Below are positions 1 to 64,000 of a stretch of DNA of 64,000 nucleotides, piece by piece. The notes under the pieces are model-generated. The model had not been told where the DNA came from. It saw nothing but the letters and a program-made list of their open reading frames with translations, and did no database searches. Numbering within the stretch: position 1 is the first letter of the stretch; each line of letters starts with the position of its first letter. This stretch comes from Patescibacteria group bacterium (GTDB taxonomy: Bacteria; Patescibacteriota; Gracilibacteria; UBA4473): the NCBI GenBank assembly GCA_965660445.1, contig CBFIAK010000001.1, forward strand, positions 1 through 64,000, written 5' to 3'. A program made the translations under genes and the position numbers.

Positions 1-1
1 A

Positions 2-1885
2 CCGACTGGTATTCTTGGAAACCGATCATTTGTATCGAGTTTGAATCCCATGAAAACTGATGAGCAAGACAAACTGTATGACAAATTATACAGAGCAGAG
101 GGATTATTGGCATCTGATATGGAAAAGTTTGAGTCTTCTTCTATTTTGAGTCCAGAAGATCGAAAAATACAAGAAGAAGCTATGGTTGCCTATTTATGTG
201 CCATTGGAGTACAAATGGTTCCCTATCTTGGAATAGGAGCATCAGTGCCAGTGGATATAGAAGATATGTTTTCAGATACCGATGCAACGCTTGAAAACCT
301 CAAACGAGCAGGAATTGTGAATGATGATTTTCAGATTGATAAAAAATGGTACGATAAAGCGTTGGCGGGTGTGGGAATTGCGGGAACAGGACTCGCGTTA
401 ACATTTACTGCAGGAATGGGACAGTCTTTGTCTCGAATGATGGTAAAAGGGCACAAGCTCAAAAAAGCAATGAAAATTGTTCGTTCGATGAATCGATCAA
501 ATGTAGAAGAAATCGCTCATGCCATTGCTCGTAAATCCGGTGCTTCTCAAGAAGCAACTCAATGGGTTTTAGATTCTTTTTTAGGAAGTAAGAAGAAAGA
601 TATATTCACAAAAGATATTCGAACACTTTCGCAAACAGAAAGAGAAAGAGTAAAAAAAGATATATATAACAAAATTCAAAATACACACGCCGAAAAAAAC
701 AAAACCCATAACATAGATCAAAAAAAACAGCTTGAGAGCCATATTAGAGTACTCAATAATGAATATCGAAAACTCAGTCTCGATTGGAATACGATTCAAA
801 AAAATCTACATCTCAATAAAACAGAAAGACTCGCCGAAGCATCAAAAATACTTAAACGACCGATTTCAAAAAAAGAAGAAGAAACAATCTTAAAAGCTCA
901 CAATATTGTATTTGGGGAAAATATACAGAAAGGACTTATTCTGAGGCGTATATTTTCAAAAGAAGAGACCCAAACATTGATGGACAAAGGGATCACTGGA
1001 CTTCCTGCGCATACCTACACAAACATAAATAAAGAGCTCAGTACTGAAATATTACGGATATTCAAACAAGGAAAGGTTGTTGAACTGAATAAATCCATAA
1101 ATGTATTGTGGAAAGGAAAACCAAATGAGTATGTAGAAATATGTGAATACTCAAAAGATGGGAAAAAAATACCTCAATTATATCTCCAAAGAGATAAGGA
1201 CGATATTATTGTTTGGAATGCAAAAGAAGAAAATAAATTTTTAATCGTTCATCAAGATGGAACCTATTCCATCCCTCATAATGAATCAGTGCCACAACCA
1301 AAGAATGAAATTCAAATGCATTTATATCTTGATAATGTTGATAACGAAAATGGATACCTCGGAGCAAAAGTAGATTTAAGACTCAATAAAGAATCAAATC
1401 GAATGCGTCTTGGTGTGGGATCAAGTCGAAAACCTTTATTTGTACAACGAAAATATAGATCCGATATCACATCCAATACAGAATTTATAAAAAAAGAAAA
1501 CCAACTTTTGTCTTATTTATTAACAATTAAAGGTCATGCAAAATTGCAAACAGACGGTATTATTGAAACAACAATAGAAAATAAAAAAATAATACTCGAT
1601 ATGACAAAAGATCGAAAAGCGCTTATTCAAGAAAATGCCGAAGGAGGAATTACGCTTTCTGAATTTATAAAAGGAAAAATAATACCAAAAGCAAAAATAC
1701 ACCCCAAAAAACCAACACAAGTATGGAACCCACTTACATCACACTGGGTACAAAAAAGAGAAGTTGGAACGTTTCTCTTCACACAAGGAGTAAATGCACC
1801 ACACGCCATACACATAACATTGAATGGAGAAAATAAAATCCAATTTAAAAATACAGCTCATGCACTTGATATCTACGCACAATAA
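2..1885 (+). CDS. Large hypothetical protein, 5'-truncated by the window edge; contains a pre-toxin-TG-like segment (polymorphic-toxin-like architecture)
   Basis: The frame is open from base 2 through the ORF-track start (41) to TAA at 1885. The segment MVPYLGIGASVPVDIEDMF...KKWYDKALAGVGIAGTG resembles pre-toxin TG-type motifs (by eye). Confidence 0.6.
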   Translation, partial: PTGILGNRSFVSSLNPMKTDEQDKLYDKLYRAEGLLASDMEKFESSSILSPEDRKIQEEAMVAYLCAIGVQMVPYLGIGASVPVDIEDMFSDTDATLENLKRAGIVNDDFQIDKKWYDKALAGVGIAGTGLALTFTAGMGQSLSRMMVKGHKLKKAMKIVRSMNRSNVEEIAHAIARKSGASQEATQWVLDSFLGSKKKDIFTKDIRTLSQTERERVKKDIYNKIQNTHAEKNKTHNIDQKKQLESHIRVLNNEYRKLSLDWNTIQKNLHLNKTERLAEASKILKRPISKKEEETILKAHNIVFGENIQKGLILRRIFSKEETQTLMDKGITGLPAHTYTNINKELSTEILRIFKQGKVVELNKSINVLWKGKPNEYVEICEYSKDGKKIPQLYLQRDKDDIIVWNAKEENKFLIVHQDGTYSIPHNESVPQPKNEIQMHLYLDNVDNENGYLGAKVDLRLNKESNRMRLGVGSSRKPLFVQRKYRSDITSNTEFIKKENQLLSYLLTIKGHAKLQTDGIIETTIENKKIILDMTKDRKALIQENAEGGITLSEFIKGKIIPKAKIHPKKPTQVWNPLTSHWVQKREVGTFLFTQGVNAPHAIHITLNGENKIQFKNTAHALDIYAQ

Positions 1886-1890
1886 AAAAA

Positions 1891-2256
1891 CTATAGTTTA
1901 TACGGATCAATACCTTCTTCTTCTGGAATAAAAAAAATAACACTGGGTTGTTTCATTATTTCACGAATAACCGAATGATCTGAAACTTCTGTCCATTCTT
2001 TTTGTTCTGTATTCCATTCATAAAAAAGAGTTTCAGAATGAGAAAACACAAAATAACGATCTGGAAAAGAAGAAAACGAACAATACGTATACTGCGTTTC
2101 TTTTTCCTGTTTTTCCTGTAAAGATTGTTCTACAGCATCACATACTTTTCTTTTTTCTATTTCTATACAAGAGTGAGATAAATCTTGTGATCGACGATAA
2201 ATATCATCCGAAATAGGATACACATTCAATGGACGATCAAAAGAAACCTTTTTCAT
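1891..2256 (-). CDS. Hypothetical protein (121 aa)
   Basis: ATG-started ORF filling the gap downstream of elp3; no recognisable family. Confidence 0.65.
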   Translation of the reverse strand: MKKVSFDRPLNVYPISDDIYRRSQDLSHSCIEIEKRKVCDAVEQSLQEKQEKETQYTYCSFSSFPDRYFVFSHSETLFYEWNTEQKEWTEVSDHSVIREIMKQPSVIFFIPEEEGIDPYKL

Positions 2257-2293
2257 ACAAAAAAAACAATAAAATAAAACAAGAAAAAGTCAA

Positions 2294-3991
2294 CTACCTT
2301 GGAATCTGTTTTGTCATATAAGTTTGTTTGAGTTCATATCCCCATTTTCGGTAATATTCTCGTGTGCCAACACCAGCAATGATGGTCACTCTTTTCATAT
2401 GCCATTCATCACGAGCAATACGTTCTGCTTCTTGAATCAATCGTTTTCCAAACCCTCGATGTTGAGCCACGCCCTCACCTTCTCCAACAGAAATTTCTGT
2501 CCCATATGAATGAACTTCCCGAATAAGTGCGGCATCACATAGCACAGATCGAAAGAATTGAGGTTTTGTATCACTCGGTTTACGCAGTCTTAGTAAAGCA
2601 AAAAGATGTTTTTTATCTGGAGACTCAAAACTGAGGAATGTTTCCAATCCATCAGAAGCCTTATAATCACGACGCACAAGCACCGGTTCTATTGATTTTT
2701 CTCGTTCTGCAAAATCAGAAAACCCAATTTCACGAAACCGAATATCTCGACATGCATAACCTTTTTCTGCTAATTTATGGGATTGATAAAACTCATCTCC
2801 AACGACTTCTTTGAGTTTTTTAGGTTGGTCGTTTAGAATTTGTCGAAGATTTGAAAACCGAGCCCCATCAACAATATTAGAAAGGGGAATATCACGCATC
2901 AATCGCATTACCCGAACCCATTCGGGAACAAATGTTTGAAACTGAACCAGTAAACGAACTAAATCCTGATCATTCAACGGTTTATATTTCCCTTCATCCC
3001 ACCATTTCTTCAGTTCTGCCGTTTCAATAACCACACACGGATATATTTTTACAAAATCAGGACAAAAATCAGGATTCTCAAACACTTCTCGCATCCATAC
3101 TAAATCACGCTCAATAGTAGATCCGGGGAGTCCGGGCATCAAATGAAAACAAACCTTGAATCCATAATCTTTCATGAGTTTCATAGCTTTGACAACATGC
3201 GTTCGAAAATGTCCTCTTTTCGTTAATTTTTGTACATCATCATCAAGGGTCTGAACCCCAATCTCAATACGAGTACACCCATATTCCCGCATACGTTTAA
3301 GTTCTTTCTCAGTAATAAAATCTGGACGAGTTTCGAGCGTAAGTCCAATAATACGGTGTTCTGCTGTTTCATTTTGAGATTGCACAACTCCCATAGACTG
3401 AACACCTGCTAATTTTTCTCGTTTTGCAGACGGAAAATTATTTGCCGCTTCGAAGCACCGCCGAATATACCAATGTTGATATGCATGAGGTAAAAAACTC
3501 CACGTCCCCCCCATAACGATAATTTCGAGTTTTGAAATTGGATGTCCTGATTCTTTCAATGCCATCATCCGGCTATTGACTTGTGCGTAAGGATGAAATT
3601 TATTTCGTAATGCTCGAGCTGCTGCTGGCTGAGTCGCAATATAACTTTTAGGCATTCTGTCTTCCGTTGGGCAATACACACATCGCCCTGGACACGGATA
3701 AGGTTTGGTTAAAATCCCAATCGGTGTTACGCCTGAAATAGTGCGCACTGATCGCTTTTGAAGCAATCGCTCTAATAATGCAGGAATCTTTTCATGAGGT
3801 TTGATAACCGCCAATATATCTCTATTGAGTATTGTTTCTATTCCTTCTGTTTTTGAAAACGCATATTTTCGTTGTTCCAATACTTTTTTATTGGGCGGAA
3901 TATCCGCACACAACTGATCATAAAACAACCGTACTTTTTCTGGATTTTCTACTGTTTGCCGTACCCCAAATATTTTTTGTTTTTTTACCAT
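2294..3991 (-). CDS. elp3: Elp3-family radical SAM/acetyltransferase (tRNA U34 carboxymethyltransferase)
   Basis: RTISGV, CPGRCVYCP (CxxxCxxC), MGGTW, ETRPD, E(I)GVQ, C-terminal GNAT with REVHSYG and QHRGFG. Start moved to MVKKQK (3991); 4006 is an alternative. Confidence 0.93.
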   Translation of the reverse strand: MVKKQKIFGVRQTVENPEKVRLFYDQLCADIPPNKKVLEQRKYAFSKTEGIETILNRDILAVIKPHEKIPALLERLLQKRSVRTISGVTPIGILTKPYPCPGRCVYCPTEDRMPKSYIATQPAAARALRNKFHPYAQVNSRMMALKESGHPISKLEIIVMGGTWSFLPHAYQHWYIRRCFEAANNFPSAKREKLAGVQSMGVVQSQNETAEHRIIGLTLETRPDFITEKELKRMREYGCTRIEIGVQTLDDDVQKLTKRGHFRTHVVKAMKLMKDYGFKVCFHLMPGLPGSTIERDLVWMREVFENPDFCPDFVKIYPCVVIETAELKKWWDEGKYKPLNDQDLVRLLVQFQTFVPEWVRVMRLMRDIPLSNIVDGARFSNLRQILNDQPKKLKEVVGDEFYQSHKLAEKGYACRDIRFREIGFSDFAEREKSIEPVLVRRDYKASDGLETFLSFESPDKKHLFALLRLRKPSDTKPQFFRSVLCDAALIREVHSYGTEISVGEGEGVAQHRGFGKRLIQEAERIARDEWHMKRVTIIAGVGTREYYRKWGYELKQTYMTKQIPR

Positions 3992-4147
3992 ACGCAAAAG
4001 ACTCATAAATGCGGTCACAATGTACCGAAAATAAAAAGCATTGCAAGTTCTAATAAGAAAGAAAGAAATTGACAATAAATGTCAAAAAATGTATTAATAC
4101 AAACAGAAAAAAAGATCTTTCACAGCAACATAAAAAAGGAGTTATAC

Positions 4148-4822
4148 ATGAATCCGATCCTTAAAAAAATCGGTGTCTTGGGGGGACTTATTACACTAGG
4201 AGCTTTCCTAATAATACTGGCACTCCACCAGAAAAATCAGGAAAGCAAGAAAAAAATACTCCTTCATACAATTGAGTATGAGGGATTGAATTATAACCGA
4301 GTGGAAGTGTATCGGATGATACTCAAACTATCCGATATATTTACTCATGAATCAAAACTCGATCGCTCGATACATACTCGAGAAGTTATAATTGATGTCA
4401 GGGATGACATCATGAAAGAATATCCTCAGTTTTTTGACTGGAATAAGTCAACATCTTGGATATTTTATTCCAGTAACACACAAGTACAAATCAATGGTCC
4501 CTACACTGAACTAGGAATGCCTATTGAAACGGTTGATCTTGATATACTTGATTCTTTGTATGCTTTTGTAAAATTCAACAAAGCATATGAAGAGGAAAAT
4601 CAAATATACGCCAAAATAAGAGTCCTCCAACAAACATTCTCAGACCATATATTTCATCGTCAACATATTGTGTATGTTCGAAATGAAATTATGTCGTACT
4701 ATGCTGATGCTTTCTCATTAGAAAAAAAAACTATATGGAAAGCTCAAAACGAACAATATATTTTTATTGGTCCGTTTGATACACAAAACAGATCAATAAT
4801 AAAACAAAACGCATCACCTTGA
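4148..4822 (+). CDS. Membrane-anchored hypothetical protein with an internal domain duplication
   Basis: AAGGAG SD before ATG 4148; N-terminal TM (IGVLGGLITLGAFLIILAL); two similar ~60-aa units ending INGPY / FIGPF. Confidence 0.75.
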   Translation: MNPILKKIGVLGGLITLGAFLIILALHQKNQESKKKILLHTIEYEGLNYNRVEVYRMILKLSDIFTHESKLDRSIHTREVIIDVRDDIMKEYPQFFDWNKSTSWIFYSSNTQVQINGPYTELGMPIETVDLDILDSLYAFVKFNKAYEEENQIYAKIRVLQQTFSDHIFHRQHIVYVRNEIMSYYADAFSLEKKTIWKAQNEQYIFIGPFDTQNRSIIKQNASP

Positions 4823-4834
4823 TGCGTTTTTTTT
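4806..4834. terminator. Intrinsic, probably bidirectional, terminator between convergent genes
   Basis: AAAACGCATCA-cct-TGATGCGTTTT followed by a T run. Confidence 0.8.
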
Positions 4835-4850
4835 CTGTGCTTTTTTTGAA

Positions 4851-5789
4851 TTATGATCGTGTTTTTCCAACGGATCCAAGGACATGTATTTTATGTTCTA
4901 CCATTTTTTGAATCTCATCACGCGCCGGTCCGAGATATTTTCGAGGATCAAATTCAGCAGGTGTTTCCATAAACACTTTTCGAATCATAGCCGTCATAAC
5001 AAGTCGCAAATCCGTATCAATATTCACTTTTGACACTCCATATTTTACAGCTTCAGAGATAGTTGATTCCTCAACACCACGCGCCCCATCAAGTTGCCCT
5101 CCATATTTATTGATAAGTGCAACATATTCTTGTGGCACACTTGAAGACCCATGCATCACCAAAGGAACCTCCGGAAGACGATCAGTTAACACCTTCACTC
5201 GGTCAACATCAACTCTTCCATCACTTGAAAATTTGTAGGCTCCATGTGACGTTCCAATTGCACAAGCTAACGTATCACATCCTGTTTGAGCAATAAAATC
5301 AACCGCTTCATCAGGATCCGTTAATCGTGCATCTTTTTCGTCCACCGAAACATGCTCTTCAATTCCCCCCAATACGCCTAATTCCGCTTCAACAATAACA
5401 CCCCTACTATGAGCAAAATCAACAACTTCTTTCGTCATGCGAACATTTTCTGCATACGGTTTACTACTTGCATCAATCATAACAGAGGTAAACCCCGCTT
5501 CAATAGCACTACGACAAATATCAAAATTTGCTCCGTGATCTTGATGAACGATAATCGGCACTTTTGGATATTGAGCCGAAACACTCCGAACAATATCAAC
5601 TAAAACATTCGTTTGTGCATACGCACGCGCACCAGAAGATAATTGTAAAATAACAGGCGCGTTTTGTGCATTATGAGCAGCAACAATCGCTTGTGTAATT
5701 TCCATATTATTAACATTGAATCCTCCAAGCGCATATCCTCCATAATAAGCGTCCATCAAAAGGTCTTTTGGGTTTTGAACAATAGGCAT
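4851..5789 (-). CDS. fba: Fructose-1,6-bisphosphate aldolase class II
   Basis: HQDHG, FTSVMIDAS, EAELG, GTSHGAYK, VMHGSS, KVNIDTD, FDPRKYL. Confidence 0.96.
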   Translation of the reverse strand: MPIVQNPKDLLMDAYYGGYALGGFNVNNMEITQAIVAAHNAQNAPVILQLSSGARAYAQTNVLVDIVRSVSAQYPKVPIIVHQDHGANFDICRSAIEAGFTSVMIDASSKPYAENVRMTKEVVDFAHSRGVIVEAELGVLGGIEEHVSVDEKDARLTDPDEAVDFIAQTGCDTLACAIGTSHGAYKFSSDGRVDVDRVKVLTDRLPEVPLVMHGSSSVPQEYVALINKYGGQLDGARGVEESTISEAVKYGVSKVNIDTDLRLVMTAMIRKVFMETPAEFDPRKYLGPARDEIQKMVEHKIHVLGSVGKTRS

Positions 5790-5905
5790 AGCAAATAATT
5801 TTTAAAAAACACATATATTTTGACAAAACTCATAAGAAAACACAAGCACAAAAACATTGCTTTACGCAAAAAAAATAATAGAATAATAATGGATATTTTT
5901 ATCTC

Positions 5906-8113
5906 ATGAATAGAATACAACGCCTTTTCTTCCGATACGGAGCGCTAAGTATCGCTTTATGCGTGGTATCTTTATCAACAGCATTCGCATCTCCTTTTTT
6001 AGCGGTAAACAACGCACGAGCCGGACAAGATGTTCCTTTTCGAGCATCAAACCTACACAGCAACGAAATAGTAGACATCCTTTTAACACGACCACAAAAC
6101 GCTCCTATTGCATTTCAAGCACAAGCAGATATTGATGGCATCCTTACTCATACTATTCATTCTCTGCATACCAAAAAAAGTGGTGAATACACACTCACAA
6201 TCCAAAGATCGATTGCTCCTCAAGTACAAAAAACAATAACTGTATTTCCGGGAACAGTTTCTTCTTATACTTCACAAATACAACTTTCTCATCATACAGC
6301 CTCTGCAAATAATCAAGAATCTATTGATGTAGAAATTCAACTACGTGATGCATTTGAAAATCCTATTCCTCAAGAAAGTGTTCGTATAATTTCTTCTCGA
6401 AACGAAGACCGAATAACACTTCACACCCCTCGAACAGACCATAATGGAAAGATAAGCGCGTCTATTCAATCCGAAAAAGCAGGAAGTTCTACATTATCTG
6501 TACTCGCACAAGGAAATGTGCTTTTTCAGAAACCAAACATCGTTTTTTATGTAAACACCCCTAACACACTTTCTTTTAGTGGAAGTTCTGGAAACCCTCG
6601 ATACGCTGATTTCTTACGAGCACAAATTTTTGGAGACTCAGAAATATCGCAAGCGAGCTATCTTACTATTGAATCCATTCCTGCTGAAGCACAGCTCAAT
6701 GAAACGATTACCTTTACGGTTACAGCGAGAGACATAAACGGAGAAATTGTTCCAACCTATCAAGGGACCGTTCGATTTAATACTCCAAACGATTCACGAT
6801 CGGTGCTTCCCTCACAATATACATTCACAAAAGATGACCAAGGGCAACATACATTTTTTCTCGCGGCATCATTTGGAACCACTGGACAACAAACATTTGA
6901 AGTACATGATCTCGACGATTTTCGTATTGCAGGAGAGGCAAACCTAAACATCACACGAGGATCAAGTATTCCTGAACGTCCTTCAAACCCAGCTCTACAA
7001 ATAACAGCACCACTCCCAGGGAAATACCAAACAAATCGAGTAACGATAACAGGAACTGCTCAAGATGTAGAATCAGTTCGTATTGTTGACGGTATGTATG
7101 AACTCGTCACAAATCTTGAAGTAGATGATAATGGAAATTTTGTGTTCCAAACACCACGACTCGGTGATGGAGTTCATATTTTCCAAGTATTTGATATGTA
7201 TTCTGATCTAAGCTCTGAAACAGTAGAAATCGAGATTGATTCATCACCACCAAACACTATAACAGTGAGTACTGAACCAGAACTCCCCTTCTCTCCAGGA
7301 CAAGAATTCCAAGTCATTGTCTCTTCTAATGAATCACTCGCATCGGCAAGTGCTATTTATCAAGACGTACTCACCCAACTTATACCCTCTAATACCGATT
7401 ACGTACGAACTCTTACCGCCCCTCTCACTCCAGGAGAATACCCTGTGCACGTACTCGCATCAGATATGCTCGGGAATGAAATTCGAAAAGACAATGCTCT
7501 TGTTATTATCATTCAAGCAGAAGAAGAAAAAAATGAACCAGAAGACCTTCAGCCAACTGCTCCAAAAGAACCATTGGGGGGGGTAAGAAATGTACAAGCA
7601 CAAAGAGGAGATGGGCGCATCACATTACTTTGGTCACCACCTCAAAGCGGAGAAGCAACTCAATATAAAATCGAATTTGCTCAAACTCCTCTCTTTACGG
7701 AACCATCAACAGAAGAAGGTGATATTGGAATTTTTGACGAACTGTTTAGTAGCCCTTCTCAAAACCAAGATGATCCTTTTCTGCCATTGTTGGAAGATGA
7801 GGAATCTCAAATAAATGAGAAATCAATGCTTAATTTTGATCAATTCAATATTACACCTGACAACCGTGTACAATGGTATGTTGATAATCTCGAAGACAAT
7901 AAAAAATATTATTTTCGCGTACGAGCTATTGACAAAGACGGCATCGAAGGGCCTGCAAGCGATATTATAGAAGAAATTACAAACGGTGCGGCACAGTCGC
8001 TTATACCACAAGAAACGCCTGTCACTGGAAATGGAGGAACGGTCATTGCTCTTATAGTGGGAATTATTCTTTTTGGAGGTCTTTTGCTTTATCGGCGACG
8101 ATCACAAATTTAA
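5906..8113 (+). CDS. Secreted surface protein with invasin/Ig-like and FN3 domains and a C-terminal LPxTG-like sorting signal
   Basis: Signal peptide; Big_1-like LRDAFENPI...TDHNG; FN3 (ITLLWSPP...YYFRVRA); C-terminus TPVTG + TM + RRR. Confidence 0.8.
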   Translation: MNRIQRLFFRYGALSIALCVVSLSTAFASPFLAVNNARAGQDVPFRASNLHSNEIVDILLTRPQNAPIAFQAQADIDGILTHTIHSLHTKKSGEYTLTIQRSIAPQVQKTITVFPGTVSSYTSQIQLSHHTASANNQESIDVEIQLRDAFENPIPQESVRIISSRNEDRITLHTPRTDHNGKISASIQSEKAGSSTLSVLAQGNVLFQKPNIVFYVNTPNTLSFSGSSGNPRYADFLRAQIFGDSEISQASYLTIESIPAEAQLNETITFTVTARDINGEIVPTYQGTVRFNTPNDSRSVLPSQYTFTKDDQGQHTFFLAASFGTTGQQTFEVHDLDDFRIAGEANLNITRGSSIPERPSNPALQITAPLPGKYQTNRVTITGTAQDVESVRIVDGMYELVTNLEVDDNGNFVFQTPRLGDGVHIFQVFDMYSDLSSETVEIEIDSSPPNTITVSTEPELPFSPGQEFQVIVSSNESLASASAIYQDVLTQLIPSNTDYVRTLTAPLTPGEYPVHVLASDMLGNEIRKDNALVIIIQAEEEKNEPEDLQPTAPKEPLGGVRNVQAQRGDGRITLLWSPPQSGEATQYKIEFAQTPLFTEPSTEEGDIGIFDELFSSPSQNQDDPFLPLLEDEESQINEKSMLNFDQFNITPDNRVQWYVDNLEDNKKYYFRVRAIDKDGIEGPASDIIEEITNGAAQSLIPQETPVTGNGGTVIALIVGIILFGGLLLYRRRSQI

Positions 8114-8155
8114 AAGAATCAATATTGCACCAAAACGACAACAGGAGTATACTCT

Positions 8156-10480
8156 ATGCATATGTTTGGCAAAAAAAAGACAGCTCCAAAAATAAAGATT
8201 CCTTCTTCTGTCCTTAAAAAGGAGGCTCATAAAATTGCCAAAAAAATGATGGATCAGGAGACACAGAAAGAAAAAAAACGAATCTTACGAGAAAAAGCAC
8301 AAGCAAAAGCAAAACTCAAACTACAAAAACACAGAGAAAATCAAGAGAATTGGGAACCCTTGATAGACGATCACTTAAAAAGAGAAATATGGGGGGGAGG
8401 ATGGATTTTTTTCGGTATACTTCTTGGAGGTCTTCTCTTTTGGCACGAAACAAACTTTACCGCTTTTCTTGCAACCAAGATAATGGATATTTTTGGAGTT
8501 GGTGCATACACACTTCCAATTATTGCTATCAGTATAGGTACCTATTTAATCAAAGAAGAAGAATCATTTTTTCCACCGATTCGTGTTTTTTGTCTCGCTC
8601 TTGTTTTTACTTCCCTCTTAGGATTCGTACATTTATTTGTAGAAGCTGAAGAATCACTTTCAAGAGCCGATCAGTTTGGAGGGGCTATTGGATTTGCACT
8701 GAGTATTTTTCCTCGTCAGTTTCTTGGTGATTTCCTTGCTGGACTGCTCATGATTGGGTTGTTTTGGATATGTGCCATGATTGGATTTTCTCTTCGACTC
8801 TCTGATATACGACAATTCTTTTCTTCAAAAGACCAACCTGAAGAAACAGAAACCTCAAATAATAGACAAAAAACAAAAAAACGAGCAAATGAGATTGAAC
8901 CAGAAAAAGAATCTCTTTCTGACAAAGAACGGTTTCAAAACGAAGTCGAAATAATCGATTCAACAAAAAAAATAAAAGCCGAAGCGAATCAAACAATTCA
9001 ACTCGATAGCGAAGACGACGAATTCACACAAGCAAAAAACCGAGACTTATCTGGTGTTTGGGTTCCACCAAGTCTCGATTTACTCAAAGATGATATTGCG
9101 ACTATTCATGTAGATGAAAACGCTATTCGAAAAAAAGCGGAGATTATCCGAGAGAAACTTGAACAGTTTGGTATCTTGGTTGATATGAAATCAGTACACG
9201 TAGGACCAACCGTAACGCAATTTACCCTTGAGCCTTCTGCGGGAATCAAACTCACAAAAATAACAGCTCTTAAAAACGACTTAGCACTCGCACTAGCGGC
9301 AAAAAACCTTCGTATTGAAGCCCCTATTCCGGGAAAATCCTTAGTGGGTATAGAAATTCCAAATGAAGACAGAGCTATTGTGGGAATGCGAGAACTTCTT
9401 GAATCAGAAACGTGGCAAGAAAGCGACGAGCCTTTAACATTATGTCTGGGAAGAGATGTATCAGGAAAACCGTCTCTTATGGATTTAGCAAAAATGCCAC
9501 ACCTTCTTATTGCGGGAAAAACAGGATCGGGGAAATCGGTGGCGATGAATGCTTTCTTGTCATCTCTTTTATGGAGAAATGCTCCTGATAAACTCAAGCT
9601 TATTCTCATCGACCCAAAAAGAGTAGAACTGAGCATGTATAACAAACTTCCTCATTTACTCACCCCTGTAATCACAGAACCAGAGAAAGCGGTATCAGCG
9701 CTTGCATGGGCTGTGGCTGAAATGAACAAACGATACCGTATGTTTGAAAAAGCTCGATGCCGAAATATTGCCGAATACAATGAAAAGTTCCCTGAAAACC
9801 CAGAACCTCTTATTGTTATTGTGATTGACGAACTTGCAGACCTTATGATGGTTGCTGGAAAAGATGTTGAGGCAGCAATTTGCCGAATAGCGCAACTGGC
9901 GCGAGCTATTGGAATGCATCTCATCGTTGCCACACAAAGACCTTCTGTTGACGTCGTTACTGGACTTATTAAAGCAAACTTACCAGCACGAATTGCATTT
10001 AAAGTATCATCAGGAATCGATTCTCGAACAATACTAGATGCTGTTGGAGCTGAAGATCTCTTAGGGTTTGGGGATATGTTATCACTCGACGGAAATAGTG
10101 GTATTGTAACACGAATACAAGGTCTTTTTATCTCCAATCAAGAAGTCGAACGACTTACAAACCATATAAAACTCCAGTTTCCAGAAATGATTTCCAATGA
10201 TGCTATTACCAACCAATCAATCGAAGGTATGGCAAAAGGAGGCGTCCTTACCGCTGGAATAGAAACAAAAGAAATAAAAGATGAAGATCTTGATGAATTG
10301 TTTCAAGAAGCCGTAGAGGTTGTACTCGATAACAAGAAAGCATCAGCAAGTTTTTTACAAAGACGGCTTGAAATCGGGTATGCTCGTGCAGCACGAATAC
10401 TCGATCAAATGGAAAGCAAAGGGATTATAGGACCCTCAAAAGGAGCAAAAGCTCGTGAGATATTTGGAATCCAAGAATAA
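8156..10480 (+). CDS. ftsK: DNA translocase FtsK/SpoIIIE
   Basis: N-terminal TMs, PHLLIAGKTGSGKS, IDELADLM, ATQRPSVDV, gamma domain LQRRLEIGYARAAR. Confidence 0.97.
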   Translation: MHMFGKKKTAPKIKIPSSVLKKEAHKIAKKMMDQETQKEKKRILREKAQAKAKLKLQKHRENQENWEPLIDDHLKREIWGGGWIFFGILLGGLLFWHETNFTAFLATKIMDIFGVGAYTLPIIAISIGTYLIKEEESFFPPIRVFCLALVFTSLLGFVHLFVEAEESLSRADQFGGAIGFALSIFPRQFLGDFLAGLLMIGLFWICAMIGFSLRLSDIRQFFSSKDQPEETETSNNRQKTKKRANEIEPEKESLSDKERFQNEVEIIDSTKKIKAEANQTIQLDSEDDEFTQAKNRDLSGVWVPPSLDLLKDDIATIHVDENAIRKKAEIIREKLEQFGILVDMKSVHVGPTVTQFTLEPSAGIKLTKITALKNDLALALAAKNLRIEAPIPGKSLVGIEIPNEDRAIVGMRELLESETWQESDEPLTLCLGRDVSGKPSLMDLAKMPHLLIAGKTGSGKSVAMNAFLSSLLWRNAPDKLKLILIDPKRVELSMYNKLPHLLTPVITEPEKAVSALAWAVAEMNKRYRMFEKARCRNIAEYNEKFPENPEPLIVIVIDELADLMMVAGKDVEAAICRIAQLARAIGMHLIVATQRPSVDVVTGLIKANLPARIAFKVSSGIDSRTILDAVGAEDLLGFGDMLSLDGNSGIVTRIQGLFISNQEVERLTNHIKLQFPEMISNDAITNQSIEGMAKGGVLTAGIETKEIKDEDLDELFQEAVEVVLDNKKASASFLQRRLEIGYARAARILDQMESKGIIGPSKGAKAREIFGIQE

Positions 10481-10482
10481 AT

Positions 10483-10510
10483 TTGACGTTTCAGTTCAAA
10501 AATCGATAAT
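10483..10510 (+). promoter_or_regulatory. Sigma70-type promoter for the leader/attenuator
   Basis: TTGACG (10483-88), 16-nt spacer, GATAAT (10505-10); ATG of the leader peptide 8 nt downstream. Confidence 0.55.
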
Positions 10511-10518
10511 AAAAACAG

Positions 10519-10581
10519 ATGAAGATGTTTCTTTTTTCAAACGCATTTTTCTTTTTCTTTCCACAGAAAGAAGCGTTTTAG
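10519..10581 (+). CDS. Phe-rich leader peptide MKMFLFSNAFFFFFPQKEAF (20 aa)
   Basis: Translated by hand: 8 Phe codons, 5 of them consecutive; the stop codon lies within attenuator segment 2. Confidence 0.55.
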   Translation: MKMFLFSNAFFFFFPQKEAF

Positions 10582-10634
10582 AAATTTATTTCTTCATTCA
10601 TTCTCAAACGCTTCACAAAAAAGCGTTTTTTTTT
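10539..10634 (+). promoter_or_regulatory. Transcription attenuator with alternative antiterminator and terminator hairpins
   Basis: Segment 2 GAAGCGTTTtAGAA (10570-83) pairs with segment 3 TTCTcAAACGCTTC (10601-14). Alternatively AAACGCTT (10606-13) pairs with AAGCGTTT (10621-28) and is followed by a T run. Segment 1 AAACGC (10539-44) can pair with segment 2. Confidence 0.65.
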
Positions 10635-10655
10635 ATTTTTTATTTTTTTATTTCT

Positions 10656-10820
10656 ATGGAAAAAAATACACCAATTTCTGTTTCTGATTCCGAAAAAATA
10701 ACTGATACTCAAGAAAAAAGTATCGAACAAAAAAATACGCAAACACCAGTACAAAAAGTAGTAGACAGTATCCAATATGATGTTATCGAAGCAGCTCTTA
10801 AAGGAGATTCTCCGTGGTAG
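10656..10820 (+). CDS. Small orphan protein (54 aa)
   Basis: MEKNTPISVS...EAALKGDSPW; ATG just downstream of the attenuator; 3' end overlaps the dnaG 3' end by 23 nt. Confidence 0.55.
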   Translation: MEKNTPISVSDSEKITDTQEKSIEQKNTQTPVQKVVDSIQYDVIEAALKGDSPW

Positions 10821-12498
10821 AAGCTGGGGTTATAGTTTGATTTTGCAAAGCATAAAACTGTTTTAATTGATCATTCGTCTCTTGTTTTCGTTGTTTGGGT
10901 TGTTTTAATCGCTCAATAAATGCTCCAAAGTCTTGTTTCAGTCGTTCAGAAGAAACATCATGCGCATATAACAATTCTTGTGATAATTGAAACGCATGAA
11001 GACGGTGTTCTTCTTGAGGTTGAAGTGAATCTCCTTGACGTATTTTTTGAAAAAGCAGGGCTTCTGACTCATCAAAGAGTTCTTGTATTTTTTCGTTCAC
11101 ACGTGAACCAAAAAAATCCCAATGTGCCATTAAAAATCCAAGAAATGCTTGCGAAAGTGTAAAGACTGTTTTTTTTATTTCTGGTTCTTTTCTCGATACT
11201 TTAACCGTTGAATTTTTCATGAGAAACCGCTGAAACTCTTGTTCGATCAATAAACGCGGTTTTTTCATTTTTTGTGCAACACTCTCTATCATTTCATCAA
11301 GCACAAGTGGGCGACGAATAAGTGCCATATATTCAAAAAAGGAATCCAAGAATAATTGTTTTCCTTCCATTGATCCGTTTAAATACTTATGAGCAAACCG
11401 ATCAAGTAAAAAAGACAGTGCCACAGGCGCGTTCTTTAAAAGAGAATGAATACTTTCTGGATTCGTTTGAACTAGATCATCTAAATCTTTTACTCCTTGT
11501 ATATCAATAATAAAAGGATAAATATCTATCTGCAAACACATTTCAAGCGCTCGAAGCGTTGCTTTCTTTCCAGCAATATCAGAATCAAAAGCCAGATAAA
11601 CATTTTGAGTCATTCGTTTTGTAATACGCAAATGATCATCAGTAAGCGATGTTCCACACGTTGCAACCGCATACGCTATTCCTGCTTTATGCACCGAAAT
11701 AACATCGAAATTACCTTCCACAAAAACAATTTTATCTTGTTCTCGAATAGCTGATCGAGCTTGATACAATCCAAAAAGAGTTGATGACTTCTTATACACT
11801 GGATTTTCAGGAGAATTGATATATTTTGCTGGTGATTTTCCTCCTATATCTCTTCCTGTAAACGCTATAATATCACCATTACGAGGCTCATGAACAGGAA
11901 TAATAATGCGATTCAAAAACCTATCTTTCATCGTTTGGTTCCCAAAATCACGCTCAAAAGCAACGCCTGATTGAGCAATAAGATCAGCAGAGAAACCTTC
12001 GTTCAGTAGAAACTGAGTTAATCCGTTTTCTTTTTCTCCCCCGTACCCCAACCCCCACTGTTCAATAAGATCATCTGTTATACCTCGTTTAGAAAGATAC
12101 AATTGTGCAGATTCTGTTTTCGATAATTGTGCCTGAAAATACTCGTTTGCTTTCTTATGCAAAGCAAAAATATCTTTCTTTTGTTCTCGATTCGATGCGG
12201 TATGCGTCATCTCTTTTGGCATTTCCATTCCAGCCATATCAGCAAGCATTTCAACCGATTCCAAAAAAGATATGTTTTCAATACGTTCTAAAAAAGAAAT
12301 AACATCTCCTCCTTCCGAAGTTCCAAAATCATACCAAAACTGCTTATCTGGTGACACACAAAAACTCGGTGTTCGTTCTTTTCGAAACGGTGAACAACAC
12401 ATATAATTTTTTCCTGTTTTTTTGAGTTCTGCATACCGACGAACTATATCCACAATATCAATACGCGATTTTACGTCTTCTACAAACCGATCGTTCAT
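10798..12498 (-). CDS. dnaG: DNA primase
   Basis: N-terminal zinc-finger region (SPFRKERTPSF), KYINSPE, TOPRIM VEGNFDV and FDSDIAG. Confidence 0.96.
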   Translation of the reverse strand: MNDRFVEDVKSRIDIVDIVRRYAELKKTGKNYMCCSPFRKERTPSFCVSPDKQFWYDFGTSEGGDVISFLERIENISFLESVEMLADMAGMEMPKEMTHTASNREQKKDIFALHKKANEYFQAQLSKTESAQLYLSKRGITDDLIEQWGLGYGGEKENGLTQFLLNEGFSADLIAQSGVAFERDFGNQTMKDRFLNRIIIPVHEPRNGDIIAFTGRDIGGKSPAKYINSPENPVYKKSSTLFGLYQARSAIREQDKIVFVEGNFDVISVHKAGIAYAVATCGTSLTDDHLRITKRMTQNVYLAFDSDIAGKKATLRALEMCLQIDIYPFIIDIQGVKDLDDLVQTNPESIHSLLKNAPVALSFLLDRFAHKYLNGSMEGKQLFLDSFFEYMALIRRPLVLDEMIESVAQKMKKPRLLIEQEFQRFLMKNSTVKVSRKEPEIKKTVFTLSQAFLGFLMAHWDFFGSRVNEKIQELFDESEALLFQKIRQGDSLQPQEEHRLHAFQLSQELLYAHDVSSERLKQDFGAFIERLKQPKQRKQETNDQLKQFYALQNQTITPASTTENLL

Positions 12499-12559
12499 AT
12501 TTCATATATACGAAAAATACAAAAAAATACAAGCACCCACCCGACAAAAGAAGGACCAA

Positions 12560-13285
12560 TTATGACGAAAAAACGATACGAGTCCCAATATCTTCTCCTT
12601 GTATAAATCGAAGTAAATTTCCTTCTTGCATTAATTGAAACACTGAAATTGGCATATGATTATCTCGACATTGTGCAATAGCAGTTGAATCCATGATTTT
12701 TAAGTTTTTCTCTAAAACTTCGTCAAACGTAACGGTTGTGTATCGAACCGCATCGGCATTTTTCCGAGGATCTTTATCATAGACGCCATCAACATTTGTT
12801 GCCTTGAGAAGAACATCACATTTCAACTCTAAAGCTCTTAACGCTGCTGCTGAATCGGTGGTAAAATAAGGATTTCCTGTTCCTGCTGCACAAATCACAA
12901 TACGAGATTTCTCTAAATGGCGAATAACTCGACGCATAATATAAGGCTCAGCCACTTCAGGAATATCAATGGCACTGCACACTCGACAATGCAGTCCTTT
13001 TTTTTCAAGCGTTGCTTGTAATGCAATGGCATTCATAATAGTTCCCAACATTCCCATGTAATCAGACGGTACACGGTCAATATCTGAATGACTATTGCGA
13101 GCACCTCTCCATATATTGCCCGCTCCAATAACCACAACAATTTCAACGCCTAACGCATGAATTAATTGAATTTCTTGTGTAATAAAACGAAGAATATCAT
13201 GCTCAATCCCAAATTCCTTATCTCCCAGCAGAGCTTCTCCAGAAAGTTTCAAGAGAATTCGACGATATTTTGATTTTTTTTTCAT
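12560..13285 (-). CDS. pyrH: UMP kinase
   Basis: LLKLSGEAL, GNIWRG, DYMGMLGT, GNPYFTTD, DGVYDKDP. Confidence 0.97.
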   Translation of the reverse strand: MKKKSKYRRILLKLSGEALLGDKEFGIEHDILRFITQEIQLIHALGVEIVVVIGAGNIWRGARNSHSDIDRVPSDYMGMLGTIMNAIALQATLEKKGLHCRVCSAIDIPEVAEPYIMRRVIRHLEKSRIVICAAGTGNPYFTTDSAAALRALELKCDVLLKATNVDGVYDKDPRKNADAVRYTTVTFDEVLEKNLKIMDSTAIAQCRDNHMPISVFQLMQEGNLLRFIQGEDIGTRIVFSS

Positions 13286-13319
13286 TTCGTCTTACAGTAT
13301 AACAAAGAATAAAAAAGAA

Positions 13320-14162
13320 ATGAAAGTTATTTTGCTCACCACCCATAATCATATCGCTGCATGTGTATCAGTACACACAATGCTCAAAAACACCCTTTTA
13401 AAAAAACATAATATTGAGGTGGTTGGTATTGTTTCAAGTGAACCATATGAAAATAAGCAAAAACAAATAGCAAAACTCAAACAAATTATTCGCAAATCAG
13501 GTCTTTCTTTTGGTTTAAAACTTATAATCGTTGGGTTTATACAACTCGTATCTTTGAAAATAGCACGATTGGTGAAAGGAGAAAAAAATAGAACCTATTT
13601 TGAAATCGATGAGATTGCAAATAAGCATGGTATTGCATATCTTCGTACACAAAATATCAATAGTGATGAAGTAAAAACATTTATTGAAAACCACAAATCT
13701 GATTATTTAGTTTCTTGTGGGCTATTACAACTGGTTAAAAAACATATTCTGGATCTTCCTATAGAAGGGTCTATAAACTTTCATCCTTCGCTGATTCAAG
13801 AACACCGAGGAACCTTTAGTAGCTTTTGGGCTCTCTTTCGTCGAACAACTACGAGTGGGGCGACGGTCCACTTTATGACAGAAAAATTCGATGATGGAGA
13901 TGTAATTGTGCAAAAAAAATTCTTTGTACACCCCTCAGATACACTCTATTCTGTAGATGAGAAAAGTGCTAAAATTGGAGGAAACTTAATCGTGAAAGCA
14001 CTGGTAAAACTCAAACGAAAAAAAACGAAAAAAATATTTATTCATTCACTGGCAAAAATGCTGAGTGTTCCATCTCGAGAAGATATAGAAATAGTTCAAA
14101 AACACAGATCTCATATCTTTTCAATTCAAGATATTATGAGAATTCTCGGATTCAAGAAATAA
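13320..14162 (+). CDS. Formyltransferase family protein (Fmt-like N-terminal domain; substrate unknown)
   Basis: INFHPSLIQEHRG, GATVH, FDDGDVI motifs; lacks the Fmt C-terminal domain. Confidence 0.8.
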   Translation: MKVILLTTHNHIAACVSVHTMLKNTLLKKHNIEVVGIVSSEPYENKQKQIAKLKQIIRKSGLSFGLKLIIVGFIQLVSLKIARLVKGEKNRTYFEIDEIANKHGIAYLRTQNINSDEVKTFIENHKSDYLVSCGLLQLVKKHILDLPIEGSINFHPSLIQEHRGTFSSFWALFRRTTTSGATVHFMTEKFDDGDVIVQKKFFVHPSDTLYSVDEKSAKIGGNLIVKALVKLKRKKTKKIFIHSLAKMLSVPSREDIEIVQKHRSHIFSIQDIMRILGFKK

Positions 14163-14172
14163 ATTTCAAACT

Positions 14173-14625
14173 CTATTTTTCAGACAAATGACGTATAAAG
14201 TCCAAGACTTCTTGCGCATGATTCTTTGCTTTTACATTCATCCATGAATGAATAATAACTCCGTCTCGAATAAGAAACGTAGACCGAATAATACCAAGAA
14301 AAGTTTTCCCATACATTGATTTTTCTTTCCAAGCACCAAGCTTTGAAATAAGCTGTGCATCGGGATCCGAAAGTAACGAAAAATTCAAGTTTTCCTTTGA
14401 TTCAAATCGACAATGAGATTCAACTGAATCTTTTGATAATCCAAAAACAGAAACCCCTAACGAATCGAAATCTGGTTTCAAGTCTCGAAAATCTTGAGAT
14501 TCGAGTGTACATCCGGGAGTCATGTCTTTTGGATAAATATAAATAACCGATAATCCTTTTGAAAAATCTGCTTCTGTATATATTCGATTTTTCTGATCTG
14601 AAAGCGAAAACGAAGGAAGTTGCAT
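14173..14625 (-). CDS. bcp: Peroxiredoxin BCP/PrxQ
   Basis: YPKDMTPGCTLE, LLSD, RSTFLI. Confidence 0.93.
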   Translation of the reverse strand: MQLPSFSLSDQKNRIYTEADFSKGLSVIYIYPKDMTPGCTLESQDFRDLKPDFDSLGVSVFGLSKDSVESHCRFESKENLNFSLLSDPDAQLISKLGAWKEKSMYGKTFLGIIRSTFLIRDGVIIHSWMNVKAKNHAQEVLDFIRHLSEK

Positions 14626-14661
14626 AATAAAAAAATAAGAATAAATAATAAAAAAACACCG

Positions 14662-16878
14662 CTAATTCTGAATATCATGAAGAATCTTTTTTCCCCAAGA
14701 AGTGCTGGCACGAGAATCCAGACACCAAATTGTCTTTACTTCCGGATATTGAGCTAGGCGACGAGCCGTAAGCGATACAACGTGAGGAATAATCCAGGTA
14801 TCCCAGAATGAAATCGAAGATTCTATATGTGATTGTAAAAACGAAATCACTGGATGAGGAGGTAAAAATACAAATTTCTGTAACACTCCAACGGAAAAAG
14901 GATGAGTCGCTAATTTTGGAGAACTCATTCTCTGGTCAAACAAAATAACGGATGAAGATTGAGAAAGTTTTTCTAAAACTTTTCCGTCTCCTCCCGCAAC
15001 TTTTTCACCTAAGATTGTGTATGTCTGATCGGCAAATACTTGGGTTAAATCATGACATGATTTTTTGATAGCATCAAGACTTGAAAAATGAGCCACTAAA
15101 AAAGAATCTGGTTTGACCACTTGAGGGATGAGGTCTTCTAAAAATCGAGTGCAAAACGCATTAAAATCAGGAGATTTTACAGATATAAGGTGATCGGGAA
15201 TCTGAATGTTTCCATATGATTTTTTCAATGATAAAATACGGGGCGTTCCGTGTGTGCATCCCAGAAAAATACGGAAAAAAGAAAATGATTCATCAAGAAC
15301 ATGTCGATGAAAATAAACACATTGAAAAGATGAAAGATCTGATTTCCTCTGTTCCCAATCAGAAGGATTCCACGTTCCAAAAACCAAGTTTCCGCTTTCT
15401 GGATAATATTCTACCCACCGCTGCATCGCAGAAGACTGAGAAAGAAAATCATCAAGAAACAATTGATCAGACTTCGATAAGCCGAGATTTTCAATACCAT
15501 CTCTATACGATTCAAGATCATCAGAAACAGAGAGTTCTATTTTTTCTGGGAACCCTGACATCGTTTTTTGTAGTTTTGATTCTAGAAAATCTCGACAAAA
15601 ACGTGCAATCCAAAACTGTGTTGCCATAGAAATTTCTTCATTTTCATGAGACAAAGAAGACCGTAAAGAAACTTGCGTTGTACTTGAAAACAAAAGATCA
15701 ATTGCAAAAGATTCTGCTTCATCAATAAAAACTAAACGGTCTTGAAAAAGAGGCAAGTGATAAAACTCAGTAAAATGCTGAGGCAGGATACAAAAAGAAG
15801 ATTCTGATGTTATTGAAAGAATCTGTTCTTGAAAATAAAGGGTGTCCTCATTTTCTCCACACACTTGGTTCCACAAATCACGTTCTTGAAAAAACAAATC
15901 ATAATCATGACGAGTATAGCGAGACAAAAACAAACGATATCGACATTTTAAATAAAATGTTGACTCTTGATCATCAAACATTGATCGTTTATCACAAAAC
16001 AATTGAAGTCGTTTTTCATCAATAAAATCACACGGAGCTGTAAAGAAATACTGTTGATTATAAAAATCACGATGTGATGTTACCACCAGAGACTTTCTCT
16101 TATGACGTGTTACACACTGTGTCCAATGCTGAATAACGCAGGCCGTATCAACGGTATAAGACTGTGAAATATAGACATTATCCCCTTCTTTCATATCGAG
16201 TATCCATTCAGCAGATTCTTCACATAATTCGCGGTTATCGGGAATAGATGCCAACACTTGATGATTTAATGTTGATTGATTCATCGATTGCGGTGAATCT
16301 AAAAAAAGAAATCGAGCATGCCATTCGGTTTTATTACGAAGAAATTCTGTAATAGAATCTCGAAACGATTGAGGAAGTTCATGTATCTTATCACAAAGCC
16401 AATAAAACAAATCTGCATTTGCCTCTACATCACTCATTGCTCGATGAGCATCGGTATGAGCAAACCCATACGTTTGAGATAACACTTCTAAGGCATAACT
16501 TGATTCATTGGGAAGGATAATACGAGCGATTTCATGAGTATCAATACGATTATGGGTACTCATATCAATACCATTCTGCTGCAGAAACCGAATATCAAAA
16601 TCAATATTATGTCCCACAATAACACAATCGGATAAATCTTCTTGAATTTGTGATACAAGCGAATTAAACCGAATCCCATTCTCATCTACTTCTGATTGTG
16701 TGATACCCGTAATATGGGTAACGGTATCAGTGAGTTTGCTTTTTTCAGGAATCACAACCGCATCCATACCCGCTACAACTGTTTTATTCCTCTCGTGAAC
16801 AATATAGGCAATTTCAATAATAGAATCTTTTTCCGCATCAAATCCTGTGGTCTCTAGGTCTAAAAAACAATATTTCAT
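14662..16878 (-). CDS. DEDDh 3'-5' exonuclease fused to a degenerate DinG-like helicase body
   Basis: DLETTG, GHNIDFD, HRAMSD exonuclease motifs; later IDEAE and CLDSR remnants; no Walker A. Confidence 0.8.
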   Translation of the reverse strand: MKYCFLDLETTGFDAEKDSIIEIAYIVHERNKTVVAGMDAVVIPEKSKLTDTVTHITGITQSEVDENGIRFNSLVSQIQEDLSDCVIVGHNIDFDIRFLQQNGIDMSTHNRIDTHEIARIILPNESSYALEVLSQTYGFAHTDAHRAMSDVEANADLFYWLCDKIHELPQSFRDSITEFLRNKTEWHARFLFLDSPQSMNQSTLNHQVLASIPDNRELCEESAEWILDMKEGDNVYISQSYTVDTACVIQHWTQCVTRHKRKSLVVTSHRDFYNQQYFFTAPCDFIDEKRLQLFCDKRSMFDDQESTFYLKCRYRLFLSRYTRHDYDLFFQERDLWNQVCGENEDTLYFQEQILSITSESSFCILPQHFTEFYHLPLFQDRLVFIDEAESFAIDLLFSSTTQVSLRSSLSHENEEISMATQFWIARFCRDFLESKLQKTMSGFPEKIELSVSDDLESYRDGIENLGLSKSDQLFLDDFLSQSSAMQRWVEYYPESGNLVFGTWNPSDWEQRKSDLSSFQCVYFHRHVLDESFSFFRIFLGCTHGTPRILSLKKSYGNIQIPDHLISVKSPDFNAFCTRFLEDLIPQVVKPDSFLVAHFSSLDAIKKSCHDLTQVFADQTYTILGEKVAGGDGKVLEKLSQSSSVILFDQRMSSPKLATHPFSVGVLQKFVFLPPHPVISFLQSHIESSISFWDTWIIPHVVSLTARRLAQYPEVKTIWCLDSRASTSWGKKILHDIQN

Positions 16879-16961
16879 ACCGCTTCATAGTACCGATACA
16901 GAAAGAATAATTCAACTTAAAAAAAATTGATTTTTTCAATAAAGAAGCCATAATATCAATC

Positions 16962-17267
16962 ATGAAAACATCACTTCGCAGCGAAAAAAAAGCAAAAATA
17001 ATTCAACAACATATCCCGTTTATCCTTCAATCATTTATCGATCCTGATATTCATGGGTTCCCAACGATTACCCATATTCAAGTATCGGTTGATTTATTGT
17101 ATGCTGATATTTACATTCAAACCAAACAGGAGAAAACGATTGAGTATTTAAACCGAAATGCTCATCAGATAGCACATGAATTGGTACAAAAGTTTGAAAA
17201 TAGAAAAAAAATGATTCTTCGTTTCAAAAGAGATACAACCGATAAACTTTTAGAAAAAATACAATAA
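16962..17267 (+). CDS. rbfA: Ribosome-binding factor A
   Basis: TITHIQVSVDLLYADIY and LRFKRD pattern; ~100 aa. Confidence 0.8.
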   Translation: MKTSLRSEKKAKIIQQHIPFILQSFIDPDIHGFPTITHIQVSVDLLYADIYIQTKQEKTIEYLNRNAHQIAHELVQKFENRKKMILRFKRDTTDKLLEKIQ

Positions 17268-17279
17268 TATTTTGATTAT

Positions 17280-17876
17280 ATGATTATTGTCATAGCTACA
17301 CATAACCCCGGAAAACAAAAAGAAATGCTTTCTCTCTTGAAAAAAGAATCAACCCATACATTTCAAACTCTCAAAGATTTCGATACGTACATTGAACCAC
17401 CCGAAACAGGAACTTCATTTGAAGAAAACGCACAACAAAAAGCCTTATTTTATGGAAAAAAACTACAACGCCCAACCATTGCTGAAGATGCTGGAATTAT
17501 CCTAGACGCATTTCCAAACAAATTAGGAGTGCACACTCGACGGGATATTCCACACACAGATGATATCCAATGGCTTGAGAAGTTCTTAGATCTTCTTATC
17601 AGTCAAAAAAATAGACGAGCGACATTTTACTCCTGTTACGCCTATTACAACCCACACACACAAACGCTGCAAACCTACCAAGGAGAATTATCAGGAATCA
17701 TAGCTGAATTTCCTCAAACTCCCATTGAAAAAGGGATTCCTGCTTCAAGTGTTTTCATTCCTGATGGACATGACTGTGTCCTGAGTAGCCTTTCTCTTTC
17801 TGAAAGAAAACGAATATCTCATCGTGGAAAAGCAGGTAAAAAAATGGCACAGTTCCTGTCTCAATTGCCAGAATAA
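17280..17876 (+). CDS. rdgB: Non-canonical purine NTP pyrophosphatase (Ham1/RdgB)
   Basis: ATHNPGK, ETGTSFEENA, EDAG, SHRGKA. Confidence 0.9.
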   Translation: MIIVIATHNPGKQKEMLSLLKKESTHTFQTLKDFDTYIEPPETGTSFEENAQQKALFYGKKLQRPTIAEDAGIILDAFPNKLGVHTRRDIPHTDDIQWLEKFLDLLISQKNRRATFYSCYAYYNPHTQTLQTYQGELSGIIAEFPQTPIEKGIPASSVFIPDGHDCVLSSLSLSERKRISHRGKAGKKMAQFLSQLPE

Positions 17877-17902
17877 ATAAATACATTTATAATAAGGCAC
17901 GA

Positions 17903-18328
17903 ATGAAACAATACTGGTATTGGATTTGGGTATATGGGATATATGCTCCTTTGGTAGCACAAGCACAGACGCTACAAGACCGAGTATTTCGTGGTATAAT
18001 TCCAGCTCCCGATCCTACACAAACACAAATAGATCCATCAACAAATGAAGTCATCAATATCAGTTTAGGTGCAAAAATTCAAAATGGAACGGTATCATTA
18101 TCTGATATACCACTCGTTCTTATTTATTTTATTGATATCCTTACTAAAATTGCTGGTACACTCGCGGTTATCTTCCTTATGTATGGAGGATTTCAACTTA
18201 TGTTTGCTGGCGCAACAGAAGACAAGCAAGCCGCTAAATCAACTGTTAAATGGGCTATCATTGGACTCATCGTTACTTTTTTGGCATGGGTTATTGTTAA
18301 TTTTATCCAAACACAGTTGACCTCGTAA
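17903..18328 (+). CDS. TrbC/VirB2-like pilin-family membrane protein
   Basis: AQA signal cleavage, then two TMs with AVIFLMYGGF...AKSTVKWAIIGL, typical of CPR pilin-like proteins. Confidence 0.75.
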   Translation: MKQYWYWIWVYGIYAPLVAQAQTLQDRVFRGIIPAPDPTQTQIDPSTNEVINISLGAKIQNGTVSLSDIPLVLIYFIDILTKIAGTLAVIFLMYGGFQLMFAGATEDKQAAKSTVKWAIIGLIVTFLAWVIVNFIQTQLTS

Positions 18329-18394
18329 AAAAGCGAAAGAAATACTTGCCAGAACGCAGTGAGAAACATAAAATACGATGGTCTATTTTTCTAC

Positions 18395-19714
18395 ATGCAT
18401 GATATCTTAACGTGGTCACACATAATTCCGTTTCTTATATTTGGAATATCGTTTTTATGTATTGTTTTTGAGCCTTTTGATAAATCGATTATTGCCCTAT
18501 CGGGAGCGATTGCCATGGTGCTTACTGGAATTTTAACAGCCACACAAGCTATTGAAGCTATTGAATTTGAAACAATTTTACTACTCTTGGGAATGATGAT
18601 GCTGGTGCATATGGCATCAAAAAGTGGTGTGCTTTCGTGGCTGAACGTTCAGATTATTACTTTCACAAAAGGAAACCCATTACTTATATTTCTCTTATTT
18701 TCGGGAGCAACGGCTGTTTTTTCTGCAGTGTTGGATAACGTAACAACTGTGATTCTTATGGTTCCTCTTATTATTCAACTTCTCAAAAGTATAGGAAAAG
18801 ATCCTAAACTCTATATATTTGCTATTATTCTCTTTTCTAATATTGGAGGTGGATTAACCCTTATCGGAGATCCTCCCAATATTATCATTGGAGGGGCTAT
18901 GGATTTCAGTTTTCTTGATTTTATACAAAACCTTTGGATTCCTATAACAAGTGTCGCCATTATAATTGGAGGCTATTTTCTCATCCGTTTTCGAAAACGG
19001 TTTCAATCGATAACGCATAGTCTTACTGATCTCCATCTTACTTTTCTGCTTATTGAAAAAATAAAACAAACATTCCTCTCTCAAACTTTTCATAAACTAT
19101 TTGTCATTCAGGTTCTTTTTATATTATCACTCACAATCACAGGGTTTTTACTCCAAGAATACTGGCACATACCGGCCTTTGTATTTGCTTTTGCAGGAGC
19201 GATATCACTTGCGATTATATCTCGGAAACACATTGATATACACGAATCATTTCGATCGGTTGAATGGTCAACTCTTTTCTTTTTTGCGGGTCTTTTTATT
19301 ATAGTCCGTGGTATTGAAAGCACTGGTGCTCTAGAATGGCTAAGTCAGTACATTGTCTCAAGCACGCAAAACATCCTCTATTTATCACTTCTTATTTTGT
19401 GGGTTTCAGGGCTTATTTCTATGGTTTTAGATAACATTCCTTTTGTGGCGGTTATGATTCCTGTTCTTTTAGGTATTCAAAGCAGCCTCGGAGACGTAAA
19501 TACTGATATACTTTGGTGGTCTTTGTCATTAGGAGCCTGCTTAGGCGGAAATGGAACACTTATTGGAGCTTCCGCAAACATCGTTTCGGCAAACATTGCA
19601 CGAAAAAACGATATTCATATCGGGTTTCTTGAATACACAAAATTTAGTTTTCCTTTGACCATTGCCATGCTTGCCATTTGCAGTCTCTCTATTTATTTCA
19701 CTTTATCACTATGA
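18395..19714 (+). CDS. ArsB/NhaD (IT superfamily) transporter
   Basis: LDNVTTV, SNIGGGLTLIGDPPN, LDNIPFV, LGGNGTLIGASAN; many TMs. Confidence 0.9.
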   Translation: MHDILTWSHIIPFLIFGISFLCIVFEPFDKSIIALSGAIAMVLTGILTATQAIEAIEFETILLLLGMMMLVHMASKSGVLSWLNVQIITFTKGNPLLIFLLFSGATAVFSAVLDNVTTVILMVPLIIQLLKSIGKDPKLYIFAIILFSNIGGGLTLIGDPPNIIIGGAMDFSFLDFIQNLWIPITSVAIIIGGYFLIRFRKRFQSITHSLTDLHLTFLLIEKIKQTFLSQTFHKLFVIQVLFILSLTITGFLLQEYWHIPAFVFAFAGAISLAIISRKHIDIHESFRSVEWSTLFFFAGLFIIVRGIESTGALEWLSQYIVSSTQNILYLSLLILWVSGLISMVLDNIPFVAVMIPVLLGIQSSLGDVNTDILWWSLSLGACLGGNGTLIGASANIVSANIARKNDIHIGFLEYTKFSFPLTIAMLAICSLSIYFTLSL

Positions 19715-20631
19715 AAAAGAGAGAAATTCTTTCCAATATCATCCGAGAGTTTGAAAACGAAATCGGAACAAGTGCACTCTTTTTAGTAACTATGAATACG
19801 CTTCAACAAGCGATTATATCTTTCAAACCTCAAAATGAAGCTGATTTTCGATTACAAATAAAAAATGTAATGGCTGATTTATGCAACACAAAACCACGTT
19901 TCGGTATATTTCAATACTATATACAACATATTTCTGCATGCATACCTCAATCATCACAAGACATTGAATCGCTTCGAACGGTACTGCTTCAATCCATTGA
20001 AAAAGCAAAACAAGAAGCCCAAACACACAATCAAAAAATGGTAGAACATGCTCATCATTTACCAGTACGAAAAAAAAGCATTCTGATTTATGAACAAAGT
20101 CATATAGTTCGAGAAGTTATTAAACAGTTTCACGAACACAAAAAACATATTCGCGTTGTTGTGGCTGAACAAGAATACGAAAAAACACATGCTATCATTG
20201 AGTTTTTACATATCTACAATATTCCATTTCAAGTAGTCCCCGATTACATGCTTTCTCATGTAGGAGATTATGTAGACATGGTTTTCTTTGGGGCATTAAC
20301 TCTGCAAGATACTATGGAGTTCGTGATGCCAACTGGATCACATGCCCTTATATCTGAATTCAAAACAATGAATATCCCTGTTTACGTTTTTTTACAAACG
20401 ACTAAATTCAGTCTCTGGAACTCAGAAAAAAAAGATATTTATCATAAAAAAGAAACACGAAAACACTTCCAGAAAGAAATTAATTACGAACGATTAAAAT
20501 TTTCACATGATCGCGTACACATTGATTTATGTACACACATCATCACAGAACACGGCATTCTTACTCCAAAAGAAATGAAACATGAATTTCTTCGAAAAAA
20601 AGAAATATACGAAGCGTTAGACGAGGTATAA
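19711..20631 (+). CDS. eIF-2B alpha/beta/delta family protein, probably catalytically inactive
   Basis: Helical N-terminus plus VVVAE, VDMVFFGA, IPVYV, TKFS, IITEHGIL; ATGA overlap with the transporter gene. Confidence 0.8.
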   Translation: MKKREILSNIIREFENEIGTSALFLVTMNTLQQAIISFKPQNEADFRLQIKNVMADLCNTKPRFGIFQYYIQHISACIPQSSQDIESLRTVLLQSIEKAKQEAQTHNQKMVEHAHHLPVRKKSILIYEQSHIVREVIKQFHEHKKHIRVVVAEQEYEKTHAIIEFLHIYNIPFQVVPDYMLSHVGDYVDMVFFGALTLQDTMEFVMPTGSHALISEFKTMNIPVYVFLQTTKFSLWNSEKKDIYHKKETRKHFQKEINYERLKFSHDRVHIDLCTHIITEHGILTPKEMKHEFLRKKEIYEALDEV

Positions 20632-20652
20632 AAAAATACATATAATACGAGT

Positions 20653-21072
20653 ATGAACTGGATATTTTTTCTATTGTTGATATGCATACTCGGGTGGGTT
20701 GTGTATAAACTCACAAAACGGAAAGAACTCATTCCCCCACAGGTTTATCGAGAATCAGTCAAACAAATTCAACAAGCTTCACTCCTTCATCCTGAACATG
20801 CCGTTCTGAAAATGCATAAGGTTTTTGTGTCTGCACTTCAAAGCATGCGATCTCATAAAACGGAAGAAAAAGCCTCTACTACTATTATGCGATACGAAAA
20901 AAAAATACCCAATGCAAAAATCATCTGGAAATATCACAGACTTCGAAACAAAATAGCACACGATATGAATGTATCAGTCACAGAAAAAGATATTCCCAAT
21001 ATGAAAAAAGCGTTTTTACGAGCGCTGAAGAGATTTCATGTTTTTATTTTTCTGATACATCTCCTGTACTGA
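20653..21072 (+). CDS. TM-anchored hypothetical protein with an RxxxxH (HEPN-like) motif
   Basis: N-terminal TM; WKYHRLRNKIAH; TATAAT 6 nt before ATG. Confidence 0.7.
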   Translation: MNWIFFLLLICILGWVVYKLTKRKELIPPQVYRESVKQIQQASLLHPEHAVLKMHKVFVSALQSMRSHKTEEKASTTIMRYEKKIPNAKIIWKYHRLRNKIAHDMNVSVTEKDIPNMKKAFLRALKRFHVFIFLIHLLY

Positions 21073-21409
21073 CATCATCTGATTTTTGTGGAGACGATTC
21101 AGACCGAGTTGTAAACAAATCAGTCACCACTGAAGCATCATGAAAACTCAAGTAGATCATAAGACTCCCGATAAGAATCAAAATAATCGCACTGAGTGAT
21201 CCAAACCCCATAAAAATAAGTACGGACAAAAAAAACAAGATAATACCCGTAAAAAAGAGTGGCTTTTTATTTATTTCAATATCTTCAATACGGTGCTCAA
21301 TATGCTTTAATTCACGAGACACCTTTTTCTCAAACCCAATAAAACTATCTTTTAAAGGGTGTGAAGACGTTTCATCATTATTCGAACTTGGTGTTGGAGA
21401 ATCTGTCAT
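21044..21409 (-). CDS. Small membrane protein (2 TM)
   Basis: Two hydrophobic helices; start reassigned to MTDSP. Confidence 0.65.
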   Translation of the reverse strand: MTDSPTPSSNNDETSSHPLKDSFIGFEKKVSRELKHIEHRIEDIEINKKPLFFTGIILFFLSVLIFMGFGSLSAIILILIGSLMIYLSFHDASVVTDLFTTRSESSPQKSDDVSTGDVSEK

Positions 21410-21422
21410 AATAAAGAATTGA

Positions 21423-23213
21423 TTAAGTTTCCATAAATTTTTCAATATCCGTTTTTTGAACTCGACGTATCATTGATTTTTGCTTTGCACGAATCAGTTT
21501 CCTCAATTGGAAGAATCGCCACCATTCAGAAAGCAATTCTGTTTCAAAAATAAGGATATAAAAAAACACTTTTGTATTATACATCATTGTCATTTTTTTT
21601 ACATCAAACGAATACGATGATGAAAAATTTTTCGTTAATAAAATCTGGTGATTCAAGTATGACAACCGATTTATACGCTTTTCTTTTTTCGCTCTATTTT
21701 GAATGATATGAAACGAAGAATTAGCAATAATTGGCACGGTTCGATCATGATAACAAATAGCGTGTGGAGTATAATACGATTTCCATCCAGCCCATTGAAG
21801 CCGATAAGCAAGATCAAGATCTTCTTTATAGAGAAACATAGACTCATCAAAATACTCTTTCTCTCCGTTTTCATTTACAAAACAAACATCTTCGAGTGCT
21901 TTTTTACGATACAGCACCGCTGCTCCCGAAACACCAAAAATTTCTCGCGGTGTTTCATATTGACCGTAATCAATTTCATTCTGACCAATATCTTCAAAAC
22001 GATGTGATTTTAAAATACGAATACCTACTGAGTCTATAAAATTCGTTTTTCCTCGTTCTTCATCTTTTGATGAATTTTTTTTCATAGCATCAAAATCCCA
22101 TCGTTTAATTTTCCCCCCACAAGAGGCCAATAAAGGTTTTTGCTCTATTCCTTTCATAAGCTGAGACAAGAAATTTCGTTCAAAGATCATATCAACATTT
22201 AAACACGCATAAAAATCTCCATCAGTATGACGCAAAATTTCATTATGAGCATGAGCAAACCCTATATTCTCAACTGATTCCAAAACCCGAACTTGAGGAA
22301 AATGTTCTTGAATAATATCCACGGTGTAATCTTTTGAATTATTATCAAATACAACAATTTCAAAATCTGGATACTCTTGAGACAATAATGATTCTAAACA
22401 ATACCGAATATATTTTTCCGAATTATACGTAGCGATTCCAACGGTTAGCTTTGGGGCTTTCGCTGAAACATGATGCGGTGTATGAGGTAATGTATCTTTT
22501 GAATGCTGAAATAATTCTTGAAGCAATACACTACTTTCGAGTAATGATTCATGGGTGCCAGCATCAAGCCATGATCCTTGTACTAAAGACGCTTTAATCG
22601 ATTTGTCTCGTAAATAATGGTTATGAAGATCTGTAATATCAAGTGTTCCTTTTGAAGACGGTTTTAATGACCGAATACGATCGAAAACAGTCCGATCATA
22701 TAAAGCAAACCCTGTTTGAGCAAATGATGATTTTGGTTGAGATGGTTTTTCTTCGATAGAGCGGATACTTCCATCATGATGAAGTTCTACCACCCCAAAT
22801 CGATGAACATCATCAACATCTTTTATAAATATATGAGCCCCTGATGAGAAATAAAAAACATCTTCTGCAAAATGGTTCTCAAAAATATTATCTGAAAAAA
22901 TGACAGCAATATCACCACCCCCTGCAAAGTCTTCTGCCAAACTCAACGCCTGAGCTGTTCCACTACTTCCGTCTTGAACTCGAAACGTAAACCGAACACC
23001 AAACTCATTCCCTGAACCAAGCAATTGCATAAATGTGCCAATATGGTCTGTTGAGGTCACTACTAAAATATCAGTAATACCCGATTTTTTAAGCGTTTCA
23101 ATCGGGTAGTAAATCATGGGTTTATTAAACACTGGCAGTAAGTGTTTATTCACGACTTTTGTGCTGGGAAACAAGCGATTATCACTACCGCCTGCAAGTA
23201 TAACTCCTTTCAT
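21423..23213 (-). CDS. Glucose-1-phosphate thymidylyltransferase-like domain fused to a GT2 glycosyltransferase
   Basis: N-terminus GVILAGGSDNRLFP, KHLLPV, EEKP, WLDAGT; C-terminus IATYN, DNNSKD, NIGFAHAHN, LNVD, YKEDLDLAYR. Confidence 0.88.
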   Translation of the reverse strand: MKGVILAGGSDNRLFPSTKVVNKHLLPVFNKPMIYYPIETLKKSGITDILVVTSTDHIGTFMQLLGSGNEFGVRFTFRVQDGSSGTAQALSLAEDFAGGGDIAVIFSDNIFENHFAEDVFYFSSGAHIFIKDVDDVHRFGVVELHHDGSIRSIEEKPSQPKSSFAQTGFALYDRTVFDRIRSLKPSSKGTLDITDLHNHYLRDKSIKASLVQGSWLDAGTHESLLESSVLLQELFQHSKDTLPHTPHHVSAKAPKLTVGIATYNSEKYIRYCLESLLSQEYPDFEIVVFDNNSKDYTVDIIQEHFPQVRVLESVENIGFAHAHNEILRHTDGDFYACLNVDMIFERNFLSQLMKGIEQKPLLASCGGKIKRWDFDAMKKNSSKDEERGKTNFIDSVGIRILKSHRFEDIGQNEIDYGQYETPREIFGVSGAAVLYRKKALEDVCFVNENGEKEYFDESMFLYKEDLDLAYRLQWAGWKSYYTPHAICYHDRTVPIIANSSFHIIQNRAKKEKRINRLSYLNHQILLTKNFSSSYSFDVKKMTMMYNTKVFFYILIFETELLSEWWRFFQLRKLIRAKQKSMIRRVQKTDIEKFMET

Positions 23214-23287
23214 CAAACGCATTGTGCCATATTTCCAAAAAAAGCCAAATAAAAAAACAGTATTTCAAGAAAAAGCGATTTCTTTTT

Positions 23288-26200
23288 TTATAAATCTAAA
23301 ACACGTGAAGCGGTTACTTCTATTTCGTCTTTATTTTTCCATTTTACACGCAATTCAATAGGGACTTGCGGTATAAATCTTTTCTGAACATGAAATTGAG
23401 CAAACCGAGATGTTGGCATAATACGAGTATTAAATAACGGCTCTTCATCATTTCCAGCAATAAGCTGCACCCATTCGACTAACTCGGGTTTTGGAACCAC
23501 AACATCAAATGTAACAAAGTTTTGATATGGAGTCACTTTATCAATCGCAGGGGTGAGGTATTGCACAATACGTTCTCTCACAAATTCAACCGTAATAGAG
23601 GACTCTGATTCGTTCCCAAATAAGTCCCATGTTTTTACTTTCAATGTATGAAGCCCTAAAGGAAGCGTTTCTGAAAAATAGATTTCATATGGATAAGAAT
23701 CAACAAATCCCAAACTCTGATCATTAATATAAAACTCAACAACTTGAACTCCAGACTGTTCATCTTGTGCATCTACTTGAAAGTGAACAAAACTTCCATT
23801 AACTATTTTTTGTCCGTCCACAGGACCCAAAAATGACAAACGAGGACCTTCTTGATCAGAACGAGAAACGACCGTTACTTGGTCTTGATTCATATTTCCA
23901 GCTTGATCAAAAACAACGGCACGAATAGAAAACGAATCGCCTTCTTGAACAGACTCTGTATCAAATGAAATAGATTGCGTAAACGGATACTCTTTCGATT
24001 CAGCCATAAACTCATCATTCACATAATATTCCACTCGATCAACTCCACGGGTTGCATTCACTGCCACTCGAACACTCAATGATCCTGCAGATATGGATCC
24101 ATTATTAGTCGGTGACTGAATAGAAATAAATGGATCTGCAATACGTGATGGTTCATCACGACGCGAATTCAAAAATTCATACAACCGATTCAGCCGTTCT
24201 TCTTTTTCATCCGATGAGAAACTCTTATTTGATTCATCTTCTGTTTTTATCGTTCCGAGTGATGTTAAAAATTTCGGATGGCGTTCAATCCATTCCTCAA
24301 CTGGTTTTTGCCAATGAGGTAAATCTGAACGAATAGAGGTAAGCCCTGTTAAAACCATTGATTTCTCCCGAGCATAAAATGGTGTATTTGCATCAGCTAT
24401 ACGACCTGTACGTCGATCTATTTCTTGTTCTTGTATAGAATTATCAAGCTCAATGGGAACACTAAATCGCGCAAAAACTTCTTCCTTTGCAAGCTGAGCA
24501 GGTGTCAGGTCAGTAGCAATCTTTCCTGAATATTTATTAATCTTTCGAACCTCTAATGGTTGTGGCTCATTATAAAGACGACCTTTCTCAACACCTTGTG
24601 CATACAAAATATCATGACCTTTATGCATAAAATCTCTCCACAAAGGAGCCGCTACCGTAAGCCCTGTTGCTCCTGATTTCATAGGTGCTCCCTTATTATT
24701 TCCAACCCAAACTCCTGAAATCAAATAAGGAGTAAAGCCGATAGTCCATGAATCACCAGGTACCGTTATAAATCGACGATTATCAGTATCATTTTCTGGT
24801 TCTTCATCATTAAAATCAGGATTCTCTGCAACTCTGTTCGAAGTTCCTGTTTTAACACCATTATTTAAGTCTTTTAATTGCAACAAAATATTCCAATCAA
24901 AAGCTTCTTCTCCTTCACCTGTTGTTGGGCGTGTTGATTCATCAGTCAGTACATGACGCATCAATGCCGCTATTTCTGAATCAATACCTTCATGCTTTTG
25001 TTTCTCTGAATCAAGTTTCTCCAGAAGCATTCCTTCAGAGTTCCTGATTTCTAAAATTGATTGTGGTTCAAAATAAGACCCATCTCCAGCAAATACCTGA
25101 TAGGCATTGATCATCGTTAATGGACGCACTTCTGCGACCCCAACTCCCAGAGCTACACCATGTTCATCATGCGTTCCCTGAATATCAATTCCAACTCGTC
25201 GTGCTAACTGCATTATACGTTCTGGGTCTGCCAAGAAGGCTGTTTTTATCGCTGGAATATTCAGGCTTCTATTCAATGATTCTCGAAGAGATACAGGACC
25301 TAAAAATTGTCCATCAAAATTCTGTGGTTTATAATTACCCCCAAAATCAGTTTCAACATCGAAAAGAACCGTTGCTGGTGCATATCCTTGTTCAAATGCT
25401 GAAGCGTAAACAAATGGTTTAAAGCTTGATCCGGGTTGTCGGTATGACATCAATACATCTACTTGTCCATCAGATTCTTCATCAAAAAAGTTTTTTCCTC
25501 CTACGTATGCTAATATTTCACCATTCAGAGGATCTATAGCTGTCATTGCGACATTTAAAGCCCCATATTTTGATTCATATCCAACTGTTTTTGTAGCAAT
25601 AATTTCTTCAGCAGCTTGTTGCATATCTGGATCAAGCGTTGTGTAGATACGCAAACCTCCGTTCCGCAAAAACTCTTTCCCAAAACGATCCTCTACTTGT
25701 TGACGAACATAAAAAACAAAGTGGGGGGCTTGAATATCAATACGAGGACGACGAAACACAATATTGTTTGCATCGAGCCATGCTGATTCAAACTGAGCAT
25801 AATCGATCATTCCTAAATCAAGCATACGTTCGAGCACCAAATCTTTCCGACCTTTTTTGTATTCTTGGTCGCCTTCATCATCTTCATCATAATACCCCAA
25901 AAGCAAATCACGATGAGACCCGTACGGCGAAAAAAATGTTGGTCGTGCTGGTAATCCCACAAGCACGGAAACTTCTCCAAGAGTTAACTCATCAACCGAT
26001 TTATCTAAGAATGTTTTGGCTGCTGCTGCAATACCATGAGCATTGTTTCCATATGGAATATTATTGAGATACATTTCGAGTATTTTTTCTTTTGAATACA
26101 CCCATTCCATTTTCATAGATAACAGTATTTCATCAAATTTTCGAGCAACACTCCGTTCGTAAGCTCTATCGGAAAGGAATGTATTTTTAACGAGTTGCTG

Positions 26201-26650
26201 AGTAATAGTAGATCCCCCTCGTTGACGACCAATACCAAAAAAGTGATTCATAAATCCTTTTAAAACTCCTCCGATATCAAACCCAAAATGAGAAAAAAAC
26301 GAATCATCTTCAATCGCAAGTGTAGCATCAATAATAGATTGTGGAATTTGTTGATACGGAATATATTCTCTATTTTCGTCTCCATGGATCACATAAAGCA
26401 CATGATCATCTGGATCTTGAGTCGGATCAAGGGCTTTTCTGTTATAAATAATAGTTGATTCACTAAAGGAAAGTTGATCTGCATCCCGAACAGAAGGGAG
26501 CAAGAAAGTCATATATCCAATAAGAAGTATGATAGATAAAGAAAAAACAGCACCAAGGATATACCAAAAATATTGCCGTACAAAGAGAAATATTTGATGC
26601 AGCTTTGAGACACCTCGATTGTTTCGTTTTTTAAATCGTTTTATTTTCAT
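23288..26650 (-). CDS. Class A penicillin-binding protein (PBP1A) with C-terminal Ig-like domains
   Basis: Transglycosylase AIED, GGSTITQQLVKN, RKFDE; transpeptidase SSFK, SLN, KTGT; Big-like repeats (VEYYVND, VEFYIND). Confidence 0.93.
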   Translation of the reverse strand: MKIKRFKKRNNRGVSKLHQIFLFVRQYFWYILGAVFSLSIILLIGYMTFLLPSVRDADQLSFSESTIIYNRKALDPTQDPDDHVLYVIHGDENREYIPYQQIPQSIIDATLAIEDDSFFSHFGFDIGGVLKGFMNHFFGIGRQRGGSTITQQLVKNTFLSDRAYERSVARKFDEILLSMKMEWVYSKEKILEMYLNNIPYGNNAHGIAAAAKTFLDKSVDELTLGEVSVLVGLPARPTFFSPYGSHRDLLLGYYDEDDEGDQEYKKGRKDLVLERMLDLGMIDYAQFESAWLDANNIVFRRPRIDIQAPHFVFYVRQQVEDRFGKEFLRNGGLRIYTTLDPDMQQAAEEIIATKTVGYESKYGALNVAMTAIDPLNGEILAYVGGKNFFDEESDGQVDVLMSYRQPGSSFKPFVYASAFEQGYAPATVLFDVETDFGGNYKPQNFDGQFLGPVSLRESLNRSLNIPAIKTAFLADPERIMQLARRVGIDIQGTHDEHGVALGVGVAEVRPLTMINAYQVFAGDGSYFEPQSILEIRNSEGMLLEKLDSEKQKHEGIDSEIAALMRHVLTDESTRPTTGEGEEAFDWNILLQLKDLNNGVKTGTSNRVAENPDFNDEEPENDTDNRRFITVPGDSWTIGFTPYLISGVWVGNNKGAPMKSGATGLTVAAPLWRDFMHKGHDILYAQGVEKGRLYNEPQPLEVRKINKYSGKIATDLTPAQLAKEEVFARFSVPIELDNSIQEQEIDRRTGRIADANTPFYAREKSMVLTGLTSIRSDLPHWQKPVEEWIERHPKFLTSLGTIKTEDESNKSFSSDEKEERLNRLYEFLNSRRDEPSRIADPFISIQSPTNNGSISAGSLSVRVAVNATRGVDRVEYYVNDEFMAESKEYPFTQSISFDTESVQEGDSFSIRAVVFDQAGNMNQDQVTVVSRSDQEGPRLSFLGPVDGQKIVNGSFVHFQVDAQDEQSGVQVVEFYINDQSLGFVDSYPYEIYFSETLPLGLHTLKVKTWDLFGNESESSITVEFVRERIVQYLTPAIDKVTPYQNFVTFDVVVPKPELVEWVQLIAGNDEEPLFNTRIMPTSRFAQFHVQKRFIPQVPIELRVKWKNKDEIEVTASRVLDL

Positions 26651-26792
26651 ACCAAATCCCTTTATTTGTAGCAAAAAAAAAAAATACGAAAAGAAAAAGA
26701 GACAAATTGCAATTGACACAAGTCAGAAACATGTGTAAAAAAATACATGCTACGGTTCTTTCATATATTCACAAAAAATAAGGAGTTTCGGC

Positions 26793-27326
26793 ATGGACCA
26801 AGGGACACTAAAGGATTATACAATAAAATTAATCCACAACCCCCAAATAGGGAGACTAAGTATTCAAGGGAGAAATAATAAATATGCAAATATTGTAAAA
26901 GTACTCCAACACTTTTTGGAAGTTTTAGAACTGCCAAATGTACTGGAGAAAGACTTTTCGACTCCCTCGGGAAAACCAAAATCATATGAATTTACGATGA
27001 GTTGGTTGCGTTCTCAATACGGTGTATTCGCTCGTAAAACGCGAATACTGTTAGAGCATGAAAAACTCAGCTCAAAAGAAAAAGAAGATATTCTTCTTGG
27101 AACGGCACTTAAGGCTATTTATGATAGCCCGAATTGTAAGTTTGATTTTGAACAAGAAATTCAAAACCAAATGGAATCCTTCACTCTTGCGGTATGGCAA
27201 GATATTGCAGAAGTTCTTCGAACCTGCTGCCAATATCTTTCTCCGCAACAAAGCAGTTTTCAAATCATTCAACGATTTCTAGAAGCAGTAGGAATTGAAG
27301 AAGAAAAAGAAGACGTGCTTGTATAA
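26793..27326 (+). CDS. Hypothetical protein (177 aa)
   Basis: AGGAG SD upstream and its own terminator downstream. Confidence 0.7.
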   Translation: MDQGTLKDYTIKLIHNPQIGRLSIQGRNNKYANIVKVLQHFLEVLELPNVLEKDFSTPSGKPKSYEFTMSWLRSQYGVFARKTRILLEHEKLSSKEKEDILLGTALKAIYDSPNCKFDFEQEIQNQMESFTLAVWQDIAEVLRTCCQYLSPQQSSFQIIQRFLEAVGIEEEKEDVLV

Positions 27327-27338
27327 GCATACAATAAT

Positions 27339-27372
27339 AGCAATACGTTCGTAGCCGTATTGCTTTTTTTTT
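27339..27372 (+). terminator. Intrinsic terminator
   Basis: AGCAATACG-ttcgtagc-CGTATTGCT followed by a T run. Confidence 0.85.
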
Positions 27373-27408
27373 GAAAATTTTTCAAGAATATCTATACAAT
27401 CAGGATAT

Positions 27409-27990
27409 ATGAAACAAACAGTACAAACACTATTACATAATCTTGAAACAGAAGGAATTACACGTCGCATTCCAAATATAACACGACGGAACGCAGAAAT
27501 AATTCATTTTTTAGTTCAAATAAAAGAAGCATCTCGAGTCCTTGAAATAGGAACCGCTAATGGATATTCGAGTCTCTGGTTTTGTGATGCTATTGCACAC
27601 AAAGAAAATGCAAAATTTGTAGGCATTGAAAAATCAGAACCTATAGCGCTTGAAGCAGAAAACAATCTCGAAAAAGCAGGATTTTCAGATATAAGCACAA
27701 TTCATAAAGGTGACGCACTTCTTATTCTTCCAACACTCACCACCCCTTTTGATATTATATTTATTGATGCTCAAAAACGGATGTATATCGATTTTTGGCA
27801 CAATATTCAACACCTCATACACGATCAAACACTCATTATCGCTGACGATATGGAAAAATTCAAAGAAAAAACATTCTCGTTCCTACAAGAATTAAAACAC
27901 AATAACCTGTTTCAATACACACTTTTACAAACTGATCCCGACGACGCTATTGCTCTTATCTATCGCTGTGCTTCGAGAAGAGAGAATTGA
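27409..27990 (+). CDS. Class I SAM-dependent O-methyltransferase (Methyltransf_3, TrmR/YrrM-like)
   Basis: VLEIGTANGYS, GDA, FDIIFIDAQK. Confidence 0.88.
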   Translation: MKQTVQTLLHNLETEGITRRIPNITRRNAEIIHFLVQIKEASRVLEIGTANGYSSLWFCDAIAHKENAKFVGIEKSEPIALEAENNLEKAGFSDISTIHKGDALLILPTLTTPFDIIFIDAQKRMYIDFWHNIQHLIHDQTLIIADDMEKFKEKTFSFLQELKHNNLFQYTLLQTDPDDAIALIYRCASRREN

Positions 27991-30393
27991 TTCCAGACGA
28001 AACCAGTCGTCATAACAACCAGAAATCCAATACCAATGTTTCAGTCGATCTTGGAGTGTTGGTGGAAATGAAGACACATCACTATCAATACAAGCAAGAA
28101 CATGAGAAACCCGATCAGAAACTTCTTTTTGAATACGTCTTTGAATTTTCATACGCCACACAAAAGGAACTCTTTGAAGCATATAAAACGTTTTACGAGA
28201 TAAATCTTCATCAGAACAAAACAAAAGCTCAAACACAGTGTCGAATGCCTGAATACATCCCATTTTTACAAGTGCAATACTCGCATGAAGACGAACTTGT
28301 TCGTCTGTATCAAAAAGAAAAGGTTCAATAATATGAATACTTTCTCGATCACGAACTTCTCCTAATGCATACAATGCAGCAATACAAGAATTCTTGTCCG
28401 TATGTGTTAAAAATTCGTAGAGACGTGATCGAAGTACGGATGGATCAGGTTCAAATTTCCAAAGTCCAATAATAGCATGGGAAGCTATACGAACCGATGG
28501 ATCTTCAAGATATTTTTTAATATAAAAAACAATCTCTCGGTCATGAAACTGTGAACATGATCGCAAATAAATAGATTTCAAATGTTCATCTGCACTATCC
28601 ATTGTTTCTAAAAAAAACGGTGCTGATTCTTGGTTTGGAGAGTGTCGAAACAAACTCATGACTATTTTTTCTTTCATATGGGTATCACACGATTGTGAAA
28701 ATAATTCTTTTAATACTTTTAAAAGATGATAACGCGTAAACGAATGATGATCCCAATAAAAAGAAGAAACCTCAAATTGAGAAAGAGCAATTAAAACATT
28801 TCTTTTGATAGCGATGCTTTCTTGTGGGTCTTGTAATAACTGAATATACGTATGAATGGCATGTGGGTCTTTTCGATCTTGAAGAGTAAAAATAATACGT
28901 TCTCGAATAAGGAGCGGTTCTTCTTTTTTTAATAACTCTTCTGACAAATAATGAACAGCATTCATATGACCTTTTTGCCCTAAAACCTGAATCGCATTTA
29001 TTTTTTCTTTTATGTCTTGTTGTGATTGCAATGTATGAACCGATATATGTGTAAATGGTTTTCGTGCAAAAACACCGATAAAAAAGACAATCAACAAGAC
29101 AATTCCTGCAACAGAAAAAAGTGTATGAAAATCAAAAAATAGTAACGTAATCGATCCAATGAGAATACCAAACGGTTTTATAAACCCTTCAAATAAAAGA
29201 CGGAGTGGTTCTCGTATGGTATGTACAAACGAATAATAAAAAGTATGATACGATGATTCCCCTGCTGAATGAGTTGTGTGATGAAATAATCGAAACATAT
29301 TAATAGAAACAACTCCAAAAACAAGCATCATACAAACACAAAAAAGAAACCCAATAAAAGAAAGAAACGTCCCCATAACGCCAATGTGACGCAAAAGAAG
29401 AGGCGTTAAAAATATTTGAAACAACAATGAAAGAATCGCAAAGAAAAGATGAAACATTCCCAAATCATGCGCTAAGTTTTCATGCAGAATAAATCGTGCT
29501 GAAACATCACTTAAATGCTGAGAAACGGTATCTTTCATATCATGTACAAACGTGACGGTATCAGTAAAAACTGATGCTGACATATGCAAAGGAGAAAGAG
29601 TTTTATGTGTCTCTCCTATATTTTCATAGACATGATGCACAAAAGCTGATTCAGTGACCACAAATACAAATGAAACTCCAATAAGGATTAAAGAGACAAA
29701 AGATAGAAATGAAAAAGATGACCATGAATTTCGAATGGTTTTTAAAAATGGAGTAATGATTTGTGTCGGTTCTGCCACAGAAGGAACAAATCTCAATAAA
29801 GCAGGAGAAAAAAGAAATAACACTAAGAATCCACTCAATGATAAAATCCAAAAAAGAATCCCAATGGGTAATGGGAAAAGTGATATAGAAAAAAGCAGGG
29901 TTAATGCTCCTGCAATAGAACCAATAGTAATAGAAGACTCAATAAAAGAGAAAAATCTTTCTGCTTGGATACGAGAGAAAAGTGTTTCTGTTTTTCGATA
30001 GAGGAGGATACTCAATTGAGAAAAAAACACACCTTTTCCAATCATCAGAAACAACAAAAACATCTTACTTTCAAGGGGAAACAAGAAAGCACTTCCAATA
30101 CAAACAATTGCTCCCACCCATGAAATATACACCAACGTTTGTATATGATATCGAGACGATAAAAAAGCAGTAATACCAGACCCTATCATGACAAACAACG
30201 CATCAAATAAAAAGAAAAAAGGCAATGCCCAAACTCCAAATTGCTGAACAAAGAACGTCACAATCAGTGTCCAAGCAATAACGAACCCCATATGATACAA
30301 AAATCTCAACCCCCAAGAAACAAAAACAGGCCCTTTCTCCATATCAGAAATATGAAACCGAAGCTGAAGAAAATGAAGCAAAGAAGGCACCAT
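27925..30393 (-). CDS. Npt/TLC-like (MFS-fold) transporter fused to HEAT repeats
   Basis: About 12 TMs with GVWALP, AERFFSFIES, EGFIKPFG; C-terminal HEAT repeats (AIQVLG, AALYALG, VRLHASIAL). Confidence 0.72.
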   Translation of the reverse strand: MVPSLLHFLQLRFHISDMEKGPVFVSWGLRFLYHMGFVIAWTLIVTFFVQQFGVWALPFFFLFDALFVMIGSGITAFLSSRYHIQTLVYISWVGAIVCIGSAFLFPLESKMFLLFLMIGKGVFFSQLSILLYRKTETLFSRIQAERFFSFIESSITIGSIAGALTLLFSISLFPLPIGILFWILSLSGFLVLFLFSPALLRFVPSVAEPTQIITPFLKTIRNSWSSFSFLSFVSLILIGVSFVFVVTESAFVHHVYENIGETHKTLSPLHMSASVFTDTVTFVHDMKDTVSQHLSDVSARFILHENLAHDLGMFHLFFAILSLLFQIFLTPLLLRHIGVMGTFLSFIGFLFCVCMMLVFGVVSINMFRLFHHTTHSAGESSYHTFYYSFVHTIREPLRLLFEGFIKPFGILIGSITLLFFDFHTLFSVAGIVLLIVFFIGVFARKPFTHISVHTLQSQQDIKEKINAIQVLGQKGHMNAVHYLSEELLKKEEPLLIRERIIFTLQDRKDPHAIHTYIQLLQDPQESIAIKRNVLIALSQFEVSSFYWDHHSFTRYHLLKVLKELFSQSCDTHMKEKIVMSLFRHSPNQESAPFFLETMDSADEHLKSIYLRSCSQFHDREIVFYIKKYLEDPSVRIASHAIIGLWKFEPDPSVLRSRLYEFLTHTDKNSCIAALYALGEVRDRESIHIIEPFLFDTDEQVRLHASIALVKMGCIQAFDTVFELLFCSDEDLSRKTFYMLQRVPFVWRMKIQRRIQKEVSDRVSHVLACIDSDVSSFPPTLQDRLKHWYWISGCYDDWFRLESILSSRSTAIDKSNSVVGISL

Positions 30394-30531
30394 AGAAAAC
30401 GTTTGTGTTATTTGTATTTTTATTATAATAACACATTTACTGTAAAATATCAATGTATTTCGAAAACAGATACGTTTTCCTTTTCTCCTTAAATATGATA
30501 TAAAATAAGAAATACAAAATACTTCTAAATC

Positions 30532-32586
30532 ATGACACTTGCCGTTCATACATTTGAAACGAATGCTCTTGATGAAAACTTGAGTTTCGCCTTTCATGAA
30601 ACAATTTCAGAAGGACGAGAAATTTATTTTATTGCCAAGTTTAAAACACCAGCTCCTCATACGGCTGAATATGCAGAAAACATATTTGGATCTATTATTG
30701 ATGCATTCACTGATTCCGATACAAAAAATGCATATGATGCCTTTGAAGAAGGGCTAAAAATGGCAAATGGAGAAATTACAAAACGCAAAAAACAAAAAGC
30801 AGAAACCCCTGAAATCGTTGTTGCTTTTTTTGATTTCCACAATCTTTATCTTTCACAAGCAGGACAATCTGAAGTATATTTAATTCGAGATGGAGCGTTG
30901 TCACAGATTACGGAAACAGAGAGTGATGAAGCTTCTTTCTCAAATATTTTAAGTGGACAAATTACTATTAATGATATTGTGATTATTTCTACGAGTCGTA
31001 TTTTGAGAGTTTTGACTTCAAATCAGCTAGTAGACATGTTTGAATCAAACAATTTCACTGATAACATATCCCTCTTAAAACACGAATTACGAACAAAAAC
31101 AAAAGAAAGTATTCTTTTGTCGGTTATTGGTGTTGGAAAACAAAAAAAAGAAGATCGAGCTGGATTTTTATCTCAGTTAGTGCACACCAAAAAATCACAA
31201 AAAAAAGGAGAAATCGAATCCATTCCATCGCAAGAAATGCCATTACAAGAATCAGACGATGATGCAATTATTGCTGATATTGATTCAGAAACTTCTGATG
31301 GAATAAATCAAAACGAATCCCAAGAAACAAAAACCGAAAATCCGTATAACACAGAAACTCAAGCAGAACTATCAGACGACACAGTTACTCCGATTCACTT
31401 ACCAAAAAAACAACGACAACAAATCGCTATTCGCAAAAAAATACAAGACTGGATTGGGCTTATTCGAAAAATACAGTTCAAAAACACGCCCCCTAAAAAA
31501 ATTATTATTGCATTAGGAGGGTTATTTATTCTCTTGATTGGGCTTATCAGTATACGGATAGCACAAAATCACGATTCGGAAGCAGTAACGCAGGTACGAG
31601 CAAATATTCAACTCTCAAGAGACACGATGAAACAAGCCAACGAATTACTGTTTCAAGGTGATCGAAAGGGAGCAAACGAACTTCTCCAATCGGCAGAAGA
31701 TCTTATTATACCAGCACTCAATTCATCCGATGAAGAACTACGTGATACTGCTCGTTTCTTGAAAGCAGATATCGAACGTCAAAAACTAGAAGCTGAAAAC
31801 GCTGTTAAATTAACACCAAAAAACATTGCTGATTTAGGACTTAAAAATAGTAATTTCCGATCAATTGGGTTTAACGAGCTTCGAGGAAATCTGTATGTTC
31901 ACAACGAGACAGATGTTATTAAAACCATCCGAGGAATTGTAGAAAACCCAATCACTATCACAACACAAGAAGCCATTACAGCTTCAACTGTTCGAGGTCC
32001 TCAAGATACTCTTATTTTCCTCACGAACACACCACGTATCATAGAATACAAAGGTGGAGTTATCAGCCCAATGAATACACAAGATTCCACTTGGAAACAA
32101 GGAATAGATGTTGATGTCTTTGGAAGTCGGTTTATCTATATTCTTGATCCAGTATCAAATCAAATCTGGAAATATGAACGAAGACGTTCTGATTACTCTA
32201 ATGCCTCCGCATATAATAAAAGTGGAGACTTATCGAGAGCTGTCAGTATGGCAATTGATGGTCATATATATGTCCTTTCGGATAATGGAAACATTCAAAA
32301 ACTCCTACGAGGAGAAAACGAAGCGTATGAGTTTCGAGATCTTCCATCAATTCCATTTACAGGGAATAAGTTAAAACTATTTACGTCTGAATCTCATAGT
32401 TTTCTCTATGTGCTTGACCCAGACAATAGTCGAGTATTAGTGTTTCAAAAAGGTGACCGATTTGCAACCTATCGAAAGCAGATATTTTTTGAGACCATTC
32501 CTGAAGCTATTGATTTTCACATAAATGAATCAGGTCAAAAAGTGAATATTTTAACGGAAGATAAAATATATGAATTTGATTTGTAA
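30532..32586 (+). CDS. PP2C-like domain, acidic linker, TM, helical region and beta-propeller membrane protein
   Basis: LYLSQAGQSEVYLIRDG (PP2C-like); TM IIIALGGLFILLIGLISI; NHL-like IYILDP..NQIWKY and LYVLDPDNSRVLVF. Confidence 0.75.
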   Translation: MTLAVHTFETNALDENLSFAFHETISEGREIYFIAKFKTPAPHTAEYAENIFGSIIDAFTDSDTKNAYDAFEEGLKMANGEITKRKKQKAETPEIVVAFFDFHNLYLSQAGQSEVYLIRDGALSQITETESDEASFSNILSGQITINDIVIISTSRILRVLTSNQLVDMFESNNFTDNISLLKHELRTKTKESILLSVIGVGKQKKEDRAGFLSQLVHTKKSQKKGEIESIPSQEMPLQESDDDAIIADIDSETSDGINQNESQETKTENPYNTETQAELSDDTVTPIHLPKKQRQQIAIRKKIQDWIGLIRKIQFKNTPPKKIIIALGGLFILLIGLISIRIAQNHDSEAVTQVRANIQLSRDTMKQANELLFQGDRKGANELLQSAEDLIIPALNSSDEELRDTARFLKADIERQKLEAENAVKLTPKNIADLGLKNSNFRSIGFNELRGNLYVHNETDVIKTIRGIVENPITITTQEAITASTVRGPQDTLIFLTNTPRIIEYKGGVISPMNTQDSTWKQGIDVDVFGSRFIYILDPVSNQIWKYERRRSDYSNASAYNKSGDLSRAVSMAIDGHIYVLSDNGNIQKLLRGENEAYEFRDLPSIPFTGNKLKLFTSESHSFLYVLDPDNSRVLVFQKGDRFATYRKQIFFETIPEAIDFHINESGQKVNILTEDKIYEFDL

Positions 32587-32589
32587 CCT

Positions 32590-32841
32590 ATGACACAAAA
32601 AACAACTATTGGAGTGTGCACAGGACCACGATGCACACAAAAACTTTCACATTACACACTCGAAAGAGCCAAAAACGAATGTGTATTTTCAAAAAAAGAA
32701 AATGAGATTGCGATTGAAGAATGTGGATGCCAAGGAAACTGCGAAAAAGGTCCAACAATTATTATTCGTCAAGGCGAAAACCGAGAACAAAAAAGTTTTG
32801 TTTCCCCTTTAGAAATATCTAAAATCATTAAACGTTTATAA
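32590..32841 (+). CDS. Thioredoxin-like (2Fe-2S) ferredoxin
   Basis: CTGPRC...CQGNCEKGP cysteine pattern. Confidence 0.85.
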   Translation: MTQKTTIGVCTGPRCTQKLSHYTLERAKNECVFSKKENEIAIEECGCQGNCEKGPTIIIRQGENREQKSFVSPLEISKIIKRL

Positions 32842-32851
32842 TTTTCACATT

Positions 32852-33580
32852 ATGACTATCTACAATGGAACATGTCGCATAGAAGCAATATATGATAAAG
32901 CCGATAACACAAAAGAGTTTCATTTATCGTTTCCCTTTTATGCACCACTTGGAAGCCAAGAACAAGCAACCGATACTTTTTCGTTTCAATCAGGTCAATT
33001 TTTATCGCTTGGATTTACAGAAAAACAATGGCGAGCTTATTCCATTGCATCAGCTGAAAAAGAAAAATATGTAATACTCATCATTCGACTTGTTCCTGAT
33101 GGAATTGGGTCTTCTTATTTACGTTCTGCAAAAATAGGTGATACGTTTCCATTCAAAGGTCCATTTGGGCATTTTACACTGTCTAATACTCATAATGCAC
33201 ACCTTGTTTTTTGTGCAACGGGAACTGGAATTGCTCCTTTTCGGTCTATGATTCAAACTGAAAACAAAAAAATAAATCCACGACGCATGACACTGCTTTA
33301 TGGTGGACGAACACAATCTGATATTGCCTACCTAGACGAAATTAATACATGGGCATCAAACCTTGAAGTACATATTGGACTGTCACAAGAAGAAAATCCC
33401 AATCTTTCTTTTGGAGATGTTCGTCAATGTAGAATCACTCAATTTATAGAAGAAATAAGTGATTTCCAAGACAAGGAATTCTATATTTGTGGAAACGGAA
33501 ACATGGTACGGTCTGTAACAGAATTATTACAGGTTCAGGGACTTGAAAAAAATCAAATTCGGACAGAAAGTTTCAATTAA
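32852..33580 (+). CDS. Ferredoxin-NAD(P) reductase family FAD-binding oxidoreductase
   Basis: GQF, RAYSIAS, GIGSSYL, ATGTGIAPF, YICG, ESF. Confidence 0.9.
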   Translation: MTIYNGTCRIEAIYDKADNTKEFHLSFPFYAPLGSQEQATDTFSFQSGQFLSLGFTEKQWRAYSIASAEKEKYVILIIRLVPDGIGSSYLRSAKIGDTFPFKGPFGHFTLSNTHNAHLVFCATGTGIAPFRSMIQTENKKINPRRMTLLYGGRTQSDIAYLDEINTWASNLEVHIGLSQEENPNLSFGDVRQCRITQFIEEISDFQDKEFYICGNGNMVRSVTELLQVQGLEKNQIRTESFN

Positions 33581-33584
33581 GATT

Positions 33585-34346
33585 CTACTGTTGTTTCTTG
33601 ATGATTCTATATCCCCAAAAACTCAACCCCATAACAATCAAAGAAAACCACTGACCAGCATTGAGAGACAAAAACACCCACCCCACAGGTTTCCAAAACT
33701 CAATAATAAATCGAAGGACCCCATATCCCCCAAGAAAAACAGCGGTTAGTATCCCTTGGGTATTATTTTTCTGTTTCCATACAAACAATAAGACACTCAT
33801 CAAGATCAGGTTTTTTAATGACTCATAAATTTGTGTTGGATGTCTTAATTGGTCATCAATATGAGGAAAAATAACACCCCATGAAGCCTCAGTGGGTTTT
33901 CCTACTAGTTCTCCATTCACAAAGTTTGCAAACCGACCAAAAACAAGTACACAGGCTAAAGGAATAGCAAGTGAATCGGTCACACGAAAAAACGAACTCC
34001 AATCCTTCTTCAATCGAATCCAGAGAAAGAAAAGAGCCGAAAAAAGTCCTCCATGAAAAGACATTCCCCCCTTCCAAATAAAAAATACTTCTTGAGGGGC
34101 AGTAAGAAATATTTCTGGACGATACAAAAGAAGTTCCCCAACTCGACCACCAAGCACACCCCATAAGAAAACACCAAATAATAACGATTCAAAATCAGAA
34201 GATGTCAATTGTGTTTTGCCAAATGATTTATATATATTCCATCCCCAAAGAGAACAGAGGAAAAAACCACCCACATAAACCAATCCATACCACCGAATAG
34301 GAAACCCAAAAAGAAAGAATGCAACCGGATCAAAATTCCAAATCAT
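33585..34346 (-). CDS. lgt: Prolipoprotein diacylglyceryl transferase
   Basis: IRWYG, LGGR, GGMSFHGG, GRFANFVNGEL, RHPTQIYE. Confidence 0.95.
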   Translation of the reverse strand: MIWNFDPVAFFLFGFPIRWYGLVYVGGFFLCSLWGWNIYKSFGKTQLTSSDFESLLFGVFLWGVLGGRVGELLLYRPEIFLTAPQEVFFIWKGGMSFHGGLFSALFFLWIRLKKDWSSFFRVTDSLAIPLACVLVFGRFANFVNGELVGKPTEASWGVIFPHIDDQLRHPTQIYESLKNLILMSVLLFVWKQKNNTQGILTAVFLGGYGVLRFIIEFWKPVGWVFLSLNAGQWFSLIVMGLSFWGYRIIKKQQ

Positions 34347-35002
34347 GAGATAAATAGTTCCAAAGGACGCAATCCCACTATGCGAAAAAACGGTCTTAAA
34401 AATGGCTTTTTGAAATAGGTATTCCATCGAAAAGCTTCTTGATTATAAAATTGTTGGAGCGTATATAGTTTTTCATCAAGAAATGTAAAATCATCAAGTA
34501 AATGATGAATAAGTTCTTTTTGGGAAGCGTTACTGTTTTTTTCTGCACGAGTAAAGAAATCCATCACAATACGAGACACATCTTGTTCTATTATGATCCG
34601 TTTCTCAGGATGACGAGAAAACGAATGATTTTGAACCAAAAGACGTATATCTAAAAGGGTGTTTCTGTCGGCATGAGATAGGATATTGTTTCGTACAGAA
34701 ACAGTATACAATAACGGCAAAATCATGTGTCGTTTTGCTAAAAAAAACAAAATCAAACTCCATATTTTTAAAATGCGTTTTTGTTCTCTATACAGAATTC
34801 CGTAACCAATAAACACACATAAAATTCCAACCCCTCCCAAAAAAAGCAATATCGCATACTCATTCAAAAATGAATCAATCGATTGAAGCACTTCTCTTAA
34901 TAAAGCCTGTGAATCATCAGAAAGCTGAGCTGAAACGGAACGATACAATCGTTCATCCCAACTTAATTCAACACCAGAAGGTAAAGGCGTTCTAGAAATC
35001 AT
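34343..35002 (-). CDS. LemA-like membrane protein (divergent)
   Basis: Single TM then KRHMILPLL...QFYNQEAFRWN...PF, resembling LemA; overlaps the lgt start. Confidence 0.6.
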   Translation of the reverse strand: MISRTPLPSGVELSWDERLYRSVSAQLSDDSQALLREVLQSIDSFLNEYAILLFLGGVGILCVFIGYGILYREQKRILKIWSLILFFLAKRHMILPLLYTVSVRNNILSHADRNTLLDIRLLVQNHSFSRHPEKRIIIEQDVSRIVMDFFTRAEKNSNASQKELIHHLLDDFTFLDEKLYTLQQFYNQEAFRWNTYFKKPFLRPFFRIVGLRPLELFIS

Positions 35003-35147
35003 AAGCACCTAAAAAATCAAAAGAAGTACGAAACCCAAACGAACCAAAAACTGATTCTAATTCTTGATGAAGCTGATCTTTTTCATTTTCATAAAAAGTT
35101 GAAGATGTTGGAATACGATTGAAGAGAGGCATATGTTTTCTTTTCAT
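34992..35147 (-). CDS. Small unannotated ORF (51 aa) overlapping the start of the LemA-like gene
   Basis: MKRKHMPLFNRIPTSSTFYENEKDQLHQELESVFGSFGFRTSFDFLGAYDF*, translated by hand; fills the intergenic gap. Confidence 0.4.
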   Translation of the reverse strand: MKRKHMPLFNRIPTSSTFYENEKDQLHQELESVFGSFGFRTSFDFLGAYDF

Positions 35148-35170
35148 GGCAATTGGTTTACAGTGAGTAT

Positions 35171-36268
35171 ATGATATCTACAGAAAAAAACAAATGCCCC
35201 CTTGCTCTCTACGCACAGACAAATAGAACACAAGGGAGACAGCATCCCGAAGCAGAAGATCCACAAAGAAATCCGTTTCAAAGAGATCGGAATCGTATTA
35301 TTCACACGACTGCTTTTCGGCGTCTACAAGGAAAAACACAGGTCGTTTCTCCTGATTACGGTGATCATTTTCGAAACCGACTCACGCATACCATTGAAGT
35401 ATCTCTTACTTCTCGTGATATTGCACGACAACTGAATGTGAACGAAGACCTATGTGAATCTATAGCTCTTGCTCATGATTTAGGCCATCCACCGTTTGGA
35501 CATGCAGGAGAAGATGCACTCCACAAGAAAATGAAATCAGTGGGACTTACGTTTGATCATAACAAACAAAGTTTGAGAATGGTTGATATATTTGAGTCTC
35601 GATATTTTGGGTTTCGAGGTATTAATCTTACAAAAGAAGTAAGAGAAGGTATCGAAAAACACGAAAATATATTCTTCACAAAAACCAATGAACGAATCTA
35701 TTTTCCACATATAGAATCACAAGTAGTTGATATAGCCGATGAAATAACATATCTCTGCTCTGATATAGAAGATGGACTTTTGGGAAACTTTTTTAGTGTT
35801 TCAGATCTCCTGACACTCCCTTTGATGAAAAATATTATAAACGATCTCCCTGTCACACAAAGGGAACATCGATCGTCTATTATTCGAAATACAATGCGCA
35901 TCTTGCTTCAATACCTTATCGAAGGAACATTGTCTCATATTAAAACCCACAATATTCGCACACAAACCGATGTCCAAAAACATCCACACCACATTGTGCA
36001 GTTTCAAGACTCTATTCGTACAGAATTTTTACACATAAAACAGTTTCTGTATCAGCAATATTATACTCATCCCGATATTGAAGGAAGAAACCAATCTGGA
36101 ATTGAAAAACTCAATGCAATTTTTGATTTTCTTGTACGCAATCCTTCATCAATACCACACAATTTTATACACGAAGAAAAAAATGATTATATCCGTATTG
36201 GAGACTATATTGCGGGTATGACTGATCGTTTTGCCCTTCAATTTTATACACAAAACATTGCACAGTAA
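35171..36268 (+). CDS. dgt: dNTP triphosphohydrolase (dGTPase, HD domain)
   Basis: FQRDRNRIIH, FRRLQGKTQV, RLTHTIEV, AHDLGHPPFGHAGE, DYIAGMTD. Confidence 0.94.
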   Translation: MISTEKNKCPLALYAQTNRTQGRQHPEAEDPQRNPFQRDRNRIIHTTAFRRLQGKTQVVSPDYGDHFRNRLTHTIEVSLTSRDIARQLNVNEDLCESIALAHDLGHPPFGHAGEDALHKKMKSVGLTFDHNKQSLRMVDIFESRYFGFRGINLTKEVREGIEKHENIFFTKTNERIYFPHIESQVVDIADEITYLCSDIEDGLLGNFFSVSDLLTLPLMKNIINDLPVTQREHRSSIIRNTMRILLQYLIEGTLSHIKTHNIRTQTDVQKHPHHIVQFQDSIRTEFLHIKQFLYQQYYTHPDIEGRNQSGIEKLNAIFDFLVRNPSSIPHNFIHEEKNDYIRIGDYIAGMTDRFALQFYTQNIAQ

Positions 36269-36308
36269 CGCTGTACTTTTCTTATCTCTATTCATATAAT
36301 ACAAACTG

Positions 36309-36950
36309 ATGAAAATATCTGTTTCAATTCTGGATGCAAACTTTCAAACCCTCCAACAGGAAATAGACTCATTGCATACAGCAGACTCTCTTCACTTAGA
36401 TATTATGGATGGACATTATGTACCGAATCTAAGTTTTGGAACGCATATCCTCCAATCATTGACATTTCCGATTCCAACCCAAACACATCTCATGGTACAA
36501 AACCCAGAAGATTTCTTTGACGGATGCAGAAAAATCAACACAGAATCTATTTCTTTTCATATTGAAGCCACGGGACATCACAAAGCACTTCTACTCTTAA
36601 AATACTTAAAAAGACACAACCAAAAAGCAGGGCTTGCTCTTGATCTCTACACAAACCCAGAATGGATTACTCCTCAACTTTTTCCATTTATCGATACATT
36701 GACTCTTTTGTCTGTTAAGTCTGGTTACGGAGGACAAACGTTTCAAAATTCTGTTTTTGAAAAAATAGCATTTTTCCGAAAAAAAGGTTTTCATGGACTC
36801 ATAGAAGTAGATGGAGGTGTTACACAAGAGAATATATCATCTATAGCACATGCTGGAGCTGATCAAGTAGTGATTGGAAGTGCTCTTACAAAAATCAATC
36901 CCGAAGAGAGAGATCCTATGATTCAATTCTTGAGAGAGCGAAGTCTGTAG
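36309..36950 (+). CDS. rpe: Ribulose-phosphate 3-epimerase
   Basis: LHLDIMDGHYVPNLSFG, HLMV, GYGGQ, IEVDGG. Confidence 0.94.
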   Translation: MKISVSILDANFQTLQQEIDSLHTADSLHLDIMDGHYVPNLSFGTHILQSLTFPIPTQTHLMVQNPEDFFDGCRKINTESISFHIEATGHHKALLLLKYLKRHNQKAGLALDLYTNPEWITPQLFPFIDTLTLLSVKSGYGGQTFQNSVFEKIAFFRKKGFHGLIEVDGGVTQENISSIAHAGADQVVIGSALTKINPEERDPMIQFLRERSL

Positions 36951-37017
36951 TCCTTCCTATTTTCCTTGACTTCAAAGACAGAAAAAGATACAAATAAACA
37001 CGAAAATCACTTTTTCT

Positions 37018-37467
37018 ATGGAAACTATTATTCAAAAAGCCCTCAAACTTCTTCTTGATAAATACGGAGCTTCTTATGATTGCGTGCGAGTAGAGGAGGA
37101 AAACGATCATTACTACGCTCTTATTGAAACAGAAGATCCATCACGACTTATTGGACGAAATGGAGCAACTATAAATGCACTGCAAACGATCCTCAAAAAC
37201 ATTTTGTGGACTCAAAACGAAAAAAAAGTATTCTTAACACTTGATGTTGATGGATATCGACAATCTCAGTATGAAAAAACGTATGATAAGATACGAAAAT
37301 CTATTGAAATGATGAAAGACCGAAACTTATCTGAATTAACACTCTATCCTATGAAACCATCGTTAAGACGTTTGGTTCATTTATGGATAGCAAAAAACTA
37401 CCCAGAGCTGTCAACAAACTCTGTAGGAGAAGGAACACAACGAACCATTCATGTGTTTTACAAATAA
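37018..37467 (+). CDS. jag: Jag/KhpB-like KH + R3H RNA-binding protein
   Basis: LIGRNGATINALQ, LDVDGYR, RRLVH, SVGEG. Confidence 0.88.
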   Translation: METIIQKALKLLLDKYGASYDCVRVEEENDHYYALIETEDPSRLIGRNGATINALQTILKNILWTQNEKKVFLTLDVDGYRQSQYEKTYDKIRKSIEMMKDRNLSELTLYPMKPSLRRLVHLWIAKNYPELSTNSVGEGTQRTIHVFYK

Positions 37468-37535
37468 TACACTGAAAAAGATTGAACTCTCTCAAAATAA
37501 GAATACAATGACGTGTGTATTTTTCACTTATATGC

Positions 37536-39329
37536 ATGAAATATAGTGCTGACGAACTTCGAAAACAATGGTTTATATTTTGGGAATCAAAACATCATAA
37601 AATTATTCCATCAGCGAGTGTATTACCTGACAATGATCCAACGGCTTTGTTTCATAATGCTGGAATGCACCCACTTGTTCCATTCCTCATGGGACAAAAA
37701 CATCCAGAAGGAGTTCGACTCGCCAACGTACAAAAATGCATACGAACAGGTGACATTGATGAAGTGGGAGACGCAACACATCTGACATTTTTTGAGATGC
37801 TTGGAAACTGGTCTCTTGGAGATTATTTTAAGAAAGAGCAAATCGAATGGTCGTTTGAATTTTTAACCGATGTTCTCCAGCTCCCGCTCGAAAAATTAGC
37901 AGTATCAGTTTTTGCAGGCACTGAACATATTCCCCGAGATACTGAAAGTGCAAGATACTGGAAAGAATGCGGTATCATGCAAGAACGTATTGCGTATTTA
38001 GGTATGAAAGATAACTGGTGGGCAAAAGGAGATATTGGACCCTGCGGACCTGATACAGAAATGTTTTACTGGACTGGTGACACCCCTGCTCCTCTTCATT
38101 TTCAAGACACGCATGATGATCCTCGTTGGGTTGAAATTTGGAACGATGTTTTCATGCAGTTTCATAAAGATCAAAGCGGAATACTTCACCCTCTTCCACA
38201 AAAGAATATTGATACTGGTATGGGGCTTGAACGAGCTATAACCGTACTCAATGGATATCAATCTGTGTATCAAACTGAAATATTTACAGATATTTTGTCT
38301 CGAATATCAGATATTGCCAAAAAACCAGAAATCAAAGAAAACCCTATTGCACAAACTTCTACTGGACATTCTGCTCGTATCATCGCCGATCATATTCGAT
38401 CATCAAGCATTCTTATTGCTGATGGTATTTTTCCATCAAATGTTGATCAAGGATATATTTTAAGAAGACTCATTCGACGAGCTGTTCGACACGGTCGAAA
38501 GATTGGAATTCATGAAAATTTTTGTGCACGTGTTGCCGAACAAGTCATAGAAAACTTAATGCATACCTATACCGAACTTCATAGAGAAAAAAAGTCTATC
38601 CTTCATGCATTAGAACAAGAAGAAAACTTATTTCGAACAACACTTGAAAAAGGTGAAAAAGAGTTCGAAAAACTCATGATAAAACACGACGGACGTATTG
38701 ACGGAAAAATGGCTTTTTATATCTATGAAACATATGGATTCCCTTTTGAAATGACACAAGAGCTTGCACAAGAACACAACATTCAGATTGAAAAATCTGA
38801 GTTTGATATATGTATGAAAGAGCACCAAGAAAAATCAAAATCAAACGCTGAAAAGAAATTTAAAGGAGGACTTGGAGACCACTCAGAAGAAACAACAAAA
38901 TTACATACGGCTACTCATTTAATGCATACCGCATTACGAAAAGTACTCGGTGATCATGTTGAACAGAAAGGATCAAACATAACTCCTGAGCGGTTACGAT
39001 TTGATTTTTCTCATTCTGAAAAAATGACTCCCGAACAAATAAAAGCTGTAGAAGAACTGGTAAATACTGCTATTGATTCAGATGAAGAAGTTCATTGTGC
39101 AGAAATGACACTCGAAGAAGCACAAAAACAAAACGCCATTGGGCTCTTCCAAGACCGATATGCAGACCGAGTGAGCGTCTATACTATGGGTGAGTTTTCA
39201 AAAGAAATATGCGGAGGCCCACATGTCAAACGACTCGGAGAACTGGGACATTTTCAGATCACAAAAGAACAAAGTGCCGCACAAGGCATTAGACGAATTA
39301 AAGCGGTTCTGACCCCTCAGTCGAAATAA
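37536..39329 (+). CDS. alaS: Alanine--tRNA ligase, short form without the C-Ala domain
   Basis: NAGM, HLTFFEMLGNWS, GPCGP, IDTGMGLER, editing HTATH and CGGPHV. Confidence 0.96.
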   Translation: MKYSADELRKQWFIFWESKHHKIIPSASVLPDNDPTALFHNAGMHPLVPFLMGQKHPEGVRLANVQKCIRTGDIDEVGDATHLTFFEMLGNWSLGDYFKKEQIEWSFEFLTDVLQLPLEKLAVSVFAGTEHIPRDTESARYWKECGIMQERIAYLGMKDNWWAKGDIGPCGPDTEMFYWTGDTPAPLHFQDTHDDPRWVEIWNDVFMQFHKDQSGILHPLPQKNIDTGMGLERAITVLNGYQSVYQTEIFTDILSRISDIAKKPEIKENPIAQTSTGHSARIIADHIRSSSILIADGIFPSNVDQGYILRRLIRRAVRHGRKIGIHENFCARVAEQVIENLMHTYTELHREKKSILHALEQEENLFRTTLEKGEKEFEKLMIKHDGRIDGKMAFYIYETYGFPFEMTQELAQEHNIQIEKSEFDICMKEHQEKSKSNAEKKFKGGLGDHSEETTKLHTATHLMHTALRKVLGDHVEQKGSNITPERLRFDFSHSEKMTPEQIKAVEELVNTAIDSDEEVHCAEMTLEEAQKQNAIGLFQDRYADRVSVYTMGEFSKEICGGPHVKRLGELGHFQITKEQSAAQGIRRIKAVLTPQSK

Positions 39330-39375
39330 AGAGATTCAATCTTTTGAATGAACATTTTTCAAAGAAAAACGAGTT

Positions 39376-40071
39376 TTAATAGAGTATTTCACCCACTAAT
39401 GATTGGACTATTTGTTGTGTTTTTTGTAGTTCTTTTTGATGAGACAACCGATCATGTTCCATCTTTATTTTTTTCATATACAAAGGTCCATTCATCAGAC
39501 TAACCCATATATTAGCCAAACAATCAAGTTGTATATCATGCCCTTCATGATGCATTGTGATACGAAAATTATCAGTCATGAATCCAATGTGAGTGAGAGT
39601 TGTATAAAGATACGTAAGACAATCCTCAGAAATTCCCATTGTATAATCTTTAAAGAATTCACTTCGTCCTGACATTTGCGTTGCAAATAGAAGGAATCGT
39701 TTTAATTCTGAAAAACTTTGAAAAAATGGATATAACTGATCCATATCAAATAATGGTTCAAAATGATCAAGCACATCACTCAGAAAACGAGTACGAAACA
39801 CAGCGTTGCTCGCAATAAAGGGTGATTCCGAAATAAATCCTTGGTCTACAAACATTTGGACATCATCTTTATATTCAGGAACAAGTGTCTCTAAAAATTC
39901 CTGGTTTACAATAGGACATGTACTTTTGGGTGTATCACTTCCAGTCAACGTTGTTGCATCTGTATAGAGATGCAATATCATCTTATCGAATTCTTCTTTG
40001 GTTGATTCCAAGAAAGTATCTAATTTTTGATTATCACATTCGACATGGTGTGTGTGGGGGCAAATTTTCAT
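39376..40071 (-). CDS. Hypothetical protein (231 aa)
   Basis: Long ATG ORF filling the gap; no recognisable family. Confidence 0.7.
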   Translation of the reverse strand: MKICPHTHHVECDNQKLDTFLESTKEEFDKMILHLYTDATTLTGSDTPKSTCPIVNQEFLETLVPEYKDDVQMFVDQGFISESPFIASNAVFRTRFLSDVLDHFEPLFDMDQLYPFFQSFSELKRFLLFATQMSGRSEFFKDYTMGISEDCLTYLYTTLTHIGFMTDNFRITMHHEGHDIQLDCLANIWVSLMNGPLYMKKIKMEHDRLSHQKELQKTQQIVQSLVGEILY

Positions 40072-40108
40072 ACGTTTACAAAAAAAAAAGTTCTCGTATA
40101 CTTTTTAT

Positions 40109-40891
40109 ATGGTACCACATAGTATACAACAAAGAATAGAAAAAAACAATATTCCTCAACGCATATTACTCTCCGGTTCAGGGGACAATAAATCAATTGG
40201 TATCGCTATTGCATCCCTCTTACAAGACACTCCTCCTGACAGAATAGAACGAGGACTTCACCCTGATACACTTGTATTTCCGGATACTGGAAAAAGTTTT
40301 AAAATCGATTGGTCTGATGCTGCAAAAAAAGATAACCAAGACGAACACGAAAATGTACGAGGTCTTATTCGATGGGCTCATCAGAAACCAGCGCTGGGAA
40401 GATACCGAGTCGTTGTTTTTGAAAACTTAGAACGACTCACCGATGTTGCTCCTCATGCCTGTTTAAAACTGATTGAAGAACCACCTCAAAAAACAGTATT
40501 TATTTTTACCACACAAAACCATCATCATCGAAAACTGCTGGATACGATTATTTCTCGACTGACATTGTTTCGCATTTCTCATGGAAATACATTTGCTCTA
40601 CAGTATGAAGATGAAATAAATACGTTTCTCAATCACACCTCACTTATTCATAAGTTTAAACTTATAGAATCCCTTGATAAAGATTCTAAATCAAAATCTG
40701 ACCGCATTGATCGAAGTGAAATAAAAACTTTTCTCACAGACGTAATGCACATACTTCGTGATAAACAAACACATCACACATCACTTGAAGATGTTTTTGA
40801 AGCCTATGAAGCCATAGAAAAAAATATACATCCTCGTTTAGTTTTGGAGCGACTCGCATTACGAATGCATTTGCGCCATAAAGGATTGTAG
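40109..40891 (+). CDS. holB: DNA polymerase III delta-prime subunit-like
   Basis: HPD, LKLIEEPP, LLDTIISR. Confidence 0.85.
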   Translation: MVPHSIQQRIEKNNIPQRILLSGSGDNKSIGIAIASLLQDTPPDRIERGLHPDTLVFPDTGKSFKIDWSDAAKKDNQDEHENVRGLIRWAHQKPALGRYRVVVFENLERLTDVAPHACLKLIEEPPQKTVFIFTTQNHHHRKLLDTIISRLTLFRISHGNTFALQYEDEINTFLNHTSLIHKFKLIESLDKDSKSKSDRIDRSEIKTFLTDVMHILRDKQTHHTSLEDVFEAYEAIEKNIHPRLVLERLALRMHLRHKGL

Positions 40892-41905
40892 GTCAAAACG
40901 AGGGTTGGCATCAACAAATGAAACATTCTGATTGTTTTCTTTTTTCTGCGCCCATAGGTATCCAGCTGATGCAATCATAGCGGCATTATCAGTGGAATAC
41001 AAAAATTTATGAGGCATAAAAAACTGAATACCTCTTTCTTTACACCACTGCTGAAAAACTGATCGAATATAAGTATTCGCCGATACTCCACCCACAAAGT
41101 GTAATGCTTTTGTATCTGGAAATTGCTGAAACGATCGATCGAGTTTTTTGAGAAACGTCTGAGCAACACACGACTGAAAGCTCGCACAAACATCGGCTTT
41201 GAATTGTTCTGAAAAAGGTGTTGTTTCTGATTCAAGCAGTCTATATACAGCTGCTTTTAACCCCGAGAAAGAAAAATTTAAAGACTCTTTCTCTAAAAGA
41301 ATAATTGGAAAGGAGAAAGCGTTTGGGTCACCTTTTTCTGCATACTGACTCACAATGGGACCTCCTGGATAAGAAAGTCCGAGCATTTTCGCACATTTAT
41401 CAAACGCCTCCCCTGCTGCATCATCGAGAGTATATCCAATACATTCTACCTTATGCCAATGAGAAACTCTATACAGATGTGTATGCCCTCCGGACACAGT
41501 CAGTGTTAAACTGGGAAACTCAAAATCATCAAACGATCGATCAAGAAGGGGGGAAACAATATGTCCGTATACATGGTGAATCGGAATAATTGGTTTTTGT
41601 AATAACAGTGACAAAAAACTACCAACAGTAGTTCCGGTGAGAAGTGATGTTTGAAGCCCTGGACCGACTGTTACTGCTATAGCATCAATATCGTGCATAC
41701 GCATTTGTGAAACACTCAGTAGTTCTTCAAAAAGAGGGATAATGTGCAATTCATGAAGTCGCGCCGCCAGCTCTGGCACCACTCCCCCATAGTGAGCATG
41801 ATTCGTTATTTGAGAATGGGTAACATGCGCACACACATGTGTTGCGTTTTGCACAATACTCAAGGCTGTGTCATCACACGACGATTCGATACCAAGAATG
41901 TTCAT
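40859..41905 (-). CDS. tsaD: tRNA t6A37 threonylcarbamoyltransferase
   Basis: GIESSCDDT, GGVVPELAAR, SGGHT, DDAAGEAFDK, FSFSGLK, TDNAAMI. Confidence 0.96.
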   Translation of the reverse strand: MNILGIESSCDDTALSIVQNATHVCAHVTHSQITNHAHYGGVVPELAARLHELHIIPLFEELLSVSQMRMHDIDAIAVTVGPGLQTSLLTGTTVGSFLSLLLQKPIIPIHHVYGHIVSPLLDRSFDDFEFPSLTLTVSGGHTHLYRVSHWHKVECIGYTLDDAAGEAFDKCAKMLGLSYPGGPIVSQYAEKGDPNAFSFPIILLEKESLNFSFSGLKAAVYRLLESETTPFSEQFKADVCASFQSCVAQTFLKKLDRSFQQFPDTKALHFVGGVSANTYIRSVFQQWCKERGIQFFMPHKFLYSTDNAAMIASAGYLWAQKKENNQNVSFVDANPRFDLQSFMAQMHS

Positions 41906-41911
41906 AAAAAA

Positions 41912-42319
41912 TTATCGATATTGTTCAGCATAATAATATCGGTTCAAAGGGATATCTTTTGAAACCGATAACCAACGAATAAGTCGTTTTTTTCCTGACA
42001 TATCAGAATGTCCATGAAAATTATATCGTGTTCGATATGGGGTCTGAAAAGGAAGGACTTCTTTTTTTGCTGGAATATCTGGCATTTGAATACGAGTTTC
42101 ATTGCTGTGAAGAGCATATGCTGCTCGAATACGATTTTTGGGATTCAGTGAATACCAAGGTACCAGACCATCAAATTGGTATTCTTTCACCAAAGGGGTG
42201 TCAGCAACTGATTGAAGTGATGATTGTCCAAACACCGAATGAGCCCCAAAAAAAAGGAAAAAAGGAGCGACAATTGTCACTCCTAAAATTTGAAGAATGA
42301 GTCGTTGTATACCAATCAT
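41912..42319 (-). CDS. Hypothetical secreted or membrane protein
   Basis: Signal-like N-terminus; lies between fusA and tsaD on the same strand with 5-6 nt gaps. Confidence 0.6.
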   Translation of the reverse strand: MIGIQRLILQILGVTIVAPFFLFFGAHSVFGQSSLQSVADTPLVKEYQFDGLVPWYSLNPKNRIRAAYALHSNETRIQMPDIPAKKEVLPFQTPYRTRYNFHGHSDMSGKKRLIRWLSVSKDIPLNRYYYAEQYR

Positions 42320-42324
42320 ACCTT

Positions 42325-44418
42325 TTATTTTCGTTCACTAATAATTTTTTCCGAAACACTTGATGGGACTTTATCATAATGAGAAAACTCCATTGAATAA
42401 CTCGCACGTCCTTGTGTAAATGATCGAAGATCAGTTGCATACCCAAACATGGACGCCAAAGGAATTTTTGCTTGTACACATTTTGCAAGTCCTCGGTCAC
42501 CACTTTCTTGAATAATTCCTCTTCGAGACGAAATATCTCCCATAACATCTCCTAAGTAATCTTCTGGTGTGACAATCTCAACAGACATAATAGGTTCCAA
42601 AAGAACTGGTTTTGCTTTTTTTGCTCCTTCTTTGAAAGCATGAATAGCTGCTGTTTTAAACGCTAATTCTGAAGAGTCCACATCATGATAAGACCCATCA
42701 ATAAGCTCTACTTCTACATCAACAACAGGATACCCTGCCAAAACTCCTCGATTAATAGCTTCTGTAAACCCTTTTTGACATCCCGGAATGTATTCATTTG
42801 GAATAGAAGCTCCTTTAATAGAGTTAATAAACTTAAACGAAGCATCATCATCTGTGGTTTTGACTCTTGGTCGAATTTTACAAACAACATGTCCAAACTG
42901 ACCACGTCCTCCTGATTGCTTCTTATGCGTATATTCTGATTCTACTTCTTGTTGAATTGTTTCTCTATACGCTACTTGTGGTTGTCCGATATTTGCTTCG
43001 ACTTTAAACTCTCGTTTCATACGATCCACTAAAACATCAAGATGTAATTCACCCATCCCCGACATAATAGTTTGTCCAGTATCTTCATCCGTATACACTT
43101 TGAATGTTGGATCTTCTTCTGCAAGTTTTTGTAACGCCAACCCCATTTTTTCTTGATCGGCTTTTGTTTTTGGTTCAATAGAAATTGAAATAACTGGTTC
43201 TGGAAAGTTCATAGACTCAAGCACAATGGGTTGTTTTTCATCACATAATGTTTCCCCTGTTTTTGTACTCTTAATACCCACAACCGCTCCAATATGTCCA
43301 GCAGGAATTTCTTGAATTTCTTCTCGAGTATTGGCATGCATTTGAAGCAATCGTCCAATACGTTCTTTTTCTCCTGAATTTACGTTGTACACATATGACC
43401 CAGAACTTAAGACACCTGAATACACACGCACAAAAGTAATTCGTCCCACATATGGATCGGTTGCAATTTTGAATGCCAAAGCAGCGAGTGGTTCTGTTTT
43501 GCTTGGTTTTCGTCTAATAATTTCTTCTGCATTGTCTGGATGATGCCCATCAATACTTCCTACATCTAATGGGGTTGGCAAATAATACGTAACCGCATCA
43601 AGCAGAGGTTGAACTCCTTTGTTTTTGAGAGCCGTTCCTGTTAAAACTGGTACAAAATGCCCCTTAATAGTTGCTTTTCGAATTCCTGCTCGAATTTCAT
43701 CGACTGTTAACTCACTACCCTCAAGATATTTTTCCATCAATGCTTCATCCGTAGTTGCAATCGCTTCTAACATTTTCCCTCTCCATTCTTGTGCAACTTT
43801 CATTTCTTCAGCGGGAACATCAATTACTTCTAGTTCTTTTCCTGCATCATCATGATAAATAGTCGCTTTCATTTCTACTAAGTCAATAATCCCTTGAAAC
43901 TGAGACTCTATTCCAATGGGAAGCTGAATAGGATATGCATCTTTCGTAAGTCGCTCAATAATCGATTCGTATGAACGCCAAAAACTCGCCCCTGTTCGAT
44001 CAAGTTTATTGATAAAACACATTCGAGGAACTTTATACGTATCAGCTTGTCGCCATACAGTTTCTGATTGTGGCTCAACACCCGCAACACCATCAAACAC
44101 ACAAACCGCTCCATCAAGGACTCGAAGTGATCGCTCTACTTCTACCGTAAAATCAACGTGCCCAGGTGTATCGATAATATTAATCTGACAATCTTGCCAA
44201 AAACAAGTTGTTGCCGCAGAAGTAATAGTAATTCCACGCTCTTGTTCTTGTTCCATCCAGTCCATAGTTGCCTGACCATCATGAACTTCCCCAATTTTAT
44301 GTGACCGTCCTGTATAAAACAAGATTCGTTCGGTTACAGTGGTTTTTCCAGCATCAATATGGGCAATAATCCCGATATTTCGCACTTTGTCTAATGAGTA
44401 ATGTTGAGGTTTTGACAT
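42325..44418 (-). CDS. fusA: Elongation factor G
   Basis: [41 protein letters not shown]. Confidence 0.98.
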
Positions 44419-44543
44419 AGTCAATAAAAATTAAAAAAATACAGCTAAAAATCGTGTGGATTGTAAAAAGTGTTCTAAAAATGTCAATACAATCCAAGAG
44501 AGCATACCAAAAGAACCCAAAAAAAAGAAACCAAATTATTCCC

Positions 44544-44984
44544 TTAACGGTTTGAAAACGATTTCAAGAGAGTATCAAGTTTTTTCTGTCCCTCAACATA
44601 CAATTCTTCAATATACGAACGAGAAGCATTATATAATTCATCTATTTTTTGTTTTCCTTCTTTTGTTTTGTATTCAGCCGTTGTTTTTGCTTTTTCATAC
44701 CAAGCCTGTAGATCAATCATCATTGTTTGATATTTATGAGATAATGTGTTTTTTTGTTTCTCATAATATTGCGATGTAGCATCTGCTTGTTTTTCCACGC
44801 AAGCCTCAACCTCAGCTTGATACACATTCACCGCCTCTATACCAGAATCCCAAAAAGATGACAATGAACCAGACAATGAATCAAGCTGGCTCTGCACTTG
44901 CTTATTTGCTGTTTCATACATTTTTTTTGCTGATTCATACCATGATTCGGCTGTATCACGATTATTGTTTTCTAAAGGAGGCAT
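44544..44984 (-). CDS. Amphipathic helical-repeat protein (apolipoprotein/LEA-like)
   Basis: Start at MPPLENNN; recurring WYESAK/YYEKQK/WYEKAK/LYNASR/LYVEGQ units. Confidence 0.6.
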   Translation of the reverse strand: MPPLENNNRDTAESWYESAKKMYETANKQVQSQLDSLSGSLSSFWDSGIEAVNVYQAEVEACVEKQADATSQYYEKQKNTLSHKYQTMMIDLQAWYEKAKTTAEYKTKEGKQKIDELYNASRSYIEELYVEGQKKLDTLLKSFSNR

Positions 44985-45094
44985 ATAAAAAGAATTTAAG
45001 AATTCAATAGAAATAATACCAGAAAAAGAAAAACAAACAAACCTAAAAAAAGCCACTTGAAGCAAAATAAAAACTATGATACACATAAAAGACA

Positions 45095-45532
45095 ATGATT
45101 CAGAATAAAAAAGCTTTTTTTGATTATGACATCCAAGACACACTGCTTGCGGGAATGGTTCTTCAAGGATGGGAAGTGAAATCAATTCGCAATCAAAACG
45201 CTCATATAAAAGGAGCATGGATTAAGATTCGAAACGGAGAAGCTTTTTTAGAAAATTTTCAGATAAATCCATACAAATTTGCCCCTGAGTCAAAGCAAAC
45301 TACAACACAAGTAAAACTATTATTGAAGAAAAAAGAAATAGATTCGCTTGAACGAAAAATAAAGGAAAAAAACATGAGTCTTGTTCCGTTACGTATTCTT
45401 GATCGATCAAAACATATCAAGTGTGAGATCGGTATTGGGAAAGGACGAAAAAAATACGAAAAACGAAACGTTTTAAAAGAACGAACTGAAAAACGAGAAA
45501 TTGCACAAAAATTGAAAAAATTTCGAACATAA
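45095..45532 (+). CDS. smpB: SsrA-binding protein
   Basis: NKKAFFDY, AGMVLQGWEVKSIR, KLLL, GKGRKKYEKR. Confidence 0.95.
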   Translation: MIQNKKAFFDYDIQDTLLAGMVLQGWEVKSIRNQNAHIKGAWIKIRNGEAFLENFQINPYKFAPESKQTTTQVKLLLKKKEIDSLERKIKEKNMSLVPLRILDRSKHIKCEIGIGKGRKKYEKRNVLKERTEKREIAQKLKKFRT

Positions 45533-45545
45533 GTAGTATCAAAAT

Positions 45546-46007
45546 ATGAAAGAACCAAAAAAGCTGTCACTTGCGGAATCAAAAGTTATTGATTCTCGAA
45601 CGGCCAACAATGGTCAAATTATTCGACGTCGTCGCGAATGCCTCCACACTGGACAACGCTTCACAACCTTTGAACGTATTCAAACATCAAACCTTATTGT
45701 TCTGAAACGAGATGGAACATCTGAACCATATGATCGAGAAAAACTCGAGAAAGGGATTATGATATCCTGCGGAAAAAGAGCTATATCGATCAATATTATT
45801 CATGCCCAACTTTCAGAACTCGAAGAAAAATGGAGCCAAAAAGGAAGTGTTGAATCACAACAAATTGGAGAGGATATTATGAAAATGTTAAAAAAAATAG
45901 ATGATGTGGCTTATATCAGATTCGCTTCAGTCTACAAAAAATTTCAAGATATTGAAACGTTTAAGAAAGCACTTGATGAAGTTCTTGAAAAACACAACGA
46001 GTCATAG
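45546..46007 (+). CDS. nrdR: Transcriptional repressor NrdR (zinc ligands lost)
   Basis: KVIDSR, IRRRREC, RFTTFE, ATP-cone VLKRDG, VAYIRFASVY. Confidence 0.93.
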   Translation: MKEPKKLSLAESKVIDSRTANNGQIIRRRRECLHTGQRFTTFERIQTSNLIVLKRDGTSEPYDREKLEKGIMISCGKRAISINIIHAQLSELEEKWSQKGSVESQQIGEDIMKMLKKIDDVAYIRFASVYKKFQDIETFKKALDEVLEKHNES

Positions 46008-46059
46008 ATTTTAAAAAAAGTTCTGTTGTTTTTTTCTTCTTCTTTCATACTATAACAGC

Positions 46060-46623
46060 ATGGATATAATATTTATTGGTATACAAGGATCAGGAAAAGG
46101 CACTCAAGCACGATTATTACAAGAAAAAAAGGGGTATGCTCTTTTTGAAACAGGTGCTCAATTGCGCTCTATAAGTCAAGAAAACTCAGTACTCGGAAAA
46201 AAGATAAAAAAAATTATTGAGAATGGAAATCTCGTTGAAAATGAAACGGTTATGGCATTAGTTGAGACTTTTTTGGAATCACACAATGCATCTCAGCCAA
46301 TTCTTTTCGATGGGATCCCTCGTTTTGAAACACAACGTCAATCACTCGAAACACTTCTCAACAATCAAAACCGATTATTTCATGTGATACACATAACCCT
46401 TCCTGAATCAGAAGTGCTCAAACGTCTGCACGAACGAGCTGAAAAAGAAGGACGAAAAGATGACACAAAAGAAGCAATTCAAACACGAATTCAGCATTTT
46501 TATACATACACACAACCACTCATCGATACATGGAAAAAAGAAAACAAAATAACAACTATTAATGGAGACCGACCACTCCAAGATGTTCATACAGACATTC
46601 TTTCTCTCATCAATTCACTGTAG
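46060..46623 (+). CDS. adk: Adenylate kinase (short LID)
   Basis: GIQGSGKGTQ, FDGIPR, GRKDD. Confidence 0.92.
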   Translation: MDIIFIGIQGSGKGTQARLLQEKKGYALFETGAQLRSISQENSVLGKKIKKIIENGNLVENETVMALVETFLESHNASQPILFDGIPRFETQRQSLETLLNNQNRLFHVIHITLPESEVLKRLHERAEKEGRKDDTKEAIQTRIQHFYTYTQPLIDTWKKENKITTINGDRPLQDVHTDILSLINSL

Positions 46624-46631
46624 ATTTATTC

Positions 46632-47381
46632 ATGAAAATTATCCCAAAGACTCCAGAACAGATTCAACTCATGAGACAAGCGGGTACTATCTGGCGTGAA
46701 ACAATTGAGGTATTAAAAAAACACATTCAGGAGGGAACAACGCTTCTTTCTTTAGATGCTATTGCAGAAGAAACAATCCGAAGCAAAAATGCCATTCCTG
46801 CTTTCAAAGACTTTGAAGGATTTCCAAACACGCTCTGCACAATGCTCAATAGTGAAGTTGTTCATGGAATTCCTGATAATCGAACACTCAAAAATGGAGA
46901 TTTACTCACCATTGATGGCGGATGCATTTATAAAGGATGGTATAGTGATGCCGCTTTTAGTATAATTGTAGGTGGCGATGAAATGAATCCCGCACGAGCT
47001 CGGTTTTCAAAAACAGTATACCAAGCACTTCAACAAGGCTGTCAAATGGCTCGCACAGGTAATACCCTCGGAGATATTGGCTGGGCGATTGAAAAACATA
47101 TTACTGAAAACGGATATACGCTGTGTAAAGAATACACGGGGCACGGTATTGGTATGTCTATGCATGAAGAACCATATGTCTATAATTATGGAAACCGTCA
47201 TGAAGGTATGAAACTGCGCACAGGTATGACCTTATGCATTGAGCCTATTGTGACTATGGGGAAACCAAAAGTAAAAATCCTTTCTGATGGATGGACGGTC
47301 GCAACACATGATGGAAAAGATGCTTGCCAGTGGGAACACTGCGGAGTTGTAACTCCTGATGGGTTTGATATTTTCGTCTAA
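46632..47381 (+). CDS. map: Methionine aminopeptidase type I
   Basis: VVHGIP, IDGG, GHGIG..MHEEP, IEP, EH. Confidence 0.95.
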   Translation: MKIIPKTPEQIQLMRQAGTIWRETIEVLKKHIQEGTTLLSLDAIAEETIRSKNAIPAFKDFEGFPNTLCTMLNSEVVHGIPDNRTLKNGDLLTIDGGCIYKGWYSDAAFSIIVGGDEMNPARARFSKTVYQALQQGCQMARTGNTLGDIGWAIEKHITENGYTLCKEYTGHGIGMSMHEEPYVYNYGNRHEGMKLRTGMTLCIEPIVTMGKPKVKILSDGWTVATHDGKDACQWEHCGVVTPDGFDIFV

Positions 47382-47384
47382 AAC

Positions 47385-48950
47385 ATGAACACAGAATCCA
47401 AACAGAAAACACGAACATTCAAAAATAAAATCGGTCTTCTTATTGGTATTTTTGTGGTGTGTATTGGGATAGGAATTCTCATTGTGATTATTCCGTTTCT
47501 AAAACTCGGTATTGGCACAAGCCCGACGCTTATTGTACTTATTAACGAAAACGAAGCTCGTCCATGTGGAGGATTTTTAACCGCCTACGGTGTCGTGCAG
47601 TTATTCCCTCCTCAATTCGAAATATCTGATATCTACGCACTCAAAGATCATGATTTTGGAGTATCTTCATTTCCGATTACGCAGGTATCTGAAAAACAAT
47701 ATTTTTGGGATTTAGGGACATCAACAAATAAATACGAATGCAGTAAAACCCTCACTGATGCCTACAATCATATATCATCAACACCGGTCACCCAAACAAT
47801 TCTTGTCCCCTTTGCAAGCATTGAAAAACTCCTTAATCCTCTTTTTCCGCTTATTCTTGATGGAGAAAGTGTTGATCAATCAAACTTTTTTTCATTTTTC
47901 TCACGCAAAGCCGCAGATGTAGACCGCCATGACGAAGAAGCTCTTCAGGGACGGAAATCTCCGATGAAAATACTGGCAAAAGAAAGCATAAAAAAGGTTC
48001 TCACACACCCCACAGCACTCTTTTCTGTGTGGAAAAAATCACAAGAAATGATACAAAGTGAAGAGATATTCACTCCACATGCTTCACAAAACTCAAAAGA
48101 AACAAGTCCTGAACTTCGCATCGTTGAATGGAATCTTGGAGGAGGAAAGAGTTCTCGATACCTACAAAAAAAACTCACAATGCGTATCACAGAAACAAGT
48201 CCTCAGCTATGGAATATAAATATTACTTTTACAGCACAAAACCACAGTCAAAATGATGCACCACTCGGACAAGACTGGAAGGGTGTTTTTTCGGTACAAT
48301 TTCCTGATTTTTTATCACTCACATCAGAAGAAATATCTGCACATATCCCAACAAATGGAGTTTTTGAAACCAAGTGGTACACAACGTACAGAGGAAACCT
48401 TCCATCATTAAGTATAAGAACCAACGCATATCAGTCATTATTCGCTGATATTTCTGTTTCTGCATTTCCTCAACAAACCATTCACTCTCACACACTCAAC
48501 ACAAAAGAACATTTCGGAGTATTTTGGGGGCAGATTTATGAGTACCAAGCACTGGATTGGAATATTACAAAAGACCAAATTCCACCCTTTATTACACGAC
48601 ATACTATTATTCCAATTAATATCATTGATGGAGCTTTAGAAAACGAAACCAAGAAAGCACAATTCAAAGAAAACAGTCTCTTTGTAGAACTTCATTTCAA
48701 TGAAGAAATAAACATTATTCAACCACTTCGTACACAACTAATCGATACACAATGGGAAAACGAACAAGAGGAACACCTATCTCATACACAATATCACCTT
48801 TTATCAGACAAAAAAACACTCTTACTCGCATTTCCAAGTACAATAAAACAAAAAAATGAACGCTACAAAATTCAAGTCGAAAACATAGAAGATCTCTTCG
48901 GAAATCGCCTTATTACAAAGCCTCGAACGGTTATAGACCGCACAGAATAA
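47385..48950 (+). CDS. DUF4012-like membrane-anchored protein
   Basis: TM followed by NENEARPCGGF, similar to the DUF4012 NxxExRxxGG motif; NLGGGKS. Confidence 0.65.
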   Translation: MNTESKQKTRTFKNKIGLLIGIFVVCIGIGILIVIIPFLKLGIGTSPTLIVLINENEARPCGGFLTAYGVVQLFPPQFEISDIYALKDHDFGVSSFPITQVSEKQYFWDLGTSTNKYECSKTLTDAYNHISSTPVTQTILVPFASIEKLLNPLFPLILDGESVDQSNFFSFFSRKAADVDRHDEEALQGRKSPMKILAKESIKKVLTHPTALFSVWKKSQEMIQSEEIFTPHASQNSKETSPELRIVEWNLGGGKSSRYLQKKLTMRITETSPQLWNINITFTAQNHSQNDAPLGQDWKGVFSVQFPDFLSLTSEEISAHIPTNGVFETKWYTTYRGNLPSLSIRTNAYQSLFADISVSAFPQQTIHSHTLNTKEHFGVFWGQIYEYQALDWNITKDQIPPFITRHTIIPINIIDGALENETKKAQFKENSLFVELHFNEEINIIQPLRTQLIDTQWENEQEEHLSHTQYHLLSDKKTLLLAFPSTIKQKNERYKIQVENIEDLFGNRLITKPRTVIDRTE

Positions 48951-49021
48951 GAATGAAAAACTCATTGACTTCTCACCTCAACCCCTTACAATAGACAGAG
49001 AGATTTATATCAACCCTCTTT

Positions 49022-49351
49022 ATGAATTCTCACTCCGAAAAACGAATACAGTTATCGTTTTTAATACAAAAAACGAACACACTGTTAACGACCTATTTGA
49101 GTATTATCACCCTCATTCTTGGATTCCTCTATTTGTTTGGACTCAATACTGTTGCTATGCGTGGGTATATACTCACACAAGAAGCCTACAAAAGCCAAGT
49201 TATAGCCCAAGAATTAGAACGACTTGATTCCCAAATTACAGCACTAGATACAAAAGAATTTCTCACGAAAAAAACAGAGGCCTCTTTTATGGTTTATAAC
49301 AATAAAAAAGATTTCTTAGTATACAAGGCTCATTATACAGCACAAAAGTAA
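49022..49351 (+). CDS. FtsL-like bitopic coiled-coil protein
   Basis: TM, NTVAMRGY, then a leucine-zipper-like segment; upstream TTGACT-16-TACAAT promoter (48965-48992). Confidence 0.55.
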   Translation: MNSHSEKRIQLSFLIQKTNTLLTTYLSIITLILGFLYLFGLNTVAMRGYILTQEAYKSQVIAQELERLDSQITALDTKEFLTKKTEASFMVYNNKKDFLVYKAHYTAQK

Positions 49352-49448
49352 TAACAAAAACTCATACTTACAGCGAAAAATCAAGGTCATTTTTTTGTCA
49401 TTTGTTCGAATACCTCTATAATTAAAGGATTTTATAAAAATAAACTTC

Positions 49449-52100
49449 ATGTCTCATTTTGATTCATTTACCAAACTTGCGAAGAACATCATTATTTTTG
49501 CTCAAGAAGAAATGCAAAGGCTCGGAGACGAAAAGCTTTCTACTCAACACATATTATTAGGAATACTCCGCCAACCGAAATCTGTTGGAGGAAAGGTATT
49601 ACATCAGTTTGGGATTGATTATGAAAATGCGTTTCGTGTGGCACAAACACTGGCACACAAAACTGATGGTGAAGAGAGAGGCACCGAGGAAGAAGCAAAA
49701 ATATTTTCTCAACAAACACAAACTATCATTTCAGCTTCTGCTCAAACAGCGCTTGATTTTGGGCACTCAATGGTTGATTCTGAGCATATTCTTTATGCTT
49801 TATGCCAAGAAAGTAGCGGTGGAGCTTATGACATACTTGAAACACTTATGGTACCTCCGATGGTGATTAGTGATCAATTAGAAACATTGTTTAAGCAAAC
49901 AAAGAATACAAATGAAGACACGCCACATCAAGACATACAAACAACAACACCAACAGCGCAACAATTTGAGCAATTACTCAATGGTATTCAGGGGATTTTA
50001 GTGGGAATGAGTGTCGGAGTTGGTGAATCAAAGCAAATGGATGATCAACCATTTACCCATATGGATGAAGAAGATCAGAGTATGGAACACCATGCTCGAA
50101 CACGCAAAAAGAAGAAGCTTGCTCTTGATTATTTTTGTATAGATTTCACAGAAATGGCAGAAGACGGAAAACTCGATCCGGTTATTGGTCGTGATGATGA
50201 AACAAAACGAATGGTACAAATTCTCGCTCGAAAAAATAAAAACAATCCTATCTTATTAGGGGATCCAGGAGTTGGAAAAACAGCGATTGTTGAAGGACTT
50301 GCTCAACAAATAGTACAAGGGAATGTTCCTGATAAACTTATTGATAAACGAGTTCTTTCTCTTTCTATGGCAAACCTTATTGCGGGAACGAAATATCGAG
50401 GAGAGTTTGAAGAACGGCTCAAACGTATTATAGAAGAGGCATCAGAAGCTGATAATGAAATCATCCTTTTTATTGACGAACTTCATACTATTATGGGAGC
50501 TGGGTCGGCAGAAGGATCTCTTGATGCAGCAAATATACTCAAGCCTGCACTTTCTCGAGGACTTATCCAAATGATTGGAGCGACTACTGTAGAAGAATAC
50601 CGGAAACATATTGAAAAAGATGCGGCACTTGCTCGTCGATTTCAATCGATTGACGTACCCGAACCATCACTTGAAGACGCTCTCAAGATTCTTAAAGGGC
50701 TTAAACCTCATTATGAAGAACATCATTTTGTTCGTATTGATGATGAAGCGTTAGAAAAAGCAGTTGAGCTTTCTGATCGATATATAAACGATCGATTTTT
50801 ACCTGATAAAGCCCTTGATCTTATTGATGAAACCTGTGCATCACAATCGATTACACACAGACTGAATGGAAAAGAAATTCGTGCACTACGACAACGGATT
50901 TCAAAAATACAAACACAGAAAGAAAAGGCAGCTGTCGATCAAAACTACGAGAAAGCAAACAAGTTCTACCAAGAAGAACAACGGCTTGAAGAAGAGTTAC
51001 AAGCTTTAAAAACAAAAAAAGTTGTTGGACGAAAACCTAAAAAAATAACGGCTGAAAACATTGCTCAAATACTGCAAGATATCACCAAAATACCCGTCAC
51101 AAAAATGATGGATAATGAAACCGAAAACCTCAAAAGTATGGAATCTGATCTCAGAAAACATATTATTGGACAAGAAAAAGGAATTTCAGAAGTTGCCAAA
51201 TATATCCGCCGGTCTCGTATAGGGCTTCATGATCCACGCCGACCGAGAGGAGTTTTCTTATTTCTTGGACCCACCGGAGTTGGGAAAACAGAACTCGTAA
51301 AACAACTCGCAAAAACCGTATATCATGACGAAAAAGCGTTGATTAAGATTGATATGTCTGAATTCTCATCGCCTCATACAGGTTCTCGACTTGTAGGAGC
51401 ACCTGCAGGATACGTGGGGTACGAAAACGGAGGAGAGCTGACTGAAAAAGTACGACGAAAGCCATACAGTATTCTTTTGTTTGATGAAATTGAAAAAGCT
51501 CATCGAGATGTACACAATATGCTCTTGCAAATTTTCGAAGACGGACAATTAACAGACGGAAAAGGACGACAAGTATCTTTCCGAAACACGATTATCATTA
51601 TGACTTCTAATATTGGATCTGAACGATTTAAGTCGAATGCAAAAAATATTGGGTTTAGCACCTCAAAACAAGAACAAGAAAAAGGAGAACAAGAACTCAA
51701 AACCATTACCAAAGATGTACTTGAATCATTAAAACAGACTTTTTCACCAGAATTCATAAACCGACTTGATTCCACAGTTGTATTTCATCCTTTGTCAAAA
51801 GAATCAATTAAAAAAATTGTGGCGTTACATATTGAAGAGTTCCAAAATCGACTCAACAAGAAAGGAATCACACTGAAAATAAGTGGATCTCCTATAAACG
51901 CGTTAGCGGCTCGGTCGTATAACCCAGAAACAGGAGCTCGTGAAGTTCGACGTATTATTGCGGATCAGTTAGAACATCCTCTTGTTGAAGCATTAATGCA
52001 TGGAGATATTCATGAGAACGATACCGTTCAAGTGCGATATAACACAAGCACAGAACAATGTGAGTTTCAACGCGTTCTCAAAACCACAAAAAAGAAGTAA
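49449..52100 (+). CDS. clpC: ATP-dependent Clp protease ATPase subunit ClpC
   Basis: Clp-N repeats, GDPGVGKT, UVR-like coil, GPTGVGKT, DEIEKAH; promoter TTGTCA-16-TATAAT at 49395-49422. Confidence 0.94.
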   Translation: MSHFDSFTKLAKNIIIFAQEEMQRLGDEKLSTQHILLGILRQPKSVGGKVLHQFGIDYENAFRVAQTLAHKTDGEERGTEEEAKIFSQQTQTIISASAQTALDFGHSMVDSEHILYALCQESSGGAYDILETLMVPPMVISDQLETLFKQTKNTNEDTPHQDIQTTTPTAQQFEQLLNGIQGILVGMSVGVGESKQMDDQPFTHMDEEDQSMEHHARTRKKKKLALDYFCIDFTEMAEDGKLDPVIGRDDETKRMVQILARKNKNNPILLGDPGVGKTAIVEGLAQQIVQGNVPDKLIDKRVLSLSMANLIAGTKYRGEFEERLKRIIEEASEADNEIILFIDELHTIMGAGSAEGSLDAANILKPALSRGLIQMIGATTVEEYRKHIEKDAALARRFQSIDVPEPSLEDALKILKGLKPHYEEHHFVRIDDEALEKAVELSDRYINDRFLPDKALDLIDETCASQSITHRLNGKEIRALRQRISKIQTQKEKAAVDQNYEKANKFYQEEQRLEEELQALKTKKVVGRKPKKITAENIAQILQDITKIPVTKMMDNETENLKSMESDLRKHIIGQEKGISEVAKYIRRSRIGLHDPRRPRGVFLFLGPTGVGKTELVKQLAKTVYHDEKALIKIDMSEFSSPHTGSRLVGAPAGYVGYENGGELTEKVRRKPYSILLFDEIEKAHRDVHNMLLQIFEDGQLTDGKGRQVSFRNTIIIMTSNIGSERFKSNAKNIGFSTSKQEQEKGEQELKTITKDVLESLKQTFSPEFINRLDSTVVFHPLSKESIKKIVALHIEEFQNRLNKKGITLKISGSPINALAARSYNPETGAREVRRIIADQLEHPLVEALMHGDIHENDTVQVRYNTSTEQCEFQRVLKTTKKK

Positions 52101-52216
52101 GTCTTCAAAAAACATAATCGTATGAAACTATTACGGAAGTCTGTATACGTTTCATGATGACTGAAACAAGAAAGAAGTATTGCATTTTTTTGAAAAATAG
52201 ATAAAAATGCTGCACG

Positions 52217-52696
52217 ATGAAAAAAGAAACAAAACCTCAAACAACCCAATCAAATGAGATCGAGACACTCATAGCAGAAAACGAGAAACTAAAAATAGAA
52301 CTTGAAGAAGCAAAACAACTTCAAATAAGAGCTCTTGCTGATTTACAAAACGTACAACGACGAGAAAGCGAACAAAAATCAATGTGGTCACGTGACGCGG
52401 TAGTATTCTTTTTTCAAAAACTCATTCCTCGATTAAACGAAGTAATGCAGTGCGGAAAACACACGCAAGATAAAAATGTTCAAAAAACCATCACGACGTT
52501 TCTTGAGAGTTTAGAAAAACAAGGACTTGTGATGATAAACCCAAAACAAGGAGATGTTATTGATCCAAATATACACGAAGTTCTTCTTGTGGCGGAAGGC
52601 AAAAAAGACACTGTTGTGTCTGTGCTAGAAATCGGATGGCAGTTTCAAGACAGAGTCATTACTCCTGCAAAGATATCAGGCGGACAAGACGTATAG
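52217..52696 (+). CDS. grpE: Nucleotide exchange factor GrpE
   Basis: RALADLQNVQRR, DPNIHE, GW...RVITPAKI. Confidence 0.92.
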   Translation: MKKETKPQTTQSNEIETLIAENEKLKIELEEAKQLQIRALADLQNVQRRESEQKSMWSRDAVVFFFQKLIPRLNEVMQCGKHTQDKNVQKTITTFLESLEKQGLVMINPKQGDVIDPNIHEVLLVAEGKKDTVVSVLEIGWQFQDRVITPAKISGGQDV

Positions 52697-52714
52697 TTTA
52701 TAACATTCTCTCTC

Positions 52715-52831
52715 ATGGCAAAAAAGAAAACATTTCGTATAAAAAAGAAAAAATTAGCCCTTCAAATAATCGTTTGGATTATTATTGTAGCGCTTTTAGG
52801 AACCGTCTTCTTACCTGCATTTTTAGGCTGA
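52715..52831 (+). CDS. Unannotated 38-aa single-TM microprotein (DUF4044/Prli42-like)
   Basis: MAKKKTFRIKKKKLALQIIVWIIIVALLGTVFLPAFLG*; its TGA overlaps the mnmA ATG (TGATG). Confidence 0.7.
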   Translation: MAKKKTFRIKKKKLALQIIVWIIIVALLGTVFLPAFLG

Positions 52832-53907
52832 TGAATGCGTCTAAAAAAGTTCTTCTTGGGTTTTCAGGTGGGGTTGATAGTAGTGTGTGTGCTCAATTAT
52901 TACAAGAACAAGGATACGAAGTAACTGGGCTTTTTTTAAAAACATGGGATGATGAACACTGCACGAGTCAACGCGATAGTTTTGATGCTCGAATGGTGGC
53001 TGACAAACTCAATATTTCTTTGTATACTTTAGACTTATCACAAGAATATAACGATTTTGTTTTTCAGTATTTTTTAGATCAAAACAGAGCTGGTCGAACA
53101 CCAAATCCTGATATTTTATGTAATAAATATATAAAATTTTCAGCATTTTTGAAAAAAGCAGACGAGCTTTCGATTCCATTTATTGCAACAGGACATTATG
53201 CACATAATTACTGGAACGAATCACAGAAAAAACAGGAGCTTTTGATTCCAAAAGACACACACAAAGACCAAACGTATTTTTTGTATACACTCAATCAAAA
53301 CATACTCGCACGAACAATATTTCCCCTTGCTCACCTCACAAAATCAGAAGTAAGACAGAAAGCTCAATTACTCACATTTCCAAATGCAGATAAAAAAGAT
53401 TCTGTGGGTATTTGCATGGTAGGAGACCGAAACTACAAATCGTTTATTCAACAATACATTTCAAAAAACGAAGGACCTATTCGAGATATACGCACTCAAA
53501 AAACAATTGGATCACATGAAGGGCTCTCCTTTTATACCATTGGACAACGACGAGATTTGGGTATTGGCGGAGTTAAAGGATGTGAAGAAAAACCATGGTT
53601 TGTTGTCCGAAAAGAGAAAACACAAAACACATTATGGGTTTCTCAATATGAAGACGATTTATTATTTTCAGAACTCACCGCTCATTCACTTCATTGGGTG
53701 AGCGGAAATGCTCCGGACACAACCAAAACCTATACCGCTAAAATACGTTATCGCAGCGAAGGAAGTCCTTGTGAGATACGCATAGAAAATGACACCCTTC
53801 ATATTCGGTTTCATAGTCCTGTTCGAGCCGTAGCAATAGGACAATCCGTCGTTTTATATGAAGGAAATAAATGTCTTGGTGGAGGAGAAATTATCGAAAG
53901 CACCTGA
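52831..53907 (+). CDS. mnmA: tRNA 2-thiouridylase MnmA
   Basis: SGGVDSS, TPNPDILCN, ATGHY, KDQTYFL, DSVGIC, TIGQR, CLGGG. Confidence 0.96.
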   Translation: MNASKKVLLGFSGGVDSSVCAQLLQEQGYEVTGLFLKTWDDEHCTSQRDSFDARMVADKLNISLYTLDLSQEYNDFVFQYFLDQNRAGRTPNPDILCNKYIKFSAFLKKADELSIPFIATGHYAHNYWNESQKKQELLIPKDTHKDQTYFLYTLNQNILARTIFPLAHLTKSEVRQKAQLLTFPNADKKDSVGICMVGDRNYKSFIQQYISKNEGPIRDIRTQKTIGSHEGLSFYTIGQRRDLGIGGVKGCEEKPWFVVRKEKTQNTLWVSQYEDDLLFSELTAHSLHWVSGNAPDTTKTYTAKIRYRSEGSPCEIRIENDTLHIRFHSPVRAVAIGQSVVLYEGNKCLGGGEIIEST

Positions 53908-53946
53908 TACTTGTCAAAAAATATTTTGTGTCTATAGTGAAAACAC

Positions 53947-55092
53947 ATGAAAAAGCTAATTTTGACATTCATATTTTTGATGGGACTTATCCCAGGTATT
54001 ACTACTCATGCACAACGAGTACCAACTCTTGATTTCTTTCACGGAGAAACGTGTCCACATTGCCATAGAGAAAAAGAATGGTTTCCTGATCTTCAAAAAC
54101 TCTACCCAGATCTTCAAATTAATGAATATGAGGTGTGGTTTAATGCGGAAAATAATGAGTTAATGAAACAACGTTTGCGAGAACTCGGGCAAACATCTTC
54201 AGGAGTACCAACAAATATTATTGAAACAGATGTTGTGGTTGGGTTTCGACCTGACGATATTCTTGCCGCGCTTGAAAAACACTATGGACCACCACAAGAA
54301 ATAAGCGCAGACTCTCAAACCACTACGCCAGAGGTAGACGATGAATCGTGGCGAAAATATCTTGATAAATCATGGCCCATCATGAGTATTATTTTAGGAA
54401 TAGTCGATGGGTTTAACCCTTGTGCTATGTGGACACTCTTGATTCTTATTGGGTTTTTACTCGGTATGGAAGACACACGAAAACGATGGTTAGTGGGGAG
54501 TGTTTTTGTAGGAAGCTCTGCTATCATTTATTTTCTAGCATTGCTCGCGTATTTACTTGGGTTTGAGAGCATTCTTTTATTTGCAAGTGGAAATGTCATG
54601 GGGTGGATATTTCGAATTGTAGGGGTGCTTGCTTTAGCAACAGGAGCTATTGCCCTCAAGACTAGTTTCAAAAAAACAGTTGATTGTGATGTACGAGACG
54701 CAAAAAGCAAAAAAGAGTTTCGTGACAAACTCGCTGAAATACTGGAGCGTGATGAAATATACATGGTTCTCATTGGAGTTGTGGGGTTAGCGTTTTCGGT
54801 TAATATGGTTGAACTTTTATGTAGCTTTGCGATTCCTACAGCCTTTACTGGAACACTCGTATCTTTAGATCTTCCGTTTTATCAACAGATAATAGCGATT
54901 GTTCTATATGACATTATGTATATTTTAGACGATGTATTGGTACTCGTGATTGCTCTATGGACGCTCAACCTAAAAATCATTACCAACAACAAAATCATTC
55001 AGTATTCCCATTTAATAGGAGGAATTCTTCTCGTACTTATTGGTCTTCTTCTGATTTTCGATCCAGGAACACTTACACGACTCACGAGTTAA
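53947..55092 (+). CDS. Glutaredoxin/thioredoxin domain fused to a DsbD/CcdA-like TM domain
   Basis: Signal peptide, CPHC, GVP, DGFNPCAM, ELLC; about 6 TMs. Confidence 0.85.
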   Translation: MKKLILTFIFLMGLIPGITTHAQRVPTLDFFHGETCPHCHREKEWFPDLQKLYPDLQINEYEVWFNAENNELMKQRLRELGQTSSGVPTNIIETDVVVGFRPDDILAALEKHYGPPQEISADSQTTTPEVDDESWRKYLDKSWPIMSIILGIVDGFNPCAMWTLLILIGFLLGMEDTRKRWLVGSVFVGSSAIIYFLALLAYLLGFESILLFASGNVMGWIFRIVGVLALATGAIALKTSFKKTVDCDVRDAKSKKEFRDKLAEILERDEIYMVLIGVVGLAFSVNMVELLCSFAIPTAFTGTLVSLDLPFYQQIIAIVLYDIMYILDDVLVLVIALWTLNLKIITNNKIIQYSHLIGGILLVLIGLLLIFDPGTLTRLTS

Positions 55093-55544
55093 TGAAACCA
55101 AAAACACGTCTTTCAATTGAAACTTTTTTTCAGGAATCTGAAAAATACATACAACGTGTTCGATATGAATATGGTGCTGTTTTAGATCCAAAGAACCCAC
55201 AATCAACTGATTGTTCTGGGTTTTTGTATGGCTTATTCGCTCATCTCGGTATAACTATACCGAGATGCTCTATTGAACAATACGAAGCCTGTGAGATCAT
55301 ACATCACCCAACAGAAAAACCGAACCCCGAAGGTGGAAAACGTGGTGATTTACTCTTTTGGTACGGAGAACGACCAAACAAAACCATGAATATAAACCAT
55401 GTAGCCGTTATTGAGAAATATCTCGGGAATCAGCAATACCAAACGATTGAGTCTGCGAGGAGCGAAAACGGAGTCGCTCGTGTTGTACGAACCCTTGAAG
55501 AAAAACATCGTATTGGACGGTTTCCTTTTTTTTGTAGCCCATGA
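55092..55544 (+). CDS. NlpC/P60 family peptidoglycan endopeptidase
   Basis: Y.YGA, DCSGF, PR.SIEQ, GDLLF, HVA. Confidence 0.88.
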   Translation: MKPKTRLSIETFFQESEKYIQRVRYEYGAVLDPKNPQSTDCSGFLYGLFAHLGITIPRCSIEQYEACEIIHHPTEKPNPEGGKRGDLLFWYGERPNKTMNINHVAVIEKYLGNQQYQTIESARSENGVARVVRTLEEKHRIGRFPFFCSP

Positions 55545-56206
55545 ATCACAGATTTTCAATTCTTCGTTCGGTATTAGAACTCATCACGCTGATTGCTTTT
55601 TTTTATTTAGTGGTTCATTTAAATGGGCATGCCATACTGCTCTTGCTTGATCATGGACACGCAGATCATCACCACATAACCGAGACCGTATCTATTGTGT
55701 CTCATTGGGAAGAATGGGCATGGGGCATTGGAATAAGTCTTCTTTTTATTGGTATATGGCAAAAAACACCATTACGACACCTTATACCGTGTCAGCATGA
55801 ACATTGTCACACAGAAAAACCACTCTCCCATTTACTCGCCATTGGAGCTTTGTGTTTGCATTTTTTCCCGGAAGCAGGAATTCGATATTCATTACTCGAA
55901 ACATTCTCGTTTCAATGGGAATCAGTATTAGTACTCGTAGGGTTTATATCACACATACTGGTTGATATTCTCATTACATTTCATTTAGCGTCTTATTGGA
56001 ACACACTTCCAAAACGCATACTCTGTGTTCTCTTTATTGGAAGCATTTGGGGAGTCGCATTCTTTGCGCATAACTGGATAGACGTTATTTTTTCTCATAC
56101 AACAGAGGGGTTGTTTCTTTTAATAAGCGGGTTTATACTGTCGATGTTTCTTCATCTTCCTCATAAACCAAAATCATGTGTGGTTTGTGAATCGCAACCA
56201 TCATAA
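55541..56206 (+). CDS. His-rich membrane protein, divergent ZIP-like metal transporter
   Basis: DHGHADHHH, CQHEHCH, LHFFPEAG (cf. ZIP HNxPEG), several TMs. Confidence 0.55.
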   Translation: MNHRFSILRSVLELITLIAFFYLVVHLNGHAILLLLDHGHADHHHITETVSIVSHWEEWAWGIGISLLFIGIWQKTPLRHLIPCQHEHCHTEKPLSHLLAIGALCLHFFPEAGIRYSLLETFSFQWESVLVLVGFISHILVDILITFHLASYWNTLPKRILCVLFIGSIWGVAFFAHNWIDVIFSHTTEGLFLLISGFILSMFLHLPHKPKSCVVCESQPS

Positions 56207-57969
56207 TGGAACAAAAAACCGCTTTACGCATACTCAAAACCGGAGAAAACGTTTTTTTAACAGGTGCAGCAGGAACAGGAAAAACGTATGTATTGCATCA
56301 ATTTATAAAATGGCTCTACACACATCGCATATCAGTGGCTATTACGGCTTCCACTGGAATTGCCAGTTCTCATATTGCTGGGCAAACGATTCATAGTTGG
56401 AGTGGTATTGGTATTCGAGAAACACTCACTCGCAAAGACTGTGATACGATTGCTCGTAAAAAAGTGGTACGTGAACGAATTGAGTCGACTCATGTTTTGA
56501 TCATTGATGAGATGTCGATGATTTCTCGCCAAACACTTGAGGCTCTTGATGAACTGTTTCGGTTTATACGGTTATCAAACGCACCGTTTGGTGGTATGCA
56601 AGTGGTGGTATGTGGAGACTTTTTTCAGCTTCCACCAGTAAGCAAAACCCCTATACCCAACACACAAAAATTTGCGTTTATGTCTCCTTTATGGGGGCAA
56701 GCAAGGTTTCAGGTGTGTTACTTAAAAGACCAGTTTCGACAAAACGAAGACGATCTCGCTGGGTTTTTGGACGAAATTCGGTCAGGAGAAGTATCAGATA
56801 GTCGTATCAATCAGCTCCAAGAGTGTATTGAACGCACGCAAGAAGAAACTCCGGAACAAACCTATACGAAACTCTATACACATAACATTGATGTGGATAC
56901 ATTAAACGAAAAAGAACTAAACGCGCTGCCCTCTCCGGGATATGAGTTTGTAGGCATGGGATCAGGTGACAAATCGGGCATAGAAATACTAATGAAATCA
57001 GTATTAGTACCGCACCGTATGGTATTAAAAAAAGGAGCTCCTGTTATGTTTATTAAAAATAATCCAAAAGTGGGATACCACAATGGAACACTTGGCACCA
57101 TTACTGATTTTACATCAGAAGGGTTTCCCGTGGTCACGACACGAGACGATCGAGATATTTATGTAACACAGGAAGAATGGAGTATTCGTGATCGGTACGG
57201 AACACCTCAATCAACGTATAGCCATATTCCATTACGCCTCGCATGGGCTATTACCGTACATAAAAGCCAAGGGATGACACTTGATGAAGCAGAAATGGAT
57301 TTATCAAAGACGTTTGAAACAGGGCAAGGATATGTCGCGTTATCGAGAGTACGCAATTGGAGAGGATTAAGACTTCTCGGATGTAATAGCACAGCATTAC
57401 AGATTGATCCACTTGTATTACAAGCCGATAAACGGTTTCAAGAACTCTCACAAGACGGAGAACAAAACATACTCAATACCGATTCATCATTGATTGAAAA
57501 ACGTATTGAAGACAGACGTTTATCACAAGAAAATTCTATGAAAGAAGAAGAAATGCCTTTGTTTCTCTCTGAAAAAAAGAAAGTAAAAATAAAGAAGAGT
57601 GTAGTCAAACCAGAACCTCAAAAAAAAGTATCAACCTATAGTGTGACCAAATCGTTATTACTCGAGAAAAAGCCAATTGAGTCTATTATGGAAGCACGAG
57701 GAATGAATTATGATACGATTATCAAACACATTGAACATTTAGTCATAGAAACACCTGATTTAGATATCGATTATTTACGTCCTGAAAAAAAAGACATGGC
57801 AAAAATGACGATGGGGTTCATACAAGCAGAACAGAAAGCAACCGCTGAAGACCGTGATAAAGACGGACATGTAAAACTCAAACTTGTTTTTGAGACTCTT
57901 AATGAGTCTTATTTCTATAACGATTTAAAAATCGCACGACTTTTTTTATTAGACCGCACAAAAAACTAA
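56206..57969 (+). CDS. PIF1-family SF1B helicase with a C-terminal HTH
   Basis: GAAGTGKT, TIHSWSG, DEMSM, GDFFQLPPV, AWAITVHKSQG, GQGYVALSR. Confidence 0.92.
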   Translation: MEQKTALRILKTGENVFLTGAAGTGKTYVLHQFIKWLYTHRISVAITASTGIASSHIAGQTIHSWSGIGIRETLTRKDCDTIARKKVVRERIESTHVLIIDEMSMISRQTLEALDELFRFIRLSNAPFGGMQVVVCGDFFQLPPVSKTPIPNTQKFAFMSPLWGQARFQVCYLKDQFRQNEDDLAGFLDEIRSGEVSDSRINQLQECIERTQEETPEQTYTKLYTHNIDVDTLNEKELNALPSPGYEFVGMGSGDKSGIEILMKSVLVPHRMVLKKGAPVMFIKNNPKVGYHNGTLGTITDFTSEGFPVVTTRDDRDIYVTQEEWSIRDRYGTPQSTYSHIPLRLAWAITVHKSQGMTLDEAEMDLSKTFETGQGYVALSRVRNWRGLRLLGCNSTALQIDPLVLQADKRFQELSQDGEQNILNTDSSLIEKRIEDRRLSQENSMKEEEMPLFLSEKKKVKIKKSVVKPEPQKKVSTYSVTKSLLLEKKPIESIMEARGMNYDTIIKHIEHLVIETPDLDIDYLRPEKKDMAKMTMGFIQAEQKATAEDRDKDGHVKLKLVFETLNESYFYNDLKIARLFLLDRTKN

Positions 57970-57970
57970 T

Positions 57971-58402
57971 ATGAAAGAGAACCAAATAGCCATTTCATGG
58001 GATGACGAACACGAAATGAAAACAGAATGGATTCAGTTAGAAAAAGCCATTACTGATAGAGGATCAAAATATAGTATTACGGCTGGCAGAGTAAGAACCA
58101 ATACTGAAATAAAACAGTTTCTAAAGAAAGTGAAATCCAATAAAAAGTATGCAAAAGCGACACATAATACATATGCCGTTCGTGTTCGAAAAGACGGAAA
58201 AGTTTACGAAAGTAAGAACGATGACGGCGAAACAGGAGCGGGGATGGTTATTTTAAGACAACTACGCAATCACAACTGGGTAAATATAGTGGTAGTGGTG
58301 ACACGTTGGTTTGGAGGAATACAATTGCATGCCGATCGGTTTCGACATGTGCAAGATGGAACTGATATGATACTGAATGTTCTGGAAACAAAAAAAGAAT
58401 AG
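57971..58402 (+). CDS. YigZ/IMPACT family protein
   Basis: KATHN, DDGETGAG, VVTRWFGG. Confidence 0.92.
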   Translation: MKENQIAISWDDEHEMKTEWIQLEKAITDRGSKYSITAGRVRTNTEIKQFLKKVKSNKKYAKATHNTYAVRVRKDGKVYESKNDDGETGAGMVILRQLRNHNWVNIVVVVTRWFGGIQLHADRFRHVQDGTDMILNVLETKKE

Positions 58403-58458
58403 ATTTTTCGCAAAAACGAGGTACAGTTTGAACAATTATTATTTCGTATTCCACAAAG

Positions 58459-59328
58459 ATGACCATTCCTCCAGAAGTGATGACACAGATTAAAAAAGCT
58501 CAACAAGGAGAAATGACTGAGTATTATATCTACACAGCGTTATCGCAGAGAGTTTCCCATACACACAACCGAGACATTTTAACCCGCATTGCTGAACAAG
58601 AAAAATCACACAGTGAGTTTTGGGCACAATACACAGGCACACAAGCCACACCAAACGCATGGAAAGTATGGTGGTTTACAACTATTGCTCGTTTATTTGG
58701 GCTTACGTTTGGATTAAGACTTATGGAAAAAGGCGAAGTACATGCACAAAGCATGTACGCATCAATTATCGAGTATGTACCTGAAGGCAAATCTATACTT
58801 GAAGACGAAAAACAACACGAACAAGAACTCATCGAATTACTCCATGAAAAAAAACTCGATTACATGGGTTCGGTTGTTTTAGGACTTAACGATGCGTTGG
58901 TAGAACTAACAGGCGCACTAGCAGGATTATCGTTTGCGTTTCAGAACACACATCTTATTGCTGTCACAGGGCTCATTACAGGTGTAGCAGCATCGTTTTC
59001 GATGGCAGCATCTGAATATTTATCAAATAAAGCAGATGGGAACAAAGATGCTCATATATCGGCTTTGTATACAGGGTTAGCCTATATTGGAACGGTTCTC
59101 TTTTTAGTCACTCCATTTTTCGTATTCACGCATTACGCAGTTGCTTTGGGAGTTTCGCTCAGTATATCAATTTTGATTATTTTCTTTTTCAATTTTTACC
59201 TCTCTATTGCACGAAACACAGAGTTTTGGAAACGTTTTTTTGAGATGGCGGGTATTAGTCTTGGTGTATCAGCTCTGAGTTTTGGTATTGGTATTTTTGT
59301 ACGATTTTATTTTGGGATTGAGGTATAG
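58459..59328 (+). CDS. Rubrerythrin-like + VIT1/CCC1 transporter family protein
   Basis: EKSH/EKQHE diiron motifs; VLGLNDALVE, SMAASEYLS. Confidence 0.9.
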   Translation: MTIPPEVMTQIKKAQQGEMTEYYIYTALSQRVSHTHNRDILTRIAEQEKSHSEFWAQYTGTQATPNAWKVWWFTTIARLFGLTFGLRLMEKGEVHAQSMYASIIEYVPEGKSILEDEKQHEQELIELLHEKKLDYMGSVVLGLNDALVELTGALAGLSFAFQNTHLIAVTGLITGVAASFSMAASEYLSNKADGNKDAHISALYTGLAYIGTVLFLVTPFFVFTHYAVALGVSLSISILIIFFFNFYLSIARNTEFWKRFFEMAGISLGVSALSFGIGIFVRFYFGIEV

Positions 59329-59418
59329 CAAACACCAACCGTGTCCCGATATATCGAGAAACAGTATCCCTCCTTTTCATTGCCTCGTTTCACTCGTTAT
59401 TCAAAGCACATTCAACTG

Positions 59419-59507
59419 TGGCGGGCAGAATATGTCTCCTACCCTTTATAGCTATTATTTAATATTTCAATGAGACAAACAAGACACTATAAAAAAGGGT
59501 GTCTCAA
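59419..59507. repeat. Site A: first copy of a bipartite imperfect direct repeat (putative recombination site)
   Basis: TGGCGGGCAG (59419-28), then TGTCTC, then AATGAGACAAACAAGACACTATAAAAAAGGGTGTCTCAA (59469-59507). Confidence 0.8.
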
Positions 59508-59509
59508 AA

Positions 59510-62212
59510 TTAAAGATTATTTTTTGCCTTAATTAGCGCGATATCTTTATTATTATTTCTTGTTTTCAAAGAATCTAGGATCTTTTGACCTGCCTCTGGA
59601 GTCCAATATATTTTTAGGTTTTCTCTAGCTCGTGTAATAGCTGTATAAAAAATATTATGAGTAATCAACTCTTCTGTTTCGGCCGTGATTACAATCTTAA
59701 CCGAATTATATTCCAACCCTTGTGCTTTATGGATTGAAACTGCATAAGCTACCTGAAAAGGAATTATTGTGTCCAAAGAGTCATCATCTTCATCAGTACT
59801 TTTATACTTGTTAACAACAAAACGAATCACAGAGGTGTCATCAGATTCACTATCAAGAAGTTCAAGATCATACCTAGACGCTTCAAATCCATTGATAACT
59901 TTTCCAATTTCAATATCAAATTGTATTTGATCTTCAGAGCTATTTATATCGATGATTCTACCTTTTAAGTTATTATAAATTAAAGGCGAAAATCGTTCTG
60001 CCTCGTTAAACAAAATAGGATCATTGACCTTATAGGTTTGGATTCCCCATCTCACTGTTTTGTTTTTGTTATTATTTTGTAAAAACCTATTAATATTATT
60101 TATTCCATAAAGCCCATCATAATTTAAACAAAGAATAATTTCATCGTTTTGTGTATAATCAAAAATTGACTCATCAAGCCTTGCTGAATATTGGTTTCTT
60201 GTTATATGCTCAACAATATCATCATCAATATTTCGAACTTTATCCCAAAGATCAAGTAAGTTTTTATTTGTTGTTCGGTAAGGCTTCGTTAGTTCAAAAA
60301 CTGAATGATCTCGTATAAATGGTCTAATTACACTAAACCAATTTCCGAATAGAATTGATTCAATTTGGAATATGTCACCAACTAAAACTATAGATAAAAA
60401 AGAAACTTTCTCTAATATTTTTTGCATATCAGTATTACTAACAGTACTGCATTCATCAATAAAGAGTAGATCGAACTCACTATCTTGATTACTTCGAGAC
60501 AAGAACTTGGATATAGTTTGAAATTTGCAATTAGAGGCTTGAACTTTTCTTCTCAAATTATCTACAGCAGGGTTTGTGTTTGCTAGATAAAGTTTTCGTT
60601 CATCATTAAAAAAATGTGATATGTGATTTATCAGAGTTGATTTGCCAGTTCCTGCCGCACCATAAATTAGAGCTACTTTGGAGCTTTCAAACATTTGTTC
60701 AATAAACGATTTTTTTTGATCGCAATCAATATCGTAATCAGAAAAATTCAACCAAGCACTAACCGATTTCGAATAGTCTTTAAAGCCTGTTAATGAAAGA
60801 TCCTTTAATTCATTAATAATATATAATACATCTTTTTCATACCCCCTCATATAAATATGATTCTTATAGCTATCAAGTTTTCGATTTCCGTGAGTAAAAT
60901 AAAGTGAATTATTATAAGTTTGAATAAGATCATCAACATTCTCAAAATGATCTAACTCTTCTTGTGGAGTGTATAAATATCCATTAACTTCTGTGTTATT
61001 TTTCACAAATCTTGCGAGTATTTCGTGCTCTCTACCAGTTGAATCAATGCAATCAAACAAATCTGAAATTTTAGGATTATGGTTTTTTAGAGACGTATTA
61101 AATGGCATTTCATCAAAAGGAATACAACCATATTCAAGTTTTAAATCTGATAACTTTATACAAGATGTTCCTGTATACTGCTTTTTTATAATCTGGTTAT
61201 TTAACCGATAGAGCAAATAAGCAATAATATTATGACCTGCTTTTTTATTTTTAATTAAACCTCGACATTCGTCTAAAATACTCAAAAAATGTATAGTTTT
61301 AACTCTTGTTTTTAATGCATCCTGAAAATCTTTATAATTATCATCAGGAAGATTCATAATTTCAGGAACACTAAGACCAGACCTCTTAAGAAGAGACATT
61401 AGTTCTCGTGATTCTGGAGAGTTTCCTCTCATTTTAAGTTCACTTCCAAATATTTTGGCAAAATTATTGAGCTCACATGGCCTAATTGAGATCTCCCAAT
61501 CATCAATAATTTGAATCGGCATCTGTTTATTCAAAACACTTATATAATCATTACTAATTGAAAGTTTAACGGCATAATTTTTGGAAACATCAAATCGTGT
61601 AAATGCAATAATTCTATCAAATTTACTTATGTTATTACTTGCTCGAGTAAAAGTTACCTCATAATAAACTTCATATTGAACAAAAAAGGGTTTTATCTTT
61701 TGAATATAGTATCTGTCACCTGTGGATGATTTAGATCTTCTTGATGCTGGCTGTTTAATTTTGTCAACGATCTTTTCATAATACTCACTAAGTGCTGGAT
61801 CTGTATTTATGGGGAAATCACGAATATTACTAAGAACATCAAGTCCATACTGTCTTTTGAGAAAAGATCTTATTTTCAATAGGTATTCATAGTACTTCAA
61901 AATTAATCTTTCAGAGTTTTCTTCATCAAGGGTGTAATGAGAAGCTGAGATTTTTAACAAGCTATGAAATTTTTTTAAGAACTTCAACTTTCCCATTCGG
62001 CCTACAAAAGCATTAGCTTCCTCAATATTTTCGTAATTAATTTTTATATCATCCCCATTACTGAAAATCTTCAATGAGATATGTTCAACAAAATTCCTAA
62101 GCTGGGAAAGCATATTTTGAGAGAGAATACCCCTTTCTGTAACGTCAAATTTATCAATATTAGCACAAAGAAGTTTATCGATATCTAAGATGGCTTTATC
62201 TATTTTTTGCAT
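59510..62212 (-). CDS. SF1 (RecD-like) ATP-dependent helicase with a large unknown N-terminal region; candidate defence cargo
   Basis: GAAGTGKS, DECS, VGDIFQI, YR, YAVSIHKAQGLE, YTAITRAR. Confidence 0.85.
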   Translation of the reverse strand: MQKIDKAILDIDKLLCANIDKFDVTERGILSQNMLSQLRNFVEHISLKIFSNGDDIKINYENIEEANAFVGRMGKLKFLKKFHSLLKISASHYTLDEENSERLILKYYEYLLKIRSFLKRQYGLDVLSNIRDFPINTDPALSEYYEKIVDKIKQPASRRSKSSTGDRYYIQKIKPFFVQYEVYYEVTFTRASNNISKFDRIIAFTRFDVSKNYAVKLSISNDYISVLNKQMPIQIIDDWEISIRPCELNNFAKIFGSELKMRGNSPESRELMSLLKRSGLSVPEIMNLPDDNYKDFQDALKTRVKTIHFLSILDECRGLIKNKKAGHNIIAYLLYRLNNQIIKKQYTGTSCIKLSDLKLEYGCIPFDEMPFNTSLKNHNPKISDLFDCIDSTGREHEILARFVKNNTEVNGYLYTPQEELDHFENVDDLIQTYNNSLYFTHGNRKLDSYKNHIYMRGYEKDVLYIINELKDLSLTGFKDYSKSVSAWLNFSDYDIDCDQKKSFIEQMFESSKVALIYGAAGTGKSTLINHISHFFNDERKLYLANTNPAVDNLRRKVQASNCKFQTISKFLSRSNQDSEFDLLFIDECSTVSNTDMQKILEKVSFLSIVLVGDIFQIESILFGNWFSVIRPFIRDHSVFELTKPYRTTNKNLLDLWDKVRNIDDDIVEHITRNQYSARLDESIFDYTQNDEIILCLNYDGLYGINNINRFLQNNNKNKTVRWGIQTYKVNDPILFNEAERFSPLIYNNLKGRIIDINSSEDQIQFDIEIGKVINGFEASRYDLELLDSESDDTSVIRFVVNKYKSTDEDDDSLDTIIPFQVAYAVSIHKAQGLEYNSVKIVITAETEELITHNIFYTAITRARENLKIYWTPEAGQKILDSLKTRNNNKDIALIKAKNNL

Positions 62213-62308
62213 TCAAAAATAATTGAAGAAAATAATACTCTTATACTACTTTTTTGAAAAATATTGAATAGGATTCTTTATCCAAAAAAGGCAAAAGGGT
62301 CAATAAAC

Positions 62309-62603
62309 TGTAACATTATAGTCTTTAATTCCACTGCCCTTACTGATCTCTCCACCATAGTGACCAACCTTCCAACCCTTTCGACGACTCTAAGGGTTTA
62401 AACAGGTCTTAACAAGCAAAAATCATAATGTACCACTCCCTAGGAAGTAGATCACTATGACGTATTAGTGAATTGTATGGCGGGCAGGAACGGTCTCATG
62501 TCTTATCTGTCATTATCATTAGCCTTTTTTGTATATCTTTTTATCAAAATGAGACAAATGAGACACTATAAAAAAGGGGTGTCTCAATTTTCATAATGTT
62601 ACA
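62309..62603 (+). ncRNA. Candidate structured ncRNA or ssDNA element upstream of the recombinase
   Basis: 11-bp terminal inverted repeat enclosing five nested stems plus GAGAC/GTCTC hairpins (see findings); folded by eye only. Confidence 0.45.
62478..62587. repeat. Site B: second copy of the bipartite repeat
   Basis: TGGCGGGCAG (62478-87), then GGTCTCAT, then AATGAGACAAATGAGACACTATAAAAAAGGGGTGTCTCAA (62548-87). The core differs from site A by 2 substitutions and 1 indel. Confidence 0.8.
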
Positions 62604-62698
62604 AATGTTACACCGTAGAAGGGGCATTAAATAAGGAAAAAAATCCTAGACTTCAAAATCCATTGCGTCATCAATTGAATACAAATTTTATTCAACAA

Positions 62699-63937
62699 AT
62701 GAATAAGTTAGTACCAGAAGTGAAATACTGCATCTATGCGAGGAAGTCGAGTGAATCGGATGAGAAACAAGCCCTATCGATTGGATCACAGATAACCGAA
62801 ATGCAACGGCTGGCAGAAAAAGAAGGACTCAAGGTCGTTGAGAGCATCCAAGAGAGCAAATCTGCCAAAGACTCGGGGCAAAGAGCAGGATTTACACAGC
62901 TTCTCGCAGGGCTTGAGGAAGAGCGGTTCAATGCCATTCTCACATGGGCACCAGATCGGCTGAGTAGAAATGCGGGAGACCTTGGGAAACTGGTAGATCT
63001 AATGGATCAGAAGGTGCTTGTGAAGATTCAGACAAGCGGACAGGCATTCACAAACACTCCTGATGAAAAATTCCTGCTCATGATCCTGTGTTCTCAAGCC
63101 AAGTTAGAAAACGATAACAGGTCAAAGAATGTGAAACGAGGACAACGAACACGGTGCGAAATGGGAACTAGTCCTGGACCCGTGCCACTTGGATATAAAC
63201 TCATCCGAGGACAAAAATACGGAGAAGCGAGTAAGATTTTAATCGATACGGAACAAGCCCCATTCGTTAAAAAAGCATTCGAATATATCGCTTATGAGAA
63301 CTTAAGTGGACGACAGGTAAAAGAATATCTGGAAGATGAAGGATTCCGTAATAAACAAGGGAAAGTCATTGGATATAGTCGAATTTTCAAAATCATTAAA
63401 GAACCGTTTTACTACGGTGAGTTTGATTATGGAGGAATCCGATACAAAGGAACTCATAAACCGATAATCACAAAAGAACTCTTTGATGCTGTTCAAGACA
63501 AACTGCAAAAATATGCGGTTCGAGAAAAATGGGGACGAAAAGATTTTTACTTCAATCGGATTCTGAAATGTGCTGAGTGTGGATCAGGTGTCAGTGGAAC
63601 AGAACACACAAACAGACATGGAACCAAATACATCTACTACAAATGCAACAAATATGGCGGAACAAAAAAATGTAGTTGCAAATACATTCGAGAAGAAAAA
63701 CTTTTTGAAGAAGTGGCAAAAATCATTGTCGACGTAAAAGAAGAACATCTTCGAATGAATCGACGAATCAAAGAAGACTTAATAATGATAAATCGGCATC
63801 ACAGAGAAAAACCAATAACAATCCAAGAGCATTTAATCTCCATACTCAAGGATGGAACGAAAAAAGAGAAATCTGATATTTTGAGGAGTTTTAAAGAGAA
63901 ATTATTATTGAAAGATGGGAAAATAGTATTGTTTTAA
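62699..63937 (+). CDS. Large serine recombinase (resolvase + recombinase + Zn ribbon) with a truncated coiled coil
   Basis: YARKSSE catalytic Ser, DRLSRN, PLGY, PFYYG, HKPIITKELF, CAECG...YYKC...KC. Start placed at ATG 62699. Confidence 0.93.
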   Translation: MNKLVPEVKYCIYARKSSESDEKQALSIGSQITEMQRLAEKEGLKVVESIQESKSAKDSGQRAGFTQLLAGLEEERFNAILTWAPDRLSRNAGDLGKLVDLMDQKVLVKIQTSGQAFTNTPDEKFLLMILCSQAKLENDNRSKNVKRGQRTRCEMGTSPGPVPLGYKLIRGQKYGEASKILIDTEQAPFVKKAFEYIAYENLSGRQVKEYLEDEGFRNKQGKVIGYSRIFKIIKEPFYYGEFDYGGIRYKGTHKPIITKELFDAVQDKLQKYAVREKWGRKDFYFNRILKCAECGSGVSGTEHTNRHGTKYIYYKCNKYGGTKKCSCKYIREEKLFEEVAKIIVDVKEEHLRMNRRIKEDLIMINRHHREKPITIQEHLISILKDGTKKEKSDILRSFKEKLLLKDGKIVLF

Positions 63938-63984
63938 CGTCAGGAATATACGAAGTTTTGCGACTGAAAGGAGTAAAATTTGGG

Positions 63985-64000
63985 TGAAGCCTGCAAGGAT
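63985..64000 (-). tRNA. Possible 3' end of tRNA-Ala (or tmRNA), cut by the window edge
   Basis: Minus strand reads ATC-CTTGC-AGGCTTC-A: end of a T loop, 3' T-stem strand, acceptor strand with U70, and A73. Only 16 nt are visible. Confidence 0.3.

Follow-up and report, generated by a model that had tools for sequence, protein, structure and literature searches.

A possible phenylalanine-codon attenuator between ftsK and dnaG in a Patescibacteria bacterium

Analysis of a 64,000-nucleotide window of DNA from a Patescibacteria group bacterium identified the spacer downstream of ftsK as a candidate ribosome-mediated leader-peptide transcription attenuator that would double as the ftsK terminator, a reading to which we assign a probability of about 0.45. 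A preliminary description of this DNA had proposed a promoter of the form TTGACG-16-GATAAT, a 20-codon ORF and four pairing segments, and each of them was recovered at the coordinates given in Table 1. The helices 1:2, 2:3 and 3:4 are mutually exclusive, and the last is an intrinsic terminator, a hairpin with a U tract downstream of a gene. Under every reading discussed below this 3:4 hairpin doubles as the ftsK terminator, and ftsK transcripts must end there.

The genome (0.99 Mb in five contigs, 36-37% G+C) is 100% complete by marker genes. The closest DnaG relatives come from Candidatus Peribacteria, Gracilibacteria, Patescibacteria or Altimarinota, lineage names that identify the host as a CPR bacterium; the DNA run that contains the genome and may be its source is labelled marine plankton metagenome. 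The C-terminal 250 aa of FtsK share 74-81% identity with 11 family relatives. A spacer of 175 nt separates ftsK from a 54-aa ORF, the 3' end of which overlaps dnaG by 23 nt on the opposite strand. DnaG has 566 residues and its relatives mostly align to residues 1 to 531-552 only, so the overlap sits in a poorly conserved DnaG tail.

Table 1. Features of the ftsK-dnaG interval, in positions of the window.
Feature	Position	Strand	Remark
ftsK	8156..10480	+	ORF, 774 aa
121-aa frame	10455..10820	+	public gene call, GTG start; singleton cluster, one contig
Promoter-like site TTGACG-16-GATAAT	10483..10510	+	10/12 match
Leader ORF MKMFLFSNAFFFFFPQKEAF	10519..10581	+	20 codons, 8 Phe
Segment 1 (anti-antiterminator)	10533..10552	+	pairs with 10565-10584 in the minimum-energy fold
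Segment 2	10565..10584	+	pairs with segment 1, or via 10570-10582 with segment 3
Segment 3	10602..10614	+	antiterminator 3' arm = terminator 5' arm
Intrinsic terminator 3:4	10606..10634	+	8-bp stem, 7-nt loop, nine T
54-aa orphan ORF	10656..10820	+	ATG start, Phe-free, dicodon usage gene-like
dnaG	10798..12498	-	ORF, convergent with ftsK

The minimum-energy fold of the RNA without a ribosome consists of helix 1:2 and the terminator. Helix 1:2 had been described by its core AAACGC/GCGTTT, which is present (10539-10544 with 10573-10578) and extends to 18 pairs between 10533-10552 and 10565-10584 within a longer imperfect hairpin spanning 10518-10598; segment 1 overlaps leader codons 6-12. The antiterminator helix 2:3 (10570-10582 with 10602-10614) also exists, with 12 pairs over 13 positions and one U.C mismatch rather than the 13 bp originally claimed. 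Helix 3:4 (10606-10613 with 10621-10628) has the expected eight pairs, three of them G-C, around a loop of 7 nt, and nine consecutive T occupy 10626-10634. Local fold energies are -10.3 kcal/mol for 1:2, -13.4 kcal/mol for 2:3 and -7.1 kcal/mol for 3:4, and the 2:3 duplex energy is -14.9 kcal/mol. The plus-strand RNA of 10517-10660 folds with a minimum free energy of -28.5 kcal/mol (z = -4.5), equalled by none of 200 shuffles. The minus strand folds less exceptionally (z = -2.6), its T tract is partly paired into the stem and the stem base has only two G-C pairs; a role of the large hairpin as the dnaG terminator on that strand is possible but weak.

We then folded the RNA 3' of a ribosome alone, with a footprint assumed to extend 12 or 15 nt beyond the first base of the A-site. 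In this in silico assay, an A-site at any stall from F4 to F13 gave 11-12 antiterminator pairs and no terminator, whereas the 8-bp terminator formed with the A-site at Pro15, Lys17 or the stop codon; for a stall at F14 the outcome varied with the assumed footprint. The predicted switch thus takes place where the Phe run ends, matching the requirement of the classical model. Consistent with the original proposal, segment 2 is freed in silico by a stalled ribosome and masked by one at the stop codon. When pairs were allowed across the ribosome, stalls at F12 and F14 retained the terminator; helices bridging a ribosome in this way would be sterically unlikely.

These folds suggest the following mechanism. 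Transcripts would originate from the promoter-like site (10483-10510) or enter from ftsK, and would carry the 20-codon ORF with its eight Phe codons. With the leader untranslated or read to its stop codon, segment 2 would be either paired with segment 1 or hidden under the ribosome. Segment 2 being unavailable, the weak 3:4 hairpin with its U9 would form and transcription would end at about 10634. When charged tRNA-Phe is scarce, a ribosome would stall in the Phe run, melt 1:2 and free segment 2, and the stronger 2:3 helix would then pre-empt the terminator. RNA polymerase would continue into the Phe-free 54-aa gene and from there antisense into the 3' end of dnaG. The analysis itself establishes the sequence elements with their energies and statistical rarity, the location of the switch point and the coding-like character of the 54-aa ORF; promoter use, leader translation, the response to Phe and a role for the small protein are what we infer in this scheme.

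Past 10820 the plus strand has only three terminator-like sites, at 11418, 11546 and 12194, all of them weak hairpins of 5-6 bp, and read-through transcripts would therefore enter dnaG antisense. Nothing points to this read-through being a function rather than a side effect, and the 'nutrient checkpoint' or antisense control of primase suggested in the preliminary description is pure conjecture and unsupported. The full version of that idea, in which an obligate Phe auxotroph has retained an attenuator detached from every biosynthetic gene, tRNA-Phe charging gauges host-supplied Phe and starvation yields the Phe-free 54-aa protein together with antisense primase RNA, linking nutrients to replication, is in our judgement very unlikely. 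We give a few percent to a variant in which a -1 slip of tRNA-Phe on UUU-UUC (10546-10551) shifts leader ribosomes into the 10455-10820 frame; starved ribosomes would in that case carry translation past the terminator and on into the small gene.

A genome-wide scan for hairpins followed by a T tract placed the element among its peers. The scan returned 447 calls, of which 231 are intergenic and collapse into 182 distinct intergenic hairpins. The genome clearly makes general use of intrinsic terminators, with 231 calls in 101 kb of intergenic DNA and 216 in 890 kb of coding DNA. The element resembles these ordinary terminators in having a hairpin and a T tract on the same strand downstream of a gene. 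It differs from them in strength, its hairpin of -6.5 kcal/mol falling among the weakest 4.4% of the 182 (median -12.2 kcal/mol), and in distance, with 137 nt between it and the ftsK stop where the median site has 42 nt (at 20% of the sites the distance is at least 130 nt). It also has by far the strongest competing upstream helix: the antiterminator, at -14.2 kcal/mol, ranks first among the 231 calls and 182 hairpins (next best -11.6, median -5.4 kcal/mol), and among the best 20 sites listed from the scan this is the only one with an antiterminator far stronger than its terminator.

We further shuffled the 91-nt leader 20,000 times with its dinucleotides preserved, keeping the terminator unchanged, and recorded both the competitor helix and any ATG ORF of 8-40 codons with a run of at least four identical residues. 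A competitor of -12 kcal/mol or lower arose in 132 shuffles (-14.2 kcal/mol or lower in 0.08%) and a codon-run ORF in 124; the antiterminator and the ORF occurred together in a single shuffle. The joint configuration is therefore very improbable on a random-sequence null, about 5e-5 per terminator, a figure that leaves out the geometry, the 1:2 helix and the promoter. The realistic rival is a duplicated terminator hairpin in T-rich DNA, rather than randomness. Given the T-rich arm, we estimate the chance of a suitable ATG, open frame and stop codon at about 2-3%, and we estimate that in a scan of some 250,000 windows chance alone would produce a few such constellations.

This rival, an ordinary gene end, is a genuine possibility, if on balance a doubtful one. 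Here 3:4 and its U9 would be simply the ftsK terminator, the upstream hairpin would have arisen from it by tandem duplication and divergence or would serve to stabilise the 3' UTR, and the Phe-rich ORF would be an incidental by-product of the upstream hairpin's T-rich arm. Expression of the 54-aa gene would depend on leakage past the terminator or on a weak promoter in the T tract. Segments 1 and 3 indeed have TCAAACGC in common and segments 2 and 4 have AAGCGTTTT in common, words of 8-9 nt, so that duplication of a hairpin would yield 1:2, 2:3 and 3:4 automatically. The general use of intrinsic terminators noted above fits an ordinary gene end as well. Four of the 12 pairs in 2:3 (G10570-C10614, and A/G/A 10580-82 with U/C/U 10602-04), however, are without counterpart in 3:4, and plain duplication therefore does not account for them; nor does any other of the 182 distinct hairpins resemble a tandem copy of itself. 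An ordinary gene end is also at odds with the joint rarity of one in 20,000 shuffles, in which geometry and promoter are not even counted, with the match between switch point and end of the Phe run, and with a terminator that is atypically weak and distant.

The Phe run comprises five codons (10546-10560), and among 11,258 small ATG ORFs of this 36% G+C genome a run of at least four Phe occurs in 31 and of at least five in 6. Such chance mini-ORFs favour the ordinary gene end, and they bear out the caveat, attached to the proposal from the start, that T-rich DNA yields Phe codons by chance. The T-rich arm has its Phe run in just one of the three frames, which likewise favours an incidental origin. 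The dicodon score of the leader (-0.17 and -0.21 against off-frame and intergenic backgrounds, respectively) is not gene-like, which would fit a leader and non-coding DNA alike.

Upstream of the leader, TTGACG at 10483-10488 and GATAAT at 10505-10510 are separated by a 16-nt spacer, and the leader ATG (10519) follows 8 nt past the -10 box; the stop codon occupies 10579-10581. This 10/12 match is one of two such sites in 8000-13500, an interval in which promoter-like sites are not enriched (16 against 14.4 expected from shuffles). Across the whole genome, intergenic DNA has 1.83 sites of at least 10/12 per kb and coding DNA 0.30, a sixfold difference in density, and about 0.3 site of such quality is expected per 175 nt of intergenic DNA, both strands counted. 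Taken singly, features such as the Phe-run mini-ORF and the promoter-like site are weak evidence.

The leader had been described as leaderless. Shine-Dalgarno-like words precede 15 of 230 well-defined starts in this genome, against 14% of random 19-mers, and in 21 of 184 sites an ATG lies exactly 6 nt past a TATAAT box (12 of 60 with an extended -10), a class of genes that argues for the existence of leaderless mRNAs. The lack of a ribosome-binding site at the candidate leader is thus no objection. Its gap of 8 nt is less typical, being found at 5 of the 184 sites, so the description agrees with the existence of a leaderless class in the genome but not with the peak of that class at 6 nt. The 184 sites were analysed without requiring a close upstream in-frame stop; a -10 box peak before 'unambiguous' starts was discarded as an artefact, because a filter for a close in-frame stop creates a 3-nt periodicity.

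Comparison with relatives did not bear out the expectation that the same leader and hairpins would recur in related genomes: among 40-42 relatives, none of the same genus, and 18 metagenome loci, we found neither conservation of the element nor ftsK-dnaG synteny. A DNA search of 40 relatives recovered the ftsK coding sequence (query 1-185) and short low-complexity matches only, with no leader. A covariance model of the leader likewise produced no convincing copy in 42 family genomes (best E 7.9e-4, 30 bits), and the nine best loci proved on inspection to be coding DNA, plain terminators or other intergenic hairpins. The DNA 3' of ftsK differs in all 11 relatives and dnaG is absent there, and neither ftsK nor pyrH occurs near DnaG relatives of 51-65% identity at any of 18 metagenome loci. 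The closest DnaG fragments (64-65% identity in metagenomes and 77% over 95 aa in the genome collection) end before the 3' end of the gene. Since the comparison set had no same-genus genome, the absent conservation mostly reflects a lack of data. The element is nevertheless known from one genome only, and may therefore be an ordinary gene-end signal that mimics a switch; the absence of anything conserved counts in favour of that explanation.

The same comparisons bear on the idea that the unit from promoter to terminator is a structured RNA of about 118 nt (10517-10634), an sRNA or a switch that responds to a protein or ligand rather than to a ribosome, with the mini-ORF incidental or coding a small hydrophobic peptide in its own right. 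The promoter-like site, the fold at z = -4.5 and the terminator do form a self-contained unit, and of the two strands the plus strand has the better fold. We consider this explanation unlikely. No Rfam family came near its gathering score over 9500-12000: cmscan with E up to 10 gave nine weak matches, all far below gathering scores, and none to Phe_leader (RF01859), other amino-acid leaders or T-boxes. No copy was found in 42 relatives, and a structured RNA of this kind would leave the codon run and the switch by ribosome position unexplained.

The gene that the attenuator would control was examined with dicodon statistics trained on 483 long ORFs of the genome. The region 10656-10817 has a log-odds of 0.99 against the off-frame background, above 77% of true in-frame windows, a value that not one of 1490 off-frame windows or 903 spurious ORFs reached. 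Against the intergenic background its log-odds of 0.82 is reached by one of 203 intergenic small ORFs, and composition-preserving shuffles average -1.04. The top-scoring intergenic small ORFs resemble ribosomal and other small conserved proteins by sequence. The region 10482-10655 immediately upstream, in contrast, scores 0.10 / -0.27, under the 5th percentile (0.18) of real coding windows. Because the scores split the frame in two, the 54-aa ORF is probably a real gene and the 121-aa call probably over-extended upstream. The best promoter-like site of the 54-aa ORF itself is a 9/12 match, TTCACA-16-TATTTT at 10612-10639 in the T-rich tract, a point in favour of an ordinary gene end. The 54-aa protein lacks Phe, and this absence is its sole link to the amino acid that the leader would sense; Phe makes up 5.6% of the proteome, and 7.5% of 54-aa windows are Phe-free.

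The orphan status attributed to the 54-aa ORF was upheld, as no homologue emerged from any search. HMMER against 1.84 billion proteins with the 54- and 121-aa sequences returned only the query itself and one 1208-aa protein, the match to which (E 7.6e-5) is confined to the Phe-rich part of the frame. A word-based search among proteins of 29-95 aa produced no candidate, all Pfam matches were below cut-off, and ESM Atlas scores were 0.87 or less. A six-frame search of 42 family genomes gave two marginal matches, of which one is an unrelated 112-aa membrane protein and the other falls within a 467-aa frame. That the 121-aa call is right, with a small membrane protein whose hydrophobic N-terminus is encoded by the whole spacer, hairpins included, is highly improbable: the frame is open across the whole spacer from 10455 to 10820, a Shine-Dalgarno-like AAGGAG lies 9 nt before the GTG at 10455 and gene callers chose this ORF, but the upstream part falls under the 5th percentile of coding windows as just described, Shine-Dalgarno sites are hardly used in the genome, a canonical terminator with U9 would lie inside the ORF, and no homologue is found.

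We also surveyed Phe metabolism in the genome. The pheS gene is present elsewhere (C1:684461). Neither prephenate dehydratase nor chorismate synthase was found in the genome by searches that were both positive in 14 of 14 control genomes, in agreement with the suspected auxotrophy: the host is a Phe auxotroph of the CPR without either enzyme. Prephenate dehydratase occurs in 28 of 42 family genomes, which argues that the Phe pathway was lost in the host lineage. The idea that the leader is a relic of an aromatic-operon leader was rejected. Of 15 loci from relatives, 14 have a tyrA-pheA gene, and none of the 14 upstream regions resembles the leader; at three of the 14 there are weak aromatic-rich mini-ORFs without clear terminators. 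No second convincing attenuator was found among the four co-directional candidate sites inspected elsewhere in the genome, a result that again counts in favour of an ordinary gene end. These sites came from 20 other rows of the candidate list, five of which have a co-directional gene downstream (C1:162403 was left out), and all four inspected candidate leaders are the C-terminal ends of real genes.

The architecture is familiar from Enterobacteria. The pheM-pheST leader and the trp, his, leu and thr leaders have four segments forming mutually exclusive 1:2, 2:3 and 3:4 helices, with the regulatory codons in or beside segment 1, a stop codon placed at segment 2, and the terminator followed by a U tract. 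Their targets are biosynthetic or aminoacyl-tRNA synthetase genes, and the leaders are conserved from genus to genus. The four-segment layout, codon placement and U-tract terminator are all present here; unlike in the Enterobacteria, the target is an orphan, with pheS lying elsewhere at the position given above. A close analogue is pheL-pheA of gamma-proteobacteria, described by Gurvich et al. (2011; PMC3082878) as a leader ORF with an internal Phe run whose translation controls transcription attenuation. In the same account, the enterobacterial pheL group ends in UUC_CCC_UGA, and the end of E. coli pheL shows about 15% +1 frameshifting that was judged incidental, so leaders with a Phe run can be prone to frameshifting. 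The candidate leader shares with pheL a short ORF with a Phe run followed by a Pro codon (here UUU CCA). It differs in continuing five codons beyond the Pro and in showing no sequence or structure homology (Rfam Phe_leader was not matched in the scan at E up to 10); the transcript here would also be leaderless or nearly so, and downstream lies a 54-aa orphan instead of pheA, in a host without a Phe pathway. If real, the element would work like the enterobacterial pheL-type attenuators while lying outside the curated RNA families. A literature search, judged by titles and abstract openings, turned up no paper on leader-peptide attenuation in CPR/Patescibacteria.

Weighing these observations, four points count for the attenuator: the four extra pairs in 2:3, the weak and distant terminator, the exact switch point, and a downstream gene that is Phe-free and poor in promoters of its own. 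Counting against it are the orphan target, the absence of a Phe pathway to regulate, the failure to find further attenuators in the genome, a gap of 8 nt between -10 box and leader ATG, the lack of conservation in the relatives compared, and the size of a scan of some 250,000 windows, which should yield a few coincidences of this sort.

If the attenuator does not operate, the locus is a warning that a duplicated terminator hairpin in T-rich intergenic DNA can mimic a textbook design. If it does, it would be a case of ribosome-sensed attenuation of the classical type in a reduced CPR bacterium poor in Shine-Dalgarno sites, with the switch uncoupled from amino-acid synthesis and gating a lineage-specific microprotein. 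Such an arrangement would provide a dependent cell with a compact gauge of an amino acid that is beyond its own synthesis.

Shine-Dalgarno sites are nearly absent across G000, the genome containing the window: among 230 well-defined starts, 15 are preceded by one. In this genome, one sharply delimited group of genes carries a TATAAT box followed by ATG at a spacing of exactly 6 nt, frequently in the form TGGTATAAT (see table for example sites). This fixed placement of the ATG relative to the box implies leaderless mRNAs in G000.

The public gene call at window positions 10455-10820 is a 121-aa ORF with a GTG start within ftsK. Since its coding-like signal is confined to the last 54 codons, the call is probably over-extended and runs through the terminator. 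For the opposing dnaG, no canonical intrinsic terminator was identified within 300 nt of the stop codon (10481-10800, minus strand); the sole candidate is the large hairpin of the ftsK-dnaG spacer, read on the minus strand and followed by GTTTTTATTATCGATTTTT. Alignments of relatives to DnaG (566 aa) are mostly limited to residues 1 to 531-552, so its C-terminal tail (10798-10870), which overlaps the 54-aa ORF, is poorly conserved. On the other side of ftsK, positions 5906-8113 encode a secreted protein of 735 aa whose C-terminus, PVTGNGG followed by a hydrophobic segment and then RRRSQI, resembles a sortase-type cell-wall sorting signal.

Coordinates of example start sites and of aromatic-rich mini-ORFs in relatives
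Feature	Location	Sequence	Context
TATAAT + 6 nt + ATG	C1 (contig of G000): 452403-452450		
TATAAT + 6 nt + ATG	C2 (contig of G000): 95400-95470		
Mini-ORF	L077: 7122-7169	MIWKDYFFCVFSNFF	directly upstream of tyrA-pheA fusion gene
Mini-ORF	L083: 3830-3874	MSIFWLIFTYFICQ	directly upstream of tyrA-pheA fusion gene
Mini-ORF	L084: 2617-2667	MIFFFSALIGYFLKLY	directly upstream of tyrA-pheA fusion gene

Prephenate dehydratase is present in 28 of 42 family genomes, mostly inside an open frame of ~560 aa, apparently a tyrA-pheA fusion. Short mini-ORFs rich in aromatic residues lie immediately 5' of this gene in three relatives; no convincing terminators were seen beside them. Whole-genome search of G000, by contrast, found no prephenate dehydratase; chorismate synthase is missing as well. 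The Phe pathway therefore seems to have disappeared in the course of the family's evolution.

Follow-up and report, generated by a model that had tools for sequence, protein, structure and literature searches.

A stretch of 64,000 nucleotides from a Patescibacteria genome (contig C1; hereafter the window) carries a helicase gene between two similar blocks of sequence, sites A (59419-59507) and B (62478-62587), with a serine recombinase gene beyond the second. What are these sites? An earlier note on this DNA, made from the letters alone, proposed that each site plus gene may be an excisable or stackable cassette, reminiscent of an integron cassette and handled by the adjacent serine recombinase, and it named plain attL/attR scars or remnants of tandem insertions as simpler alternatives. 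The simpler alternatives are what the anatomy displays: as read from the sequence, each of the two sites is the left end of a tRNA-anchored island and not an attC-like folded site. We consider it likely that the two islands, E1 and E2, are integrative elements that adjoin tRNA-Ser(GGA) at its 3' end in head-to-tail order and are moved by a large serine recombinase (LSR), with E1 having no recombinase of its own (Table 1).

Site anatomy and the tRNA-Ser genes

Sequence inspection, a repeat finder and alignment agree that the same motifs stand in the same order on both sides of the helicase gene, as the earlier note had described. Common to A and B are TGGCGGGCAG, GTCTC, a length-variable spacer and a 40-nt core, and the repeat finder reported D1 (31 nt at 94%), D10 (20 nt) and D14 (17 nt) at the two sites. 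A 31-nt core pattern matched the window twice against 0.00 expected from 100 shuffles, whereas TGGCGGGCAG alone was weaker, with 2 matches against 0.72 expected and at least 2 in 16 of 100 shuffles. The spacing of 52 nt in A and 72 nt in B was confirmed when measured from TGGCGG to TGAGAC, as was the helicase stop codon (59510-59512, minus strand) 2 nt off site A. The upstream stem that GGGCAG was said to close in both copies (59380-59389 at site A) was not borne out, the DNA left of A being a tRNA-flank copy, that left of B an island right end, and the two being unrelated.

The flank of site A aligned with C1:465471-465569, which lies directly after tRNA-Ser(GCT) (465564-465653), at 96.3% identity over 82 nt and 91.9% over 99 nt, and the identity stopped inside TGGCGG. 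On their right sides, A and B have the same left arm. The sequence to the left of B has its homologue beside tRNA-Ser(GGA) (C1:66403-66493, minus strand), again on the left; this gene is 2.4 kb past the window and is abutted by the right end of E2. This right-end alignment had a local score of 30, compared with 17.0 +/- 2.2 in 500 shuffles, none of which reached 30. TGGCGG was common to all four places, namely A, B, the tRNA-Ser(GGA) junction and the tRNA-Ser(GCT) locus, and the boundary between host and island sequence lies at this hexamer, 50-70 nt left of the core. As in a tRNA-anchored island, an intact tRNA-Ser(GGA) stands at one end and TGGCGG is repeated at A and B, the repeat being just 6 nt.

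Serine-integrase att sites are short and imperfectly palindromic with a 2-bp crossover, and attL and attR are hybrids of attP and attB. Set against this scheme, the hybrid attL/attR logic holds, the dyad symmetry of the arms is weak by eye, and the shared core has 6 nt. Site A, which joins a host tRNA flank to an island left end, would be attL; site B, joining the right end of E1 to the left end of E2, would be attP-like; and the right end of E2 at the tRNA would be attR. One observation counts against the main reading: the trailer left of A matches that of tRNA-Ser(GCT), not tRNA-Ser(GGA) at the other end.

In six of six islands, the left-end hexamer is the 3'-terminal hexamer of the neighbouring tRNA. 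These are TGGCGG with tRNA-Ser (in this genome, G369 and G285), TGGCTG with tRNA-Gln (G222), TGGTAC with tRNA-Arg (G027) and TGGCAG with tRNA-Trp at site C of this genome, where the tRNA is 22.8 kb away and has a right-end-like flank. The left-arm block TGG(C/T)NG-N7-GGGTCTnnTACCCTTT is conserved in 31 of 37 copies. The left arm was also considered as a specific mimic of its cognate tRNA, and this was rejected: the similarity is generic, site A agreeing at 10 of 20 positions outside the hexamer against a median of 9 for other tRNAs. Among relatives, right-end-type flanks adjoin tRNA-Ser(GGA) in 4 of 11, and plain terminators were found in G007 and G010. No orthologous empty site was found by way of the VIT1-like gene, the loci of 11 relatives having no tRNA downstream and so no usable synteny; a query with the tRNA plus its upstream gene matched just the tRNA, the flanks of which were still informative.

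It is extremely unlikely that the left junction is an assembly artefact, in which the join of the VIT1-like gene's downstream region to site A, through a 55-nt exact two-copy repeat (59370-59424), would be a mis-join with the tRNA-Ser(GCT) locus. Logan unitigs do break exactly at 59343-59424 and 62546-62588, and the repeat nodes have roughly double depth (39 and 42, compared with 17-19). However, the trailer copies differ at three positions left of the exact repeat, by which ordinary reads could presumably phase them, a swapped join would still be of the attL type (trailer, TGGCGG, left arm), and the same architecture occurs in many independent assemblies.

Table 1. Features of islands E1 and E2 and their flank in the window (strand: +, -, or. 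where none is assigned)
Positions	Strand	Feature	Remarks
59329..59418	-	Host-type flank: copy of tRNA-Ser(GCT) 3' trailer and terminator hairpin	Putative B-side arm of attL
59419..59424	.	TGGCGG, reverse complement of tRNA-Ser 3' end CCGCCA	Common to A, B and tRNA; presumed crossover region; from four-way comparison of A, B, tRNA-Ser(GGA) junction and tRNA-Ser(GCT) locus
59419..59447	+	Left arm of island E1, TGGCGGGCAG..GTCTCCTACCCTTT	Putative P-type half-site; weak generic T-arm resemblance
59448..59468	.	AT-rich variable spacer, site A	
59469..59507	+	Core module, site A: TGAGAC-AAA-(c)AAGAC-AC-TATAAAAAAGGG with inverted arm GTGTCTC	
59510..62212	-	Sole gene of E1; 900-aa SF1 helicase-type protein, PADLOC candidate defence family PDC-S53	
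62280..62477	+	Right end of E1, motifs ACTGCCCTTA, CGACGACTnTnAGG, CACTATG, ATTAGTGnnTTGTA	Aligns with DNA beside tRNA-Ser(GGA), C1:66230-66402, and beside tRNA-Ser in G369 and G285
62478..62507	+	TGGCGG core and left arm of island E2	With 62280-62477, putative attP-like junction
62508..62547	.	Variable spacer, site B	From alignment
62548..62587	+	Core module, site B	43/43 identical to site C, C1:668595-668637
62596..62624	+	Second module, built alike around a different word: TGTTAC-AAA-TGTTAC-AC-CGTAGAAGGGG	Read from sequence
62675..62695	.	Palindrome TTGAATA-N7-TATTCAA, operator-like	Just ahead of rec1 start codon; read from sequence
62699..63937	+	LSR gene rec1, first gene of E2	E2 continues past the window to C1:66402

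The conserved core module

Within this CPR class, 34 of 401 genomes, belonging to 26 of 229 genera, contain the core module, with no match for a reversed-pattern control; its distribution is patchy and its copies are nearly identical. An order-level scan added nothing, the order comprising the same 43 genomes as the family. In this genome (991 kb), three core copies are present, of which two precede LSR genes by about 115 nt, and there are four LSR-like genes in total. In the 31 aligned copies, the spacer ahead of the core is about 5 to 105 nt long, and the second module with the TGTTAC word also follows the core in loci L005, L012 and L013.

The sites are like integron attC sites in their conserved ends and variable middle, and the units in holding single genes and in stacking. 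If they were integron-like cassettes, the sites would be folded, attC-like single-stranded sites, and the LSR would recombine the 40-nt palindromic cores. The ordered conserved ends around a length-variable middle, the one gene between two sites with a recombinase adjoining, and a single-gene unit between two left arms in G222 fit this idea. The folding, however, does not: no consensus structure was obtained on either strand for the 31 aligned copies (alifold -0.11 and 0.0), and single-strand folding of A and B was not above shuffles (z -0.16 to -1.84). The palindrome is optional, its arm GTGTCTC being present in just 17 of 37 copies from other genomes and missing from 20, and serine recombinases work on double-stranded sites. 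Unlike in integrons, no IntI-type tyrosine recombinase was found at the sites, the linked enzyme being an LSR, and the junction lies at a tRNA end. We regard this explanation as very unlikely, and neither the comparison with attC nor the choice of the 40-nt core as the recombination site in the earlier note is upheld, host and island sequence joining at TGGCGG, outside the core.

The 40-nt core is thus apparently not the crossover site, and it looks regulatory. Of 37 copies, 13 have a -10-like hexamer 16 nt from TTGTCT on the minus strand and four have one at 17 nt, compared with zero to three copies at any other offset from 8 to 29. At site B, TTGTCT, 16 nt and TATACA form a weak outward promoter-like arrangement on this strand, TATACA being a poor -10; no -10-like box was found at site A. 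A sigma-70 promoter scan of the region was uninformative (18 sites against 19.1 in shuffles, no excess). The stretch GACACTATA resembles promoters of phage single-subunit RNA polymerases, and no phage-type polymerase of this kind was seen in the elements. An RNA gene or tRNA-like gene at the sites was considered and rejected, as ARAGORN returned nothing for the window, Rfam gave no match at gathering score across the whole window and only chance-level miRNA matches at the two sites (E 0.18 and 0.21), and no consensus fold exists. A structured-looking stretch upstream of the recombinase gene in G104 had no Rfam match either. A role of the core as an outward promoter or in regulator binding is one that we infer and do not read from the anatomy.

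A further explanation, which we find quite unlikely, takes A and B as a shared regulatory unit (promoter, operator or terminator) or a small RNA gene and not as junctions, the helicase gene merely lying between them. It would fit the minus-strand promoter-like features in 17 of 37 cores, the position of the core 76-192 nt upstream of recombinase genes in seven loci, and the full identity of the B and C cores beside recombinases that are 47% identical, which suggests constraint beyond recombinase binding. Yet it leaves unexplained why the hexamer is that of the neighbouring tRNA in all six islands, why a tRNA trailer abuts A and why the right ends are homologous, and it finds neither an Rfam match nor a conserved fold.

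Recombinases, cargo and stacked islands

The domains of Rec1 are those of an LSR, in the order Resolvase (PF00239, 3.2e-22), Recombinase (PF07508, 3.6e-16) and Zn_ribbon_recom (PF13408, 1.3e-09), and its PDB matches include the A118 serine integrase (4kis, 2.6e-07) and the TP901-1 integrase (3bvp). Its translation contains ..CIYARKSSESDEKQ.., which would fit the N-terminal catalytic-serine motif Y-x-R-x-S. Palindromes TTGAACAA-N-TTGTTCAA, related to the one ahead of rec1, are present upstream of recombinase genes at site C and in L008, L014 and L018. Besides rec1, E2 contains three small genes, a tyrosine recombinase gene beside the tRNA and the putative attR (C1:65426-66244; Pfam Phage_integrase, 2e-43), and the right end.

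An LSR gene lies within 10 kb of the module in 12 of 22 loci, always to its right and co-oriented, and is directly adjacent in seven, with the module 76-192 nt upstream; the 10 of 22 loci in which no LSR was found within 10 kb count against the LSR reading. The LSR clades track the hexamer, two module-adjacent TGGCAG enzymes forming a 100/100 clade apart from six module-adjacent TGGCGG enzymes. These data support the view, already suggested in the earlier note, that the sites are recombination-type junctions tied to LSRs.

Another possibility, also unlikely, is that the islands are tRNA-anchored and stacked but are integrated by the tyrosine recombinase of E2, with TGGCGG as the overlap region, the TGAGAC repeats as arm-type sites, and the LSR as a passenger or the enzyme of another reaction. 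A six-base common core is a requirement of tyrosine recombinases, and such a shared core together with tandem arrays at a tRNA gene is a classical trait of tyrosine integrases. The Phage_integrase gene adjoins attR, and the direct repeats, one helical turn apart and 50-70 nt off the six-base core, resemble arm-type sites. Integration into tDNA is usually by tyrosine integrases, according to the Islander paper (PMC4383910). Homologues of this enzyme, however, occur in 2 of 22 module loci, compared with 12 of 22 for LSRs; in the 22.8-kb island of site C the genes at the module code for LSRs, and no tyrosine recombinase was found within 10 kb; and it is the LSR clades that track the hexamer.

On the preferred reading of LSR-moved islands, E1 (59419-62477) is a unit, as had been supposed for site plus helicase: both island ends are present, the helicase gene is the only gene, and a recombinase is absent. 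The helicase matches PDLC05035, the profile of PADLOC PDC-S53, over its full length (E=0, 1335.8 bits; residues 1-899 on profile positions 1-895 of 900), and the Pfam domains AAA_30, Viral_helicase1 and UvrD_C_2 lie within residues 498-874. PDC stands for 'phage defence candidate', and judging from the profile match the helicase is a probable anti-phage protein. Site A and the helicase gene recur in G104, which belongs to another family, at 80.6% identity over 2887 nt.

The junction of a right end, TGGCNG and a left arm, as at site B, is also present in G016, G004, G007 and G053. In G053, a 12-kb unit without an LSR is followed by an LSR unit, as is a unit without an LSR in the viral contig G401, and in G222 two left arms lie 1.1 kb apart with a single gene between them. 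E1 and E2 thus have the make-up of a composite island, that is, tandem units with att repeats, some without a recombinase, beside an LSR unit, and G053, G222 and G401 are similar. Arrays of different cargo beside homologous recombinases, which the earlier note proposed to look for, do recur as stacks in G053, G222, G016 and G401. Its idea of a stackable cassette stands with respect to stacking, recombinase-less units included, but not with respect to the site, the probable crossover region being TGGCGG and not the palindromic core. No circular attP form was found, both viral contig matches (2/2) being linear fragments. No A-B joint was present in the Logan contigs of the source sample (one run, assembled contigs only), a result that weighs neither for nor against excision. 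One low-depth Logan contig (5.5 compared with 17) skips 61621-62244, with 12 foreign letters and a shorter side of 21 letters; we take it to derive from another organism or a variant.

Proposed mechanism and relation to known systems

From left to right, the array would consist of the host-type tRNA trailer, TGGCGG and a left end (A, attL); the helicase gene and the right end of E1; TGGCGG and the left end of E2 (B); rec1, the other E2 genes and the right end; and TGGCGG of the tRNA (attR). The acting enzyme would most likely be the LSR, cutting inside or right beside the six bases common to every junction and the tRNA 3' end. E1 may be a recombinase-less derivative of a larger element that kept both ends and one defence-type helicase, and it could move only by rec1 acting in trans or within an E1+E2 circle. 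With the tRNA-side half-site as the main recognition target, the junction beside the tRNA would be usable after the first insertion, and stacking would follow. The core would be a conserved island-borne module, whose minus strand may give the -35 box and upstream region of an outward promoter across the att site and which probably also has regulator binding sites. Textbook large serine integrases recombine attP with attB only, and attL with attR when given a directionality factor. Under such strict site rules, it would be non-canonical to insert a second element at attR or to excise E1 by way of attL and the attP-like site.

A broader proposal, possible but doubtful, is that this CPR class runs a cassette-chromosome-like platform at tRNA 3' ends, in which a compact LSR reads mainly the tRNA-side half-site and each junction beside the tRNA thereby stays available for docking, recombinase-less units reduced to the two ends and one defence gene are stacked and moved in trans, and the TGAGAC module is an outward promoter/operator reading across the att site. 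If so, a neighbouring or circularised cassette, such as the E1 helicase gene from site B, would be expressed according to state.

Very little is known about gene exchange in the ultra-small bacteria of the CPR, and this island family turned up in no literature search on serine recombinases or genomic islands of CPR/Patescibacteria. The family is widespread, precisely bounded by a left-end module, a right end and a tRNA-end core, and tied to a compact LSR, with defence-type cargo, and single-gene passengers can ride in its stacks. An LSR able to dock at the 3' ends of tRNA genes even when the site is occupied would depart from the strict attP x attB rule of phage serine integrases and would offer a candidate tool whose landing sites occur naturally in every genome. 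With the end motifs, islands and their defence cargo can be delimited in CPR metagenome bins.

Rec1 has the same domain set as the phage LSRs of A118, TP901-1, Bxb1 and phiC31, with structure matches to the first two, and as in phages the integrase gene lies by the att site. Insertion at tRNA ends and tandem stacking are not textbook behaviour of phage LSRs, and participation of the module 50-130 nt away would be a further difference from phage LSR sites. Known phage LSRs use simple sites of <50 bp in which only the central dinucleotide need be shared (in part after PMC1470463).

SCC composite islands and tycheposons come closest among known systems. The staphylococcal and enterococcal cassette chromosomes (SCCmec, ECC) and SCC composites are moved by the LSRs CcrAB or CcrC. 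They dock at a single chromosomal site, the 3' end of a conserved gene, and every junction has direct att repeats; complex SCC elements have multiple attR, with composites including units without a recombinase, for example pseudo-SCC by ccr-bearing units (PMC6222049; 10.1101/336396; PMC5964201). The present islands, known from sequence anatomy, are alike in LSR, 3'-end docking site, att repeats and recombinase-less units. Unlike SCC, which targets rlmH, they target tRNA 3' ends (Ser, Trp, Gln and Arg); they have one recombinase of about 410-460 aa instead of a CcrA/CcrB pair, a 6-nt shared core instead of SCC repeats of about 50 nt with TATCATAA, an extra conserved TGAGAC module, and a CPR host.

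Tycheposons of Prochlorococcus lie at tRNA genes and are flanked by partial tRNA, later arrivals pushing earlier ones deeper into the island; PICI-like members with terS and members with cargo both occur, 27 of 937 have an LSR, and tandem-repeat junctions and excised subpopulations were detected by PCR, in marine plankton (10.1101/2020.12.28.424599). Most of them use tyrosine recombinases and duplicate a longer partial tRNA, whereas the islands described here are LSR-linked, share only the last 6 tRNA nt, have the module at their ends and belong to another phylum, the likeness drawn here being one of architecture.

Sites A and B and the junctions that they mark

Within the 991-kb genome (37% G+C) of which the window is part, the two repeats bracketing the helicase gene, sites A and B, were recovered from the sequence, by a repeat finder and by alignment, both with the motif order given in the earlier note: TGGCGGGCAG, GTCTC, an AT-rich spacer and a 40-nt core, AATGAGACAAA(CA/TG)AGACACTATAAAAAAGGG(G)TGTCTCAA. 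The distance from TGGCGG to TGAGAC is 52 nt in site A and 72 nt in site B, and the helicase stop codon lies 2 nt from site A, as that note had stated. A 31-nt core pattern matched twice in the window and never in 100 shuffles; the significance of the 10-mer motif alone, compared in the same manner, was weak. The core occurs exactly three times in the genome, and the third copy, site C, is identical to site B at 43/43 positions. A large serine recombinase gene, rec2, starts about 115 nt downstream of site C, as does rec1 at site B, and the two recombinases share 47% identity.

The DNA left of site A (82-99 nt, 96% / 92%) is a copy of the sequence directly after tRNA-Ser(GCT), and this trailer identity ends inside TGGCGG, the reverse complement of the tRNA 3' end CCGCCA. 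About 170 nt left of a second gene with the same 3' end, tRNA-Ser(GGA), are homologous to about 200 nt left of site B, with ACTGCCCTTA, CGACGACTnTnAGG and ATTAGTGnnTTGT as common motifs; the two right-end flanks gave a local alignment score of 30, compared to 17.0 ± 2.2 in 500 shuffles, 0/500 of which reached 30. Because of the trailer copy at site A and the homologous right ends at site B and tRNA-Ser(GGA), the four junctions sharing TGGCGG relate to one another like att sites, and they define two tandem islands, E1 and E2 (Table). Host and island sequences meet at TGGCGG instead of in the 40-nt core. Outside the hexamer, the left arm of site A agrees with its cognate tRNA at 10/20 positions, the median over all 36 tRNAs being 9; its likeness to a T-arm is generic, and a tRNA "mimic" is treated as a weak lead only. 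The tRNA-Ser trailer, 99 nt long with a terminator hairpin, is present twice, 406 kb apart, and left ends in two genomes of other families (G109 and G113) abut similar trailers, with ..ATTCAA(C/T)TG before TGGCGG.

Table. Features of the islands and their surroundings (C1, contig CBFIAK010000001.1; positions without prefix lie in the window)
Feature	Position	Strand	Description
Site A	59419-59507		trailer + TGGCGG + left arm; attL
Site B	62478-62587		right end + TGGCGG + left arm; attP-like
Site C	C1:668595-668637	minus	third core copy
tRNA-Ser(GCT)	C1:465564-465653		trailer + TGGCGG + tRNA; attB-like
tRNA-Ser(GGA)	C1:66403-66493	minus	right end + TGGCGG + tRNA; attR; 2.4 kb past the window
tRNA-Ser trailer, two copies	59327-59424; C1:465471-465569		
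Island E1	59419-62477		helicase as only cargo
Helicase gene	59510-62212	minus	900 aa; sole gene between sites A and B
Island E2	62478 to C1:66402		rec1, tyrosine recombinase and small genes, one of them of the isochorismatase family
rec1	62699-63937		large serine recombinase right of site B; Resolvase, Recombinase and zinc ribbon; matches A118 integrase structure
Single genes and tyrosine recombinase of E2	63940-64000 on to C1:66244 (L086:1-2345)	minus	two single genes (165 aa; 172 aa, isochorismatase-family) on this strand, then the tyrosine recombinase
tRNA-Trp/site C island	C1:645884-668660		22.8 kb
tRNA-Gln(TTG) mini-scar	C1:115675-115735		56 nt, directly after the tRNA
PIF1-like helicase gene	56206-57969		HTH_40 domain at the C terminus; 1.5 kb to the left of E1

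The conserved end module

At a threshold of ≤3 mismatches in 28 nt, the core was found in 11/43 genomes of the host's family and in 34/401 sampled genomes of its class, representing 26/229 genera and many families, and a reversed-pattern control gave 0. A core that is nearly invariant yet so patchily distributed is consistent with a mobile element and not with a host gene inherited vertically. The block TGG(C/T)NG-N7-GGGTCTnnTACCCTTT stands ≤140 nt upstream in 31/37 distinct core copies, with spacers of about 5-105 nt, so the ordered architecture first noticed at sites A and B is conserved.

The proposed likeness to integron attC sites, in contrast, was not borne out. The aligned copies yielded no consensus secondary structure on either strand, sites A and B folded as single strands no better than shuffles, the inverted arm GTGTCTC is absent from 20/37 copies and thus optional, and the junction lies at TGGCGG. 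No Rfam family matched at the sites or in the window. Within the core, the conserved part is a directly repeated word plus runs of A/T and of G, TGAGAC-AAA-TGAGAC-A(C/G)-TATAAAAA-GG. Sister modules that are built alike around other words adjoin it, a TGTTAC module following directly after site B, and TTGGAC, CCGAAC and TGGGAC/CGGAAC modules form arrays upstream of recombinases in three genomes (G285, G349 and G293). Each array (loci L059-L061) lies about 100-200 nt before the recombinase gene and has three to five modules of 33 nt. Every module has a repeated word of its own (TTGGAC, CCGAAC, TGAGAC, CGGAAC/TGGGAC), after which come TA(T/C) and runs of A/T and G; on the minus strand the arrays resemble a series of -35/-10 pairs with 16 nt spacing.

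Read on the minus strand, the first core word is TTGTCT, and it is followed by a -10-like hexamer at a distance of 16 nt in 13/37 copies and of 17 nt in 4/37, compared to 0-3 copies at each remaining offset from 8 to 29. This spacing is kept although the spacer sequences are unrelated between families, a pattern in favour of a sigma-70-type promoter facing outward in about half of the core copies. The putative -10 box is perfect at site C (TATAAT), weak at site B (TATACA) and absent at site A. Transcription from the predicted promoter of site B would cross the right end of E1 and enter the helicase gene, and the repeated core words may also bind a regulator. A general promoter scan of the region was uninformative.

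tRNA targets, stacking and a proposed mechanism

In 6/6 islands with a tRNA to the right in the expected orientation, the left arm opens with a hexamer equal to the 3' end of that tRNA: tRNA-Ser for TGGCGG (own genome, G369 and G285), tRNA-Gln for TGGCTG (G222), tRNA-Arg for TGGTAC (G027) and tRNA-Trp for TGGCAG (site C). The tRNA-Trp gene lies 22.8 kb from site C and has right-end motifs in its downstream flank. Recombinases beside TGGCAG ends form one clade (100/100), separate from those beside TGGCGG ends; as essentially a single contrast, this is only suggestive of recombinase clades following the hexamer. Next to tRNA-Ser(GGA), a right-end-type flank was found in 4/11 relatives, the copy in G021 being nearly identical to that of E2, and a plain terminator in G007 and G010.

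The tRNA-Trp/site C island encodes two serine recombinases, rec2 beside site C and rec3 behind a terminase-like gene. Its other genes are two of ParB/methyltransferase-like type, a small and a large terminase-like gene, one with HTH and one of 917 aa. The island may be a further stack, but no junction was found inside it. The mini-scar after tRNA-Gln(TTG), composed of GGTCTAGTAC, an inverted left-arm block and a second CAGCCA, resembles an island that has lost all but its two ends. Upstream of a recombinase in another genome (G104, locus L072, oriented 18500-18700) there is a long-range stem, GAGGGCAGTT ... AACTGCCCTC, with the right-end motif ACTGCCC inside and no Rfam match in this stretch.

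The idea of stackable cassettes held as far as stacking is concerned, without the attC-like folded site. In G053, a left end is followed by a recombinase-less 12-kb unit (Fic/HTH, RecQ-like and other genes), a right plus left end and a recombinase unit, and the IMG/VR contig G401 carries a recombinase-less unit with a truncated terminase gene and then a complete unit with recombinase. One gene lies between two left arms 1.1 kb apart in G222, two left arms are separated by 226 nt in G376, and attP-like junctions occur in G016, G004 and G007. In all three stacks that could be judged (own genome, G053 and G401), the unit encoding the recombinase is more distant from the outer left end than its partner and lies on the known or expected tRNA side, an order that fits later arrivals docking beside the tRNA.

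The suggested link to a serine recombinase was likewise supported. Among twenty-two loci of 20 kb, a rec1-family recombinase was present within 10 kb in 12 (13 genes), always right of the module and co-oriented, directly behind it in 7 loci and at the far end in the remaining recombinase-bearing loci; tyrosine recombinase homologues were found in 2/22. We propose that a large serine recombinase acts on an island attP, composed of right end, TGGCNG and left arm, and on the 3' end of a tRNA gene whose last six bases occur in that attP. Joining the two would leave the tRNA intact. As targets differ from site to site on their trailer side, recognition probably rests on the tRNA side; this would admit a second island at an occupied site, creating the attP-like junction at site B. 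E1 would be mobile solely with rec1 in trans or within a joint circle.

Several points count against this mechanism. Sharing a core of just 6 nt is typical of tyrosine recombinases, one of which E2 itself encodes, and serine integrases of the textbook kind are not known to take attR or attP-like sites as partners. Moreover, 10/22 loci have no recombinase within 10 kb, and the trailer at site A matches that of tRNA-Ser(GCT), not a known tRNA-Ser(GGA) trailer, although the island is anchored at tRNA-Ser(GGA). No recombination product was seen in the assembled contigs of the source sample, nor an orthologous empty site among the relatives' loci compared.

Related systems and cargo

In the cited parts of the literature, SCC/ECC cassette chromosomes and composite islands use serine recombinases and one docking site, with att repeats at each junction and recombinase-less units (PMC6222049; 10.1101/336396; PMC5964201), and tycheposons are described as tRNA-anchored, with PICI-like and cargo types, earlier elements pushed inward by later arrivals and a large serine recombinase in 27/937 (10.1101/2020.12.28.424599). 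On these descriptions they are the nearest systems to E1 and E2. The islands resemble such types but differ in the CPR host, the place of the target within the tRNA (its extreme end, with a 6-nt core), the single compact recombinase and the conserved end module. No published description of this island family was found in the literature searched, supplements aside.

Over its full length, the E1 helicase is a match (E=0) to PDC-S53, a candidate defence family in PADLOC, and its C-terminal half is an SF1 helicase. Site A and the helicase gene share 80.6% identity over 2887 nt (protein, 82.6%) with G104, from another family, where the helicase stands leftmost among the cargo of a larger element that extends to terminase-like genes and a rec1-like recombinase. 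Since no internal junction was found in the G104 element between helicase and recombinase, E1 looks like a shortened derivative of such a larger element with both ends kept. The PIF1-like helicase gene left of E1 has no visible link to the island. In E2, each of the two minus-strand single genes is followed by repeats with CTGCAAGG, and the tyrosine recombinase (272 aa; Phage_integrase, 2e-43) comes next.

Recombinases at the far end of a locus lie behind a set of genes that recurs: two methyltransferase-like ones together with small and large terminase-like ones. This set (HTH/small-terminase-like, 111-171 aa; large-terminase-like, ~500 aa) occurs in islands of 7-8 genomes (L056, L057, L062, L070, L071, L072, the site C locus OWN_C and G401), often followed by a serine recombinase; capsid genes were not noticed among them, and the set looks like a phage satellite. 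In recombinase-less loci, the cargo directly behind the module includes a DUF6119 gene (L066 in G376, 1.3e-29), a Fic/DOC gene with HTH (L055 in G053, 3.1e-17) and a GNAT acetyltransferase gene (L063 in G280).
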